The position numbers were made by a program, and so were the translations under genes. The notes under the pieces were generated by a model, which had not been told where the DNA came from, did no database searches, and worked only from the letters and a program-made list of their open reading frames with translations. This document shows positions 1 to 64,000 of a stretch of DNA of 64,000 bases, one piece after another (position 1 is the first letter of the stretch; each line of letters begins with the position of its first letter). Source of the stretch: Naegleria gruberi (lineage: Eukaryota); assembly GCA_000004985.1 (NCBI GenBank), contig GG738894.1. One strand, written 5' to 3'.

Positions 1-1
1 T

Positions 2-1315
2 CCTCTGCCACCATCATTAGGTAATTTCCCTGTAAAGAGAGTTGATGATTATCTTGATAGAGTTCCTGAAAAGTGGAAAAAGACAGGTGGTATATTTATT
101 CCACTCTATCAACGTGAAGCCATGTGGATGGAATTCCTAAATGTAAGCTCTGAACATCCTCATGCTTTGAAGGTTGCAGTTGGTAAAGTGAATGCTTTGA
201 GTGGTGAAATGTGGGATGAAGAAATGAAGGACAGATCTGTTCAGGATTATGTAGTAACTCCATTGCAACCATGGTTGGATGGTATTAATAGTGGAGATGG
301 AACCATTAAACAATTCATTGCCATGCCACTCGGACAAGGATACACTGTCGAATCTCAAGTCACTGGTGAGGATAAAGTAGGAGGTGCTCAAATTATCTGT
401 TTCAATCCAAATGAACAAAAGAGAAAGAGACAATTTGCTCCACAAGAACCAGTCAGAAGTGTTCCTCAACAACCAAAACCAATTTATCAACCACAAGTTT
501 TATTCACACCACCTTCAATGACTTCTCCTCCTCCTCCTACTTCTTTTGGATTCTCAATGGTTTCACCTCAACCACCACAGGGTTATCAACAACATTCTGT
601 TGTGCCATGTTGTGAATTAGTCAACTTGGGTTCATATGAAAAACAAGCTTGTGACTCTATTCAATCTCTTTCCTTTGATTGTTGTGAAAGTGAGGAATCC
701 TATGCTCCTCCATCTGCTCCATCTTATCAAAATTCATACTCTTCACAACCATCATCATCATCATCTTTAGTATCTGATTTATTCTGTGCAACAACCTCTT
801 CAACAGCCACCACTTTATCCAAACCACCATCAAATAGTGCACCAAAGATGAGGAAATCAAGCGATTCAAAATCTGAAAGAAAGAAAGAAAATTCATCAGT
901 ACCTTCTTCTGTTAAGGCTCAAGAATTGGGTCTTGCATCAGGAGGTAAAATGAAACAACAAATCATTGAAGATCCATATGGAGCTGAATTCTGGGACGTC
1001 TCCACCAAGGCAAGAGTTTTCATCCACATTGTAAATAGTGAAATGTTTGCCCAAATTACTGGTGAATCTGTTCCACCAACTCCAATTTCTGCTCAAACCT
1101 ATTCCAGTTATAATTATCCTTGGTTTGATCACTACACTGAAAATGTTGGAACTATTGGAAAGAGTGAAATCTTGTCTGGAGTTAAGAGTGTCAAGCAAAT
1201 CGATGAAGAAAAGTACGCATGGTCACAACAAGATGATTCCACAGTCAAAATCAATAATGTTGTGACACACAAGGAAACATTTGATAAGAATAGTGTTAGA
1301 GATGGAGATTGGTAA
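2..1315 (+). CDS. Hypothetical P/S/Q-rich protein, 5'-truncated by the window edge
   Basis: The frame of ORF 122..1315 stays open back to base 2 (…LGNFPVKRVDDYLDRVPEKWKKTGGIFIPLYQREAMWMEF…), so the gene starts upstream of the window. Poly-P/Q/S low complexity. No family recognised by eye. Confidence 0.45.
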   Translation, partial: PLPPSLGNFPVKRVDDYLDRVPEKWKKTGGIFIPLYQREAMWMEFLNVSSEHPHALKVAVGKVNALSGEMWDEEMKDRSVQDYVVTPLQPWLDGINSGDGTIKQFIAMPLGQGYTVESQVTGEDKVGGAQIICFNPNEQKRKRQFAPQEPVRSVPQQPKPIYQPQVLFTPPSMTSPPPPTSFGFSMVSPQPPQGYQQHSVVPCCELVNLGSYEKQACDSIQSLSFDCCESEESYAPPSAPSYQNSYSSQPSSSSSLVSDLFCATTSSTATTLSKPPSNSAPKMRKSSDSKSERKKENSSVPSSVKAQELGLASGGKMKQQIIEDPYGAEFWDVSTKARVFIHIVNSEMFAQITGESVPPTPISAQTYSSYNYPWFDHYTENVGTIGKSEILSGVKSVKQIDEEKYAWSQQDDSTVKINNVVTHKETFDKNSVRDGDW

Positions 1316-2085
1316 ATGTAAATTATTAAAAACTATGTAATATGTAATTAAGATTAAATTTGTAGGTTGTTTCTTATTTCTAGATATCTCAATTATAGTT
1401 TGGAGTCTTTGAAACAACTTGTATACCGTTGAACAATTCCTCATTCGTTTCAAGGAAGTACATTCTTCGACGAAGAGATATCTACTTTAGTACATTTCAG
1501 TTATTCTTACAAAAGCTATCCTTTCCACTATTCTACTTTAAAATCCAGCAGTGCTTACTTTGAACACCAACAATATTTTATCTGCTTAATACAACCTCTC
1601 CTCTTGGCCTAGGTCATGTTGTGTATTCTGCTTAAAACACTCCAAGGTACAATTTGGTAAAATTCCTTCCAAAATAGCAACTAGGGGACTTTTTACAAAC
1701 AAGGTATCGGTAAAGAGTCCACTCCAATATTCAAGCAAACTTGGAACTGCAGTAAAGGTAGTGTATTGCATCTGGAGCAGGACAGTGTCGCAACTTGGAT
1801 TAACACTACAAACTACACACCTCAGAAAGATACTAAAGCAAGAAATGAGCTAAAACAAAAAATTAGTGTGAAACAAAAAACATGTGCGACGAGAAAAGCA
1901 AGCCAAAAAGAATCGTTTCCTAATCCTTGCTTTAGGTGCGAATAGATTGTAGTGCATGGATATCACGAAGCCCTCCAGGCAAGTCATTTGCTTGTCTATC
2001 CAACAAACGACGAGCACCTTACTTTGACATGATCCTCAACACACACCTCCCTCTCTATTTTATTTGTTAACCACCCTTAAACAAA

Positions 2086-5000
2086 ATGCCTCAAAGTAGA
2101 ACAATTACACCAAATTTTCCCTCCATCAACATGTTCCTATTTCATCGAGAACCGTACTTTTTAGATTCGAGTGAGGATAAAAATCGTATTCAAATCAACA
2201 ACAAGAACAATAATAGGGATGATGGAGAAGCAAAAACAATATTAAGGATGAGAAGTTTGGATGAAACTGTGCGGGATGATGATACGCATTCTTCTTCAAT
2301 ACATCATCAAGAAGCCTTGGAACATGTTTTTGGTAAGACAAGAACATCTTCCGCTACAACGAGAACAGTATCACAAAATTCAAGGAATACTAATTATTTT
2401 AATGCTAATACAATAGCAAAAAGCGAGAATAACAACAACTACAAGAAAAACCTTATTAATCACCTGATAATATTATTATTAATTACACTCTTAGTTGTAC
2501 TTCCAACCTTTGTAGAGTGCCTACATCCATTCGCCACATACAATTGGAACAATGATGATGAGATTTGGTTTGCTCAGTCGGCACCATTTTCTGGCCCTAG
2601 TAGCACAATTGGGACAGGTAAGTAGTATCAACATGTAAATGTTCTATAGTGAGTACTTTAATTAGAATTGAGAAATGGAATATTAGCTGCTTTTAATGAA
2701 ATCAACTCTGTTGGAGGTATATTCGGAAAGAAGAAGCTGAGATTGATCAGTATGGACGATGGCTATGAACCACCCAATACAGTTCGCAACATTAATAATT
2801 TTCTGAATGGAAACAAGACAATATTTGGATTTATTGGAGTGGTAGGCTCACCCACTATTCTTGCAGCCTATGATTTGGTAGTGTCGTCTGGTCTTCCTCT
2901 GATTGGAAGTTACACAGGAGCTACATTTTTGAGACAGCCCTTTCATGCAAATTTTGTAAACATTAGACCATCATACTATGATGAAACAGCTGCAATTATG
3001 GATGTATTGATTGGAAAAAACATGGCGAGGAAAATATCAGTCCTTCATCAAGATGATCCTTTTGGAATTAATGGATATGAAGGAGTTAAACGTATACTTG
3101 ACCATATGGGAATTCCAATGTGTTCATCAGGAAGTTATCAAAGAAACACACTCAACGTTGAGGATGCATTCTACAAGATTGCAAAGTGTGATCCAGATGC
3201 TATTGTTGTAGTGGCACTGTATGCACCAGCAACAAAATTCATCAAAATGGTTACCAACTCGACCCTTTACCGAAAGGATATTTTATTTGCAGCAACCTCA
3301 ATAGCCAGCGATTTAATTGTAAAGGAGCTAGGCCCTGAAATTGCTCCAAGAGTTCTGTTTTCACAAGTTGCCCCTTCTCCAACAGATACATCCTCGACCC
3401 TTGTTAAATCTTTCATCACCGCAAGGAAATCAATAGATTCTAATTTTACACAAGGTACATTTATTGAAATAGAGGGATATATTGCTGGAAAAATGACGTA
3501 TCACTTGCTCCACAGAATAATTGGATACATGTCCCCCAGTAACATGCTGACTAATCTTTACTATTCACAAGAAGTTATGTTTGACAATTTGAAATTAGGA
3601 CCATTCTCTTCAGTGTCTGTCAAGGATCCTGTTTACCTTATTCAAACAAATTTTTCCACTCAATTTGATTGCAATCAAGGCTCAAAATCAGTTTGGAGGA
3701 CGAAAGCTGATTCTAACTTGAATTTCTATAATTATGCACCTCCATTTTCATGGTACACTTCTGGCACATGTATTTCAACCCCAGGCGATGTCATCAATCC
3801 AATTTTATTAGCACAACTTGTTTATAACAATCTAGGATCTTCTAATACCTATCTCACTAACGGAATTAAAGCCGCCTTATCCACTGCATATGTCCAGGGA
3901 AGACCTATACATCTACTAACTCGCACTTACTCAGATTTCCAATCTCTTATTTCCACCACTCAAGATCTCGTTGAAAACTACTATATTACTGCATTGGTTG
4001 GATCTTCTGGATTGGGAGAAGTTATTAGTTTAAATACTTCCTCTATTGATCTATTCAGAGAGATATTTAAAACATCCTTCCCACATATTCCTCTGATTGG
4101 AAGTGTAGTTGACAATCCGTCAATCATGTCAACAACTGGTTCGTTGTTTATCCCATCCATGGTAAACATTAGAAGTACAATCATTGAGGAAATTGGAACT
4201 TTGCTTCAACATGCATTCAAAAGAGGAGTTACCAGAATATCAATAGTGAACTGTCCTGCATACGTCCATATCAACAAAATTTTCAAACTTTTAATGTCAA
4301 AATTGCAACTAACAATTGAGAGTGAGCATGGATGCTCAGATACCATTCTTTTCGATAGCATCTCGATAAACCCACAAGTGGTTCTAGTAGCATGTGCATC
4401 TGCCATTCTCCCTGGAACTCTTTTAAAGTTGGATGCAAGTAGTAATCTTAGACAAGATGCATTGTTTTTTGTTTTGGAAGAGAAGAAAAAGCTAGTCTTG
4501 TCAAGCCTTGAGAGTGGACCTAAAGGTGTACAAAGACCTATCTTATATAGTTCTTCATTCCCAGATCCAAAAATCTCGGCCGTAACCATTGTTTCAAGAT
4601 TTAAATCAACTACACCGCCTCTAACAGATCTTTCTGGGTATTATTCTTCTGATTTGGCTCTTGAAGGATATTTTATTGGAGAGTTTGTTGGATCAATATT
4701 GGGATCAGTTGCAGATTCAGCACCCTCAATAACAGGTCAGGCAATTATTGACTTTATATACAAAAGTCAACAGATAGTGGTGAGAGACCAAAAGTATGGA
4801 TACTTTATTAGAGACAAGAAAAATTCATTGTGCAATATTGGGTCGAGAACAAGATTTCTATTCCAGATAAGAAATTGTTCAACCTCAATACTATCAACAA
4901 CAGGTTTCCAACAACAATCATGTTGTTTACAATCTGTTTTAGAGGATTCCAGTACCCTCAACTTTAGAAGACCAATGCAGTTCGTTAGATTCAAACCAGG

Positions 5001-7125
5001 AGACACTGAACAACTTACCATCGAAGCAATAGATGATTTTGCAAAAGGAGTAATATCTTTCATTAATGATATTAATACCATGGGGAAATATTCATTTGCC
5101 TTTCAATTTCTTACTCAAACTTTTAATGGATCTTCTGATATTCAAATGTTAGCTAACGATTTAACCTCTAAACAGCAAATATTTGGTGTTATCGCTCCAG
5201 ATGTAGATTATGACATTGAAATGTTTACGAACATTAGTTTACCAATTATCGGCCCCAAAACTGCTAACATGCAATACAGAAATTACAAAAAAAATGTAAT
5301 TAACATCTACCCTTCCTTAATAGATGAAATCTTCAATTTGGTTGAATTTTTCCTAAAATTTAGTGACGCAATTACTATTGTTTATGAGTCCTTGGATGTT
5401 AATAATTATGCTCAACCCCAGGTATTGAAAACTATCCAAAATATAATAACTAACAGACAACTTTCAAGAGTTTCCCTCACTTGTATGACTTGTGTCAGTG
5501 ATCAAGCAGGGTCAGTAATAATTATGGCAGAAACAGAAGAAATCATTCAGTTTATTAGAGCAAATCAGAAGATAATGAACAGAGTTGGTTTGATTTCAGA
5601 AGCATATGAAGAGCATGATGATCTTAAAGAGTTGTTGTCCCTTCATTCGAATGTTTACATGTCCACTATAGTATCCCTCACAACAGAAATGACGGGATTT
5701 GTGGAATCTGAATTCACAAAGCATTTTCAAGTTTCGTTTCCAAACGACGTGCCAACAATAGAGTCTATAGATGGTTTCGTTTCCTTTTTGTTTGTTGAAA
5801 AAGTATTTGAGTCATTCTTAGATAGAATACAACCAAGACAACAACAGGCTTTCATTGACAAGATATATAGTCTCTCTGTTTTAGATATTGGTGACATTAC
5901 TCTTGGAAAGTTCACCAATACCTGCAATCAAGGAACAAGAAGATTGTACGTTAGCAGATTTTCCCTTAGTAACACAAGTGAAGTCATAACAGTCACAGAA
6001 CCAAACAGTCTTTTCACAATTTCAACATGTGGGTATAACTTCCCTTCCCCTGCAGTCATGGATTATCTTTATTATATTCTAATTTCTATATTGGCTATAA
6101 TTTTTTTGATTGTAGCCATGGGAATATCAGGTTTATTAATTTACAGACAGTATAAGGCTAAAAAGTCACACCTTCATGCTCCAAAAGGAGGAGTCATTTC
6201 TTTTGCGTTTACTGATATTCAAAATTCTACTGTATTGTGGCAATACAATGAGAAAGCAATGAAATTAGCTCTTGCTATACATAACAAGATAGTTAGGGAT
6301 AATATTAAGAAATACAGAGGTTACGAAGTCAAAACTCAAGGGGATTCATTCTTTGTTGCTTTTAGAAAGATAGAAGATTGTATTAATTGGGCATTCTCTG
6401 TTCAAAGTGATTTATTGAAAGCAAATTGGCCATCTGATATTATTACACAGTATGATTGTAGACCAGAATTTGAGGAAGGAACAAAAGTTTTGATTTATTC
6501 TGGTTTGAGGGTAAGAATGGGGCTTCATTGTGGTCAAGCTGAATATATTTTTGATAAGACTGTGAAAAGACCAGATTACTTTGGCAACACCATTAACCAG
6601 ACTGCCAGAATTCAAGCTCTTGCAAGAGGAGGAGAAATATTATGTAGTGAGGCCATGTTACAAGAAAGCAAATATTTATTTAAAATTTCTGGCCCAAGTT
6701 TCGAGGAGGAATTGTCGCATCAATCCTTAAACATACCAAGAAGAAGCTCTGAATCCACATTGTCAAAGAAGCGTAGATCAGTTGTTCCTGGATCCAATCC
6801 AATCTATACAGCCGAAGATTTTGGATATTGCTCCCTAAAAGGTATTAAGGAGGAAGTCAGAGTCTTTACACTTAAAAATAATGATATGAAACTTAGAGTT
6901 TTTCCACCTATTGGAAGATACAAAAATATTGAGGAAACATCGAACAATACCTTGCGATCGATTGCTTCCGTTCCAACATTTGAAACATCAAGTATCAATG
7001 GAGATGATATCATTGTGCACATTCCTGATCAAGCATCAGACAACCAAAAGAGCAAACCTGAACGGTTGAACACTCAAGCGATTGAACTTCCAGAGATTAT
7101 GATTTCTGGTGTAGATAATAAATAA
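2086..7125 (+). CDS. Receptor-type class III nucleotidyl (adenylyl/guanylyl) cyclase. Two exons (2086..2617 and 2666..7125, intron ~2618..2665).
   Basis: Exon 1 ends GGT|GTAAGT and the acceptor is TTAG at 2664-2665, giving …STIGTG-E-LRNGILAAFNEINSVGGIFGKK in frame. Domain order is N-terminal cytosolic region, a TM (LINHLIILLLITLLVVL), about 1200 aa of ectodomain with two PBP type-I (ANF-receptor/LivJ-like) modules, a TM (ILISILAIIFLIVAMGISGLLIY), then the cyclase catalytic domain (FTDIQNST…KTQGDSFFVAF…GLRVRMGLHCGQAE…GNTINQTARIQ). Confidence 0.75.
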
Positions 7126-7145
7126 AATGGTTTAATGGAAAGAAT

Positions 7146-10100
7146 TTACTCCATTTTCAAAAGTTGACAAAGTCTGTCCAAGTCTGGATGATTTTCCATA
7201 TATGCAACAGTATCTTTTTCAAAGAGAGCAAATAATTCATCATCAACTTCATCGAGTCCCTTATCTCCCAACCCAGGAACATTCAATCTAAAGTATTCAC
7301 ACAAACTCTTTCCTTCCTTAAAGAACTCGAGCTGAGCAGTAGCCATTTTGTGAATTCTATCACTGCTCAATTGTAAGTTTACCACTGAAAGTAGTGTGTT
7401 CAATGTTTGAGAAATACCCTTGAATGCCTTCATGATTGACTTTTTCCTTGGTTTAGTATTAGTTCCTTGTGGACTTAAATTTAAATTGACTTCTTCATCT
7501 CCATCTTCTTCACTATTTTTCCCTGATAATGCTCCTGTTCCCAAACTAACAAAAACAAACTTGTCATGATTAGGGAATATTTGCTTAGCCTCATACATTG
7601 CTAAAATATAATTTTAAAACACAACACTTCTAATTAATACTTACAAAGTTGAATTGGATTATTTGCAACAACTGCACCATCTATAAATTCAGAATCACCA
7701 ATTACTCTTGGCTTGAAGTACATTGGGGCAGCAGAAGTAGCTCTAATAACATCCATAGCTGTAATACCAGCACCTGTGCTAGTACCTCGGTAGAATGATG
7801 GCTGTTTCTTTGATGAGCTTGTTAAAGATGAAGACTCACTTTCCTCTGTGTAGTCATAAGGGTCGCTGTATGTTCTGAAAACAAAGGCTGTTGGCTCATC
7901 CAAGTTCATTTTAGGATTCGAAGATTTGTCCATTGTAGAGACAAGGAATGTAAAAGGTTTCTTTTTGTGAAGAGTATTCAAGTCAACATCTTGAGTAAGA
8001 TTCATTGAGGTCATCTCAAGATGATATCCATCATACCAACTTCTACCTCTGAGGACTTTCATTGTCTTGACAAGAGACTTGTTGTGGGTTGTCTTCAAGT
8101 CAAAAATATTTTTACCAATGTCAATATAATATTCTTTAGCAAGCTTCATTGGAACTCCTCCATTAATAAGCAATGCAACAATTCCACCAGTACTTGTTCC
8201 AGCAACAATGTCAAATATTTCACAAATCTTCTTACCAACTCTTTCTTCAATTACCTTTAAAATCTCAATCAAAATAAGACCCTTCATACCACCACCATCC
8301 ATAGAAAGTACCTTTACAGTTTTGCCTTTCTTTTCCTCTCTGTGTTTGGAAAAGTTGGTAATGATATTGTCATTATCATTTTTCCATATTGGAGATTCTT
8401 CGAGGCCAACTTGTTCATCTTCAATTTTAACGTTAAACAACTTTCTTCTTCTATGAATTCTCTCTTTCAGTAAATCTCTCAAATAGATTGGTTCGGCAAA
8501 GTGAATCTTTGTACCTTCTTTGTGGAAAAATTTACATTTTTGCTTTACAGGATCATACTTCTCTTGCAAATACTTTTCCAACCAAAACTTTCTATCCAAA
8601 GTTTTAAGAATCAAATAATCAAATTTGTATTCCTCCTTAAACTTTGGACACTGCTCAAGAAGAGAATTGATCAAGTTCAATAGGTAAGTGTGGTTCTTGA
8701 TCTCTTGTTTTTGGTGGAACTTTCTGTACTTTTTGAGAATTAATCTCTTTGGAACATAATAAATAAAATTGGTATCTCTATTTCTTTCTTCCTCTATTAA
8801 TAAATCCAAGTAGTCTTCTGGAGTGAAAGGTAAATTTTCTTTGCATGTTGGGGTTGCATCATCAAACTCGTCACCCTCCTTACCTTGTTCGTTTGGAGTA
8901 GCAGGAGATGGTGCTGAGTTTGATACCTTTGCGTGTTCTTTTTCTTCCTTTTCCTCTTTTTCTTTCTTCTTCTTTTCAATATCTCTATATTCTCTATAGT
9001 ATTTCACCAAGGTTTTTGGTAAAACATTCTTACTCTTGAGCTTTTTACCACTTAATTTTTCAATGACTCTTCTAGCAAAGGAAAACGAGTGGTAATTATA
9101 GTAGGAGTATTTCTGTTTGGTATTGTATTCATTGATAATTTGACATGTTGTGTCTAATACTTTGGAAAGTGGTTGTTCAGACAAGTTGAATTCAATTGTA
9201 GGACAGTCAGATAAATCAATCTTATCTGTCGAAAATTGATGGACCAGAGAATCTTCAAGCCAAACATAAATTCTATTAAAAATTTTAACTCCAAATTTGA
9301 TAAAATCTAAATCTCTAATCCATCGATCTGCCATTATTCTAATAGGTTCAAATTTGGTCATGTAGGTATCAATATCCATCATTATAAGTTCAACTTTAAC
9401 ACACTTGATATCAAATTCTGACCCAAAAACTCCAGCAGCATGAGTCAAGTTAAAGCTTTTCACTCTTCTGTGAGCTTTCTTCTTGAGTGGTGATTGCAAG
9501 CTAGGAGTCTTTTTATCTAGGGCGACAACACTACCAGATCTAAGTAAACGAGGAGATACTGGCGAAATTCCTTGGTTATCAAGTTCTTGGAAGGCATTTG
9601 AAGTCACAGGAATAGACCTTGGTGAAAATGCATTAGCTGCCACCAATGGTGAAACTGGAACAAATGGTGAAGCAGAGGGATCAATCATGAATCTAATGTC
9701 ACCATCCCTATTACTAGCCAAAATATCAGTATCTCTCTCAACAGTTGATGGTACACCTGAGGAAATATCGTCTGCTGAATCAAAACGGTTTGTGAGTGTA
9801 ATTTTCTTTGTTGGTGTTTTAAATCCTGGCTCATCAGCAGTGCTGCTGATGATAGAAGCATTCCACAATGTAGCACTATCACTCAATGCCCTACGATGAA
9901 CGTATTGTTCGGAATTATTCTCTGATGAACTTGTTGATGTTACTACTCTTTCCACTTTTCTATTATTTTCTGTACAATTTACTTGTTGGTTTTGAGGGAG
10001 TTCGAGCTGAATTTCATTTGAATCATCTTCCTTAATTGAATTATTTTGTGTATTATCATTATTAATAACGGTTACAGATGACGTTTTTGTCTCATCTTCC

Positions 10101-10150
10101 CCAACTGTCTTGCCTTGCTCCGTAGTACTATGTTGTTGTTGTTGATTCAC
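7146..10150 (-). CDS. Patatin-like phospholipase (PNPLA/iPLA2-like). Two exons with an intron at ~7601..7644.
   Basis: GGGMKG oxyanion motif, the GTSTG (GxSxG) nucleophile and DGAVVANNP catalytic Asp in ORF 7634..10150. The downstream ORF 7146..7598 (…FVFVSLGTGALSG…) joins in frame through GTAAGT…TTTTAG, giving NNPIQL-S-MYEAKQ. The N-terminal 150 codons of the upstream ORF contain no ATG (see the next feature). Confidence 0.8.
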
Positions 10151-11231
10151 CTTGTTCCATCTTGTTTGCCTTATTATTTGTAACGGCTATATTTAAGGCT
10201 GATTGTTGTAGATCCACAGCAAGTGATACGTTTGATGCAAGTGATGGTGTTTTTGAGGTGTTTTTTTGTTTATCCTTGTCAGTAAGACGTCCACCTGCAC
10301 CACCACTAGTATTTGTTGGCGGGAAATTGAGATCCTTATCGTTATTGTTGGTGGTTGATGATGATGTCGATGATGATGATGAATCATTCATACTCTCCTC
10401 ATAGGGAAGAATATAATTTTCATACGGAGTGTAAAAGTAATATTGTTTGCAATAATTTAAATGATCAACTTGATGATGATGATTAGGACTATCATTATGG
10501 GCTGATGATGATGATGAAGCCTTCTTATAGGAACGTGATAAGAATAATTGTTTGGCCTTGAATTCATTATAGACTGTTCCACACATTTCACTGATGAAAC
10601 CATATTGTTGATTCTGCCAAATATTCCTCTTATTATTGGGAAGGATCACTTCATCGAGTTGATTGTGTTGTATCATGTTCGGATAAGTCTCTACCAAATA
10701 TCTGGTAAAATAGACTGGTGATTGGGCAATCTTATTCTTGAGAACATTCAATCGATTAATGTCCTTCTTATGGGCCAGCACAATATCTATATCATGATCT
10801 TCATCATCCTCTTCTTCAATATCATGATCTTCTTCATCTTCTTCTTCTTCGGATGAATCTCTAAAGGCAACCTTCTTATGATGATGATTATTATTATTAG
10901 TAGTAGTAGTAGTACTGGTGATGTTGGAACTATTAGAACTGTTATTACTAAAAATTGTTGGTGCTGTTGGTGTACCTCCTGGTGATTGAACACTAATGTT
11001 GAATAAATTGGCTTCACTATTCGAATTGCTCATTGTTGTGGAGGTGGTAGTAGTACTGGTACTTGTACTAGTAATTGAAGAAGTTGTGGTTGTAATGGAG
11101 GAAGATGATGAAACATGAGGAATTGGTTGATTAAAGGCATCAGCTGAGAGTGGAGTAACTTTGTGTTGTTGCTTGGAAGACGAAGAGGTACTTTCGTCCG
11201 ATTGTTGTTGTGTGTTGTGGAAACTGGTCAT
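10128..11231 (-). CDS. S/T/N-rich acidic low-complexity ORF. Probably the N-terminal part of the patatin gene, separated by a +1 frameshift in a (CAA)n tract.
   Basis: The ORF ends …KMEQGESTTTT* at 10128 and overlaps by 22 nt the start of the patatin frame. That frame is open but ATG-less for about 150 codons, which argues for one gene with a frameshift at ~10130-10150. Confidence 0.4.
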   Translation of the reverse strand: MTSFHNTQQQSDESTSSSSKQQHKVTPLSADAFNQPIPHVSSSSSITTTTSSITSTSTSTTTTSTTMSNSNSEANLFNISVQSPGGTPTAPTIFSNNSSNSSNITSTTTTTNNNNHHHKKVAFRDSSEEEEDEEDHDIEEEDDEDHDIDIVLAHKKDINRLNVLKNKIAQSPVYFTRYLVETYPNMIQHNQLDEVILPNNKRNIWQNQQYGFISEMCGTVYNEFKAKQLFLSRSYKKASSSSSAHNDSPNHHHQVDHLNYCKQYYFYTPYENYILPYEESMNDSSSSSTSSSTTNNNDKDLNFPPTNTSGGAGGRLTDKDKQKNTSKTPSLASNVSLAVDLQQSALNIAVTNNKANKMEQGESTTTT

Positions 11232-11984
11232 GGGTAATGTCAGTTTAAACTGTGGAGGAAAGGGATAATGAAAATGGGTTTCAGTGTGGTTGAATGACCA
11301 GCTCTTTCAACCTAATGAATGGTGTTTCGTACAAAATTGATTCTTTTTTTTTGAGAATGTTTCGTCTACAGTCTAATAGAGTTAGGAGGATGACTGAAGT
11401 AGAAAAGGTGCGTCTTTATGAATTACCGTGAGAGGAGTGAAGGACAACTGAGGTTTGTGCTCAAAAGAGAGTACGGTCTTTTAGGCGTGTGTACTTTTTT
11501 TTCAGTGATGTGAAGAAACCTTTAGAATAAGAATAAGAAGAATCAACAATTATTCATTCAAAATACTCAGGTTCAAGACAGAAAAGCAAAGTAATATAAT
11601 CGACCTATTAATCGTACAAAAAACTGGATCACTTTCATTTGTAATTGTCTCCTTTTTAAATCTGACTTGTGACTTGACTGGGTCTATTTGGTTTGATTCC
11701 ATGTCATGCAATTTTGTAACACAGATATTTATTCCTTGAAGAAAAGTACTACACCAATTGTAATCCATTCCTTTTTCATTTGTATACACTAGAATACTAA
11801 TTGAATTTAATTCACATCTTAAAACTCGCACTCGTGAAACAATTAAAAATTCAAAATAAGCGCTCATGCAGAATTTCCACAAGTTATCTTTAAAATAAAA
11901 AATTTAAACGTTTATTAATCGTATGAACCCGACGGGTTCGTCTTGATGATATTACGAATATTAAATAATAAATTCTTTCTTGTT

Positions 11985-12162
11985 GGGATTGCTTTGTTCA
12001 TTTCTTGTAACTCTGTGGACACAAATACTTGGCTTGAACACCCTATGCTGGAACCCCGGGTAGTATAGGGTACGGTGACTTAACCCGACGTAAGTATTGC
12101 GGCAACACACTGTGGTCTCAGGGTCAACAGTGTAGTTACTGGGTGGTACGACATTTTTTTTG
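11985..12162 (+). ncRNA. Candidate Pol III-type structured ncRNA (7SL/SRP-RNA-like?) ending in T8
   Basis: A locally GC-rich, stop-rich island in an AT-rich intergenic spacer. It contains the hairpin cacactg…cagtgtag, the palindromes ccccggg and gggtac, and a GGTGAC…CCCGACG motif reminiscent of the SRP RNA S-domain. It ends in an 8-T run at ~12155-12162. Identity is not established. Confidence 0.25.
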
Positions 12163-12403
12163 AGACGCTTTAAAATAAAAAATGAATAGAATGAGTCGGG
12201 CATATTTTCAAATGTGGAGGTGCGAAGGGTTGGGATGTCCTACTACTAATAATCATCAAGCTAGGACGGTGGTATCATCGTCGGGTGGTGAGAAGGATCA
12301 TGATTGGAGGCGCACCAATTCAATATTAAAATTATTTAATCTTTTTGATCGGAATAGTAGCAATAGTAGTGGTGGTTATAAATATTGTAAAAATAATTTT
12401 TCC

Positions 12404-13600
12404 ATGATGATGATAAGTTTTGGAGTGATGATCATGTTGTTAATGTCATTATTGAATAGTACGAGTTTTGTGAATGCTGCTGAAGTGCCATTATTATTGG
12501 GAAGTGGATCTTCACTTGTTGAAGAATTTCATAAAGAAGCAGCAAATTATTTTATTGGATACATGAGAAGAAGTGTCGATGTAATGTATGATGCCTCTGG
12601 ATCGGGGACTGGTGTGAAAAATTTATTTAATTCGAATGGAGTTTATTCATTTGCAGCAACTGATTATGGATTAAAGGCAGCTGACAGAAAAATTAATACA
12701 GATGCAAAAGTGTTGCCAATCATGACAACATATATTTCAATAATTGTATGTAGGATAGCGAAAGAAATTAATATTGAACATAATTAGAGTAATATTGAAG
12801 GATTGAAGGGTGGTTATTCAATTACCTTTTCCCAGGAGGCGCTTGTAGGAATATTTAATGGAACCATTTCCAGATGGAATGACCAAACATTGCAATTGTT
12901 GAATCCATCACTTGCACTCCCAAATACATCAATTTATGTGGTTGTTAGAAATGATTCAAGTGGCACTACTGACATGCTCACTACTGGATTATCATCATTT
13001 TCAAAGGAGTGGGCTTCAACATATGGATCGGGAACTTTAATCAAATGGTCATCCCTCTTATCGAACAGAATAATCTATGCAGAGGATGCCAAAGATGTTT
13101 CTTTCATCATTACTAGCACACCAAACACTATTGGGTACTCTACACCTACTACTTTTGAGCAGCATGCTCCAGCAACTATCAAAACAAAATTAGGAGCTTC
13201 TGTCACTCCCTCATCGAGCTATCTAAAAGGTGTAATAACAAGTGGAATATCATTTAATGAGAATTTTATGCATCCTTCTGTGGTTATAGATAGGCCAGAT
13301 ATTTACCCATTCGTTGGTGTTTCTTATATTGTCTATTTGTCATCCACAATGAATGATTGTGTAAAGGCTACTTATTTGGGCAAGCTTTTGGAATATTATA
13401 CTTCAGATAGAGCTACCAAGATTATTGAGGATGCCGCCTTTTCTTCACTCTTCATTGATGCATCTGTAAAGGAAAGATATATGGGATATTTGAAAAATTT
13501 CACATGTAATGGTAAACCTGTACTGAGTTCCAGTTCCATCACTCAATATTCGATAGCACTTTTAATTTTATTGATTATTCAATTATTATGTATTTTATAA
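12404..13600 (+). CDS. Secreted PstS/DING-like phosphate-binding protein (type II periplasmic-binding-protein fold). Two exons with a 42-nt phase-0 intron at ~12746..12787.
   Basis: Signal peptide MMMISFGVMIMLLMSLLNSTSFVNA. PstS motifs DASGSGTG and …GTISRWNDQTLQLLNP…IYVVVRNDSSGTTDMLT. Removing GTATGT…TTAG takes out the stop and restores …VLPIMTTYISII-SNIEGLKGGYSITFSQEALVGIFNGTISRWND. C-terminal hydrophobic tail (SIALLILLIIQLLCIL), which looks like a GPI signal. Confidence 0.7.
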
Positions 13601-13610
13601 GTTATATATT

Positions 13611-14759
13611 TTACAAAACCAAAGCAAATAATGCAACGATAACCATAATTAAGGAAACAAGATGCATACTCAATACATTTGCGCTATTAACTCTTGTATC
13701 GAAAGTGGTATATGTTTGTACATAATCCAAATAACTTGTAACATTTGTATAGATACCTCTATTTGAAACCGATCCTGCAGTTCCACATCCGTTAGGTCCA
13801 AAACTAACAATACCAAAAACAATATAATCATTTGTAGAATTAGGAGCTTTGTAAAATAATGGCCCTCCAGAATCACCTTGACAGCTAGTTATCATTAATT
13901 AATTATTGGAATTAATATTTTCAACTTAAATAATGAGGAATAAATACACCTACCTGTCATGTCCTTTTCCATCGCCAGCACAGATTTGTTTTGGTGATGA
14001 AGCATCCAAGTTAATAGCATTACATTTACTCATATCAACCACAGGTACAGTAACTTTCATCAAATCTGTTGGAAGTGGTTGAGTATCAACAGTTGTTCCC
14101 CATCCAGCAACAATAGATGAGAAACCAATAGGAATTGATCCAATTTCCAAATAGGCAGCCTTAGCTGTTTTACCGTCCAATGTCATTGCTGATTCCAATT
14201 CAAGAATAGCTATATCATTTACAACATTATTATTTGAATCACTATATTGAGGATGGACATGAATGTTCTTTATCTTAATATATTTACGTTGTACATCACT
14301 CACAGAATTTCCACCATATACAGCAATCCAAGGTAATGTATCAGGGGGACTGAAACAATGGGCAGCTGAGAGTAAATATTTGGAATTTATAATTGAAGCT
14401 CCACAAGTGTGACTGTAGCTTTTGGCGCTGATATCATCAGCCTGTTGGAGTGAGACAATGAATGGAAATTCGTTGGTGCTTGCCTTTTCACCATTGGACA
14501 CTTTAGAATCTCTCACTTTAAGTTGTTGAGCAGTTGATAATTTAGATATTAAGGCAACAATACTCAACAGAAGGAGGGCAAGAGTCCTCTTCCTTCCACT
14601 GTTACTACTTCCTCCGATCAACATTGTGTGAATTTTTATTGTTGTTGAAATAATTAAATTGGAAGTGTGAAGGACAAAACCAATCCAAAGATTACTGTGG
14701 AAGAGGAAATAGAGCGTTCTTTTAGGAGATAATTTGATCATTCTTTTATTATATTTCAC
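13611..14759 (-). CDS. Trypsin-like (S1) serine protease. Two exons with an intron at ~13885..13953. The start is probably the internal Met at ~14624.
   Basis: LSAAHC (His), DIAIL (Asp), GDSGGP (Ser) and C-terminal [10 protein letters not shown]. Exon 1 …[10 protein letters not shown] joins [11 protein letters not shown] through GTAGGT…CTAG. Signal peptide MLIGGSS…[19 protein letters not shown]-terminal hydrophobic tail ([16 protein letters not shown]). Confidence 0.75.
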
Positions 14760-14793
14760 AACTATATTGAAGGAACATCATGTGATGACCCAC

Positions 14794-17100
14794 TTAAAAG
14801 TCATATAATTCATTTTCCTTTTGAAGTTCTGTGAGTTTGAGCCACTTTTTGTACTCTGCTGTTTCCTCAAGTCTAGAAAAGGTATCAGATACATTCTTAA
14901 TGACTTCAAAGATGAGGATTTCTCTCAATTCAGAGTAAGGGATTGAGTTTGCAGTTGGTGTTTGCTCACAAACTTGTTTCTTCTCTTCAAACCATTTGTA
15001 AAATGCCTTTTTAGTAGAGTTTGGAAAATTGACCTCAAACTTGGAATAATTTCTCATATAGAGCTCTTCAATTTGGGCAGCCTGTTCGAAAGTTAAGAAT
15101 GAATCTGCAGAATTGACGAGGGAACTTGAACTAAATGTTCGTGAGGTTCTTGAATTGGATGTAGGCAATGAGTCAGTAGATGCTCCCATACTTGATTTCG
15201 ATCTATCATTACCTGAAGATGGGCTTTTCTTATTCTCCAATGATATTAACATTTCATATAACATTACATTTTCAATTGAAAATTCCTTCTTTGCAAACTT
15301 TCTCAATAATTTCATCAAATTCACATCTTCCAATCTGGATTCCAATGTTCTCTTTCCTTTTGGTTCATTGCCTCTGTTTGAAGAAAGTAATTTACTTATT
15401 TTTCTATAAATTTCAATAATCATTGCACTTCCACCAAGAATTAAATAACAAGTCAATGAAAATAGAACTGTCAATACTCCAATGGCAAATTGATTATTAT
15501 ACACTAACAGGGTGATAATTGTGAGTACGAGGAGTAAAAATATGAGTAACAAGTCTATCTTGATATAGAACGGATCATCAAAGAAAAAGTAGTAGTATAT
15601 TCCTTTCTTTTTGATCTTTCTTCGATTTCCAATCATATCCAATAGCAAGAATATTAAACCAATTACAATACATAGAATAATGACAGCACCAAGAGGTGCA
15701 TTTCTGAAATATCCCAAATAGGAAGTAAGGTAAACTTCTTTTTCTAGTATCATGAGAACCGAAGCTCCAAGAGGAATAAAAGGTACTGTTACACTTGTAA
15801 CTAATCCTAACCACTTCTTTCCCAAAAACTTGAAAAATTTGAAATGATCAGATTTTGAAATTATTGTAAACAAATTTCTCAGATAGAAATATCTCACAAC
15901 TGTTATAAAATACAGGAATACAGGATACATTACAACTGCATTGGCTATTCCATTATACAATCGAGTGCAATTGGCAGTAAATACCATAATCTGGAAAATG
16001 TTTCGCATAATAACAAAGAGTGGGCAAAGGTATGGAACAGCCAATCTAATTTTGATGGATTTAGTATTAAATGTCAATAACAGACCAATATAGTAGATAC
16101 ATAGAAAAAAAATTGCATAAACACCTTGGATTTCTTCATATTTAACAGGTTCAAAGGCACAGGTGGAGGATGAACATTCATATACTTCACTGTTCATGTA
16201 AGAAAGGGTGATATTGGAGATTCCAATACTTGAAATTGTTTCGTTTGTATACAATGTGATTTGAGGGTAACTGCTTTGAAGATATTTCACAAAATTATTA
16301 AATTCGAAACTAGAATTTGATAGAGAAATTTTTGATGACCTAAACAGACAATAATCGTGATTCAAATAACATGAAGTACGGTAAGAATCCCCTTTCACTT
16401 CTTCTCTGCACAATCTAATTAATGAATCACATGTTGTAGTGAAGTTGTTAAAATAATCAGTGACACATGAGATTTGGTTTTGATCTAGACTGTTGGAATA
16501 TGAAAAGAACAATGGTGCCAATCTCACAACATTTAAATCTTCAACCTGTAGGTATCTACCTAGCTTGTTATTTCCTCTAATCAACCTCAAAACCTTTGGC
16601 ATTTCTCTGTCAGTTGTTATGATAATTGGACCTTCATTTGATGACCAATAATCAACAAGAATACTTCCAAACACGCAATCAGAGTTGATTCTAACAGCTG
16701 AAAGAATGGAAATAGGTTTGATATCAGCATATGCAGAAGTTGAAATATTATAAATTTCTAATAATGTGTTAAAGGAACTTTCTAATATTTTCAATCGTTG
16801 GTCGGAAACTGAGTAAAAATCAGAATTTGGAGTAAATAGAATGATTCTCTTGTTTTCAAATAGTGATCTTGGTGTAGTAGTTGAATAACCTTTAAGAGCT
16901 ATTGCAATAATAGTTTCATTGGACGAAACTATCTGAATTGGTTGTTGACCATAAATTTCCTTCAATTGACCAATACTCGCTGTCTTTAACCCACAACTAC
17001 AAATCACACAGTGTAGTTGAACTAAACACAACACCAATGAAATCGTAAAGCTGATGTGCATGTTTTTTTGACTTTTCGTTTGGCAAATCTCACATGTCAC
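14794..17100 (-). CDS. Seven-TM protein with a large N-terminal ectodomain and a C-terminal RGS domain (7TM-RGS)
   Basis: Signal peptide, an ectodomain of about 300 aa, seven hydrophobic helices between residues ~330 and 560, then an RGS box (…LLRKFAKKEFSIENVMLYEML…FEQAAQIEELYMRNYSKFEVNF…). Confidence 0.65.
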   Translation of the reverse strand: MTCEICQTKSQKNMHISFTISLVLCLVQLHCVICSCGLKTASIGQLKEIYGQQPIQIVSSNETIIAIALKGYSTTTPRSLFENKRIILFTPNSDFYSVSDQRLKILESSFNTLLEIYNISTSAYADIKPISILSAVRINSDCVFGSILVDYWSSNEGPIIITTDREMPKVLRLIRGNNKLGRYLQVEDLNVVRLAPLFFSYSNSLDQNQISCVTDYFNNFTTTCDSLIRLCREEVKGDSYRTSCYLNHDYCLFRSSKISLSNSSFEFNNFVKYLQSSYPQITLYTNETISSIGISNITLSYMNSEVYECSSSTCAFEPVKYEEIQGVYAIFFLCIYYIGLLLTFNTKSIKIRLAVPYLCPLFVIMRNIFQIMVFTANCTRLYNGIANAVVMYPVFLYFITVVRYFYLRNLFTIISKSDHFKFFKFLGKKWLGLVTSVTVPFIPLGASVLMILEKEVYLTSYLGYFRNAPLGAVIILCIVIGLIFLLLDMIGNRRKIKKKGIYYYFFFDDPFYIKIDLLLIFLLLVLTIITLLVYNNQFAIGVLTVLFSLTCYLILGGSAMIIEIYRKISKLLSSNRGNEPKGKRTLESRLEDVNLMKLLRKFAKKEFSIENVMLYEMLISLENKKSPSSGNDRSKSSMGASTDSLPTSNSRTSRTFSSSSLVNSADSFLTFEQAAQIEELYMRNYSKFEVNFPNSTKKAFYKWFEEKKQVCEQTPTANSIPYSELREILIFEVIKNVSDTFSRLEETAEYKKWLKLTELQKENELYDF

Positions 17101-17371
17101 GTTTCATTGGTAAACATCTTTAAAGGAAACTTTGGTTAAGCTCATGCGTTCATTGCAATTAAATCTCAAGTAAACGGTTCTAGAATCGAGTTGCAAGAAT
17201 ATTCATTTCAAGAAATGAGAAGATTTTAATCTATCCATTGAATGGATGGTTTTATGCCTTCTGCATACGAAGGAATAGGAAGTGATTTTGAACTTGCAAT
17301 TGTTCTCGAATTTTATTCTAAACAATTTCCTGAAACATTCATCAATAGTGTGTTTTCTAAATGAATGTAAT

Positions 17372-17420
17372 GGGGTGTAGCTCACATGGTAGAGCACTTC
17401 TTTAGCATGGAATCCACACA
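17372..17420 (+). pseudogene. Degenerate tRNA-Ala(AGC) fragment, 5' two-thirds only
   Basis: GGGGTGTAGCTCACATGGTAGAGCA matches the tRNA-Ala acceptor and D-arm (with the G3:U70-compatible 5' end). A weak anticodon arm with TTAGCAT loop (anticodon AGC) follows. There is no T-arm or 3' acceptor strand. Confidence 0.35.
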
Positions 17421-17468
17421 TGAGCCAAAGTCGGAAGAAAAAGAGTAAAAAACACTAATTTAAAAAAA

Positions 17469-18320
17469 ATGAGTAAACTTAACAGACAAGATTTTGAAAA
17501 TCATCAATTCATTAATTCGGAGGAAATATTCACTAACAATAATAATAATAATAATATAGAAGAGAAAGTAAAAAAGCATGTAAAACTCGAACAAGAAATA
17601 TTTTCAGATGATATTTGTTTTGAAATAATTTCAATGATTGATGATTCGTGGTTTATTTTAAATAATTGTACTTTAATTTCAAAACAATTCTTTAATGTGA
17701 TCAAGGAACGTTCAAAACTTGTTATTCAATTTAAAAAAAAATTTACAGAGAAACGAGTTGAAATATTAAAGAAAAGTCAATTTATGAATAGTATTGTTAA
17801 TCTTAAATTTTCAACAAATTTGTTTGACTATTTTGAAGAAGCAAAATTTATAAGTGAAATGAAAGAATTAACATCGCTTAATATTAATGGCAATGTAATT
17901 GGTGCAGAAGGAGCAAAATTCATCAGTGGAATGAAACAATTGACATCACTTAATATTTCTTACAATGTAATTGGTGATAAAGGAGCTAAATTGATAAGTG
18001 AAATGAAACAGTTAATATCAATTAATATTTCTTACAATAGAATTTGTGGTGAAGGAGCTAAATTCATAAGTGAAATGAAACAATTGACATCACTTAATAT
18101 TGCTAACAATTCAATTGGCGATACAGGAGCTAAATTCATCAGTGGAATGAAAGAATTAACATCACTTGATATATATAATAATAGAATTGGCAGAGAAGGA
18201 GCAAAATACATTAGTGAAATGAAACAATTGACATCACTTGATATTGGTGGCAATCAAATTGGTGATGAAGAAGTAAAATTGATAAGTGAAATGAAACAAT
18301 TGACATCACTAAGAAAATAA
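17469..18320 (+). CDS. F-box-like plus leucine-rich-repeat (RNI-type) protein
   Basis: N-terminal F-box-like FSDDICFEIISMIDDSWFILNNC. At least eight 24-aa repeats ISEMKQLTSLNISYNVIGDKGAKF (LxxLxLxxNxIGxxGAK). Confidence 0.6.
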   Translation: MSKLNRQDFENHQFINSEEIFTNNNNNNNIEEKVKKHVKLEQEIFSDDICFEIISMIDDSWFILNNCTLISKQFFNVIKERSKLVIQFKKKFTEKRVEILKKSQFMNSIVNLKFSTNLFDYFEEAKFISEMKELTSLNINGNVIGAEGAKFISGMKQLTSLNISYNVIGDKGAKLISEMKQLISINISYNRICGEGAKFISEMKQLTSLNIANNSIGDTGAKFISGMKELTSLDIYNNRIGREGAKYISEMKQLTSLDIGGNQIGDEEVKLISEMKQLTSLRK

Positions 18321-18371
18321 GCTATTGAAAGATTGGAGAAAAAGGTAATTTATTACTAAATGTTAAAACTC

Positions 18372-20936
18372 TTATTGTTTAGGCATTGTATCACAGTAAT
18401 CTGTGTAGAGTGGGATATCTTCCTTAAGACCCTTTCTCTTTCTGATAGATTTGATGAGTTTGTGAACTTTAGATTGAGGATCATAAACATTGTCTTCCAT
18501 AACTTTCCAGTGACTGAAACTACATTGAGGGAAAGCTTGTCCTTGAGTAACACCTCTCAACTCTTCTGTTAAACCGAAACTTTCCAACACAGGTAAATTA
18601 CCAGTTATACTAACGAGAGGAGTACCAATTACCATTTCAGTAGATTTGATAACACCTCTTCTATTAGAAATGACACTATAGACAGAACCCATCACTGATT
18701 GAGGACATTGAACTTCAACAAGATACATTGGTTCAACTAACTTTGGATCAGCTCTCAATTGACTAGCAGTCATGACACGAGATGTTGCTTGGAGAATTTG
18801 ACCAGCTCCACGATGGATAGAATCTGCATGAAGATTACAATCATTAAATTTGAATAAAACACCTCTCATTGCTTCGTCACATAAACCTCCTGAAGAACTG
18901 CTTTGTTGGAAGCTAGTGACCACATATTGTTGAATTTCATTAATATAGTCAACTGACTTGGTTGCATTTACCAAAATGTTACTACCCTTATCAGCTTCAG
19001 GTCCAAAACTCCAAATTCTCTTTGTTATACTAGGATCCCATTCAAAGTCAATTTCTAAAATCTTTGCTCTCTTATTTTGATCATCCATTGGCAATTGACC
19101 TTCCTTAATCATTTCAATTAATTCCTCACTGATTGGTTCAGCTTGCATGTATAAACGATTGTGGCCGTTAGCACTTCTTGCCATGACCATGTCACCATTC
19201 TTATTTGAAACTGTTTCGTGGAAAGTGACAACAGGAGGAGACTTTTTAATTTGAATTCCTCTTGCATATTCTTCTTCTAAATTCTTTAAACAAATTTCCA
19301 AATGCAATTCACCTGCTGTTCCAAGAATATGTTGACCACTATCATTTTGCTTACATTCCAATAGAGGATCACTTTGAACGAGACGTTTCAAACCTTCAAC
19401 AAATCGAGATAAATCAGCTGGATTGACTGGCTCAACTCCCATTTGAACTACAGGACTCACAGAGTATTTCATATTCTTAATTGGCATACATGCAACTTGT
19501 CCTTCTTCTGTCAATGTACATGATTTGATAATGTACTTGTCAAGACCAACAATACCGACGATGGCACCACAAGAAGCTTGAGTGATACTTTCAGTGTTTT
19601 TACCAACCATGACTAACAATCTTTGAATGCTTGTATGGAAAACATCTTTCTTAGCAATTGGATCATAGTTAGGACCCAAAATTCTCACCTTAGTTGATTG
19701 AGTCAAACTACCAGAGAATATACGAGCTAGAGCAATAAAACGACCAACATTATTACTCATACTAGAGCTAGTATTAGAGTGCATAGGTACCATCTTACTG
19801 ACATAGACAACCAGTGGTGCATTTGGATCACATTCCTTAATACCAGTAGCGTATGGATCTGTCAAATCTTCACCAGTGTAGAGGTTATCATACCTGACCT
19901 TTTGAGCCTCTTTAGGAGAAGGTAAATGGTTGATAATCATTTGAACTAGAGGTTTGTGAGCTGGGAGGAACTTTCTCATGATTGATTTAGCTAAAAGTTT
20001 CGGCTCCTTTCTCTTTTCTTCTTTCGTCAGAGGTATAGACAATGCACCAATGATATTTTCCAAATCTGTTGACAAAATACCTTCACTCGAAATTGTATGT
20101 TCTCTAACCAACTTGAAAATCTTGAAAATAGGTTCTAAAATGAATTCACAGAAAGTATGTTTCAATTGTTGACCACTTGTCGATGAATAAGGTTCAGTGG
20201 TAAACTTCTTAGTTGAGTGATCATAATAATTTTCACCCCACAATTTGTTAATAACCTTCTCAACTGGAAGTTTAAACTTCTTGCTATATAATTGAGCGAA
20301 TTGCTCCAAAGTGAAAGCCCAACCCATCTTACCTGATCCAAAAGCAATGTTACAATCAACTGGATCAACAGAAACTGACTCATCAGAGTAAGTTGATAAT
20401 AGAGCATTCACAGACTCGATAATTCTTAAAAAGTTTTGATAACTTTCTTCTTCAGTAAATTGCATTTCTTCAATCAAACGGTCAACCTTGTTAATGAAGA
20501 GAACTGGACGAATTCTTTCTTGAAGAGATTGTCTAATTACTGTTTCAGTTTGACCTCTACAACCTTCAGCAGCATCAACAATCAGCACTGCACCATCAGT
20601 AATTCTCAAAGCTGTACTAACTTCAGATGAGAAATCAATGTGACCTGGACAATCGATCAAATTAACCAAATGATGATCATTCTCCTTGTCTGGATTTTCC
20701 AATACCATACTCAAACTTGTTGATTTAATGGTAATACCCTTTTCAATTTCATTCTTATCTACGTCACAAACTCTCTTCTCACCTGCAGCATCTTCATCCA
20801 CTAAACCAGCTGCTAAAGCCAATTGATCAGTGAGTGTTGATTTACCATGATCAACGTGAGCAATTATACTAATGTTACGAATCTTGTTACTGTCGAGTAA
20901 GAGCCTTTCGAGTATTTCTTTACTGAACTTGACCAT
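18372..20936 (-). CDS. eEF2: Elongation factor 2 (eEF2)
   Basis: 854 aa. G1 AHVDHGKST, G3 DCPGHIDF, G4 NKVDR. The diphthamide-loop sequence is HADSIHRGAGQI. Full collinearity with the EF2 family. Confidence 0.9.
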   Translation of the reverse strand: MVKFSKEILERLLLDSNKIRNISIIAHVDHGKSTLTDQLALAAGLVDEDAAGEKRVCDVDKNEIEKGITIKSTSLSMVLENPDKENDHHLVNLIDCPGHIDFSSEVSTALRITDGAVLIVDAAEGCRGQTETVIRQSLQERIRPVLFINKVDRLIEEMQFTEEESYQNFLRIIESVNALLSTYSDESVSVDPVDCNIAFGSGKMGWAFTLEQFAQLYSKKFKLPVEKVINKLWGENYYDHSTKKFTTEPYSSTSGQQLKHTFCEFILEPIFKIFKLVREHTISSEGILSTDLENIIGALSIPLTKEEKRKEPKLLAKSIMRKFLPAHKPLVQMIINHLPSPKEAQKVRYDNLYTGEDLTDPYATGIKECDPNAPLVVYVSKMVPMHSNTSSSMSNNVGRFIALARIFSGSLTQSTKVRILGPNYDPIAKKDVFHTSIQRLLVMVGKNTESITQASCGAIVGIVGLDKYIIKSCTLTEEGQVACMPIKNMKYSVSPVVQMGVEPVNPADLSRFVEGLKRLVQSDPLLECKQNDSGQHILGTAGELHLEICLKNLEEEYARGIQIKKSPPVVTFHETVSNKNGDMVMARSANGHNRLYMQAEPISEELIEMIKEGQLPMDDQNKRAKILEIDFEWDPSITKRIWSFGPEADKGSNILVNATKSVDYINEIQQYVVTSFQQSSSSGGLCDEAMRGVLFKFNDCNLHADSIHRGAGQILQATSRVMTASQLRADPKLVEPMYLVEVQCPQSVMGSVYSVISNRRGVIKSTEMVIGTPLVSITGNLPVLESFGLTEELRGVTQGQAFPQCSFSHWKVMEDNVYDPQSKVHKLIKSIRKRKGLKEDIPLYTDYCDTMPKQ

Positions 20937-21241
20937 ATTGTAATTATTTTAATAATCTCTGTTTGAATATTGAGCTAAAGAATGAGCTGTTAGTCAATTT
21001 GTTGTTTTTTTTAGTTTGTTTGATGGAGTGAGAATACCTGAGAGCTTGTTTAAATAGAGCTAAATTTGCTTGTTTTCAATTTGAACCTCCACAGCTTCAT
21101 ATTCAGACTTCTGTTTGAATTTGAACCTCTGATTCACTTACGAAAATGAACCTCTTCTTCAATTTCAAATATGCACATTCATTTTCATATTATTTTGAAT
21201 AATTTAAAAATAGAGTGTTGGTTCAAATTCAAGTTATTTTC

Positions 21242-21790
21242 TTATTTTACTTCCGAATTCAAGTGAGCAATGTAAGCTTCCACGGCTTTTGGCAATAAAT
21301 CATAACCATTCTCAACACCATGAATAATTGCCTTCTCAACCAAATGACCAAGTAACAACACAGAACAGTGAATTTCTGTTTCCAAAACATGATAACAACT
21401 ATGTTCGTCAATTGGTTCAATATGTTGATGAGTACTGATCTTTAGAATATCGTGATGACTCAGTGGAGGCATAGTATTACTATTCATGGTATAGTTCAAT
21501 AAATGCTTTTCCTGATGATCGACATAGTGAAATTCTTCCTGACCTAACAAGTGCAACAATGCATGGGGAATGTCATAATCTGGAAATACTTTGGCAGTTC
21601 TCTTGACAATATTGACATCTTCACTTGGAAGTGTTTCAGTTTCAACTTTGTTGAATTTGAGCAGAGGAGCTGTGAATTTATCAAAATCATCAGTAAATAT
21701 TATTTTCCAATATTCTTCTCTACTCAGTGGAATGAGTTTCTTGACGGAGTGTTGACCATGATGATGATGATAATGTTGACTGTAGTGATC
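21242..21790 (-). CDS. Hypothetical His-rich protein. The 5' exon and start are unresolved.
   Basis: An open frame on the minus strand (…HYHHHHGQHSVKKLIPLSREEYWKIIFTDDFDKF…DYDIPHALLHLLGQEEFHYVDHQEKHLL…GVENGYDLL…) that has no in-frame ATG near its 5' end. That suggests an upstream exon. No family recognised. Confidence 0.35.
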   Translation of the reverse strand, partial: DHYSQHYHHHHGQHSVKKLIPLSREEYWKIIFTDDFDKFTAPLLKFNKVETETLPSEDVNIVKRTAKVFPDYDIPHALLHLLGQEEFHYVDHQEKHLLNYTMNSNTMPPLSHHDILKISTHQHIEPIDEHSCYHVLETEIHCSVLLLGHLVEKAIIHGVENGYDLLPKAVEAYIAHLNSEVK

Positions 21791-21969
21791 CTGTGATATT
21801 TAAATTATTATTATTGAAAATGGATGTACGTGATTCGGAAGGCAGTAAAAAGGCAGTAAATTTCGGATCTGTTTTGTGGTATTTTTTTGTTGTTAGAATT
21901 GACAAACACTATGGACAATAATGTAGTTGACAAATTTAATGCATTTTCAATAGACTCTAAAAAGGAAAT

Positions 21970-22512
21970 TTGACAAGCCTACCACAATTTCTTGATTCTG
22001 AATTCATCAAACTATTAATTAATTATAACATTGACTATCGTATTATTGAGCACATGCCTGAAGTTGTAAAAGTAACACCCATTACATCTGAATTTGTGAA
22101 GAAATGGCCACAAGCTTTTACTCTATACCCAGAATTTTATTCAGACGATGTACAATTCATTACAGATAGTAATGTTATGGCTATTGCATTTGCTCGTGAA
22201 CCAGTGCAACTGGAACACTTGGATTTAGTCGCTCAGGCAGGATTGACAACATTGCAGAAAAATTATACACAAAACTACTCACTGGTAAAAAGAGAGAGTG
22301 GGTAGTCTTTAGATGTGATTTTAATGTGTGCTGGTTCTCCTTTTGGAGGTCATTTGGCTGATCTTATTCCAGAACAAGTCTTGTTGGACAGGGATTTCTT
22401 AGTCAACCTTGTCAGGAGAAATGGCTTTGCTTACCAAATGATTCGAGAAATGACGATGGAAGAGGATGAAGATGAAGAATTAGCTATGGAAGCTTTGAAA
22501 TCTTGGGGCTGA
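21970..22512 (+). CDS. Hypothetical protein. Two adjacent ORFs, possibly one gene.
   Basis: ORFs 21970..22305 and 22315..22512 are separated by 9 nt in different frames, with an acidic C-terminus. Low-complexity support only. Confidence 0.3.
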
Positions 22513-22762
22513 TTTGAATCTTCATTACTATATCAATATCATGATGCTAAAATAATTTACAAGATTTTCAAGGAATTATTGAATCAACGTTTGAAGGCTT
22601 TTTACAGTGAAGATTTCTTTATTCCCTCAAGATATTCTTCACTTGCTTTTAAGGTTTAACATTGAATAGGTTCAATATTTGAGAGGATTTATTTCCTTAA
22701 TCATTATGACTATAGAATAGTCTAAAGTAAATATTGCACTTTGCCACACCAATTTAAAAAAA

Positions 22763-24784
22763 ATGTCGCTATTCCTCACGCACTGTTTCCCTCATGCTAG
22801 CTCATGCACCGATCACTATGAATCCGATTCGGAATATGAATGTCGTGACGATCTATTCGATTTAAACAGATTCACACAACCAATTCACGTCGGATTGGAT
22901 TTAACAATCGAAGGTTCAAGAAAATTAGGACACTACCTATTGATCATCATGTGGAGGTTAATATTAAAAAGTCCCATGTTATTCCGAGTGAGAGATGAAG
23001 CGAAAGAACAAGTCAAATTGTTGGAGAAATTTTGTTGCCAGAGACACGAAGAGTTTGCTAGGGAGGTTTGTTGTTCGAATCATCATTTGTTTGAAGATTC
23101 GAGTGTGGAAGTGTTTGATGATATGCAGGTGTGGGCTTCCATGAGAGAAAGTGAAGAAAATGAGACACGGGAATACGAAGGAGAAAAGAGAATTAAATTA
23201 GATGCTGAATCCCTGTCAAAAGTTTATACACTTTCGAATTATTTTGCTACTATTGTTAAAAAATACATATTTGGAGAGTTGGCGAAACATGGCACTGCAG
23301 AGATTTACAAATTTATCACAAAGCAAAATAAGATTGCACTTACATTTAAAATTGAGGAGCTCAGAGATATGGTATTGAAATATTTCGAATATACTCCTTC
23401 AATGCTTCCATTGGAAGATCAGGATGTTAAATTATATTTTATTGGAATGACAGCCTTACTGGAATATTTGGCAGCTGAAATGATTGAATTGGGTGGAAAT
23501 GCCGCTAGAGATGCCCGTCAGGAATATATTACACCTTCTTGTTTTGAAATAGCCACTTCAGGAGATGCAGAATTGGAAAGGACGGTACTATTTCACATGA
23601 ACCATTTGCCTCTCGTTGATTTCAATTATTTTTATGGAGCCAATCAAACAGTATTACCTCCTATTGATGTGAATGAGAAAGCCAATAGTGGAGAGGAATT
23701 TAATTTTACTCAACTACCAACTGAATTACATAACACCATACTCAAAAATGTTTCTTCGTTGGAAGAACTTTTGGAAATGAGATTGGTTTGCAAACAATGG
23801 AACTATTTCATCATGAATGATAATGATATTTGGAAGAGTTTAATTTGTAACAATACGATTTCAGAAGATTTATTCAGGTTCTGTGATTCAACTTTTACTG
23901 TTGGTGAGTTGGAAACTATTTTGAGTAGAGGAAAAGATCTAAAACCTCTCCATTTTGGCCAACAAGTAATTAATCATTTCTATGAGAAGAATGATTGGAA
24001 GTCCCTATACTTTATTCTCGTACGAAGACATTTGACATTTATACGTGATTTGGATTTGATGAAATCAAGAGAATTTTTCGATGAATATTTCAATTACGAT
24101 TCTTCTGTAGAATCATATGACAACTCGAAAAAGAAACTGCAAATTGGAATTACAAAGGGTGTATTTGCGAATTTCAACTTTACAAAACACCTATCATCAC
24201 GTGTTTCGTCTAAGGTTTACATTCCTAAAGATGCTCTTTCAGAATTTTTGAAATTTGGAAATAATTATTCACTAGTTGGTGTGATTGACTTTTCAAAATT
24301 CTCCTCCTTCATTTCATGTCGTTTGTTCCCAAAAAATGGATTATTATATTGCTTTTATCACAAAATCAATCAAGCAGATTTTCTATTCTTTGAGAATTAT
24401 TCTCTTGAATCTGAACAATTAATTGAATTTGAAATCAAAGACAAAAGCTTTGAATTTCCTCAACCAATTAATCCATACCAAGTCTACCATGAACAAATTA
24501 TTGTCAATCAACCTTCATGTTGTCCACTCTTTTACTTGCAGCAAGCACAAGGTCATCGTTCAGGTTGCAATCTAGCCCCAAGCGTTCTATTTAACAATAA
24601 TGAAGACAAACCTGAAACAATGATTCAATCCTACCTCAGAGAGGATGACGAGGATAATATAGTACTGCTATCAGACACCTTGGAGGAATCAGAAGATACT
24701 TTTTCTATTTACATTTCAAGAGAGGATTTAATCTTAAGAAAGTTTGAGAATGCAAAAATTGAATATGTGAAACCAAACTACTAG
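22763..24784 (+). CDS. Histone H2A-like histone-fold domain plus F-box protein
   Basis: Residues ~215-265 (MTALLEYLAAEMIELGGNAARDARQEYITPSCFEIATSGDAELERTV) align with the H2A alpha2-L2-alpha3 and docking region ([40 protein letters not shown]). An F-box lies downstream (LPTELHNTILKNVSSLEELLEMRLVCKQWNYFIMNDNDIWKSL). Confidence 0.65.
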   Translation: MSLFLTHCFPHASSCTDHYESDSEYECRDDLFDLNRFTQPIHVGLDLTIEGSRKLGHYLLIIMWRLILKSPMLFRVRDEAKEQVKLLEKFCCQRHEEFAREVCCSNHHLFEDSSVEVFDDMQVWASMRESEENETREYEGEKRIKLDAESLSKVYTLSNYFATIVKKYIFGELAKHGTAEIYKFITKQNKIALTFKIEELRDMVLKYFEYTPSMLPLEDQDVKLYFIGMTALLEYLAAEMIELGGNAARDARQEYITPSCFEIATSGDAELERTVLFHMNHLPLVDFNYFYGANQTVLPPIDVNEKANSGEEFNFTQLPTELHNTILKNVSSLEELLEMRLVCKQWNYFIMNDNDIWKSLICNNTISEDLFRFCDSTFTVGELETILSRGKDLKPLHFGQQVINHFYEKNDWKSLYFILVRRHLTFIRDLDLMKSREFFDEYFNYDSSVESYDNSKKKLQIGITKGVFANFNFTKHLSSRVSSKVYIPKDALSEFLKFGNNYSLVGVIDFSKFSSFISCRLFPKNGLLYCFYHKINQADFLFFENYSLESEQLIEFEIKDKSFEFPQPINPYQVYHEQIIVNQPSCCPLFYLQQAQGHRSGCNLAPSVLFNNNEDKPETMIQSYLREDDEDNIVLLSDTLEESEDTFSIYISREDLILRKFENAKIEYVKPNY

Positions 24785-25061
24785 CACGAGCCATCAGCCA
24801 AAATTGTTTAATAAATTAAAAAGACTACAGCACCACAGGTTTCCAAGTTGTCTCCAACCTCAGTACTGATGTGGCTCGACGATGCTTAACTTCTCAAATC
24901 GGACAGGATGAGGTGCATTCATCGTGATATGGCCGTAGCCATTCATTTCCTTAATACAATGAATATAAAGAATATTTAACTAATTGGATCAGAAATTTAT
25001 TCATTTTACATATTAACTCGGGCTATATTGTTGAATCTCTTGTTTCACTCTTTAGAAATAA

Positions 25062-25457
25062 CTACAAATCTTCGTCTTCAAATTGTGGAGGTTTGTGATG
25101 ATCTGGATTAACATTTCCAAACGAAGATGAAGAACTACCTCCTCTATTTCCACTTCCATAACCTCCAAATGGTCCAATGGTAGGATAAACTGGATCAAAT
25201 CGAGAACCTGGTAACATCTGAGGAGGTTTCATATCTCCTCCTCCCATTGAAGAAGCAGAAGGAAAATTCGAACGATCATTGAAAATTGGATTATTTGGTC
25301 CAACTTGATTGCCACCAAATCCACCACTCATTGAGGAAGGAGCATTTCCATGTAAAGGTTGAAAACAAGGCAATGGATTTAAATCTTGATCTCCTACTCT
25401 TCTATTATTATTCATCATCATGTTGTTACTATTATTGTTAAAATTATTGTTATTCAT
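25062..25457 (-). CDS. Small N/G/P-rich low-complexity protein
   Basis: 131 aa with a poly-N N-terminus and a Gly/Pro-rich body (…RFDPVYPTIGPFGGYGSG…NPDHHKPPQFEDEDL). It loosely resembles a PI31-type Pro/Gly tail but lacks an HbYX end. Confidence 0.4.
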   Translation of the reverse strand: MNNNNFNNNSNNMMMNNNRRVGDQDLNPLPCFQPLHGNAPSSMSGGFGGNQVGPNNPIFNDRSNFPSASSMGGGDMKPPQMLPGSRFDPVYPTIGPFGGYGSGNRGGSSSSSFGNVNPDHHKPPQFEDEDL

Positions 25458-25501
25458 GTTGTGTTATTCTTTTTGTGTTGAATTCATTGATTGGCATGAG
25501 A

Positions 25502-25582
25502 TTTTTGTGCTATTTAAAGAATTTTGAAAAAGGAATTAAAGTTATTTGTGTTACATATTACAAAAATAACTTTTTGAACAAC
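25502..25582. promoter_or_regulatory. Copy A of an ~80-bp conserved upstream element, 5' of minus-strand gene 25062..25457
   Basis: tttttgtgctatttaaagaattttgaaaaaggaattaaagtt is identical over 42 nt to 26885-26926. The following ~40 nt (…caaaaataactttttgaa) are about 85% similar. It lies 45-125 bp upstream of the ATG at 25457. Confidence 0.45.
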
Positions 25583-25660
25583 ATTTCTACCCAAGAAACA
25601 GATGATACATATAGTCAAAACATTGAAAGTTGCGTTCAAAATGTTCTTGATAAATAGAAT

Positions 25661-26770
25661 TTATTCAAAATCTATTGAGATATCAGAGAGTTGATTGTTA
25701 ATTATTTTGATCAATAAATTAGATTTGAAACTATTGATATTGTGGAAGCGCTTCATATGTTCATACAAAAGATATCTCAATGCATACAAGGTCAGTAGGC
25801 ATTGGTTTTCATTTCCGTGACTATATCCATACCATGGAGTGAACATTACCTTCTTAGTTTTGTGAATAACCCATGGATATTTCTGCCTTTCACTTACACT
25901 CCTAGCAAGTAAATGCCAATCATTTACATTACTCAAGGTGGTGTCACAAACTCCACAAATGTATAAATCATCCAATTTCAAACAATCCTCAATAGTCTCT
26001 TCCACTTCACCAATTGTTTGAACTCTATTTTCTAATTTGTTCATACACTTATTCACAAATATAGTCAAGCTCTGATTATCCAATTGATTAATATTTTGTA
26101 GCAAGAGTTGTACATAAGTTCCATCTGTATACTCCACATAACCATCATTTGTGTCCTTTCTTCTCACAAAACCAAGTCTCATTGGAACTGATCGTCCTGC
26201 TCCTCTCAAAAACACTACAGACAACTCTCCACTGTTGATTAAATCATTAATCACACCTACAACAACTGAATCAAATCCCGTATAAGTTCCAGAATATAAC
26301 GTGAAGAAAACAATATTATATCCTCTCAGAAAGCTCCTCATCACTTGAGGTTGCAAGCTACAAAAACTGGATTCATTAATCCGATCCACCTTCTTGAATA
26401 TACATTTCTGATCGAGCATGAATCTCGTCCAATGTGATTCAGTGGACTCCTCCGAAGTCTTGAATAATTTTGGATTTTTAACATAATAACACAATCTCTC
26501 TTCAATACATTGCATAAAGTGGGCAGGTTCTGATGTATCTGCTTGAATAATCAAGGCTGATTGTAATTCATCAAATTCCTTTATAGTCAATTCATCCAAA
26601 TTGTCAGTGATTGCAAGTGGAACCAGATCAATGTCCTTCCTATCATGAGGTGTCCCTGCATCTAGATTATTATCAATTGTATCGTAATCATCCATTTTTT
26701 TTGTTGTAATATTTATTCTAAAAATAATTTGGCTCCATGGTAACAATTTGAAAGCAGTTACACGCAACAT
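25661..26770 (-). CDS. Hypothetical protein (369 aa)
   Basis: A long intron-free ORF with good codon periodicity. No family recognised by eye (…GYNIVFFTLYSGTYTGFDSVVVGVINDLINSGELSVVFLRGAGRSVPMRLGF…). Confidence 0.5.
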   Translation of the reverse strand: MLRVTAFKLLPWSQIIFRINITTKKMDDYDTIDNNLDAGTPHDRKDIDLVPLAITDNLDELTIKEFDELQSALIIQADTSEPAHFMQCIEERLCYYVKNPKLFKTSEESTESHWTRFMLDQKCIFKKVDRINESSFCSLQPQVMRSFLRGYNIVFFTLYSGTYTGFDSVVVGVINDLINSGELSVVFLRGAGRSVPMRLGFVRRKDTNDGYVEYTDGTYVQLLLQNINQLDNQSLTIFVNKCMNKLENRVQTIGEVEETIEDCLKLDDLYICGVCDTTLSNVNDWHLLARSVSERQKYPWVIHKTKKVMFTPWYGYSHGNENQCLLTLYALRYLLYEHMKRFHNINSFKSNLLIKIINNQLSDISIDFE

Positions 26771-26884
26771 TTCTTTTCATTTGACAAAGACCAACTGAGA
26801 TGACCTTGAGTAAGGAGTTATTAGAATCCAATGAGGATTAAAGAACTACTAAATTCCTTAGTTGTTTCTCCAATTGGATCTTGG

Positions 26885-26966
26885 TTTTTGTGCTATTTAA
26901 AGAATTTTGAAAAAGGAATTAAAGTTCTTTAGTGTGTGCAAATATTTCAAAAATAACTTTTTAAAG
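26885..26966. promoter_or_regulatory. Copy B of the ~80-bp conserved upstream element, 5' of minus-strand gene 25661..26770
   Basis: Same element as 25502-25582. It lies ~115-195 bp upstream of the ATG at 26770. Confidence 0.45.
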
Positions 26967-27306
26967 AGTGTTGGAAATGCAAAGGAGCAAAATATTAGAA
27001 TCGACAACTGACTAGACAATTTCACGTTGAAATTCAATGAGGTCTGTAAATTATTAATTTTTGAATTAGTACCCCAGTAATATTAATAATAATAATACAA
27101 CATTGTAAAGACAATATCTTAATGAGAGTGTCAAAGGAGAATTTATCCAATCATTTTTCCCTGACACACCAAATAAAACTTATCAGTCAGTAGTCAATTG
27201 TGAGACAAATCTCAGACAACCAAATTGAGAAGAATCGACACTCCCCATGGAACACAACTCTCATACTTACCCCTCACCATTTCGTTTGACATCCATCTGT
27301 AAAAAA

Positions 27307-28454
27307 ATGTTAGGCAGTAAGATTTGTCTATTGTTGCTTGCATGTTGTGTTGTTTCCCTACTTTTGGTCAACTTCCAAACAGTTAATAGTTCAAGACCCA
27401 ATTGTTCTGATCCATTACCTAAAGATTCCAGTCAATTTAGAAGAAATACCTTGCAACATGCTCTTGAGGAAGAATCTCTTCTTCAAGAAGATGACATGGA
27501 CCACTTGAACACCTTGAGTGCTGTCACTTTGAAAGGTGGCAGAGGTGGTGGAAGAGGTGGACGTGGTCGTGGTGGTGGTAGAGGTGGTAGAGGAGAGGAG
27601 GTAGAGGTAGAGGAGGACGTGGTTCAAGAGGAAGTAGAGGATCCAGAGGTGGTAAAGGAAGTAGAGGAAGCAAAGGTGGTTCAAGATCATCTTCTGGAAG
27701 AGGAAGTAGAGGAAGTAGAGGAGGTGGAAGAGGTAGAGGAAGCAGAGGAAGTAGAAGTGGATCAAGATCATCCTCAAGATCTGGAAGAAACAGTGGAAAG
27801 AGTAGAGGTGGAAAAGCTTCTTCGTCATCATCATCTGCTTCTTCTAAGGGAGCAAGAAGATCTGCAGCATCCAAAGCTAAAGCTACCAACAAATCACCAA
27901 CCGATTTGGGAAGAGTTTCGGTTACTGCCAGACGAACCTCCAAAACTAAAACAACTCAACAACAACAACAACAAGAATCCAAGGAAACTAAAAACAATAG
28001 AACCAAATCAGGAGGAGAAGGTTTACATATTCCATTTACAATGGAAGCTCTCAATATCATGTTCAAGGCCAAGAAGAAATTTGACGGATTTTTGGGACCT
28101 CACACTCAAAGACTTCCTCCAATTCCATTCGTTTCTGATAAACAAACATCTTGTGTGGCATGTAGAGTTGATTGCCTTAAAAGATGGAATGGTTTGGATA
28201 GACGTTCCATTTTTAGTAAGTGTAAGAAACAATTTTACTATTATGGATGTGAAAAAATTGCTCCATGTTTGAGAACGAGAGGAAATGGAGCAAATTTAGA
28301 GGAAGTTGAAGGTATGTTAGGTATTTGTTATGATAGAAATGGTTGTGAATTGGACAGACTTGTCGCCACTCAATATGTCAAACTTTATGGAATTGAAAAT
28401 GCGTCGAGAAGAATTGCAGCTGATATCATGTCTGAAAATCAAGATACTCAATAA
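27307..28454 (+). CDS. Secreted RGG/SR-rich protein with a C-terminal Cys-rich domain. A +1 frameshift sits near 27586-27600.
   Basis: Signal peptide MLGSKICLLLLACCVVSLLLVNFQTVNS. Frame 1 runs to …GGRGGGRGGRGRGGGRGGRG and then decays into EEVEVEE… The coherent continuation (…GGRGSRGSRGSRGGKGS…SKGARRSAASKA…CVACRVDCLKRWNG…CEKIAPCL…GICYDRNGCELD…) is in frame 3. That frame is open from ~27586 to the stop at 28454. Confidence 0.5.
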
Positions 28455-28655
28455 ATTAGTTTGAATTGTAGTGAAATAATTGCCAAATATTCAAGATTTA
28501 GCTTATTAGAAACTTTATTCTAAAACGCACTAAACTAAAAGGAATTGCATATTAAATCGCTCAATACGCTCGTCGTTCTACCGTTGGCCCCGTTGTTAAC
28601 TTGGGAAGTAAAGGTCTATTTCCACTCTCGTCAATTTAACATTCTTACAAAAAAA

Positions 28656-29720
28656 ATGCTGAAATATTTAGCTGTCATTTGTCTTGTATTTTTTAGTTGT
28701 CATCTTGTGGCTGCAAAATTGCAAGTTACACCAAATAATGAACGTGGCATCAAGGTAGCAAATGGTCAAACTGCTGGTGAACACGAATTTCCTTTCATTG
28801 TTTCCATTCAAAAACAACTTTCGTCCGGAGCTTTCGAACATCTCTGTACAGGAAGTATCCTATCGAGTACATTTGTATTGACAGCTGCTCACTGTTTAGA
28901 CTCATCTACAACACTTGTTGTTGTTTACGGAACTTATGACAATACATGTTCAGATAATTGTAAATACATCAAAGTCAAAAATCAAATTGCTCATCCTTCC
29001 TATCAGAAAGGAACAGAAAGAAATGACATTGCTGTATTTGAACTTGAAAGTGCATTGCCAATTGATGATTCAACTGTTAGTACAGTTTCTATTGATGCAA
29101 ATTCAATTGCAATTCATGATGAGGAAAGTGATTCTTCTAGATTAGTTTTAATTTCTGGTTGGGGAGCTTTGAATTCTAACTTGGATTATCCTAAAAAGTT
29201 ACAAAAGGCATCTGTTCCAATTGTTAAAATGTCATATTGTAATAATTTGAATTTGGGTGGAGTTGATATTGAACAAATTTGTGCAGGAGCTGGAAATGGT
29301 AAGTTTTTACAATTTTAGAAAGTGAATTTCAATAATTTTCATAGGAAGGGATGCTTGCAGTGGAGACAGTGGTGGTCCTTTATTTAGAAAAATATCTTCC
29401 TCTTCAAAATATACTCAATTTGGTGTTGTAAGTATTGAAATACTTTACAAAAAATTATTGAAATATTGTAAAATATTGTAAAATAGGTTTCGACTGGTTA
29501 TGAAACTTGTGGAGCAACTGTTAGTAGAGGACTCTATTCGAATACCACTTTCTATCTATCATTCATTCAAACATACGTCCCAGGAGTTTCTGTTAATCAA
29601 GATTCGGATACTGTCAATCCAGGAGATATTGGAACTGGTAATACTGGAACAGGTTCTCAAATTGTATATACCTCACTATCATTTATTGTACTTTTATTCA
29701 TAATTTCACTAATTTTCTAA
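28656..29720 (+). CDS. Trypsin-like (S1) serine protease. Three exons (~28656..29298, 29345..29427, 29487..29720).
   Basis: Signal peptide MLKYLAVICLVFFSCHLVAA. TAAHC (His), NDIAVF (Asp). Exon 2 encodes [14 protein letters not shown] (Ser) after GTAAGT…ATAG. Exon 3 encodes STGYETCGATVSRGLYSNTTFYLSFIQTYV after a second GTAAGT…AATAG intron. C-terminal hydrophobic tail (SLSFIVLLFIISLIF). Confidence 0.8.
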
Positions 29721-29753
29721 GTTATTTGAAAAACAAAACACTTTACAAAAAAA

Positions 29754-30916
29754 TTAAAGAGAATTCAAAATTTCTTCAGCAGTTTTTTCCACCTCTTGTC
29801 TATTCAAAGTATTAACAATGTAAACTCCCTTCACTTGTTTATGTGAATCGGCTTTAATAAATCTACTCATGAGAAAATCCTTCACTTGATTGACTTGTTC
29901 TGAGCTTTTCACAAATTCTGGAAAGAGAGAGGAAAAGACAACTTTTTGTCTGTGAATGATTTCTTCCAAAATGTCAAGTTTTGTAAAGATTAGAAAGATT
30001 GGAACAGTGGTTGATGAGATAACGTCCTTGAAACATTTCAAACTCTCATTAGCTCTGTTGAAATTCATTTTCCGATATACATATTCGAATAGAGGTAATA
30101 AACTTACCTATTTTCATTCTGATCTTCATAACAATATTGAAAGCATTCACTTAATGAAACCATGAAAAAGATAGCATCTGGAAGAGGATTTGCACTAATT
30201 ACATGTTTCCATTTCTTTCTCTCATTTCTTTGTCCTCCTGTATCTGTTCTAAATTCGTAAAATATTGAATTACCCAATTAGTTAATAACATACATGGTCA
30301 ATTTGAAATTTTTAAATTCAGTTGATCCACAATTTACAATTCCGACTGTCTTTTTCTGTAATCTTGCCAGATCCTCAATTGTTGGCTCATAATTATTCGA
30401 AAGTAGAATTCTCTCACTATTCTTAAAGAAATATTGATGATTTCCTGCGAGATGAAGGAGAGGATACAGTTCTGGATTGTCAATCACATCACAAACTGCT
30501 GGATTTTTCAATAATTTGATAAAATTCTTGCAATTCTTCAACAACACCTCCAAATGTCTCCTTTCAAAATGACTGTCAACATAATTTTCCACTAGGTGAG
30601 CTAATTGCTTGACAATATTTTCATCATCACCTGTAATATTCCTTCTAACCTGCGCATTTGTTGTAATATTCACCAAATTTTGAAGAACACTATATTGAAT
30701 ATGTTCGGAATGAATTTTCAAATTCTTATCAACAACAACTTGATTGGAAATTAATTGTCGTGCAAATGATGATTTGCCACATTCACCAGTTCCCAGAAAT
30801 ACAAACGACTTGTTGATGAATGAGCACGATGGAACAATTCCAGTAAAGAAGGTGAAGGGAGGAGAGGGCTTGTTCTTCATTTTGTTTTTTTTTGTATAAT
30901 TGTAAGTGGGCGGCAA
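29754..30916 (-). CDS. Divergent heterotrimeric G-protein alpha-subunit-like protein. Three exons (30294..30916, 30108..30248, 29754..30054).
   Basis: P-loop FLGTGECGKSS (compare GAGESGKST). Switch II/G3 TDTGGQRNERKKW after a GTATGT…TTTAG intron. G4 FTKLD and C-terminal NRANESLKCFKDVISSTTVPIFLIFTKLDILEEII (compare NRMHESLKLF…ILFLNKKDLFEEKI) after a GTAAGT…AACAG intron. No N-terminal MGC. Confidence 0.7.
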
Positions 30917-30969
30917 TCCTTAGAGCTACTTATTCGATTCTTTATTTATGGAAATGAAGAGTGGTGAAG

Positions 30970-32818
30970 TTATTCCTTCCTGCACAACATAAAGATGTGC
31001 TCTGGATTCCTAGAGAACATTTTTTCAATTCTGTACTGTCTTTGACTAATGCTGGTAATTTCTACAAATTTTGTACAATCTTCATTATTTCCAGGGAATC
31101 TACCAGTCGCAAATGTTGTTCCCATACCATTAACAATTATTGTATAGTTTGTTCCACATATTATTTGTTTGATACCTTCTGATACGAGTGCATGAGGCAA
31201 TAGATTTGTAACTTCGAATAGACGGCACTGAGAAGTCTTATTTCCAATACCCAATTGACCATTAAAATTCAATCCAGCTGCAAACACTCTTTGGTCAACT
31301 GTCATGCAAAATAAATGACTTGATCCACAAGAAACATCTACTAACTTGATATTTTGGCCATCTACATTGAATTGATTAGGGTGAACATATTTCAACCAGT
31401 GGATAGAGGAAGAAGCTCTACTAGCTGAGGATTTAGAGGAAGCTGCTGAGGAAGGTTTTTCATGATTATAAGGAAGGAATTTAGGTATTAATGGCTGCAC
31501 CAACTTTCCTTGAAATGAGAAATCAACTTTTACATCCAATTCTTCTCCATTCTTCCCAGGTTCCAAATTAATATCCACTTTAACAAACTTTTCCACCACT
31601 TTTTCAGATACAGAAAATTGAGCCTCTGTTGGACGATAATTGTTCGCGACGAATGTACCATTAGCAATTACACCAGTCATTCCACAACCACATAGCCATA
31701 ATTGACCATGCTTTGCCAGGAATGCAGAATAATCACTTCCACACATTATTCCATCAATCTCAACAAATGTTTTCTTTGTTCTCAATCTTCTGTATTCCTC
31801 GGTTTCTTGTTGTGTTTCTCTCATAATTTCTACCAATCTTGGTCTGGGAACATACTTAAGTTGAGCCTTTTCTGTTTGTGATAAATCCCCTTTGATATCC
31901 AAAAATCCAAGAACTCCTAGTTGACCTTGAGAACCATTTCCGAATCCATACACTAATCCAGTATCCGTAAGGCAAATAGTATGATGATCACCACAAGCAA
32001 CCTTAGTAATTCTAATATCTCTATTAATGAAATCCTCAACAACTCGTGGCACATTTTCATTTTCGAAATTTGAATGACCAAGTTGCCCATATTTTCCATA
32101 TCCAAAAGTATGTACATTTCCCTCGTCTGTAACTATAGCAGAGTGATGTTTGCCAACAGCAATATCAATTGCTCTATCCATGATTAGAACTGGTTTCCTC
32201 ACAAATGGTGCCTTTGTTCCTGTTGAATCTTCATATCCATCACCAAGTTTTCCGAACTCTGCATCTCCAATACTATATACAAATCCATCCCCTGTTGTTA
32301 TTTCATTCAATACAAACAAAATACATAGTATAATTATTAAATAAATATTTGGAGAGATACTTACTTGTTAGGATTAAGCAATGTTTAAATCTTGTCTCAA
32401 TTTTAGTAATTTTATAAGGAGGAATCACAGTGTCTTCCACTTTCAATGAATATCCAAATGGACGAAGTGGAAAATACACTTTATAATCGGGATCATACAA
32501 CCTTCTCTCCTGAATTCTTTTCTCTGTCCACGGTAATGGATAGGTCTCTTCCTGCCATTTTCCTCTTGATTTTGGTGGTTTTGCATTAGGATCAATCATA
32601 ACCATCTTTCTCGAAAATTCAGCTCTAAAATCACTAGACTCCGAAAATGAACAACCCAACTCTCTTTGTTTTGGATTTTCCAATAAGGTTAAAAGTAAAC
32701 TCAAATCCTCCTCCCTTATAGATGATGCTGTCGATGTCTCACTGACATAGGAACGAACTGAATGAGCAGAGTGAGAAGACGACGATCGATTTGAACGAGC
32801 AGATCCAATTGAACTCAT
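30970..32818 (-). CDS. RCC1-repeat (regulator of chromosome condensation-like) protein. Two exons with an intron at ~32292..32364.
   Basis: Repeated FGxGxxGQLG blades (FGYGKYGQLGH, FGNGSQGQLGV, AAGLNFNGQLGIG). The Ser-rich N-terminal exon (32365..32818) joins through GTAAGT…AACAG (…LILT-R-DGFVYSIGDAEFGKLGDG). Confidence 0.75.
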
Positions 32819-33108
32819 TTTTTTGTAGTTTTTGGCGGGAAATTTTCAAACCAACAACAAACCACAACATCATTAAACAAACAAGCACAAGCATTATAAA
32901 TGTTTGAAAAAAACAAATCCAATAACTAAGGTCTGCTCAATAAATTGTTTTGTATTCAACACACATTTTATTTACCCTTTGATGCACAGAAGTGAATCAT
33001 GTCATCCTGTCATTTCAAGACCCGAGTCACTCCATAAAAATATTAAAAGGTAATCCATGACATTTCACTATCAAATTTCTCATCACAATAAAAAATATTA
33101 ACAACACA

Positions 33109-34257
33109 ATGAATACAGGCAAGTGGCTCGTCCTCTCCTTGTTGTTTGTAGTTTTGTTGGCATGCGCTTCCTTCGCCTCTGCTCAACAAGCTGAAACACA
33201 AGCTGTCATCAAAACAACAGCAGCTCCAGCTGTCAAACCAACAACAACAGCTGTCAAACCAAAAGTTGTTGCTAAAAAGAAGAAAACTGCCAAGAAATCA
33301 AAGAAGGCTCAAAAGAAGAAGGTAAAGAAAGCCAAGAAGGCCGCTAAGAAGGCAAAGAAGGCTAAAAAATCAAAGAAATCATCAAAGAAGACTTGTGCTA
33401 GAGTTGTCAAGAGATTTAGAAAGGCTTCCGGAAAATTGAGAAAAGCTTTGAAGAAATCCAAAAAGTCTGTAAAGAGACTCAGATCCCGTGTTCAAAAGTT
33501 GAGACTCAGATTGAAGAAGTGTGGAAAGTCTGTCAAGAAAGCTAAGAAGGCTGTCAAGAAGGCCAAAAAAGCTGCCAGAAAGACTAAGAGATCCAAGAAA
33601 TCCAAGAAGGCAAAGAAATCAAAGGCCAGAAAATTGAGAAAATTGAGAAGATGTGCCAAGAAGGCTAAATCCTTGAAGAAGAGAAAGGCCTGTAGAAAGG
33701 CATTGAAGAGAGTTAGAAAGCTCAGAAAGTTGAGAAGATGTGCCAAGAAGGCTAAATCTTTAAAGAAGAGAAAGGCTTGTAGAAAGCTCTTGAGAAGAAT
33801 CAGAAAGCTCAGAAGATTGAGAAGATGTGCCAAGAAGGCCAAGACTTTGAAGAAGAGAAATGCCTGTAAAGCTGCTTTGGCTAAACTCACCAAGAAGGTT
33901 AAGAAGGCCAAGAAGGCTGTCAAGAAGGCCTCTAAGAAATCAAAGAAGTCAAAGAAGACTGCCAAGAAATCAAAGAAGGTTGCCAAGAAAGTTGTTGCCA
34001 AGAAGCTCACTGTTGAACAAAAGAAGGTTGCTGTTGCCGAAGCTATCAAGAAGGCTATCAGAGCTGCTGCTAACAAGGTCAAACAAGCCAAGAAGATTGC
34101 TGCCAAGAAGGTCACTAAAAAGACTGCCAAGAAGCAAACCAAGAAGACTGCTAAGAAGTCCAAGAAGGCTGCCAGAAAGACCAAGAAATCAAAGAAGACC
34201 TCTAAGAAGCAATGGAGAAAGTTGGTTAAGAGATTGACCAAGCTCTACAAGTGCTAA
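33109..34257 (+). CDS. Secreted highly basic Lys/Ala-rich protein with Cys-containing tandem repeats
   Basis: Signal peptide MNTGKWLVLSLLFVVLLACASFASA. About 45% Lys. Three tandem copies of a ~30-aa unit RKLRKLRRCAKKAKSLKKRKACRKALKRV. The overlapping minus-strand ORFs are artefacts of the repeat. Confidence 0.6.
   Translation: MNTGKWLVLSLLFVVLLACASFASAQQAETQAVIKTTAAPAVKPTTTAVKPKVVAKKKKTAKKSKKAQKKKVKKAKKAAKKAKKAKKSKKSSKKTCARVVKRFRKASGKLRKALKKSKKSVKRLRSRVQKLRLRLKKCGKSVKKAKKAVKKAKKAARKTKRSKKSKKAKKSKARKLRKLRRCAKKAKSLKKRKACRKALKRVRKLRKLRRCAKKAKSLKKRKACRKLLRRIRKLRRLRRCAKKAKTLKKRNACKAALAKLTKKVKKAKKAVKKASKKSKKSKKTAKKSKKVAKKVVAKKLTVEQKKVAVAEAIKKAIRAAANKVKQAKKIAAKKVTKKTAKKQTKKTAKKSKKAARKTKKSKKTSKKQWRKLVKRLTKLYKC
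33630..33860 (+). repeat. Three tandem ~90-bp coding repeats inside the K-rich gene
   Basis: aaattgagaagatgtgccaagaaggctaaatc[c/t]ttgaagaagagaaaggc[c/t]tgtagaaag… is repeated three times with few substitutions. Confidence 0.6.
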
Positions 34258-35706
34258 ATTATTGGCCAATGTGTTAAATTATTAATTTTTCCCTAACTGA
34301 ACTAAATGTAATACAATGCTATTGAAAACAGACCTTGTTAGGAATTTATCTTTCTTGTTTTGTTCTTTGAGCTTGTGAAGTAATTGCACTTTTGCAAACT
34401 TTCAAACAACTTATCGGAATAACTTCTAATTGACTGCTAATATTTTCAAGAAACAAATAAGATGTTGAAATGATTCTTTTGCAAGTAGGGTTCTCAACGA
34501 TTGAGGTCGATATTAGTACCGGTTATCACTATTTCCATAAGGAAAGAGATCAACACCTAATAAAGACCAAGGAGACAAACAGTGACTAGAATTGAGCAAA
34601 TTCTTACTGAAATTTTGTGTTATCCCAACCAAATGAGCAATAATAATCTTCAAACAAAATAAAATAAGAAGAGATAACTACCATAGTTTGGTTCCCAACT
34701 TTTCAAAAATCAAATAGGGATTTCATCTTTTTCATGCAAAGAACTGTCTCTGCCAAGAAAACACTTCAATAACTACTTTATTGGTGGAGAGGACCTGAGG
34801 AGATTGTTGATGTATAACATATTTCTCTCAATGATAATTGGAAGACAGTTGCTTCCGATGCATTGATGATGAAGGTAATATCTGTTCAGGACAAGTTGAT
34901 AATGGTCAAAGACCAACACTGAAAACAAGCCTTAGAAAAAAAACTGAAAAAAACAACAACATATCATTTTGCAGTGCAGTTCGTTTCTCTTGATAACATT
35001 GTTATTAACCCTAACACCTACAACAATAACTGGTTAACTTGCTCTCTCCCGAATAAGATCACTTTAGTGGTGCGTCATCATTATCACCACACTGGTGATC
35101 CACAACAAGAAACAAACTCTCAATAACAAACAACAAAAACGCTTCATCAACAAATTGGTATTGAAGGTTCAGTGCGTTTCCTAATTTCTTAAGCTTGCCA
35201 AATACGTGCATCATTAAACCTATTGACCTGCAACAATCACACAAAAGAACTAGCTGTCATACCCAACATTAGCACCCTTACTTATTCTAGCATCCTAATA
35301 AGTCCATCAACATCACCAAACAAGGCAGAGAATCGTTTTAAGGTTCCATCATTTCAATATTGACATACAACACTTGCAAACAAGGCTATTGAGACTCTGT
35401 TAAAGCATTGCATGTGCTTTGTTTTCAAATCATCTGCATGGATCAATTTTTCTTAATTTTATCATCCAAGATTCACTAAATTCCACGACACAACAAAATA
35501 TCGTCACTCTCTGTGCTTTAACAATTATAACCAAGCACGAGGAAGAAGTAAAAGAGAACTGATTCAGAAATAGAATAGGTCGTACTGTTAGAAACAAGTA
35601 GAGTCGTCATATACATGAAAAGTAGTGAATTCAAGTATTGCTTTTTAATTGATTTGAAAGAAAAAGAAAACGAATTTAATCCTAAACATTCAACCACTTC
35701 ATCGAC

Positions 35707-36630
35707 ATGAAAGACTCACAACAACAGCAGCAACCAGCACAGCCCCAACCTTTGAAATTTATTCAAGTCTCGAATGTGAAAAAGAAACCAGTCCAACGAA
35801 AAAAGTACTATCCCACAAAGAGTAACAAAAGGCAGCAGGGTAGTAACAAATCATCAACAAGCAATCAAACATGTAGTCAAGAAGGTCATTCACAACATGA
35901 GCAAGCATCACATTCTCATGTACACTCGACAACTACATGTTCCTCATCTAGCTTATCCAGAAGTATTTTACATGGGATTGGATCTTCCGAGGTTAATTAT
36001 ATGAATGGAAATAATGACGATTCAACCAGCTCATTGGATGCTTCTTCATCTTTACACATGTTGCAACAACATCCAACAAGCAATTCTAAAGGACCGTCAT
36101 TGCATGTGTTCAACAACAATACATTGGATGAAACATCTAAACATAGTGATTCGAGTAGTGTAGGAATTGAACATTGCATGCATGGAAGAAATTCAACATC
36201 ATCTCCTGCTAGCAACATGTTATCCACATCCATCAATAATAACAGCAATAATATTCATTTTGTGATGGAGGCATCTCCCAAGTACATAACTCATGTGGCA
36301 AAGAAGAGGAATACTCTTGCCAAGGACAATCTCATCAAGGTTTTACACTTGTCACAAGTACAGGCATGCCGAGTATTGGGATGTAGTTTGTCCACATTAA
36401 AAAGAAGATTTGGAGAGGTTAAACAGGAATTGGGAATGGAGAAATGGCCCTCCTATTATGATGATGTGAGACATTTACCGATATTTCCCAAACTTTACCC
36501 AATGTCTCTGCAATTCATTATGAATGAGCATGACTGCTCTGATTTGCCACAGGACTGCAACCTAATATTTGAGCACGCTGCACAATTAAGCTCAACCTTT
36601 CCAAAACCATTAACTTCTCCTGAGGATTAA
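35707..36630 (+). CDS. RWP-RK domain transcription-factor-like protein (paralog 1)
   Basis: The C-terminal domain IKVLHLSQVQACRVLGCSLSTLKRRFGEVKQELGMEKWPSY matches the RWP-RK consensus (L…A..LG.S.T.LKR.CR..GI.RWP.RK). Gln/Ser-rich N-terminus. Confidence 0.6.
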   Translation: MKDSQQQQQPAQPQPLKFIQVSNVKKKPVQRKKYYPTKSNKRQQGSNKSSTSNQTCSQEGHSQHEQASHSHVHSTTTCSSSSLSRSILHGIGSSEVNYMNGNNDDSTSSLDASSSLHMLQQHPTSNSKGPSLHVFNNNTLDETSKHSDSSSVGIEHCMHGRNSTSSPASNMLSTSINNNSNNIHFVMEASPKYITHVAKKRNTLAKDNLIKVLHLSQVQACRVLGCSLSTLKRRFGEVKQELGMEKWPSYYDDVRHLPIFPKLYPMSLQFIMNEHDCSDLPQDCNLIFEHAAQLSSTFPKPLTSPED

Positions 36631-37519
36631 TCTTTGTGCTTCATCTTTTAAAGGATGTTCATGCGAGAAATCAAAAACAGATTCGATTTGAACTTTGGTA
36701 TTTAATATGCACAATTGGATCACCAATTACGGAATGTTGCCAATAATGATACATTGTTTGACAGTTTGCATTTTTGTTGAAGTTGCAGAAACCAACAATG
36801 AGCCAAATCTGACAATGTTATTTGGAAGGTTCAACATTTGGTTGTATTATCTATCATACCACTCCTAAAAAGGAGGTGCTTAGTTATGAGTTGCCATGGC
36901 TTAATATACAAACATACTTTTGGGAAATAGGAAAATTATTAAATTTGGTGATGATGCTTTTTCGTATGCTGACAAAATGCGCGGAGTGAATCAACAATAC
37001 ATATCTATGAGCTAAATCTCTTTGGATTTTCCAACATGTGCTTTATCTATTGCTTTCTAAAATAATATTTGTTTTAAAGTTCATAGGTAGGGCAAAATCT
37101 ATTGTGCCATTCATTCCTATTAGGTAATCAGCTTTTCTTCCTTATTGAAATAATGGACTTTGAGCGAAAAAGGACTCACATTAATGTAGAAAAAATTGTC
37201 ATTATTATTATCATCTTTCATTTTTCCTTTTTCCTTAACCCCCAAAAGTCCTTTTTTAAACTACTCACGGAGAGAATCTAGATTCTGTAGCGGCTGAATT
37301 TTTACACTAAGGAACAGAAGTAACATAAATGTTAAGCTATTAGTGTAAAGTTGCTGGGGCACAACCGCAAAAGGCTGTCCAAGTTTGCTCAAGTCCTTGA
37401 AAGCAAGCAGCATAAAAATTCGAGCTGCTTCTTTTGTTTTTTATGCATCAGCAGGAGCAACAATCATTTCAAAACAAATACCTCAATATTTTCCATTCTG
37501 ATACCTTCATCTCCTCAAT

Positions 37520-38023
37520 ATGCTAACTACCCTCACAACATCCAGTAATTTAAAGATAGATGGAAATTTGCAGATTGATTCACTTCCTTCCTCACTCCTT
37601 GTATCAACACAACCTCAGCACCATCAACAACAACAGGATAATTTATCTAGCTATAGCATTACAGTGTGGAGAAAATCCTCTCACGACTCTTCATTTCACA
37701 CCAAGATTGTTGAGAGAAGAAAACATGAGAGAAGAAACAAACTCATCACTCGAAAAGAAATGATTAAAGTATTGCACCTCTCTCAAAATCAAGCATGCAA
37801 AGTATTGAATTGTTCATTGTCGACTCTCAAGAGAAGATTCTACCAATTGAAAGATGAAATTGGACTCGATAGATGGCCTCAATACTTTAAAGAGGTGAGG
37901 CATTTGCCAATCTTTAATCAAATGTATCCAATGTCTCTTGAATTCATCCTCAATGATCCAAATACATGTCAACAAGATGAAACCATTAGTGATCCAGAAG
38001 AGTTTGATGATACTTCTAATTAG
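37520..38023 (+). CDS. RWP-RK domain protein (paralog 2). The 5' extent is uncertain.
   Basis: IKVLHLSQNQACKVLNCSLSTLKRRFYQLKDEIGLDRWPQYFKEVRHLPIFNQMYPMSLEFILND is about 65% identical to the C-terminus of 35707..36630. Confidence 0.6.
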   Translation: MLTTLTTSSNLKIDGNLQIDSLPSSLLVSTQPQHHQQQQDNLSSYSITVWRKSSHDSSFHTKIVERRKHERRNKLITRKEMIKVLHLSQNQACKVLNCSLSTLKRRFYQLKDEIGLDRWPQYFKEVRHLPIFNQMYPMSLEFILNDPNTCQQDETISDPEEFDDTSN

Positions 38024-38147
38024 AGACATGTGGATTATGATGTTTACAAGTTTTATAGAAACAAGTGGTGGTCTAATACCAAATGATGATCTCATTGAAG
38101 GACTTTATTTACACAACAGCATGAAAACAATGATTGTGTTTAACAAA

Positions 38148-38971
38148 CTACTCTTTAAAATAGGTATCAAACTTGTCCTTAAGCATGTCCAAATTGGATC
38201 CAAAGAATGCGCACATTTGTTCCAAATCAAGAATTTGACCCTTGTCTATACGGTCCATGAATCTGTAATCATCCAAATTCATCACTGTGTTTGGATCTGC
38301 TCGAATTGGAGGATAAATTGGTGGCTTTGCAGAGTATTCACCCTCTTCATTGATCATGTGAGATCGATCAGAGCTGAAGGATTTCAAAAATTCACATGCT
38401 GGAACAATTCTAAACTGTTATCATTAAGCAAATAATGAAAGAAATCACAAACAACTTACCTTTAAGCAATTCATCAATTCGCAGAGTCTCTTACTTGGAT
38501 TCCTTATCATGAAGGTCAATAAAAAGGAATTTACAATATAACTTTCAAATGTAGATGGAAAATCCAAGCGAGTGTCCATGTCATAGACTGTTGATTGTTG
38601 AGTTGCAGAATTTTTGTGTACCAAAATGACATGATAATCTATTGAGCAGTATTTTAAATATTAAATATTTTGTAAATAATTTTTAAATATTAAATAATTA
38701 TTAATAGAATAATTAAATAGATATTAAATAAAATTCGATAATATGAAAACTAACCCCAAATAATCAAACCACCAGTATCATTTTGATACCACATTGGCAG
38801 TAATTTCTCATCCGATGAAAGAAACATGACAAAACATGAATCTAATTCATCATTGGATTTCTCATCCCGAATATATTCACATAATTTATAGATATTCTCC
38901 TCACAATAGCAGTGAGTGTAGATTCTTTCCGATTTCTTGCCTTTAATTCCGAGAGGATCACGTTCTTCCAT
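38148..38971 (-). CDS. NTAQ1: Protein N-terminal glutamine amidohydrolase (NTAQ1/WDYHV1). Three exons (38755..38971, 38460..38638, 38148..38414).
   Basis: Exon 1 YTHCYCEENIYKLCEY…LIIWG, exon 2 DYHVILVH…DTRLDFPSTFESYIV…, and exon 3 …SSDRSHMINEEGE…PPIYPPI…NLDDYRFMD are collinear with human NTAQ1 (CYCEENIWKLCEY…VIWDYHVVLLH…DLDTVLPFPCLFDTYV…ASDRSHMKD…PPPYPCI…NLNDFISMD). Introns are GTTAGT…CAATAG and GTAAGT…AACAG. Confidence 0.8.
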
Positions 38972-39009
38972 TTTTTTTTGAAAATCGCTTTGAATTGTAA
39001 ACTTTTTTT

Positions 39010-40080
39010 CTATTTGATGGACACGAGAGGGAGGAAACCTTTACAATTTTGAGATTTACATTGGCACTTGCGTTGAGAAAATTGTAAATTTGCTGATTCA
39101 TTGTTTTGTAAAGTATTGCCCTCACCATAGTCAAATGTCAGTTCAGTATTTTCTGGAATATCTTTGGCAGCAAAGAAGAATAATCGTGGATGATCTTCTG
39201 AGCATGTTCTTAGGACTCTCCATGTGAGATTTGGATCACAACTGTGATTGAAAAATCTACTCACATTTCCAAACTTTTCTGCATCAATATTTAATCGTCT
39301 AGTTTCGTATTTTTGTTTGGATTCTAATGCCTGTGAAATGTGAAAATATTCCTTGATAATCAACAGGTAATGATGTTTGTCCTGTATGCTCGAATTTAAA
39401 ATCTCATTCGATTCTTTGTCTGAAAGAACTTTTCCAATATATTCACTAATGAACTCTCCCTTTTGTATGAAATTTTTGCATTTCACTCCAAATCCAACAC
39501 ATTCTCCAATTGAAAATAAATATAATGGTTTGTCAATAGTTCCCAAATAGTGAATGGGAGTAATTCTATTCCTACATCTAGTGGAATCACAACTGCAATC
39601 ATCTGAGCATTCAATAATTGGAAATGAATAATCCAAATCTAATAATCCATTTTCAGGTTTTAAAAAGTGTTTGCCATTGTGATAATTTCTAGCAAAACAT
39701 GAGCAATCCATTGTTGAGCATGAAATCTTTCTAACAACAATATTCGAATGAGATGAAATTAATTTGTTACAATCACAGACAGAATTGGTCAATTCATCAT
39801 TCTTATTATCCTCATTTTCCTCATCAAGTAATTGAAAATCATCACCTATTATGTCTTCACTCCAATAATTTTCAATAATATATGTAAAATCATTCAATAA
39901 AATCTCATCATGATTTGAATAATTAACAATTTTTAAATCTTCCTTTCCGAGTGAGATATCCACTCGATTGTGAATGATTTTCCTCCACCGAGAGCACACT
40001 CTAGCACAATTATACAAGACAAATGCTTCACAATATTGTGAGAAAAAAAGAATGAGGAGTGTGGAGGAAAATTGTTTCAT
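39010..40080 (-). CDS. SUV39-type SET-domain histone-lysine methyltransferase with an F-box-like N-terminus
   Basis: Pre-SET Cys cluster (CDCNKL…CSTMDCSCF…CSDDCSCDSTRCRNR). SET motifs GFGVKCKNFIQKGEFISEYIG and RFFNHSCDPN, then ELTFDYG. Post-SET CQCKSQNCKGFL. Confidence 0.8.
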   Translation of the reverse strand: MKQFSSTLLILFFSQYCEAFVLYNCARVCSRWRKIIHNRVDISLGKEDLKIVNYSNHDEILLNDFTYIIENYWSEDIIGDDFQLLDEENEDNKNDELTNSVCDCNKLISSHSNIVVRKISCSTMDCSCFARNYHNGKHFLKPENGLLDLDYSFPIIECSDDCSCDSTRCRNRITPIHYLGTIDKPLYLFSIGECVGFGVKCKNFIQKGEFISEYIGKVLSDKESNEILNSSIQDKHHYLLIIKEYFHISQALESKQKYETRRLNIDAEKFGNVSRFFNHSCDPNLTWRVLRTCSEDHPRLFFFAAKDIPENTELTFDYGEGNTLQNNESANLQFSQRKCQCKSQNCKGFLPLVSIK

Positions 40081-40193
40081 TTTTTTTGTAATATTTTCTG
40101 GTATCTAAGTTTGTTATTAATTGTTCAAGTACTTTTCCAGGATAGAGATGGAAATAATATTGTAATAATATTAATCCGTTTAACATGGAATTT

Positions 40194-41343
40194 TTACATA
40201 AATAAGCACTTTTTGGAATTTTGCTTTGGCTTAATCAATTTCTGTTTAAGAGATTCCAAATATTCCACATCAAGTTCAATAATATTCTTTAACAGTTTTA
40301 AACCCAAATCGGTTCCGCTTAGTAATCTCACACAATCTAAGAATATTTCTTCCACATTTATGTTAAACTTGGCACTTGTCACAGAGGTATTTAACAATTC
40401 ATATTGACTAATCTTGTCATTCACAACTTGTTTAGCTTTCTCAGTAATTTCCCTCTTTTCTTCCTTCTCTTCTTCTGTGAAATCATCAACCTTATTCAAT
40501 GCAAAAATTATTGGAATACTTTTTAATTGTTCGATTCCTCTAACTCGAGCCATGAATTCCATATGATATCCTAAAGAGCAATCATCTATTGAACTAGGAT
40601 CTGTCAGAGAGCAAACAACTACAATACAATTGGAATTACAAAGGCATTGCTCTTTAAATAAATTACTTTCATACTCCTCATGTCCATCTACGAGAACTCC
40701 AAAATTTTGTAAATAATTGTTTTACTTACAGAAATCGAAAATATTAAATAAATATTGATCTCCACCAATTTCCACATATTTTCTGTAATTATCATCAATT
40801 GTTGGGGTGTTGTGTTCAAGGAAATTTCCCTGAATGAATTGAATAATTAGCGAACTTTTACCTAATTATTTCGAATAGGTTTAATTCAATAATAAACTCA
40901 CCAACTCCTCCATCTCCAAGGAGAAGAATCTTAATTTCTTCATCATGATATTCATTTTCATTTCTAGTGATGGGAACTGTACTTAAAAATTGTTTCGTAT
41001 AAAGTGTTAGAATAATCTTTCTTCGGAGATTTCCTATTTCCACCATTTGATTTTTAACTTGATCAAATTCTTCTCTGTTTTTCTCTTTAATTCTAACTTG
41101 ACTTTCGAATAATTTCCACCAAATATTGTTGAAATATTCTTGCATTTCACAAGATAATGACTTGTTAATGCTTGTGAATGTCATCAGAAATCGAAGATTT
41201 TGCGAATAATTGATGTGTAAATTATTCGGATCAATGATAAATGAGAGAATACACAAGAGAAGTTCAATTGGAAGAGATGAGAACCGAGTTGTTTTTCGTT
41301 TGGCCATTTTTTTTAATGAAGAATTCAATAGATGAAAATCCAA
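40194..41343 (-). CDS. Ras-family small GTPase with a ~145-aa F-box-like N-terminal extension and a C-terminal CaaX. Three exons (40902..41343, 40730..40861, 40194..40687).
   Basis: P-loop GDGGVG|GKSSLI is split by a GTGAGT…AATTAG intron. Switch I PTIDDNYRK. G3 DFYGHEEY spans a GTAAGT…CGTAG intron. G4 NKVD, and the C-terminus ends …KKCLFM (CaaX). The N-terminus LPIELLLCILSFI…NIWWKL is F-box-like. Confidence 0.7.
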
Positions 41344-41452
41344 CCTAATTTGAGATCCAATTTTGATTAAACAATTGTAGGTAATGGACTCAGGTCTTTA
41401 AGCCTTATTCCCAGCAATTAAGAAAATATTTAAAGAAGAAAAATACAGCACA

Positions 41453-43375
41453 TCATTTATGCTTGGCTCTTACTAATTCTAATAGTATAGATATATTTGA
41501 TAGGGTTGAGAAATGACTTCTGGTGTTGAATCTAATGCATTCATGACATAAACTATTGAGAAATGAATTAATATCATCATCAAGTAATTCCCCAATCAGA
41601 AAATCTTGGAGCATTCTATCAAGATGTGACTCTGTAATAGTTGATTCATCGTTTTCAATATCAATATCAAGCCTCTGGTTGGCTGTAATGTACCTTTCAT
41701 ATAATTCCTCCATATAGATAACCATATTTTCGGCAAAGCAAACCAAGTTTATGTTCTTCTGATTCTTTTCATGTGTGTGTAATAAGTGAAAAAGGAGAAG
41801 AACAATAGCATCAAATGATTTCAGTAAGAAATCAAACACTACAAAATCTGATTTGGTGAAAGTGCAGTTTCGAAAGTATTTCTTAAACTTAAATAAAAAT
41901 CCCACATATCTCTGACAAGTCAATGCATCAATTTGGGTTAGGTTTTCAGGTACTGAAATTGGTTTCCAAGGATATTCTATCATATGCAATTTCAATTCCT
42001 CTACTAATGTTGTATCTTGAAAGTAATTACTATGTTGATGTTCCCTGGCGGAATAGATTAATTTCTCATATAATATATCAATCTCATCCTCATTTGAAGG
42101 TTTTGGTGAGAGTATTACCTTCAACATGGATTCATATAAGTCCTTATGATTTTGTTCCAAGGAATTCTGTGAAACTTTTGCACATTTCTTATTGCTCATT
42201 ATTATCAAGAAATGATAAATTCCCATAACACTATTTTCATCAGTAAAATCTGGAGGGAAAATGGGAATGAGGTTTCTTTTGCATTCAAATAGTTGTTCGC
42301 TCCTTCCTTCATGAAACCATTCAGTGAACACTTTGAAAGTCTTGCACCCCAAATCCTCGATTTGACTCCTTACACCACTGCTGGAATTAAATAACTCTCT
42401 GATCTTTAAAAGCAGTCCCTCAACATGCATATCATTACTGGTTATGAATTGTTTCAATACTTTACATTCTTTAATGAGAGGGGATAAAGTATTAATCCTT
42501 TGTACTGCCTCTTCAATAGATTTATAATGGGTCAAACAAATCCTCAAACCACTGCAAGAGGTGAAGAATTCAGAGATCATTTGTAATAGTATAATATGAA
42601 AATAAGGTTTTGAAAAAGTCACTTTTTCAATTTGATTTTCGTGTTCGATTCTAGATATTCCATTCGAGTTGTAGAACTTTTTACAATAAGAATCAATTAA
42701 CTCCAATAAATGATTGAGTGTTGTAAAATATGAATACCTGTTTTTAAAGGAAAATAATTGATACACATTATTTTCACTAAAATACGAAAAAAAATGAACT
42801 ATTCTAAAGAGCTCAGTTGACTCATCACCAAACTCAAATCCAAGTTCAATAACATTCTTCTTATTTTGGAAAAAAAATTCATTCCACTCATCTATTCTAT
42901 TTGTTGATATTTGTACATTTACAACACAGCCATATGAATTTGATTCAACATTGAATCTTGTAATTGAATAGATAGAATCTATTTGTCGGAAATTAGAAAA
43001 TATATTGTCAAAAACAGATGAATGTCTAATGTATCTCTTTTCTAATCTTTCCCCACTACTCGCATTAAGCATGCAAAAGTATAATCGTATCGATTTTGTA
43101 ATATTGTCGATGATTGATCTATCTTCCGATAGTGTGTATTCACATTCTTTAGGAACCACTTTTAATCCGCTAGAGAATGAACAATTATAAGACTCAAATG
43201 CGTTACAGTGTTGATAATGACTTCTCATTAAGATTTGAAGCTCCCACACCTTGCTTGGAGTACGAGTGTACACTTTCGAATTATGAAATATAAAGTAGTT
43301 TTGGCCATTACTTCCTGGTGCTTTTACCGAGAATAAAAGCTTATAAGGTGCCCGTGGTGTAGAATCACAATCCAT
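41453..43375 (-). CDS. Hypothetical protein (640 aa)
   Basis: Long intron-free ORF. No family recognised by eye. Confidence 0.5.
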   Translation of the reverse strand: MDCDSTPRAPYKLLFSVKAPGSNGQNYFIFHNSKVYTRTPSKVWELQILMRSHYQHCNAFESYNCSFSSGLKVVPKECEYTLSEDRSIIDNITKSIRLYFCMLNASSGERLEKRYIRHSSVFDNIFSNFRQIDSIYSITRFNVESNSYGCVVNVQISTNRIDEWNEFFFQNKKNVIELGFEFGDESTELFRIVHFFSYFSENNVYQLFSFKNRYSYFTTLNHLLELIDSYCKKFYNSNGISRIEHENQIEKVTFSKPYFHIILLQMISEFFTSCSGLRICLTHYKSIEEAVQRINTLSPLIKECKVLKQFITSNDMHVEGLLLKIRELFNSSSGVRSQIEDLGCKTFKVFTEWFHEGRSEQLFECKRNLIPIFPPDFTDENSVMGIYHFLIIMSNKKCAKVSQNSLEQNHKDLYESMLKVILSPKPSNEDEIDILYEKLIYSAREHQHSNYFQDTTLVEELKLHMIEYPWKPISVPENLTQIDALTCQRYVGFLFKFKKYFRNCTFTKSDFVVFDFLLKSFDAIVLLLFHLLHTHEKNQKNINLVCFAENMVIYMEELYERYITANQRLDIDIENDESTITESHLDRMLQDFLIGELLDDDINSFLNSLCHECIRFNTRSHFSTLSNISILLELVRAKHK

Positions 43376-43759
43376 TTTTTTGTCAAAAACGTACTAAGGG
43401 AGTCAACAAAATTACTCTAGAATTAGCTTCAATAATCATACTAATTATCATGAAAGTGTATCATGTTTTTACAGACAGTAGAAGCCCTGGACATAGAGGT
43501 TAAGAATTACAAATTAAGAAAACAATCTATGAAAAGATCTACACAGTGTTGTGTTCATTCGTCGTCAAGGTGGATTCTAAAATGATTGTATGAAATTAAA
43601 CAGATACAAAGCCTAATTTTAAATTCTATATTGGAGTGCTCAATATATTAAAAGAAGCAGATGTCATCAAATTGAAATCTAAATGTTTTGGTTGCTATTG
43701 AAACTAAAGTCTGGTGAAAGAAAATGTTTATAATTATATGATCAACCACTAAATACTCA

Positions 43760-45106
43760 CTATTCGTCAGCTTCCTCTTCTTCTTCCTCTTCTTCTTCAT
43801 TGTCACTTCTCTTACGTTTGTACCCCATCGATTTGAGAGCTTGCTTTGCCTCTTCCTCTTCCTCCTCATTAACTTCCTCATCATCAATAAACGTATCATC
43901 CTCAGACCCATCTTCATCATCATAGTCATCATCAACATGACGGAAAGGAATCCATTCATCAGCATTTGACATAAATTCGTTTGCATTTTTTCCAAAGGCA
44001 ATTTGGAAGAATTGGTAAATCAAACCTTCCTTAATGGCTTGTGGAGGATGACTGGGAAATTCTTGTTTCAATATTCCTGAAATGTCAGAAGAGAAAACAA
44101 AGCTTTGAACCAAGTCAAGAAGGGTTCTAGATATTTCACATGTGAACTCAGTATCAAAATATCCATGTTGATTGGACCTCTTTGAATGTTTGAACGCTTC
44201 CTTTCCATAAACTGAAGCACTCTCAATATAAGTATTATTGCTTCTATAAGAATCCAACTTATCCTCAAAATTTGTTTCAATAAGGAGGGGATATCCACAG
44301 TTGAGGAAAACAACAACTGAATTTGTGAATGTCTTTTCTTCAGATTCGGTATCCTCTCTCGTTTCCAAAACATACACACCTTTCAATTTCTTATATAATT
44401 TAGGTACTAATACTGCTGGTATCTCATGACTTTCCGAGCCAACGTTGAAATAAATAGTGTCATTCTCATCTAGTAACGATTTGTACGACTCTTGAATTGA
44501 AATTCCTGTTTTAAGAAAACCAATCTTTTCTATTACAGATTCCAATAGTGAAACATCCTTACTCTTACTAAAATTGTCCATTAACCTAACAACCTTCTCC
44601 TTGACAATAATGTCATCACCATTTCCCTGACATTTGACAAAAAGTTTCAACACATCTCGTAGGTTTGTTGGTGGTCTTATGATTGTTTTATCCTCATCTT
44701 CATCATAATCTTTCTTTCTCTTCTTCTTCTTTTGCTTTCGTTCAGATCTCTCAGCTCCTTTTTCAACAAGTTTATCCTTCTCAACAAAAGCATTGATGGC
44801 CTTTTGCAAATCATCAACTTGATCCAATTCAAGATTTCTCATCAGAAAATCTCTGGTAAATCCATCAGAATTGAAAACATTGTTAAAAGTTTTGGAAATT
44901 AAAAACGGTTGAGTAATTGACCAATTGCAATGGTGTGTGAATTGCAAAATACGTAAACACACCAGTTCATCGAAACAAGCAGATACTTGTGAAGCCATTT
45001 TTTTCTGAAAATCTTTCCATGTTTTGTCGGAAATTGATTTTACAATCGCAAATTGTAACATTTCAATCTTGATTATCTTCATCCACAAATCAGATGATGT
45101 AGTCAA
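43760..45106 (-). CDS. Hypothetical protein with Lys-rich and acidic C-terminal tracts (448 aa)
   Basis: Long ORF with a C-terminal KKKKRKKDYDEDEDK … EEEEEEEEEADE tail. The overlapping minus-strand ORFs 43648..44001 and 44068..44379 are out-of-frame artefacts. Confidence 0.5.
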   Translation of the reverse strand: MTTSSDLWMKIIKIEMLQFAIVKSISDKTWKDFQKKMASQVSACFDELVCLRILQFTHHCNWSITQPFLISKTFNNVFNSDGFTRDFLMRNLELDQVDDLQKAINAFVEKDKLVEKGAERSERKQKKKKRKKDYDEDEDKTIIRPPTNLRDVLKLFVKCQGNGDDIIVKEKVVRLMDNFSKSKDVSLLESVIEKIGFLKTGISIQESYKSLLDENDTIYFNVGSESHEIPAVLVPKLYKKLKGVYVLETREDTESEEKTFTNSVVVFLNCGYPLLIETNFEDKLDSYRSNNTYIESASVYGKEAFKHSKRSNQHGYFDTEFTCEISRTLLDLVQSFVFSSDISGILKQEFPSHPPQAIKEGLIYQFFQIAFGKNANEFMSNADEWIPFRHVDDDYDDEDGSEDDTFIDDEEVNEEEEEEAKQALKSMGYKRKRSDNEEEEEEEEEADE

Positions 45107-45347
45107 GATAATTACAATGAATAATTTCCTTTGAATAAATTGTTAACAAAATTTATTAACAATTATGGCACCAAGAAATTTTGACCAAATCAGAACCATG
45201 TAATACTACTAACATTTTAATACCCCAATGGACAAATCGTTATTATCATTATTATGCAGCGATCGATCGATATCAGGAAAACTAGTATTTAATTTCTTAA
45301 ATAACAATTAAAAAATACAACAACTTGTTTTAATATTATTATTTAAA

Positions 45348-46051
45348 TTGATCATCATGAGTTTGGCAACCAAATCACTCGGAAAACTCTCAAGAAATAG
45401 AGCCATCTTCTTTTGTTGTGATGTACAAGAGAGATTTAGAAGTTTAATTCATAATTTTCCATCCGTACTCTATGTTAGTAGTACAATGAATCAGGCTAGT
45501 TCTATCATGGATATCCCATTTGTTTGTACTGAACAATATTCAAAGGCTTTCGGAAAAACTTGTCCTGAAGTTGGATTGCCAACCGATAAGCCAAATTATC
45601 ACTTGTTTGAAAAGAAGAAATTCTCAATGTTGACTGATGAAGTGAAGGAAGTAATGAAGAATAATCCAAATCGTGATCAAGTTGTATTATTTGGTATTGA
45701 AGCTCATGTTTGTGTTTTGCAAACTGCTTTGGATTTATTGGAAGCTAACAAGGAAGTTCACATTTTGGCTGGTAAGTAATTTCGAGAGGATATTCAATAT
45801 TAATAATGAGGAATTAATCTTGATATGAATTAATAATATGAATTATATAGATAGATGGTACTTCTTCCCAAAGAACATTTGACAGAAGTGTTGCTTTTGA
45901 AAGATTGAGACAATCTGGAGCTTTTATCACCTCGTGTGAATCAGCTCTTTTCCAAATGATGGGTGGAGCCGATTATGAAAAGTTTAAGGAAGTAAGCTCA
46001 TTGATGAATCCACAAAAAGCTCAATTACGTCCTTACCAAGGTGAATTCTAA
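45348..46051 (+). CDS. Isochorismatase-family hydrolase (ISOC2-like). Two exons (45348..45771 and 45855..46051).
   Basis: FFCCDVQERF…VLFGIEAHVCVLQTALDLL…VHILAG, then GTAAGT…ATAG, then DGTSSQRTFDRSVAFERLRQSGAFITSCESALFQMMG. This is collinear with ISOC2 ([27 protein letters not shown]). Confidence 0.7.
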
Positions 46052-46412
46052 TAATTCATTCACTAACTATTAGTAGCAAATTAAAAACAATTGTAAATAC
46101 ACAAATCTCTATCTTCCTCAATAGACATACTCTTCAAGTCCACACAATAGTCCAACTTTCCAATCATCAAGTATGAGCTCTCTCTATCCTTAACACCGCT
46201 TCACCTTTTCTATCACCGACACTAAAGATTTAGTAAAATTTAAGAGAACAAAAAAATAGGCGAAAAGCTGAGAGCTATCCACGCATTGTTTTTGCATCGT
46301 TTTTGCATCGTTTTGAAAAAAGAGAGTACTGCTAGTGTGTGGTTATTAAAGTTTACTAGGTGATTTTATAAATTGAACATAATAATCGAATACAATTGCA
46401 TCAATAATCGGA

Positions 46413-47351
46413 ATGAACAAGGAAAAGAGTTATAGTCATATTATTGCTGGTGGTGTATCGGGAGTTGCTGCTTCACTTGTTACCCAACCTTTGGACGTAT
46501 TAAAAACGAACTTGATTGGTGCTAGAGAAAAATTGAAGGTCTCTGATATAAATGCTAAGGGAAAACTTCAAGGATCAATTTCCTTCATCAAATCAATTTA
46601 CAATAAGGAGGTAAGTCTATTCCGAACATTTTTCAATATTGAAAATATGAAGGGTATAGTAGGATTATGGAGAGGAACAATTCCTACATTTTGGAGATAT
46701 TTACCAGGAGGTGCAATGTATTTTGGATCAATTCACTTCCTTAGAAATGGTCCACTGAATAAGAATAATGGTTTTCCTCAAACTGTCAATGATTTCTTAA
46801 TTGGTGCCATTTCTAAGAGTTCTGCCACCATTGCTACAATGCCAATACTGGTTGTTAAAACAAGATTTGAAAGTATACATGCTATGGAAAGTACAAAATC
46901 AAGAGGATTAATAAGTACAATTACAGAAATTCACAAACAACAAGGGATGAGAGGATTATTTACTGGTGTAGTACCAACACTGATTAGAGATATACCTTAT
47001 AGTGGACTTTTCTATGTATTCTATAGACAAACCAATGATTTTTTAACATGGTTCAAATTGGGATCTACTGATTCTAATCAATTAATTAGTATTGCAGCTG
47101 TTAGTTCAGTCATTGCTGGAGCAACTGCTACCTTAATTACACATCCATTCGATTTAGTTCGTACTAGAATGCAATTACCAAACCAAGGAGGATATAATGG
47201 ATTTATGGATGCATTAATAACAATTCCAAAAGAAGAAGGATTGAGAACACTCTTCTTTAGAGGAATAATTCCAAAAATTCTGAAAAGAGGTTTAGCCCAC
47301 GCTATTTCATGGTCTCTGTATGAATCGACAGTCAAAGTTGCCACCCAATAA
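46413..47351 (+). CDS. SLC25A38: Mitochondrial carrier family protein, SLC25A38/Hem25-like (glycine carrier). Probable 42-nt in-frame intron at 46611..46652.
   Basis: Three carrier repeats with QPLDVLKTNL, VVKTRFES and HPFDLVRTRMQL, plus RGLFTGVVPTLIRDIPYSGLFY, which resembles SLC25A38. GTAAGT(46611)…GAAG(46652) is stop-free and a multiple of 3. Removing it restores the …SIYNKE-GIVGLWRGTIP carrier motif. Confidence 0.75.
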   Translation: MNKEKSYSHIIAGGVSGVAASLVTQPLDVLKTNLIGAREKLKVSDINAKGKLQGSISFIKSIYNKEVSLFRTFFNIENMKGIVGLWRGTIPTFWRYLPGGAMYFGSIHFLRNGPLNKNNGFPQTVNDFLIGAISKSSATIATMPILVVKTRFESIHAMESTKSRGLISTITEIHKQQGMRGLFTGVVPTLIRDIPYSGLFYVFYRQTNDFLTWFKLGSTDSNQLISIAAVSSVIAGATATLITHPFDLVRTRMQLPNQGGYNGFMDALITIPKEEGLRTLFFRGIIPKILKRGLAHAISWSLYESTVKVATQ

Positions 47352-47622
47352 TTATATGAATAATAATCCGTACTTGTAAATAATTATAATAATCGAGAAT
47401 TAACCTTTTTTCAATTAAATGAAATTTATTTGATTTTCACACTATACTCATTCAACATTTTCAACAGTTCAAACACAATTTTAAATCTGAAAGCTCAGAA
47501 AGGTCCATCAACCAAGATCTATTAAATTGGTTTGAGGAAAAAAGTTTTTTTTAGATTTTTCAAAAAGAATTAAAAAAATACAAGCAAGCGTCACCTTTAT
47601 TTCATCACCATTAAAACAAAAA

Positions 47623-48528
47623 ATGGAATTTAGATTACTTTCACCGGAATTGTCTCTCTCATCACGTGCTGAAGATTATGAAGCTGATGAAGAGGAAAAT
47701 CTTGAATTACCATCAAGTCCTCTTTTTGAAATTACGGAACAAGGAGTTGGAGTTTTGGATCATGATGATTTTTCAAAGAATGAATTTGATGTTTGTTTGA
47801 TTGGTGTTTTTGGAGCCGGAAGTCAATTTGTGAAAGGAGCTTTAGTGGAAAGAGTTGATGAATTAAAGCTTGTTCATGTTGCTTCTATCAGAAGTCAAGA
47901 AGATGCTCATACATCAAAGAAAGTGAAACGATCAAAGGATGAAATTGTAGATAAATTGTATTTGTACTCTGATCATGGAATGAAGGTTTTGATCATTGAT
48001 AGTGGAAGTGTAATTGAACAAAAACATAATGCCCAATATTGTACTGTATCAGAAAATCATCAAAAGGCCTATACAACCTATTTGTATTCTCAACTTTTGA
48101 TTGAAAAGGTTAAAGCAAAGAGATTTGTCATTCTTGATAGTATTTTGGCCAGCTCATTTACTATTGCTGATAGAAGAAATGCTAGACCACCACTTTTGAG
48201 ATGTTTGAGAACAACAGCTGACAGAAAATTAACATCACTCTTTTTACCACCAAATTTGGAATCACCAAACTTGATGACTGGTCTTTCTGGTACCATTTTC
48301 TCAATGCTTGAAAATCGAGGATTGAATGGTGTTTTACTTTGTTCATTGGAAGAAAATCACGGTTTAGAACAAGTAACTATGAAAGCTTTTGAAACACCAG
48401 TGTTTGCCTTATTAGTTAAAGAACATTCCTCAACAATGCAAGTTCCACTGTCTCCTCTCTCTCCAAACTCATTGGTAAAATACAAAACACACAAGTCAAG
48501 TGTTGAACATCAATCACTCTACTTGTAA
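47623..48528 (+). CDS. Hypothetical protein (301 aa)
   Basis: Intron-free ORF. No confident family assignment. Confidence 0.45.
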   Translation: MEFRLLSPELSLSSRAEDYEADEEENLELPSSPLFEITEQGVGVLDHDDFSKNEFDVCLIGVFGAGSQFVKGALVERVDELKLVHVASIRSQEDAHTSKKVKRSKDEIVDKLYLYSDHGMKVLIIDSGSVIEQKHNAQYCTVSENHQKAYTTYLYSQLLIEKVKAKRFVILDSILASSFTIADRRNARPPLLRCLRTTADRKLTSLFLPPNLESPNLMTGLSGTIFSMLENRGLNGVLLCSLEENHGLEQVTMKAFETPVFALLVKEHSSTMQVPLSPLSPNSLVKYKTHKSSVEHQSLYL

Positions 48529-48569
48529 TATTTACCTTAGAAATCTTGTAATAAATAAGATCAAAATAT

Positions 48570-49742
48570 TTATTCATAAATTGGAACATAGTCATTAATA
48601 CGGCTCTTCATGTTTTGTGAGATACATTCACAAATCCACAATAAGTTATTAATTTCTTGTTCTCTCAATTTAACAAATGAATAGAAAGAGGCATAATGGA
48701 ATTGTTGTTCGAATGAGGACTTGTTCAATTCAACAGCTCTCTTCTTCAAGAGAGATTCCAAGCTAGTTTGTTTTGTAACACTTTGCAAAGTTTCATAGAA
48801 ATATGGATATGGTTTCAGAATTTCGAGCATTGCTGAGTCATCATCAACTTCAGCCAATTTGTCTTGAACATCATAGAGTTCTCCAAAGTTTGGATACAAC
48901 TTCTTTCTTTCATCCTTTGGCAATTTGTTAGCAGATTCTTCTCTAACAGCATATGATTGTCTAGTAATTGTTAAAACAGCACGATCTGCTTCAAATTCCA
49001 AAAGTGGACACATAACTTCAGCAGTGGTTCCACCAATTGATTGACAAAAGTCATAGAAAGATTCCAAATAATTCTTTTGAAGTAATCCACGCAAATAGTC
49101 AGTAGAATATTCATCAAAGTCACGTGTTTCAGTCTTTGAGAAGAATTTACCAATTGGACTATCGATCAAAACCAATTCGTACATATCTTCAATTGATGTA
49201 GCAGCAGTGATAGCACCAAGAGATTCGAACATTCCCAAAGGATGACACTTGTACAAAATATCCAAAGCACCCTTTCCGTTTCTAACAGCAGAAACTAACT
49301 TTAAAACGTTGAGAATCATATAATCATAAATAATATAATCCAAGAATTGAGAAAGTGGAGGAACAGCTTGGAAACGGAATTCATTGAATTCTCTAACAAG
49401 CTTTTCGGTGGCCTTTTCAACAATAATAGTAGCAGTAAGACCGGCTTCATTTTGAAGGAAACTACCATAGTCAGTACCCGACAAGTGGAGTTTAATATCT
49501 ATTTTAAATATTCATCATCATCAATTATTATTATAATAACAAATACACGTTAATAATTCATCATCAAATTTTCCATCATCAAAAGATTTTTTTACTATTT
49601 AGAGGGGAGGTTATCGTCAAGACTTACCTTCCAAACTATCGCATTGAACCAAGTTGTTATAGTCTGATTGTCTGAGAATACCGTCTCTACAGCCTTGAAT
49701 AACACCTTCAAGGAAACCGTCGTCAATGTTGAATGTGAGCAT
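48570..49742 (-). CDS. ATP6V0D: V-type proton ATPase V0 subunit d. Two exons (49628..49742 and 48570..49498).
   Basis: Exon 1 [39 protein letters not shown], then GTAAGT…AAATAG, then [20 protein letters not shown]…CHPLGMFE…[29 protein letters not shown]…[16 protein letters not shown]. Collinear and about 50% identical to human ATP6V0D1. Confidence 0.85.
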
Positions 49743-49963
49743 TTTTATTGTTGTTGGGTTATAAAAATATTTTAAAAAAATCAAATTTTTAATTTTGGCC
49801 TTCTTTACAAAAATAAACACGGAGAAGAACGGAGTGTGTTTTCCTCTTCCGAAAGTCATATTGTTGGAATCGATTGTTGGAAGGTTATTGGATTTGAGCA
49901 GTGTTGTTCTCTATTAACTATGACAAATATTCAAGAATTCTATTTGCCTCAATAACAGTAAAA

Positions 49964-52900
49964 TTACTCATTGTTTTGAGAGTGAGCAATGTAATAGTCT
50001 AAACTTTCCAATAATCCACCATTTTCTGGTTTACCTTTCCCTGATAGTTCACGTGCTTTAACAGTTCTAGAAAGTAAGAGATGGAAAAAGTTTCCTCTGT
50101 CTCTTGTCATGTTGGCATAAAAATCAGAACCAAGGAATCCTCCAAAATCAGTGACAACTTGGTATGTGTATTTACTACGAGTGTCATTGATTCTTTCTAC
50201 GATAAACAGAGATTTGATCTTGGCTCTTACTTGTTTGGAATTTTCTGGACATTTTGGATGAGCTACTGATTTTTGGAGGCAAATATATGTGTTAGTATTA
50301 GGTCTGTATGTGCAACACATGGCTGTGAGGAAATCACGATTTGAGTTTGGCCAAGCCATTGAATAAATATCACTAAAATTATTAATATTAATTTGAAAAT
50401 ATTCATAATTAAACTTACTGGTAAATGACACTGTAGAAATGTCTACTTGAGGCAGTGTCAATTTGCTTGGATGTTAAAATGGTTGGATCTCTCATGCACA
50501 AATATTCAGGATCTATCCACATGTTGAAAACAGAATGATTGGAATATTCCAAGTGTCCAGTGAATTTCACAGCAGTATATTTCTTCTTGCTATCCAAGTG
50601 AATGTGAGCACCCTTTGGACTAATATACACCTTTCCCAGAGTTTGATCAGATTCTAATTGTGACCATCCAACAAATTCCATAGACTGATCAATGGCCGTA
50701 TCAAAATCGCTATTGATAAATAGGTGATCAGTTGGATCCAATAGAACATCTCCACACTTGCTACAGGTTTTTCTATTTCTGAGCTCATTTTCTTGTTCTT
50801 CCTGTAGAGTTTCCTCAAAGAGATTGAGTGGATTTGAGTCGGATTTTTCTTGTTCCTGTGGAGTTGACTCACGTTTTAGGAATCTCAGATAGAAAGTAGG
50901 ATCTGACTTGGATTTGTTCTCGACCCATTTCTTGAAAACTTTGGAAGCAACAAACTTTGGGAAGAGAGTTTGTCTCATCTCATCCAAAGCAAGATCCAAA
51001 CTAGTCTCAAAGAGATAGGCAGGGCAAAATATCTTTGAGTATTCTTTCCACTTGGTAATGAATTCTTCCTTCTTTGGTTTGAGGAATTTGACTTTAGAAT
51101 TATCTGAAAAGTATTGTTGAACAATCTTTTCTGCCATTTCATATCGTTGAGAAGTTGTTGGTACGAGTTGATATTCCATTACAGTTTCAAAGAATGTTAT
51201 TGTGTCCTGTTGATTGGTGGTTGCCAGATAATCTTTCATTCTACTAATGAACGAGAAATCTTGAAGTAAAGTTTCAAAATGATAGGATCCTGGTTTGTAG
51301 AATTCGCCTTCCGTTAAATTTTTCAGAGTGTCATCCTCTTGTTTCAATTCCTGACCAAAGAGTTGTACCAAGTATTGAATTGATTGACCTTCAGCATTTT
51401 GTAAATCTAAATATTTAGAAAGAGGGAATAATATTCTGGCTGATTTGAAATTGCCTTGTTTCAATGCAACATGGAGTGGTGTATCCCAGTCTGAATTCTG
51501 GAAGAAGGCACAATCTGGATTGACAAACAAAAGTACAAATGTTAGCTCTGGATGATTGTGTGCTACTGCTACATGGAGAGGAGTATTTCCTTCTCTATTT
51601 TGTGAAGAGCTGAGTCTTCTTACAATTTCCTCTGGGAGGACACTCAAAATCTCACCCACTGAATCAATATATCCAAATTCTGCACAAATATGGAGACAGT
51701 TATTCTTATTTTCATCTTCAATTTCTATTGCCTTGAGTTTGTAATTGTTGGCATCGAAAATTTCTGTATTCACCTTCTTATCGGTCAGGTCCATCAATAT
51801 TTGATTCAGAATGGCTGGGTGTTGTAAAGCAAGAAATATTGGAGTTTCTCCTCTCGAGTTTGGAATTGTCAAATCACACATACATCTCTTTACAAGGAAG
51901 TGCACACTTGTAATTAAATCCTTCTTGATGGCAATGTGGATTGGTGTATTCTTCTCTGGGCCGACTTGAGTATTGACATTGGCCTTACCATCAGCAAATA
52001 AAACAGTAGCAGCTTGGAAATTTTGTGATTCCATGCAAAGGTAGAATGGAGAATTGTCTTCATTGTCCTGCAAATTAACGTTTGCACCCTCTCCAATTAA
52101 ATATTGAAGAATGGCTGCAGTTCTATGTGGACTCACATTACAAGCATAAAACACTGCAGTTCTACCTCTCTTGTCTCTAAATTCCAAATCGGCCCCAAAC
52201 TCCTCACAGAGAAGACGAATAATTTTGATATTTTCATGAGCTACGGCTGTCATTAGGAGAGTTCTTCCTGTTTGCTCTGAAATAAATTCAGAGTCAATGT
52301 CAAACTTTCCACTAATTGTGGTTTCCTGTTGTTGTGACTGCTTCTTTGGTTCTATGTTGGTCGAGCTGACTGCTCCATTCTGTAATTCATTGGTTGTCTG
52401 ATTGGTACTATTGACACTATTAGTGCTACTACCACTATTGGTCCTAGAGTGTTCTGGAGATGTTTTTTCATGATTGTTTCCCGTTCCATTTGTTGATTGA
52501 TTCGAATCTTCATTAGAAACTTTCTTCTTTTCCTCTCTCAGTATTTTTTCCAACTTTTCCACTTGATGTTCAGAAATCAATCGATGCAACATTGTAATTA
52601 ATTCATGTTTTGGATCATTATTAACAGGAGTAACATTGACCACAACTTGTTGGGTTGATGTAACAATTGACTGAGCTGGTGGATTTTTATCCTTCTTTCT
52701 ATTCGTAACTCCTCCATTAGTATTAACACCAACTGTACTACTTGTAGTGCTTGATGTACTACTTCTCTTATTGGACTGAATAGCAAGTGAAAGAGTTGAA
52801 AATGGTAATACAGTACTACTTGTAGTTGGACCCGAGCAAATAATGAGAGAATCTCTAATCTTTCTTCCGGAAGATGTAATTCCCAAATCATAGGGATCTA

Positions 52901-53615
52901 TCTGTGAATGAGGAAAGACATTCTCCTCTGTGGTACTTCTCGTACTTATATCACTCATACTATTGTGAGGATTTGAATGATTAGAACTTTCCTGATTTTC
53001 ATGATTAGAAGCCACCTGATTGAGAAGACTAATTTCGGAGGGTGGAGTTGGCAAGGATGAAGTAATAACGAGTGGTTTCCTCGTGCTAGTTGTATTGGAT
53101 GTTAGGGCTGTTGATGATGATGCAATTGTTGCTGATGATGAATTATTGTTATTATTAATTTCATCATTTTGTGATGATGAAAGTGTTGATGATGATGATG
53201 ATATTGGATAGACAACACCCAATTCCGTGACAATCGATGAGGAAGAGGATGAATTGGACGATGATTGGTGTTCTATTAAATTATTCCCATTCATATCTTC
53301 CAATGAAGTTGAAACACTTTGATAGAGAACAGCTGCTGATACGTCCTTTATAGTTCTATTGATTATTGTTGTTGGTGTTGTTGTTGTTGTTGTTGGAATG
53401 GAAGAAGATTCTGAATTATCATCATGATGTTGTGAACAATCAAGTTTTTTCATAGCGTCAACATGATGATGATTAGGTGATAAGGAAGAAGATTCGCCTC
53501 CTTTACTACTCGAGGAATCGTCAGGAATAGCAGACGAAATATTGCCTTCTGTGCCGCTGCAGCTTGTCAATGATGACGTTGGCATTGATGTTATCAGAGA
53601 ATCATCATTACTCAT
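49964..53615 (-). CDS. Ankyrin-repeat, RGS and START (StAR-related lipid transfer) multidomain protein. Two exons (50419..53615 and 49964..50372).
   Basis: Ser/Thr/Asn-rich N-terminus. About 10 ANK repeats (GRTLLMTAVAHEN…TPLHVAVAHNH…TPLHVALKQGN). An RGS box (…FETLLQDFSFISRMKDYLATTNQQDTITFFETVMEYQ…). A START domain that spans a GTAAGT…TTTTAG intron (…MWIDPEYLCMRD…-HDIYSMAWPNSNRDFLTAMCCTYR…VTDFGGFLGSDFYAN). Confidence 0.7.
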
Positions 53616-53998
53616 TTTTTAATATTATGAAGAGGTATTTCCACTTTGTTATTATCCCACCCTTCGATTTTTGACAATTGAAAGATGTAATGATAGTTGG
53701 AAGTTTGTTTGTTGAAGCAAGTTTAGTTTCGAATAGATTTGTTTCTTTGTTTCTTTGACAAGGTTTATTCTTGATTGTTTTTATGGAGAAATGATTAGTT
53801 TTAAAAGATGTTCCTCAAAGTAAGTGAGTGTATAATAATTTGTAAAGATTCAGTGTAATACTTTACAAAACTTGTCATTCCGTTCAATATTCTCAAAAGA
53901 GATGTGAATAACAGTTAAATTGGCCTCTTTTGTTTCCAAGATTTCAATTGTCACAAAAGGCGCCGTTACAAACCGTTACACAAATTTTTGAATTTAAA

Positions 53999-55360
53999 AT
54001 GAAAATCTGCCAGCTATCATTCTCATCAACAAACAACAAAAAAATGTCTAACAAGCTTTTTGGATCCAAACAACAACACTCCTCTCCACCACCAGCATTC
54101 TACTACAATCCAAACTCTGAGAATATTCCTCCATCCAATGTTCTCACCAGTCCACGTAAGAATGCCAATACTCCACAAAAAGTTTCCACACCAAGAAAAA
54201 TGTTGGCCAACATGAAAGCTAAAGTTCTCCGTAAGCCATTCACTGCTACCGAAGAAGAGAATTATCAAAATGATGCTACTAGCACTTCATCATCTGGTTC
54301 AGCTGAAGAACAAGTTCCAGTCACTCCACAAAGAAGAAACACTTGTGAAGATGAAATTGTTTCAATGGATGAAGCTTTGGCTAAACGTTCACCAGAGGCC
54401 ATTCCAATTTCTATGGATGATTCCTCACACAAGATTGTCCAAGTTGAAAAGAAGCTTTTGAAGAAGGCCTCTGCAGCTCAATTGGAAATCTCCTCTGATG
54501 ATGTCAATTTGGAAGAAGTCCACAAGGATCTTGTCAACATGTCTGAACAATTAAGTGCCTGTGTTTTCGATAAGCAATTCAGTGATTTTGTTATTCAATG
54601 TGGTCCAGGTAATGCTACCAAGTATTACGTTCATCGTTTCATTCTCTCAAGCCGTTCAGCATACTTCCGTGCCTTGTTGAGCTCAACTGCCTCAGTTACA
54701 GGTGATATCCAATCTAATAAGCAACGTTACACTTGGGAACGTGAAGATATTCATCCAGAAATCTTTGGAAGAGTTTTGGAATACATGTACACTGGTCAAA
54801 TCAAATTGAGATTGGACAATGTTTTGGATGTCTTTGTACAATCTGAAGAATTTGGCATTCCATGTTTGAAGAAGTTGTGTGAAAATTACTTGATCGCCCA
54901 TGGTGACTATGAAAATATGGCTCAATTGTTGGAAATGGCCATTGAAAATAAGGCTCAAGAGTTGGTCAAGCACTGTTACAAGTACATTGACGAACATATT
55001 AAGAGAGTTCTCAAGTCTGAAACTATTAAGAATGTCAAGACATCAACCATTATCCAAATCATTTCTCGTGATTCGCTCCAATTGGAACCTTTGGAAGAAG
55101 TTTTGGTCTTTGAAGCTGTTCAAAAATGGGCTGAATTGAGAAAGCATTTGCCATTCGAAACTCCAAATATTTCAAAGATTATTGAACACGTTAGATATCC
55201 ATTGATGAGTTCTGAACAATTGGCCAACGTTGTTGAACCAACTCAACTTGTTCCTCAACATCCATTGTTATTCGAAGCTTACAAGTATCACTTGGTTAAG
55301 GATAAGAGCTCTAATCAAGCTCCAAGATTCAGAGCTAGAGCTGGTGCCTCTTCTCAATAG
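53999..55360 (+). CDS. BTB/POZ (plus BACK-like) domain protein
   Basis: BTB domain FSDFVIQCGPGNATKYYVHRFILSSRSAYFRALL…IHPEIFGRVLEYMYTGQIKL. Start is ATG 53999 or 54044. The ORF-track start at 53930 is TTG. Confidence 0.65.
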   Translation: MKICQLSFSSTNNKKMSNKLFGSKQQHSSPPPAFYYNPNSENIPPSNVLTSPRKNANTPQKVSTPRKMLANMKAKVLRKPFTATEEENYQNDATSTSSSGSAEEQVPVTPQRRNTCEDEIVSMDEALAKRSPEAIPISMDDSSHKIVQVEKKLLKKASAAQLEISSDDVNLEEVHKDLVNMSEQLSACVFDKQFSDFVIQCGPGNATKYYVHRFILSSRSAYFRALLSSTASVTGDIQSNKQRYTWEREDIHPEIFGRVLEYMYTGQIKLRLDNVLDVFVQSEEFGIPCLKKLCENYLIAHGDYENMAQLLEMAIENKAQELVKHCYKYIDEHIKRVLKSETIKNVKTSTIIQIISRDSLQLEPLEEVLVFEAVQKWAELRKHLPFETPNISKIIEHVRYPLMSSEQLANVVEPTQLVPQHPLLFEAYKYHLVKDKSSNQAPRFRARAGASSQ

Positions 55361-56107
55361 ATATTTTCGTAAGATTCCAATTTTACCTACACTCAAATAA
55401 TTGAACATCTCCAAATGGAGGAGATGTTTGTAAATAGATCATTCATGATCATCACCATCAAATTATTACATCTAGGAAACAAGATGGCACTTGGCAATTA
55501 ATCTTGTCAATTTCCAATCTTTAATAAATCTCTCTAGGAATTACAAATTAAATCAATATTTGCTTCTTCTTTCAATGAAATGCATACACATATGGTGAAT
55601 CATCATGTTGCACCACATTGTTTCACATTCTCCAATTTTGTAGTTATTCAAAGAAGAAACAACTGTAGTTTGTTGATCCTTCAAATATTTTTGTAAAATG
55701 TAGTGTTCACTTCATCCTTTCCAAACTATGACCAATATTGATTGGAATGATGATTAATTCTCCCTTTAAACAATAGTGATAAACTCGAATGTCAGCACAT
55801 CTCTCCACTATTAGTTGTATTGAGAAGGTATTTGCTTTATCTAACACAATGATGACAATGATGACGAAGGTCCTTACATTTGAAGTAATATTTGAAAATT
55901 CAATAATTCGTCGTCTGTTATTATTGAAGAAGGCTTGCAAATGGCCACCTCAAAAAAGACGCGAAAATTTTCATATCATCATAACGGTAATTTTTCATTG
56001 AAGGGTTGTAGGGAAGGTTTTGGTAAAATTCAATGCATTGATAACGTGCTTTGTTAGCCAACCCAATAAAAAAATTTAAAAAAAAAATATTTTACATCAT
56101 AACACAA

Positions 56108-56965
56108 ATGTACTCCTTCGCTACTCTCTACAAACCAGTCAAGAGCATCCTCTCCACTGATTCTGCTGACAAGGTTTCCATCTCTGTTTCCACCAAGGCT
56201 AACCCAGACTTCTCTGTTGCTGTTAGAGGTGCTAGAGCTAACGCTGATGGAAAGGTTGAATCCTCTCTCTCATGGAGCCAAAAGCTCAAGCAAGGTGGTG
56301 TTGCTTACACTGTTAACGGATCTTTGGATCAAGATGCCACTGTTGGTGTTACCGTTGTTGCTTCTGGTGTTGCTAAGGGTTTGAATGCTGATCTCTCAAG
56401 CAAGATGAAGACTGCTTGTGCTGATAACAAGGTCACTGGTAATTTGGATTACACTGCTGAAAAGTTCCACTTGACTGGTAACTTTGACCATACTTGTGGT
56501 GGTGCTCTCCTTTTGACTGCTACTGCCACTGCTCAAGTTGTTGAAGGTTTGGTTGTTGGTGGTGATGCTCAAATCAAGGCTTTGCCAAAGGAAGCTAACC
56601 CACTCAAGAAGTACACTGTTGGTGCTAGATACTCCATGAAGAATATTGATGTTGCCACACAATTGGAAGATTCTTTGAAGAAGATCAGAGTTGGTTATGC
56701 TCAAAAGATTGACGATAGTGTCTCCGTTGCTGGTGAATTTGCTCACGAACTTAAGAGTGACAAGGCTCCAGTTTTCACTCTCGGTACTCAATACAAGATT
56801 GATAGCGATTCTTCCATCAAGGCTAACATTAACACTAAGGGTATTGCTAATGCCACTTACTCTTTGACTGTTAACCCACGTTTGACTACTTCTATTTCTG
56901 CTGAAGCTGATGTCTTTGCTAAGAATGTTTCAAAGGTCGGTCTCTCCATCAATTACAGTGCTTAA
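56108..56965 (+). CDS. VDAC: Mitochondrial outer-membrane porin (VDAC)
   Basis: 286 aa beta-barrel. KAPVFTLGTQYKIDSDSSIKANINTKG closely matches Dictyostelium porin (APSFNVGTQYKIDSASLLKAKVNN). Start taken as ATG 56108; the ORF-track start at 56051 is TTG. Strong codon bias. Confidence 0.8.
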   Translation: MYSFATLYKPVKSILSTDSADKVSISVSTKANPDFSVAVRGARANADGKVESSLSWSQKLKQGGVAYTVNGSLDQDATVGVTVVASGVAKGLNADLSSKMKTACADNKVTGNLDYTAEKFHLTGNFDHTCGGALLLTATATAQVVEGLVVGGDAQIKALPKEANPLKKYTVGARYSMKNIDVATQLEDSLKKIRVGYAQKIDDSVSVAGEFAHELKSDKAPVFTLGTQYKIDSDSSIKANINTKGIANATYSLTVNPRLTTSISAEADVFAKNVSKVGLSINYSA

Positions 56966-57129
56966 ATTTACAACCTAGATTAAAAACTAAATTATAAAAC
57001 AAATAAAGCTGAGTAGGGAGCTTTGTGTAAAATAAGAGCCAACGATTGTTATTTACAAAATAATTTATTTTCTTTTACATCTGTTCCTGTATCAGTATTT
57101 ATTTACCTTTTGATTAGTGTTGAATCGAT

Positions 57130-57220
57130 GGTGAGTTGGTCGAGTGGTCTAAGACGACACGTTAAGGTATGATTAATACCGTGTTCCGCAAGGGCGTGGG
57201 TTCAAATCCCACACTCATCA
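57130..57220 (+). tRNA. tRNA-Leu(AAG) with an 11-nt intron (approximate coordinates)
   Basis: Type II tRNA. Acceptor GGTGAGT/ACTCATC with one G-U pair, and discriminator A. D-arm GTC-GAGTGGTCTAA-GAC. Anticodon stem ACACG/CGTGT with loop TTAAGG-[TATGATTAATA]-C, the intron sitting after position 37. Long variable arm. T-arm GTGGG-TTCAAAT-CCCAC. Confidence 0.7.
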
Positions 57221-57422
57221 GTTTTTAATTTAATGATCAAAATAAAATTTTATCTTCATTGCCATCAAAAATCATTTTAGTACTTTGTCAATCTTATTTC
57301 CTCTCACACCATTATTGTAGCGCGGAAGCAAGGTAATCCATCGAAAATCAATGGTGAGGTTGAACACGTGTTCAGATCATCAAACAAATATCAAGAGCTC
57401 GGAAAATTGCGATATAAAAAAA

Positions 57423-58274
57423 ATGTCTAAAAAGCAAACTACTGAAAAAAAGAGTGAACCTACAGTTGAAAAAACCACTGTCACCTCTGTTGGTAAATCA
57501 ACAAAGGAAGTTGTTAAAGGAAAGAGTTGGGGTAGAATTATTTTTAGTTCATACATTACTCTTGTAGTATTGTTGATTTTATTCTTGATCCTTCACCTCG
57601 CACACAATCACTTGGTTTACCAATCAAATCTTGTCACTCAACATGACTCTAGATTGAAGAGATTGTACAAGGAAGGAGAAAGAGCTGCACCTCTCTTCTC
57701 TCAAAATGTTAATGTTCTTCCACCTGCCATTGTTAATCCAATCAATCAAGTCATCAGATTAATTAATGATAATCCAAAAGTTAAAGAATTGAATATTAAT
57801 ATTCCTCTCTTCCCAATTAATGAATTTGTTGAAATTAATATTAGAGTTTCTTCAATCCCATTCATTGCTTTACTCATTGCTTTTGCCTACACAATGACTT
57901 CTAAAGTTCCAGTCATTTTGGGTCAAATCATTGAAGGAAATGGTAAATTGGACAATGATACTCCAAGAGAACAACAATCCAAGTTGACTGGATTCGGATC
58001 AAGAGCTTTGGGTGCTCACAATAACGCATTCGAAGCTTTGATTGGTTTTGGTATTATTGTTGCTGTCACTTTGCTCAGAATTAATGGTGATTCTAGTGAA
58101 CGTGCCTCATTGTTGGCTCTTTCATTGGTTAAGGAATCAATTTGTTTCATTGCTGCTAGAACTGTCTTCCAAATTGTTTATGTTTTGGGTTTCCCAGGAT
58201 TTATTAGAACTTTGGTTTGGGCTTTCGGATGGATTTCTGTTCTCTCATTGTACATTCAAAATGCTGTTTATTAA
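57423..58274 (+). CDS. MAPEG-family (microsomal GST/LTC4-synthase-like) membrane protein
   Basis: Four TM segments. …DNDTPREQQSKLTGFGSRALGAHNNAFEALIGFGIIV… matches the MAPEG motif (ER..RAH.N..E..P.F). Confidence 0.6.
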   Translation: MSKKQTTEKKSEPTVEKTTVTSVGKSTKEVVKGKSWGRIIFSSYITLVVLLILFLILHLAHNHLVYQSNLVTQHDSRLKRLYKEGERAAPLFSQNVNVLPPAIVNPINQVIRLINDNPKVKELNINIPLFPINEFVEINIRVSSIPFIALLIAFAYTMTSKVPVILGQIIEGNGKLDNDTPREQQSKLTGFGSRALGAHNNAFEALIGFGIIVAVTLLRINGDSSERASLLALSLVKESICFIAARTVFQIVYVLGFPGFIRTLVWAFGWISVLSLYIQNAVY

Positions 58275-58393
58275 ATTGTTAAATTATAATAATTGATTGA
58301 ATACAATTAACAAAAAAAAAATAACAAGTTCTTTCAAACTTTACCTAGAGTCATATTATGTTTTCAGATGTAATCATTTTTATTTTTCAGCAA

Positions 58394-58467
58394 GCCTTCC
58401 TAGCTCAGTTGGCAGTAGCGCTGTCCTAGTAAGACAGAGGTCTTGGGTTCGATTCCCAAGGGAGGCA
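58394..58467 (+). tRNA. tRNA-Thr(AGU) (approximate coordinates)
   Basis: Acceptor GCCTTCC/GGGAGGC with one G-U pair, and discriminator A. Anticodon stem CTGTC/GACAG with loop CTAGTAA (U33, AGT, A37). T-arm TTGGG-TTCGATT-CCCAA. The D-stem has one mismatch. Confidence 0.55.
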
Positions 58468-58916
58468 AATTTTTAACAGGTTTATTCAACCCACAACAAG
58501 CTAGATTGCAGCACGGGATCCCGCCTAAACTCGGAAATATTTCAACCAATTCTCTAAGAAATCTACCATCTTTCAGCAATTCCACACCATACAATCTTAA
58601 TTGTTCTTCTGGAATTGTTTTGAGAGCCATAATGATTATTTCTCTATCATCTCTGCACTCTAATGGTAACTGATGTAAGGGCTGGGTCACTCCAGACAAA
58701 CTTTCAAGCACTAACTCTCTATCTTGTAATAATTTCTTTGGAAAATGATTGAGAATGTACTAAGGTTTGCTTTTAGATTTTACCATTCTTGTCAATTCCT
58801 TATTCTTGTATCGCTCGCTTAGTGAATAGTAGGCATGTGGACACACAGATAAAACTGTTTCGACAAATACATTATTGTACACCAGGTCTGAAATTATATT
58901 GGACAAAATTAAGGGT

Positions 58917-59924
58917 TCAAAAAAGAAAAATGATGGATACTCTACCTTTTGGCATAAAGTAGAAAATATAATATCCAAGAGAGTTATGTTTTGCAACTAG
59001 TTGCAATAGAAAATCAACATTTTTCCACACAATACGCGGAAGATGGGCTATATCACTTTCGCTCCTCGATACACAATTCGTAACAATTTCCAAGTTTGAT
59101 CTCCATATTTCTGGAACTTGTGAAAGAGGTAAATGGCTTTTCGAAAACCTTTTTACAATTTCAAAGTTTTCACAATATTTCTTTGGAAATTGTAAGAAAC
59201 TTTCTGGATTGGCTCGTGTACATTTTTCAATAAAACTGTAATCATTCCTCAATCTTTCAGATAATTTACCAATGAAAGAGGTATTGTATCGTTTAGCTCT
59301 GATAACTATTTCTCCATCATCAAGAAAATCTTCCAAATCCTTATAGGCAACATAGTATTGAAATTTCATCACTTCCAACATGATTTCTCTATCCTTTTTA
59401 AATTGGATTGGTAGAAAACCATAGGGCAGCTGACTCTTAACTGCTCTCAACACAATTCTCCTATCCATTTTCATATTATCTGACAAATATTGATAGGAAG
59501 TAAAATTTGAATTTACAGCTTGGTAAGCAATTTGAAAATCATCACAAAATGCATGACCTTTCGGTAAAAACTGTAGACTAGAACCATTTTTCGAAACAGC
59601 AGCAAGTACCACATCATAATCATTACAAAAATTAGTAAATTTACATAAATAACCGGCCCACGATTTTACAAGTTCCATTGCAACAAATTTTTCATTCAAT
59701 AGCATGGGAGGAATAATTAAACGTCTGATGGCTCTCTTCTTTCGGGATTTTCTAATATTAACTAAAATCATTTGATAATTGACATGAAGAGCTACTGCTT
59801 CTTCAGATTGTTCTTGAATTTTGTCTTGTAATACATTGTAAAGTTTAGAATGATCATTGTGCATTGGCTGACCTGTATTTTCTAAATGTAAAGCAATATC
59901 TGAATAGTGATTGTTGTGAATCAT
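58917..59924 (-). CDS. DUF4116-repeat protein (hypothetical)
   Basis: Repeats of the form VVLAAVSKNGSSLQFLPKG…IVLRAVKSQLPYGFLPIQFKKDREIMLEVMK are typical of DUF4116. Confidence 0.5.
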   Translation of the reverse strand: MIHNNHYSDIALHLENTGQPMHNDHSKLYNVLQDKIQEQSEEAVALHVNYQMILVNIRKSRKKRAIRRLIIPPMLLNEKFVAMELVKSWAGYLCKFTNFCNDYDVVLAAVSKNGSSLQFLPKGHAFCDDFQIAYQAVNSNFTSYQYLSDNMKMDRRIVLRAVKSQLPYGFLPIQFKKDREIMLEVMKFQYYVAYKDLEDFLDDGEIVIRAKRYNTSFIGKLSERLRNDYSFIEKCTRANPESFLQFPKKYCENFEIVKRFSKSHLPLSQVPEIWRSNLEIVTNCVSRSESDIAHLPRIVWKNVDFLLQLVAKHNSLGYYIFYFMPKGRVSIIFLF

Positions 59925-60154
59925 TTTTTTTTAATTGAAATTTTAAATTTTGGAGAAATAGTAAGACGAAATTGACTTTTTTATTATTAGAATTGAGTGG
60001 ATATTTGAGGATGCATTAAAGCAGCTTTCTAACATTTTCTAATGTTTGTTCGCAACCCAGTTGTAGTCTATGGGTCAATACAACTAAATTGTGGAAGATA
60101 ACTTAATATTCATTGCAAGAAATGCGAGTTCAGCATCAGAAACTTAAAGTTGGA

Positions 60155-60853
60155 TTAATATAATACAAATTGAAAATAATTCTTTGCTTCAAGTAATAAT
60201 TTGTCTAATGGAATAGGATCAAACGAATCATTTGCAATCTTTTTGGGGAAAAGTGAAGACATTTCATCACAATTATGAGAGCTCGAATAGGTCAATCCTG
60301 GCATTCCATAAAATGCTTGAGAGTCGGCATTTCCAAGGTAAAGGAATTCGAATTTGTTAATTAATAAAATGATAATATCAAAATCTAAATCCACTTTGTG
60401 GTAGAGACATATTTTCCCACATTTTCTATATTCGATAGTAAATTGATCCAATCTATCAATATTGTTTTCACTGAAATATAGTGAGTTTGGTTCAAGGAAG
60501 TGAATCTTGTTCACTATTCCAACAAATGAATCGCTTTCTCTTATAAACTCATCCAAAATTTCAATAGCCAGTTTAGAATAGGATTTCTCACATTTTTCAT
60601 CAAGTAGATTATGGCTAGGACCAACTTCCAAACACTCATGATGAGAATCAACAAACAAATGTCTATAATTAATGACTGGCAAATGAGCAAAACATCCCTC
60701 ATTACAAACATGCCTTGCCAGTTTCTTTTGAAGCATTACGAAACTTTCTTTTCCATTATTATTCGAATTAATATTTTCATCATCATCGTCATCATAACTA
60801 ATAATCATCAAATCAGAAAATGGTGATGGCAAATCATCCTGAATTATTAACAT
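60155..60853 (-). CDS. Hypothetical protein. The 5' end abuts the N gap.
   Basis: 232-aa ORF whose start lies 17 nt from the gap at 60871, so it may be truncated. Confidence 0.4.
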   Translation of the reverse strand: MLIIQDDLPSPFSDLMIISYDDDDDENINSNNNGKESFVMLQKKLARHVCNEGCFAHLPVINYRHLFVDSHHECLEVGPSHNLLDEKCEKSYSKLAIEILDEFIRESDSFVGIVNKIHFLEPNSLYFSENNIDRLDQFTIEYRKCGKICLYHKVDLDFDIIILLINKFEFLYLGNADSQAFYGMPGLTYSSSHNCDEMSSLFPKKIANDSFDPIPLDKLLLEAKNYFQFVLY

Positions 60854-60870
60854 TTTCCTCCGTTTGTTAT

Positions 60871-60920
60871 NNNNNNNNNNNNNNNNNNNNNNNNNNNNNN
60901 NNNNNNNNNNNNNNNNNNNN
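60871..60920. other. Assembly gap (50 N)
   Basis: Run of N. Confidence 1.
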
Positions 60921-61909
60921 CGGATAGAGATGGAAATAATATTGTAATAATATTAATCCGTTTAACATGGAATTTTTACATAAATAAGCACTTTTTGGAA
61001 TTTTGCTTTGGCTTAATCAATTTCTGTTTAAGAGATTCCAAATATTCCACATCAAGTTCAATAATATTCTTTAACAGTTTTAAACCCAAATCGGTTCCGC
61101 TTAGTAATCTCACACAATCTAAGAATATTTCTTCCACATTTATGTTAAACTTGGCACTTGTCACAGAGGTATTTAACAATTCATATTGACTAATCTTGTC
61201 ATTCACAACTTGTTTAGCTTTCTCAGTAATTTCCCTCTTTTCTTCCTTCTCTTCTTCTGTGAAATCATCAACCTTATTCAATGCAAAAATTATTGGAATA
61301 CTTTTTAATTGTTCGATTCCTCTAACTCGAGCCATGAATTCCATATGATATCCTAAAGAGCAATCATCTATTGAACTAGGATCTGTCAGAGAGCAAACAA
61401 CTACAATACAATTGGAATTACAAAGGCATTGCTCTTTAAATAAATTACTTTCATACTCCTCATGTCCATCTACGAGAACTCCAAAATTTTGTAAATAATT
61501 GTTTTACTTACAGAAATCGAAAATATTAAATAAATATTGATCTCCACCAATTTCCACATATTTTCTGTAATTATCATCAATTGTTGGGGTGTTGTGTTCA
61601 AGGAAATTTCCCTGAATGAATTGAATAATTAGCGAACTTTTACCTAATTATTTCGAATAGGTTTAATTCAATAATAAACTCACCAACTCCTCCATCTCCA
61701 AGGAGAAGAATCTTAATTTCTTCATCATGATATTCATTTTCATTTCTAGTGATGGGAACTGTACTTAAAAATTGTTTCGTATAAAGTGTTAGAATAATCT
61801 TTCTTCGGAGATTTCCTATTTCCACCATTTGATTTTTAACTTGATCAAATTCTTCTCTGTTTTTCTCTTTAATTCTAACTTGACTTTCGAATAATTTCCA
61901 CCAAATATT
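60921..61909. repeat. Exact duplicate of 40139..41127 (offset +20782), bounded by N gaps
   Basis: Every block I compared is identical to the original, including the exon 2 region. It carries exons 3 and 2 and part of exon 1 of the F-box-Ras gene. The first base after the gap differs (cgg versus agg). Confidence 0.8.
60976..61909 (-). CDS. Partial second copy of the F-box-Ras-like GTPase (exons ~60976..61469, 61512..61643, 61684..gap)
   Basis: Identical sequence to 40194..41127. Truncated by the gap at 61910. Confidence 0.6.
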
Positions 61910-64000
61910 NNNNNNNNNNNNNNNNNNNNNNNNNNNNNNNNNNNNNNNNNNNNNNNNNNNNNNNNNNNNNNNNNNNNNNNNNNNNNNNNNNNNNNNNNNN
62001 NNNNNNNNNNNNNNNNNNNNNNNNNNNNNNNNNNNNNNNNNNNNNNNNNNNNNNNNNNNNNNNNNNNNNNNNNNNNNNNNNNNNNNNNNNNNNNNNNNNN
62101 NNNNNNNNNNNNNNNNNNNNNNNNNNNNNNNNNNNNNNNNNNNNNNNNNNNNNNNNNNNNNNNNNNNNNNNNNNNNNNNNNNNNNNNNNNNNNNNNNNNN
62201 NNNNNNNNNNNNNNNNNNNNNNNNNNNNNNNNNNNNNNNNNNNNNNNNNNNNNNNNNNNNNNNNNNNNNNNNNNNNNNNNNNNNNNNNNNNNNNNNNNNN
62301 NNNNNNNNNNNNNNNNNNNNNNNNNNNNNNNNNNNNNNNNNNNNNNNNNNNNNNNNNNNNNNNNNNNNNNNNNNNNNNNNNNNNNNNNNNNNNNNNNNNN
62401 NNNNNNNNNNNNNNNNNNNNNNNNNNNNNNNNNNNNNNNNNNNNNNNNNNNNNNNNNNNNNNNNNNNNNNNNNNNNNNNNNNNNNNNNNNNNNNNNNNNN
62501 NNNNNNNNNNNNNNNNNNNNNNNNNNNNNNNNNNNNNNNNNNNNNNNNNNNNNNNNNNNNNNNNNNNNNNNNNNNNNNNNNNNNNNNNNNNNNNNNNNNN
62601 NNNNNNNNNNNNNNNNNNNNNNNNNNNNNNNNNNNNNNNNNNNNNNNNNNNNNNNNNNNNNNNNNNNNNNNNNNNNNNNNNNNNNNNNNNNNNNNNNNNN
62701 NNNNNNNNNNNNNNNNNNNNNNNNNNNNNNNNNNNNNNNNNNNNNNNNNNNNNNNNNNNNNNNNNNNNNNNNNNNNNNNNNNNNNNNNNNNNNNNNNNNN
62801 NNNNNNNNNNNNNNNNNNNNNNNNNNNNNNNNNNNNNNNNNNNNNNNNNNNNNNNNNNNNNNNNNNNNNNNNNNNNNNNNNNNNNNNNNNNNNNNNNNNN
62901 NNNNNNNNNNNNNNNNNNNNNNNNNNNNNNNNNNNNNNNNNNNNNNNNNNNNNNNNNNNNNNNNNNNNNNNNNNNNNNNNNNNNNNNNNNNNNNNNNNNN
63001 NNNNNNNNNNNNNNNNNNNNNNNNNNNNNNNNNNNNNNNNNNNNNNNNNNNNNNNNNNNNNNNNNNNNNNNNNNNNNNNNNNNNNNNNNNNNNNNNNNNN
63101 NNNNNNNNNNNNNNNNNNNNNNNNNNNNNNNNNNNNNNNNNNNNNNNNNNNNNNNNNNNNNNNNNNNNNNNNNNNNNNNNNNNNNNNNNNNNNNNNNNNN
63201 NNNNNNNNNNNNNNNNNNNNNNNNNNNNNNNNNNNNNNNNNNNNNNNNNNNNNNNNNNNNNNNNNNNNNNNNNNNNNNNNNNNNNNNNNNNNNNNNNNNN
63301 NNNNNNNNNNNNNNNNNNNNNNNNNNNNNNNNNNNNNNNNNNNNNNNNNNNNNNNNNNNNNNNNNNNNNNNNNNNNNNNNNNNNNNNNNNNNNNNNNNNN
63401 NNNNNNNNNNNNNNNNNNNNNNNNNNNNNNNNNNNNNNNNNNNNNNNNNNNNNNNNNNNNNNNNNNNNNNNNNNNNNNNNNNNNNNNNNNNNNNNNNNNN
63501 NNNNNNNNNNNNNNNNNNNNNNNNNNNNNNNNNNNNNNNNNNNNNNNNNNNNNNNNNNNNNNNNNNNNNNNNNNNNNNNNNNNNNNNNNNNNNNNNNNNN
63601 NNNNNNNNNNNNNNNNNNNNNNNNNNNNNNNNNNNNNNNNNNNNNNNNNNNNNNNNNNNNNNNNNNNNNNNNNNNNNNNNNNNNNNNNNNNNNNNNNNNN
63701 NNNNNNNNNNNNNNNNNNNNNNNNNNNNNNNNNNNNNNNNNNNNNNNNNNNNNNNNNNNNNNNNNNNNNNNNNNNNNNNNNNNNNNNNNNNNNNNNNNNN
63801 NNNNNNNNNNNNNNNNNNNNNNNNNNNNNNNNNNNNNNNNNNNNNNNNNNNNNNNNNNNNNNNNNNNNNNNNNNNNNNNNNNNNNNNNNNNNNNNNNNNN
63901 NNNNNNNNNNNNNNNNNNNNNNNNNNNNNNNNNNNNNNNNNNNNNNNNNNNNNNNNNNNNNNNNNNNNNNNNNNNNNNNNNNNNNNNNNNNNNNNNNNNN
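61910..64000. other. Assembly gap (2091 N)
   Basis: Run of N to the window end. Confidence 1.

What the first reader, a model, noticed from the sequence alone, without database searches (positions are those of the whole stretch)
49964..53615. Unusual ankyrin-RGS-START domain combination
A GAP domain for G-alpha is fused to a StAR-related lipid-transfer domain and about ten ankyrin repeats. This suggests lipid- or sterol-regulated termination of G-protein signalling. The START domain is split by a 46-nt intron and was fragmented in the ORF track. I do not recognise this architecture from described families.
Basis: partly seen in the sequence, partly recalled or inferred. Interest (0 to 1): 0.6.

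Follow-up and report, generated by a model that had tools for sequence, protein, structure and literature searches.

The report
Annotated Naegleria ankyrin-RGS-START protein gene
The gene is real and has the ankyrin, RGS and START domains described, but it is the already-annotated, uncharacterised Naegleria gruberi protein XP_002672969.1, one of about 229 RGS proteins in that amoeba, and its RGS domain lacks the asparagine that normally helps switch G proteins off.

Summary
On the minus strand, exon 1 (53615..50419), a 46-nt GTAAGT…TTTTAG intron (50418..50373) and exon 2 (50372..49964) give a 1201-aa protein. Ank, RGS and START all pass Pfam's curated cut-offs, and the START match runs across the splice junction.

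The spliced product is residue-for-residue identical to Naegleria gruberi NEG-M XP_002672969.1 / UniProt D2VSP1, "ANK domain-containing protein". The window is therefore a heterolobosean, not a dictyostelid, and the gene model has been public since that genome was annotated.

N. fowleri has a syntenic orthologue, FDP41_006167, with the same intron site. A second Ank-RGS-START paralogue exists in three Naegleria species.

The 445-aa RGS-linker-START stretch behaves as a reusable cassette. It also ends PAS-cyclase proteins in Naegleria and stands alone in short proteins from unnamed eukaryotic contigs.

N. gruberi has 229 RGS proteins. START and ankyrin were already listed among the domains recurrently fused to RGS (de Mendoza 2014). 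None of these proteins has been studied experimentally.

The "GAP" reading is not secure. The RGS4 Asn128 position is an invariant Lys here, and the closest solved relative by profile is the non-GAP GRK2 RH domain. Lipid-coupled Gα docking is plausible but untested.

Interest is low to moderate.

The parts
49964..53615 (-). Whole coding region of N. gruberi XP_002672969.1 / D2VSP1 (1201 aa): two exons and the stop codon
   Evidence: Exact identity to the public protein.
50419..53615 (-). Exon 1: codons 1-1065 plus the first two bases of codon 1066
50373..50418 (-). 46-nt phase-2 intron, GTAAGT...TTTTAG, 11% G+C, with a stop codon straight after the donor site
   Evidence: Same site in N. fowleri (81 nt) and in L006 (45 nt). 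The N. fowleri annotation splices it.
49964..50372 (-). Exon 2: last base of codon 1066, codons 1067-1201 and the TAA stop. It encodes the C-terminal two thirds of START.
   Evidence: It aligns without gaps to the Naegleria paralogues.
52299..53615 (-). N-terminal region rich in Ser/Thr/Asn and of low complexity (about residues 1-439). It contains two conserved islands, residues 296-330 and 384-410.
   Evidence: 37% identity to the N. fowleri orthologue against about 70% for the domains; alignment.
51306..52277 (-). Ankyrin-repeat solenoid, about residues 447-770: 8 canonical repeats plus capping helices, with a disordered insert between repeats 5 and 6
   Evidence: Pfam Ank families, E 1e-18 to 1e-30. 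AlphaFold model, pLDDT 77.6, helix pairs counted.
50928..51278 (-). RGS / RGS-homology domain (Pfam residues 780-896). Lys843 occupies the RGS4 Asn128 position.
   Evidence: 32.3 bits against cut-off 23.9. (GRK2 RH 4e-10, RGS8 8.5e-9, RGS4 1e-7). (residue mapping). Helical bundle in the models.
50679..50927 (-). Linker, residues 897-979: an acidic stretch predicted to be disordered, then the CxxC motif (C951, C954; 50754..50765) just before START
   Evidence: pLDDT below 50 for the equivalent stretch of the orthologue model. Cys conservation.
49985..50678 (-). START domain (Pfam residues 980-1153; the modelled C-terminal helix reaches about residue 1195), interrupted by the intron
   Evidence: 36.3 bits against cut-off 22. 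Profile versus PDB: CERT 2.6e-5, STARD10, PCTP. Foldseek on the orthologue model: STARD10 3.7e-12, CERT, StAR, STARD4/5, PCTP.

Best explanation
This is the Naegleria gruberi gene for XP_002672969.1 (UniProt D2VSP1). It is a soluble 1201-aa signalling scaffold.

Its conserved working unit is the C-terminal RGS-linker-START cassette. Naegleria reuses this cassette behind ankyrin repeats, as here, and behind PAS-cyclase domains.

Most likely mechanism (inferred, not shown):
- The RGS-homology domain docks an activated G-alpha subunit at the membrane. It acts more like an anchor or effector-type RH domain, as in GRK2, than like a canonical Asn-assisted GAP.
- The adjacent START domain binds a membrane lipid. 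That lipid gates or localises the Gα-docking step.
- The eight ankyrin repeats hold the partner protein(s) that receive the signal. In the cyclase paralogues that output is the cyclase itself.
For: Shown:
- The spliced product is identical to the public N. gruberi protein.
- All three domains pass Pfam cut-offs.
- The START fold is confirmed on the orthologue model, and the ankyrin solenoid and RGS bundle are modelled.
- Ank, RGS and START are equally conserved between N. gruberi and N. fowleri (72, 71 and 67%) while the N-terminus is 37%. All three domains are therefore under constraint.
- The 445-aa cassette matches end to end in N. fowleri FDP41_000489 and N. gruberi NAEGRDRAFT_45297. The former carries PAS, cyclase and START Pfam hits; the latter PAS and cyclase. 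It also matches short stand-alone RGS-START proteins.

For docking rather than a classical GAP:
- The RGS4 Asn128 position is Lys in every Naegleria Ank- or cyclase-linked member. The stand-alone relatives keep Asn (P0246) or Ser (P0271).
- Asn88 is Thr, Asp163 is Thr and Ser85 is Gln.
- The family profile scores the GRK2 RH domain highest among solved structures.

Context:
- Naegleria has diversified G-alpha subunits and a very large RGS repertoire (PMC3971589; PMC9283941).
Against: - No biochemical data exist for this protein or any orthologue. No paper in the library holds their accessions.
- The margin between GRK2 RH (42 bits) and RGS8 (38 bits) is small.
- Loop alignments at 20-25% identity can be off by a residue or two. 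Two independent alignments do agree here.
- Glu87 to Asp and Arg167 to Lys are conservative changes, so the G-alpha contact surface may be partly intact.
- All N. fowleri RGS domains tested so far, including that of the RGS-RhoGEF effector, behaved as canonical GAPs (PMC9283941).
- The ligand of the START domain is unknown. Sterol-binding START structures match almost as well as phospholipid- or ceramide-binding ones.
Confidence: 0.4

Rival explanations
1. The RGS domain is an active GAP for G-alpha, and the START domain makes that GAP activity depend on a lipid or sterol, either through membrane recruitment or allosterically. Lipid state then sets how fast G-protein signalling is switched off.
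For: - The RGS domain passes Pfam's cut-off, and the profile matches R4-type RGS proteins at 1e-7 to 1e-9.
- The tested Naegleria RGS domains are canonical GAPs (PMC9283941).
- Stand-alone relatives of the cassette keep Asn or Ser at the key position, so the ancestral cassette was probably a GAP.
- The tight, conserved RGS-START pairing argues that the two domains work together.
Against: - Asn128 is replaced by an invariant Lys. Asn88, Asp163 and Ser85 are also replaced in all Naegleria Ank- and cyclase-linked members.
- From my own knowledge of RGS4 mutagenesis, only Asn or Ser is well tolerated at this position.
- The closest solved relative is a non-GAP RH domain.
- There is no evidence on the ligand.
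Confidence: 0.3
2. The START domain is the business end. The protein is a lipid-transfer or lipid-presenting protein. The ankyrin repeats and a degenerate RGS-homology domain serve only to target it to a membrane site or partner, without any role for G-alpha.
For: - The START fold matches bona fide lipid-transfer proteins (STARD10, CERT, PCTP, StAR) at E 1e-8 to 1e-12.
- Some RGS-homology domains (sorting nexins, Axin, AKAP10; my own knowledge, and PMC3971589 notes loss of GAP function in some RGS domains) have scaffolding roles.
- The key GAP residues are replaced.
Against: - The RGS domain is as conserved as the START domain between species (71% against 67%).
- It travels with START into cyclase proteins. 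That fits a regulatory signalling module better than a transfer protein.
- No FFAT, PH or other contact-site targeting motif was found by Pfam.
Confidence: 0.15
3. Artefact: the START exon belongs to a separate gene, or the fusion is a mis-assembly or mis-annotation.
For: The unspliced ORF stops at residue 1066. Prokaryote-style gene callers on related contigs split the gene there.
Against: - The START HMM match spans the junction.
- Exon 1 alone holds only the first third of START.
- Three species share the intron site and phase, with unrelated intron sequences of 46, 81 and 45 nt.
- The paralogues are collinear across the junction.
- The N. gruberi and N. fowleri annotations give the same spliced product.
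- An independent metagenome contig is 99.1% identical across most of the gene: exon 2, the intron and about the last 650 codons of exon 1.
Confidence: 0.01

Closest known systems
Naegleria gruberi XP_002672969.1 / EFC40225.1 / UniProt D2VSP1, 'ANK domain-containing protein'
   Same: Identical over all 1201 residues, so it has the same exon-intron model.
   Different: Nothing differs. It is the same gene. The public name mentions only the ankyrin repeats, and no function has been published.
Naegleria fowleri FDP41_006167 (XP_044559406.1, A0A6A5B8W1, 'RGS domain-containing protein'), the orthologue
   Same: - About 70% identity over Ank, RGS and START.
- Same intron site.
- Same neighbours: BTB/BACK, porin and V-ATPase d (FDP41_006170).
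   Different: The intron is 81 nt instead of 46 nt, and the low-complexity N-terminus has diverged (37% identity).
Second Naegleria Ank-RGS-START paralogue (N. fowleri FDP41_008282, N. lovaniensis C9374_007590, N. gruberi P0003) and the PAS-cyclase-RGS-START proteins (N. fowleri FDP41_000489, N. gruberi NAEGRDRAFT_45297)
   Same: - The same RGS-linker-START cassette.
- The K[LV]KF motif at the Asn128 position.
- The CxxC and HxH motifs.
   Different: - 39-41% identity for the Ank paralogue, and 28-29% over the cassette for the cyclase proteins.
- The paralogue lacks the long low-complexity N-terminus.
- The cyclase proteins replace the ankyrin repeats with PAS and cyclase domains.
R4-type RGS proteins (RGS4, RGS8, RGS16), canonical G-alpha GAPs
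   Same: Same Pfam family and helical-bundle fold. Profile E-values are 1e-7 to 1e-9.
   Different: Asn128 is Lys, Asn88 is Thr, Asp163 is Thr and Ser85 is Gln. The R4 proteins have no fused START or ankyrin domains.
GRK2 RGS-homology (RH) domain
   Same: It is the best solved match of the family profile (4e-10). It also has a similar alpha8 motif, FQKF against FPKF here.
   Different: GRK2 carries a kinase and a PH domain. The margin over true RGS proteins is small, and membership of the GRK RH subgroup was not tested.
DLC / STARD8, STARD12 and STARD13 proteins (SAM-RhoGAP-START)
   Same: The layout is analogous: a GTPase-regulating domain followed by a C-terminal START domain. The STARD13 START domain is among the fold matches. 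The architecture is from my own knowledge.
   Different: The regulatory domain there is a RhoGAP for small GTPases, not an RGS domain. There is no homology outside START. This is a resemblance in design only.
STARD2-group START domains (CERT/STARD11, STARD10, PCTP)
   Same: They are the closest START relatives by both sequence profile and fold.
   Different: Identity is 15-20%. Sterol-binding START domains (StAR, STARD4, STARD5) score nearly as well, so the ligand class cannot be assigned.

Membership tests
RGS domain family (Pfam PF00615) | Sequence match above the curated HMM threshold | tested here: met
   32.3 bits against a cut-off of 23.9, residues 780-896. The family profile hits RGS8, RGS10, RGS4 and RGS16 at 1e-7 to 1e-9.
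RGS domain family (Pfam PF00615) | All-helical RGS bundle fold | tested here: met
   The AlphaFold models give a bundle of 8-9 helices, with pLDDT 80-93 in the orthologue model and 63-75 in the window model. No separate fold search was run on the RGS domain alone.
Canonical G-alpha GAP subclass of RGS proteins (RGS4-like) | Asn (or Ser) at the RGS4 Asn128 position in the alpha5-alpha6 loop, which contacts the G-alpha catalytic Gln | tested here: not met
   It is Lys843, invariant in all Naegleria Ank- and cyclase-linked members. The stand-alone relatives have Asn (P0246) or Ser (P0271). Two alignments agree.
Canonical G-alpha GAP subclass of RGS proteins (RGS4-like) | Other switch-contact residues (RGS4 Ser85, Glu87, Asn88, Asp163, Arg167) | tested here: inconclusive
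   Glu87 to Asp and Arg167 to Lys are conservative. Ser85 to Gln, Asn88 to Thr and Asp163 to Thr are not.
Canonical G-alpha GAP subclass of RGS proteins (RGS4-like) | Acceleration of GTP hydrolysis on a G-alpha subunit | not testable with these tools
   This needs a biochemical assay such as those in PMC9283941.
START domain family (Pfam PF01852) | Sequence match above the curated HMM threshold | tested here: met
   36.3 bits against a cut-off of 22, residues 980-1153, spanning the splice junction.
START domain family (Pfam PF01852) | Helix-grip fold with a long C-terminal helix | tested here: met
   The orthologue model (67% identical in this domain) matches STARD10 at 3.7e-12 (TM-score normalised to the target 0.71), and also CERT, StAR, STARD4/5 and PCTP.
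START domain family (Pfam PF01852) | Binding of a lipid in the internal cavity | not testable with these tools
Model coordinates are not returned.
Ankyrin-repeat proteins | Tandem 33-residue helix-turn-helix repeats above the HMM thresholds | tested here: met
   Ank_2 7.2e-30 and Ank 7.1e-24. Eight helix pairs in the model.

The most novel reading that the evidence does not exclude
In Naegleria, the RGS-linker-START cassette has changed from a GAP into a lipid-gated G-alpha docking module. The signs are the Asn-to-Lys change at the key position and an added CxxC/HxH metal site. The cassette would plug heterotrimeric G-protein state directly into different outputs: cyclases in one set of paralogues and ankyrin-bound partners in this one. 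That would be a way of wiring G-alpha to effectors that is not described in animals, fungi or plants.
Probability: 0.2. Interest if true: 0.5.

Novelty: already known. Interest (0 to 1): 0.22.

Why it matters
As a discovery it matters little. The gene, its intron and its domain make-up are already in public databases. It is one member of a very large lineage-specific RGS expansion: 229 RGS proteins in N. gruberi and about 108 in N. fowleri. Fusions of RGS with START and with ankyrin repeats have been catalogued.

Its residual value is as a lead. The RGS-START cassette is conserved, reused in front of different partners and wholly uncharacterised. An orthologue exists in the pathogen N. fowleri, whose G-protein signalling is being explored for drug targets (PMC9283941). 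If lipid binding really gates G-alpha docking or GAP activity, it would be a simple, testable link between membrane lipid state and G-protein signalling.

Tried and rejected
- **Dictyostelid origin: rejected.** The neighbouring V-ATPase d is 86% identical to N. fowleri, 82% to Willaertia and 43% to dictyostelids. Window proteins match N. gruberi accessions exactly.
- The representative search and the structure predictor both turned it away. I used the contiguous exon-1 piece, residues 757-1065, for the exhaustive search. That search saw only the N-terminal third of START. For the RGS-START model I used the N. fowleri orthologue.
- **Unexplained search result.** A word-indexed search with the RGS-START region alone returned a single hit and did not re-list the Naegleria proteins. 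I do not rely on it for distribution.
- **Exact look-up of the unspliced ORF.** The 1066-aa ORF found nothing. The spliced product was found.
- **Single-sequence search against solved structures.** It gave only marginal hits. A profile of eight cassette sequences was needed.
- **Literature.** No paper holds the accessions of this gene or of its orthologue. Nothing was found for PRJEB11402 or for RGS plus START plus domain architecture. Anantharaman et al. 2011 is not held. The supplement of de Mendoza et al. 2014 with the architecture figure is not held, so I could not see whether this exact three-domain order is drawn there.
- **Taxonomy of the stand-alone RGS-START contigs (L004, L005).** This could not be assigned.
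- **Ligand class of the START domain.** It could not be narrowed down.
Full report
**1. The observation**

The minus strand carries an ORF of 1066 codons (50415..53615) and a downstream ORF in another frame (49964..50461).

Reading the sequence shows a donor GTAAGT at 50418 and an acceptor TTTTAG ending at 50373. Removing these 46 nt, which are 11% G+C against about 35% in the exons, joins the two frames. The result is a 3606-nt CDS of 1201 codons. The intron is phase 2, and the ORF hits a stop immediately after the donor site.

Pfam on the spliced product:
- Ank_2: 7.2e-30; Ank: 7.1e-24.
- RGS: residues 780-896, 32.3 bits (cut-off 23.9).
- START: residues 980-1153, 36.3 bits (cut-off 22).

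The START match crosses the junction at residue 1066. Exon 1 therefore carries the first third of START and exon 2 the rest.

An AlphaFold model of residues 425-910 (pLDDT 77.6) shows eight canonical ankyrin helix pairs plus capping helices, with a disordered insert between repeats 5 and 6.

**2. Whose gene it is**

The closest full-length relatives are all from Naegleria:
- A contig product 68% identical (P0001).
- Three annotated proteins at 38-39% identity over 98-99% of the Ank-RGS-START region, from N. fowleri, N. gruberi and N. lovaniensis. All three carry Ank, RGS and START Pfam hits.
- No dictyostelid appeared.

The neighbouring V-ATPase subunit d is 86% identical to N. fowleri, 82% to Willaertia magna and 43% to dictyostelids.

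An exact look-up settles the question. The spliced 1201-aa product is identical to N. gruberi NEG-M XP_002672969.1 / EFC40225.1 / UniProt D2VSP1, "ANK domain-containing protein". Three neighbouring ORFs equal NAEGRDRAFT_72007, 72014 and 72015 on the same 499,907-bp scaffold (identity re-checked). The window is N. gruberi, and the public gene model already contains this intron.

**3. Orthologue, paralogues and the intron**

- P0001 clusters with N. fowleri FDP41_006167 (1231 aa, "RGS domain-containing protein").
- Its contig has the same neighbours as the window, BTB/BACK and porin. The N. fowleri V-ATPase d gene is FDP41_006170, three loci away.
- The N. fowleri contig has an 81-nt GT..AG intron at the same codon and phase. 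The annotated protein reads across it exactly as predicted.
- A third related contig (L006) has a 45-nt intron at the same site.
- The intron sequences and lengths differ (46, 81 and 45 nt) while the flanking exons are conserved.
- The paralogue proteins are collinear across the junction.
- A metagenome contig is 99.1% identical across most of the gene: exon 2, the intron and about the last 650 codons of exon 1.

The idea that the START exon is a separate gene is excluded.

Identity between the N. gruberi and N. fowleri orthologues by region:

| Region | Identity |
|---|---|
| Ankyrin repeats | 72% |
| RGS | 71% |
| START | 67% |
| Linker | 56% |
| Low-complexity N-terminus | 37% |

**4. The RGS-START cassette**

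I ran an exhaustive HMMER search of 1.84 billion representative proteins. The query was the contiguous exon-1 piece, covering RGS, the linker and the first third of START. It found only 33 proteins at E ≤ 0.001.

Those matching across both RGS and START fall into three groups:
- The Ank-type Naegleria proteins.
- Large Naegleria proteins with PAS and adenylate/guanylate cyclase domains: N. fowleri FDP41_000489 (the search hit, P0242, is a shorter 1537-aa version of this 2109-aa protein) and N. gruberi NAEGRDRAFT_45297.
- Short stand-alone RGS-START proteins from unnamed, compact eukaryotic contigs (P0246, P0271).

The whole 445-aa cassette aligns end to end in all of them. The conserved unit is therefore RGS-linker-START. 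Naegleria places it behind different N-terminal parts.

**5. What the domains look like**

*START.* The model of the N. fowleri cassette has pLDDT 76, and the linker is disordered. Foldseek matches:
- STARD10 at 3.7e-12.
- CERT at 6e-11.
- StAR at 3e-10.
- STARD4, STARD5 and PCTP at about 1e-8.

The sequence profile also finds CERT, STARD10 and PCTP. The fold is secure. The ligand class is not.

*RGS.* The cassette profile's best solved match is the GRK2 RH domain (4e-10). RGS8 follows at 8.5e-9 and RGS4 at 1e-7.

Residue mapping came from a profile alignment to RGS4. MAFFT agreed independently, through the stand-alone member P0246, whose EINVSSGTR matches RGS4 EVNLDSCTR.

| RGS4 residue | Window protein |
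|---|---|
| Asn128 | Lys843 |
| Asn88 | Thr805 |
| Asp163 | Thr |
| Ser85 | Gln |
| Glu87 | Asp |
| Arg167 | Lys887 |

- Lys at the Asn128 position is invariant in all Naegleria Ank- and cyclase-linked members (motif K[LV]KF).
- The stand-alone relatives have Asn (P0246) or Ser (P0271).
- From established RGS4-Gαi1 structural work (my own knowledge), Asn128 is the residue that reaches the Gα catalytic site, and only Asn or Ser is common there in active GAPs.

The domain is a genuine RGS-family member. Its GAP activity cannot be assumed.

**6. What is already known**

- de Mendoza et al. 2014 counted 229 RGS proteins in N. gruberi. They listed START and ankyrin repeats among the domains repeatedly and independently fused to RGS in divergent taxa. 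They also noted that some RGS domains have lost GAP activity (PMC3971589).
- Bosch et al. 2022 reported 28 7TM-RGS proteins, 79 other RGS proteins and one RGS-RhoGEF in N. fowleri. They tested only four 7TM-RGS domains and the RhoGEF, and do not mention START or ankyrin (PMC9283941).
- No paper in the library holds the accessions of this gene or of its orthologue.

The protein is catalogued and uncharacterised.

**7. How it most likely works**

Shown: the architecture, its conservation, the reuse of the cassette and the residue substitutions.

Inferred:
- The RGS-homology domain docks an activated Gα at the membrane.
- The START domain binds a lipid that localises or gates this step.
- The ankyrin repeats hold the downstream partner. 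The cyclase plays that role in the paralogues.

I favour docking over classical GAP catalysis because of the Asn-to-Lys change, at a confidence of about 0.4. It is supported by the GAP-type residues in the stand-alone relatives and by the canonical behaviour of the Naegleria RGS domains tested so far. A targeting-only role for the RGS domain beside a lipid-transfer START domain is less likely, at about 0.15.

**8. Verdict**

- The organism guess was wrong.
- The gene is already annotated.
- The architecture is one product of a huge Naegleria-specific RGS expansion. It is a reasonable candidate for biochemical follow-up but not a new kind of system.

Noticed in passing
window 50754..50765 (Cys951, Cys954) and 50598..50606 (His1004, His1006), minus strand: A CxxC motif lies just before START, and an HxH motif lies in the first START strands. 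Both are conserved in every Naegleria Ank- and cyclase-linked cassette and absent from the stand-alone RGS-START relatives. This may be an added zinc site. The model puts the CxxC on a short hairpin of low confidence.
   Followed up: partly
window 52626..52730, minus strand (residues 296-330): The sequence ITSSGRKIRDSLIICSGPTTSSTVLPFSTLSLAI is a conserved island inside the otherwise fast-evolving low-complexity N-terminus. It is nearly identical in the N. fowleri orthologue. It could be a short linear motif or a docking site.
   Followed up: no
window 2668..7125, plus strand: This 1485-aa ORF has two periplasmic-binding-protein-type domains (Peripla_BP_6/ANF_receptor and Peripla_BP_A-cyclase) and an adenylate/guanylate cyclase catalytic domain. 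It is a receptor-type cyclase of the kind expanded in Naegleria.
   Followed up: no
P0272 (N. fowleri FDP41_000489) and P0243 (N. gruberi NAEGRDRAFT_45297), outside the window: The same RGS-linker-START cassette ends large proteins that carry PAS and cyclase domains. In them Pfam misses the RGS part, and in P0243 it also misses START.
   Followed up: partly
L002 / L003 (ERR1078381, PRJEB11402) against window 46000..52369: A metagenome contig is 99.1% identical to the window over 6.4 kb. DNA of N. gruberi or a very close strain is therefore present in that sample. No paper mentioning the project was found.
   Followed up: partly
window 48570..49484, minus strand, and upstream to about 49600: The V-ATPase subunit d ORF starts at a TTG and is 304 aa, while its homologues are 346-350 aa. 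Its true start probably lies in a short upstream exon beyond another small intron.
   Followed up: no
window 53930..56965 and L001 1681..4444: The gene order porin, BTB/BACK, Ank-RGS-START is conserved between N. gruberi and N. fowleri. V-ATPase d is adjacent to the Ank-RGS-START gene in the window. In N. fowleri it is three locus tags away: FDP41_006170 against FDP41_006167.
   Followed up: partly
L004 7001..8461 (JGI 3300062347) and L005 142..1422 (SRR31888923): These are stand-alone RGS-START proteins of 486 and 426 aa on compact, apparently intron-poor eukaryotic contigs of unknown taxon. They keep Asn or Ser at the RGS4 Asn128 position and may represent the ancestral form of the cassette.
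   Followed up: partly
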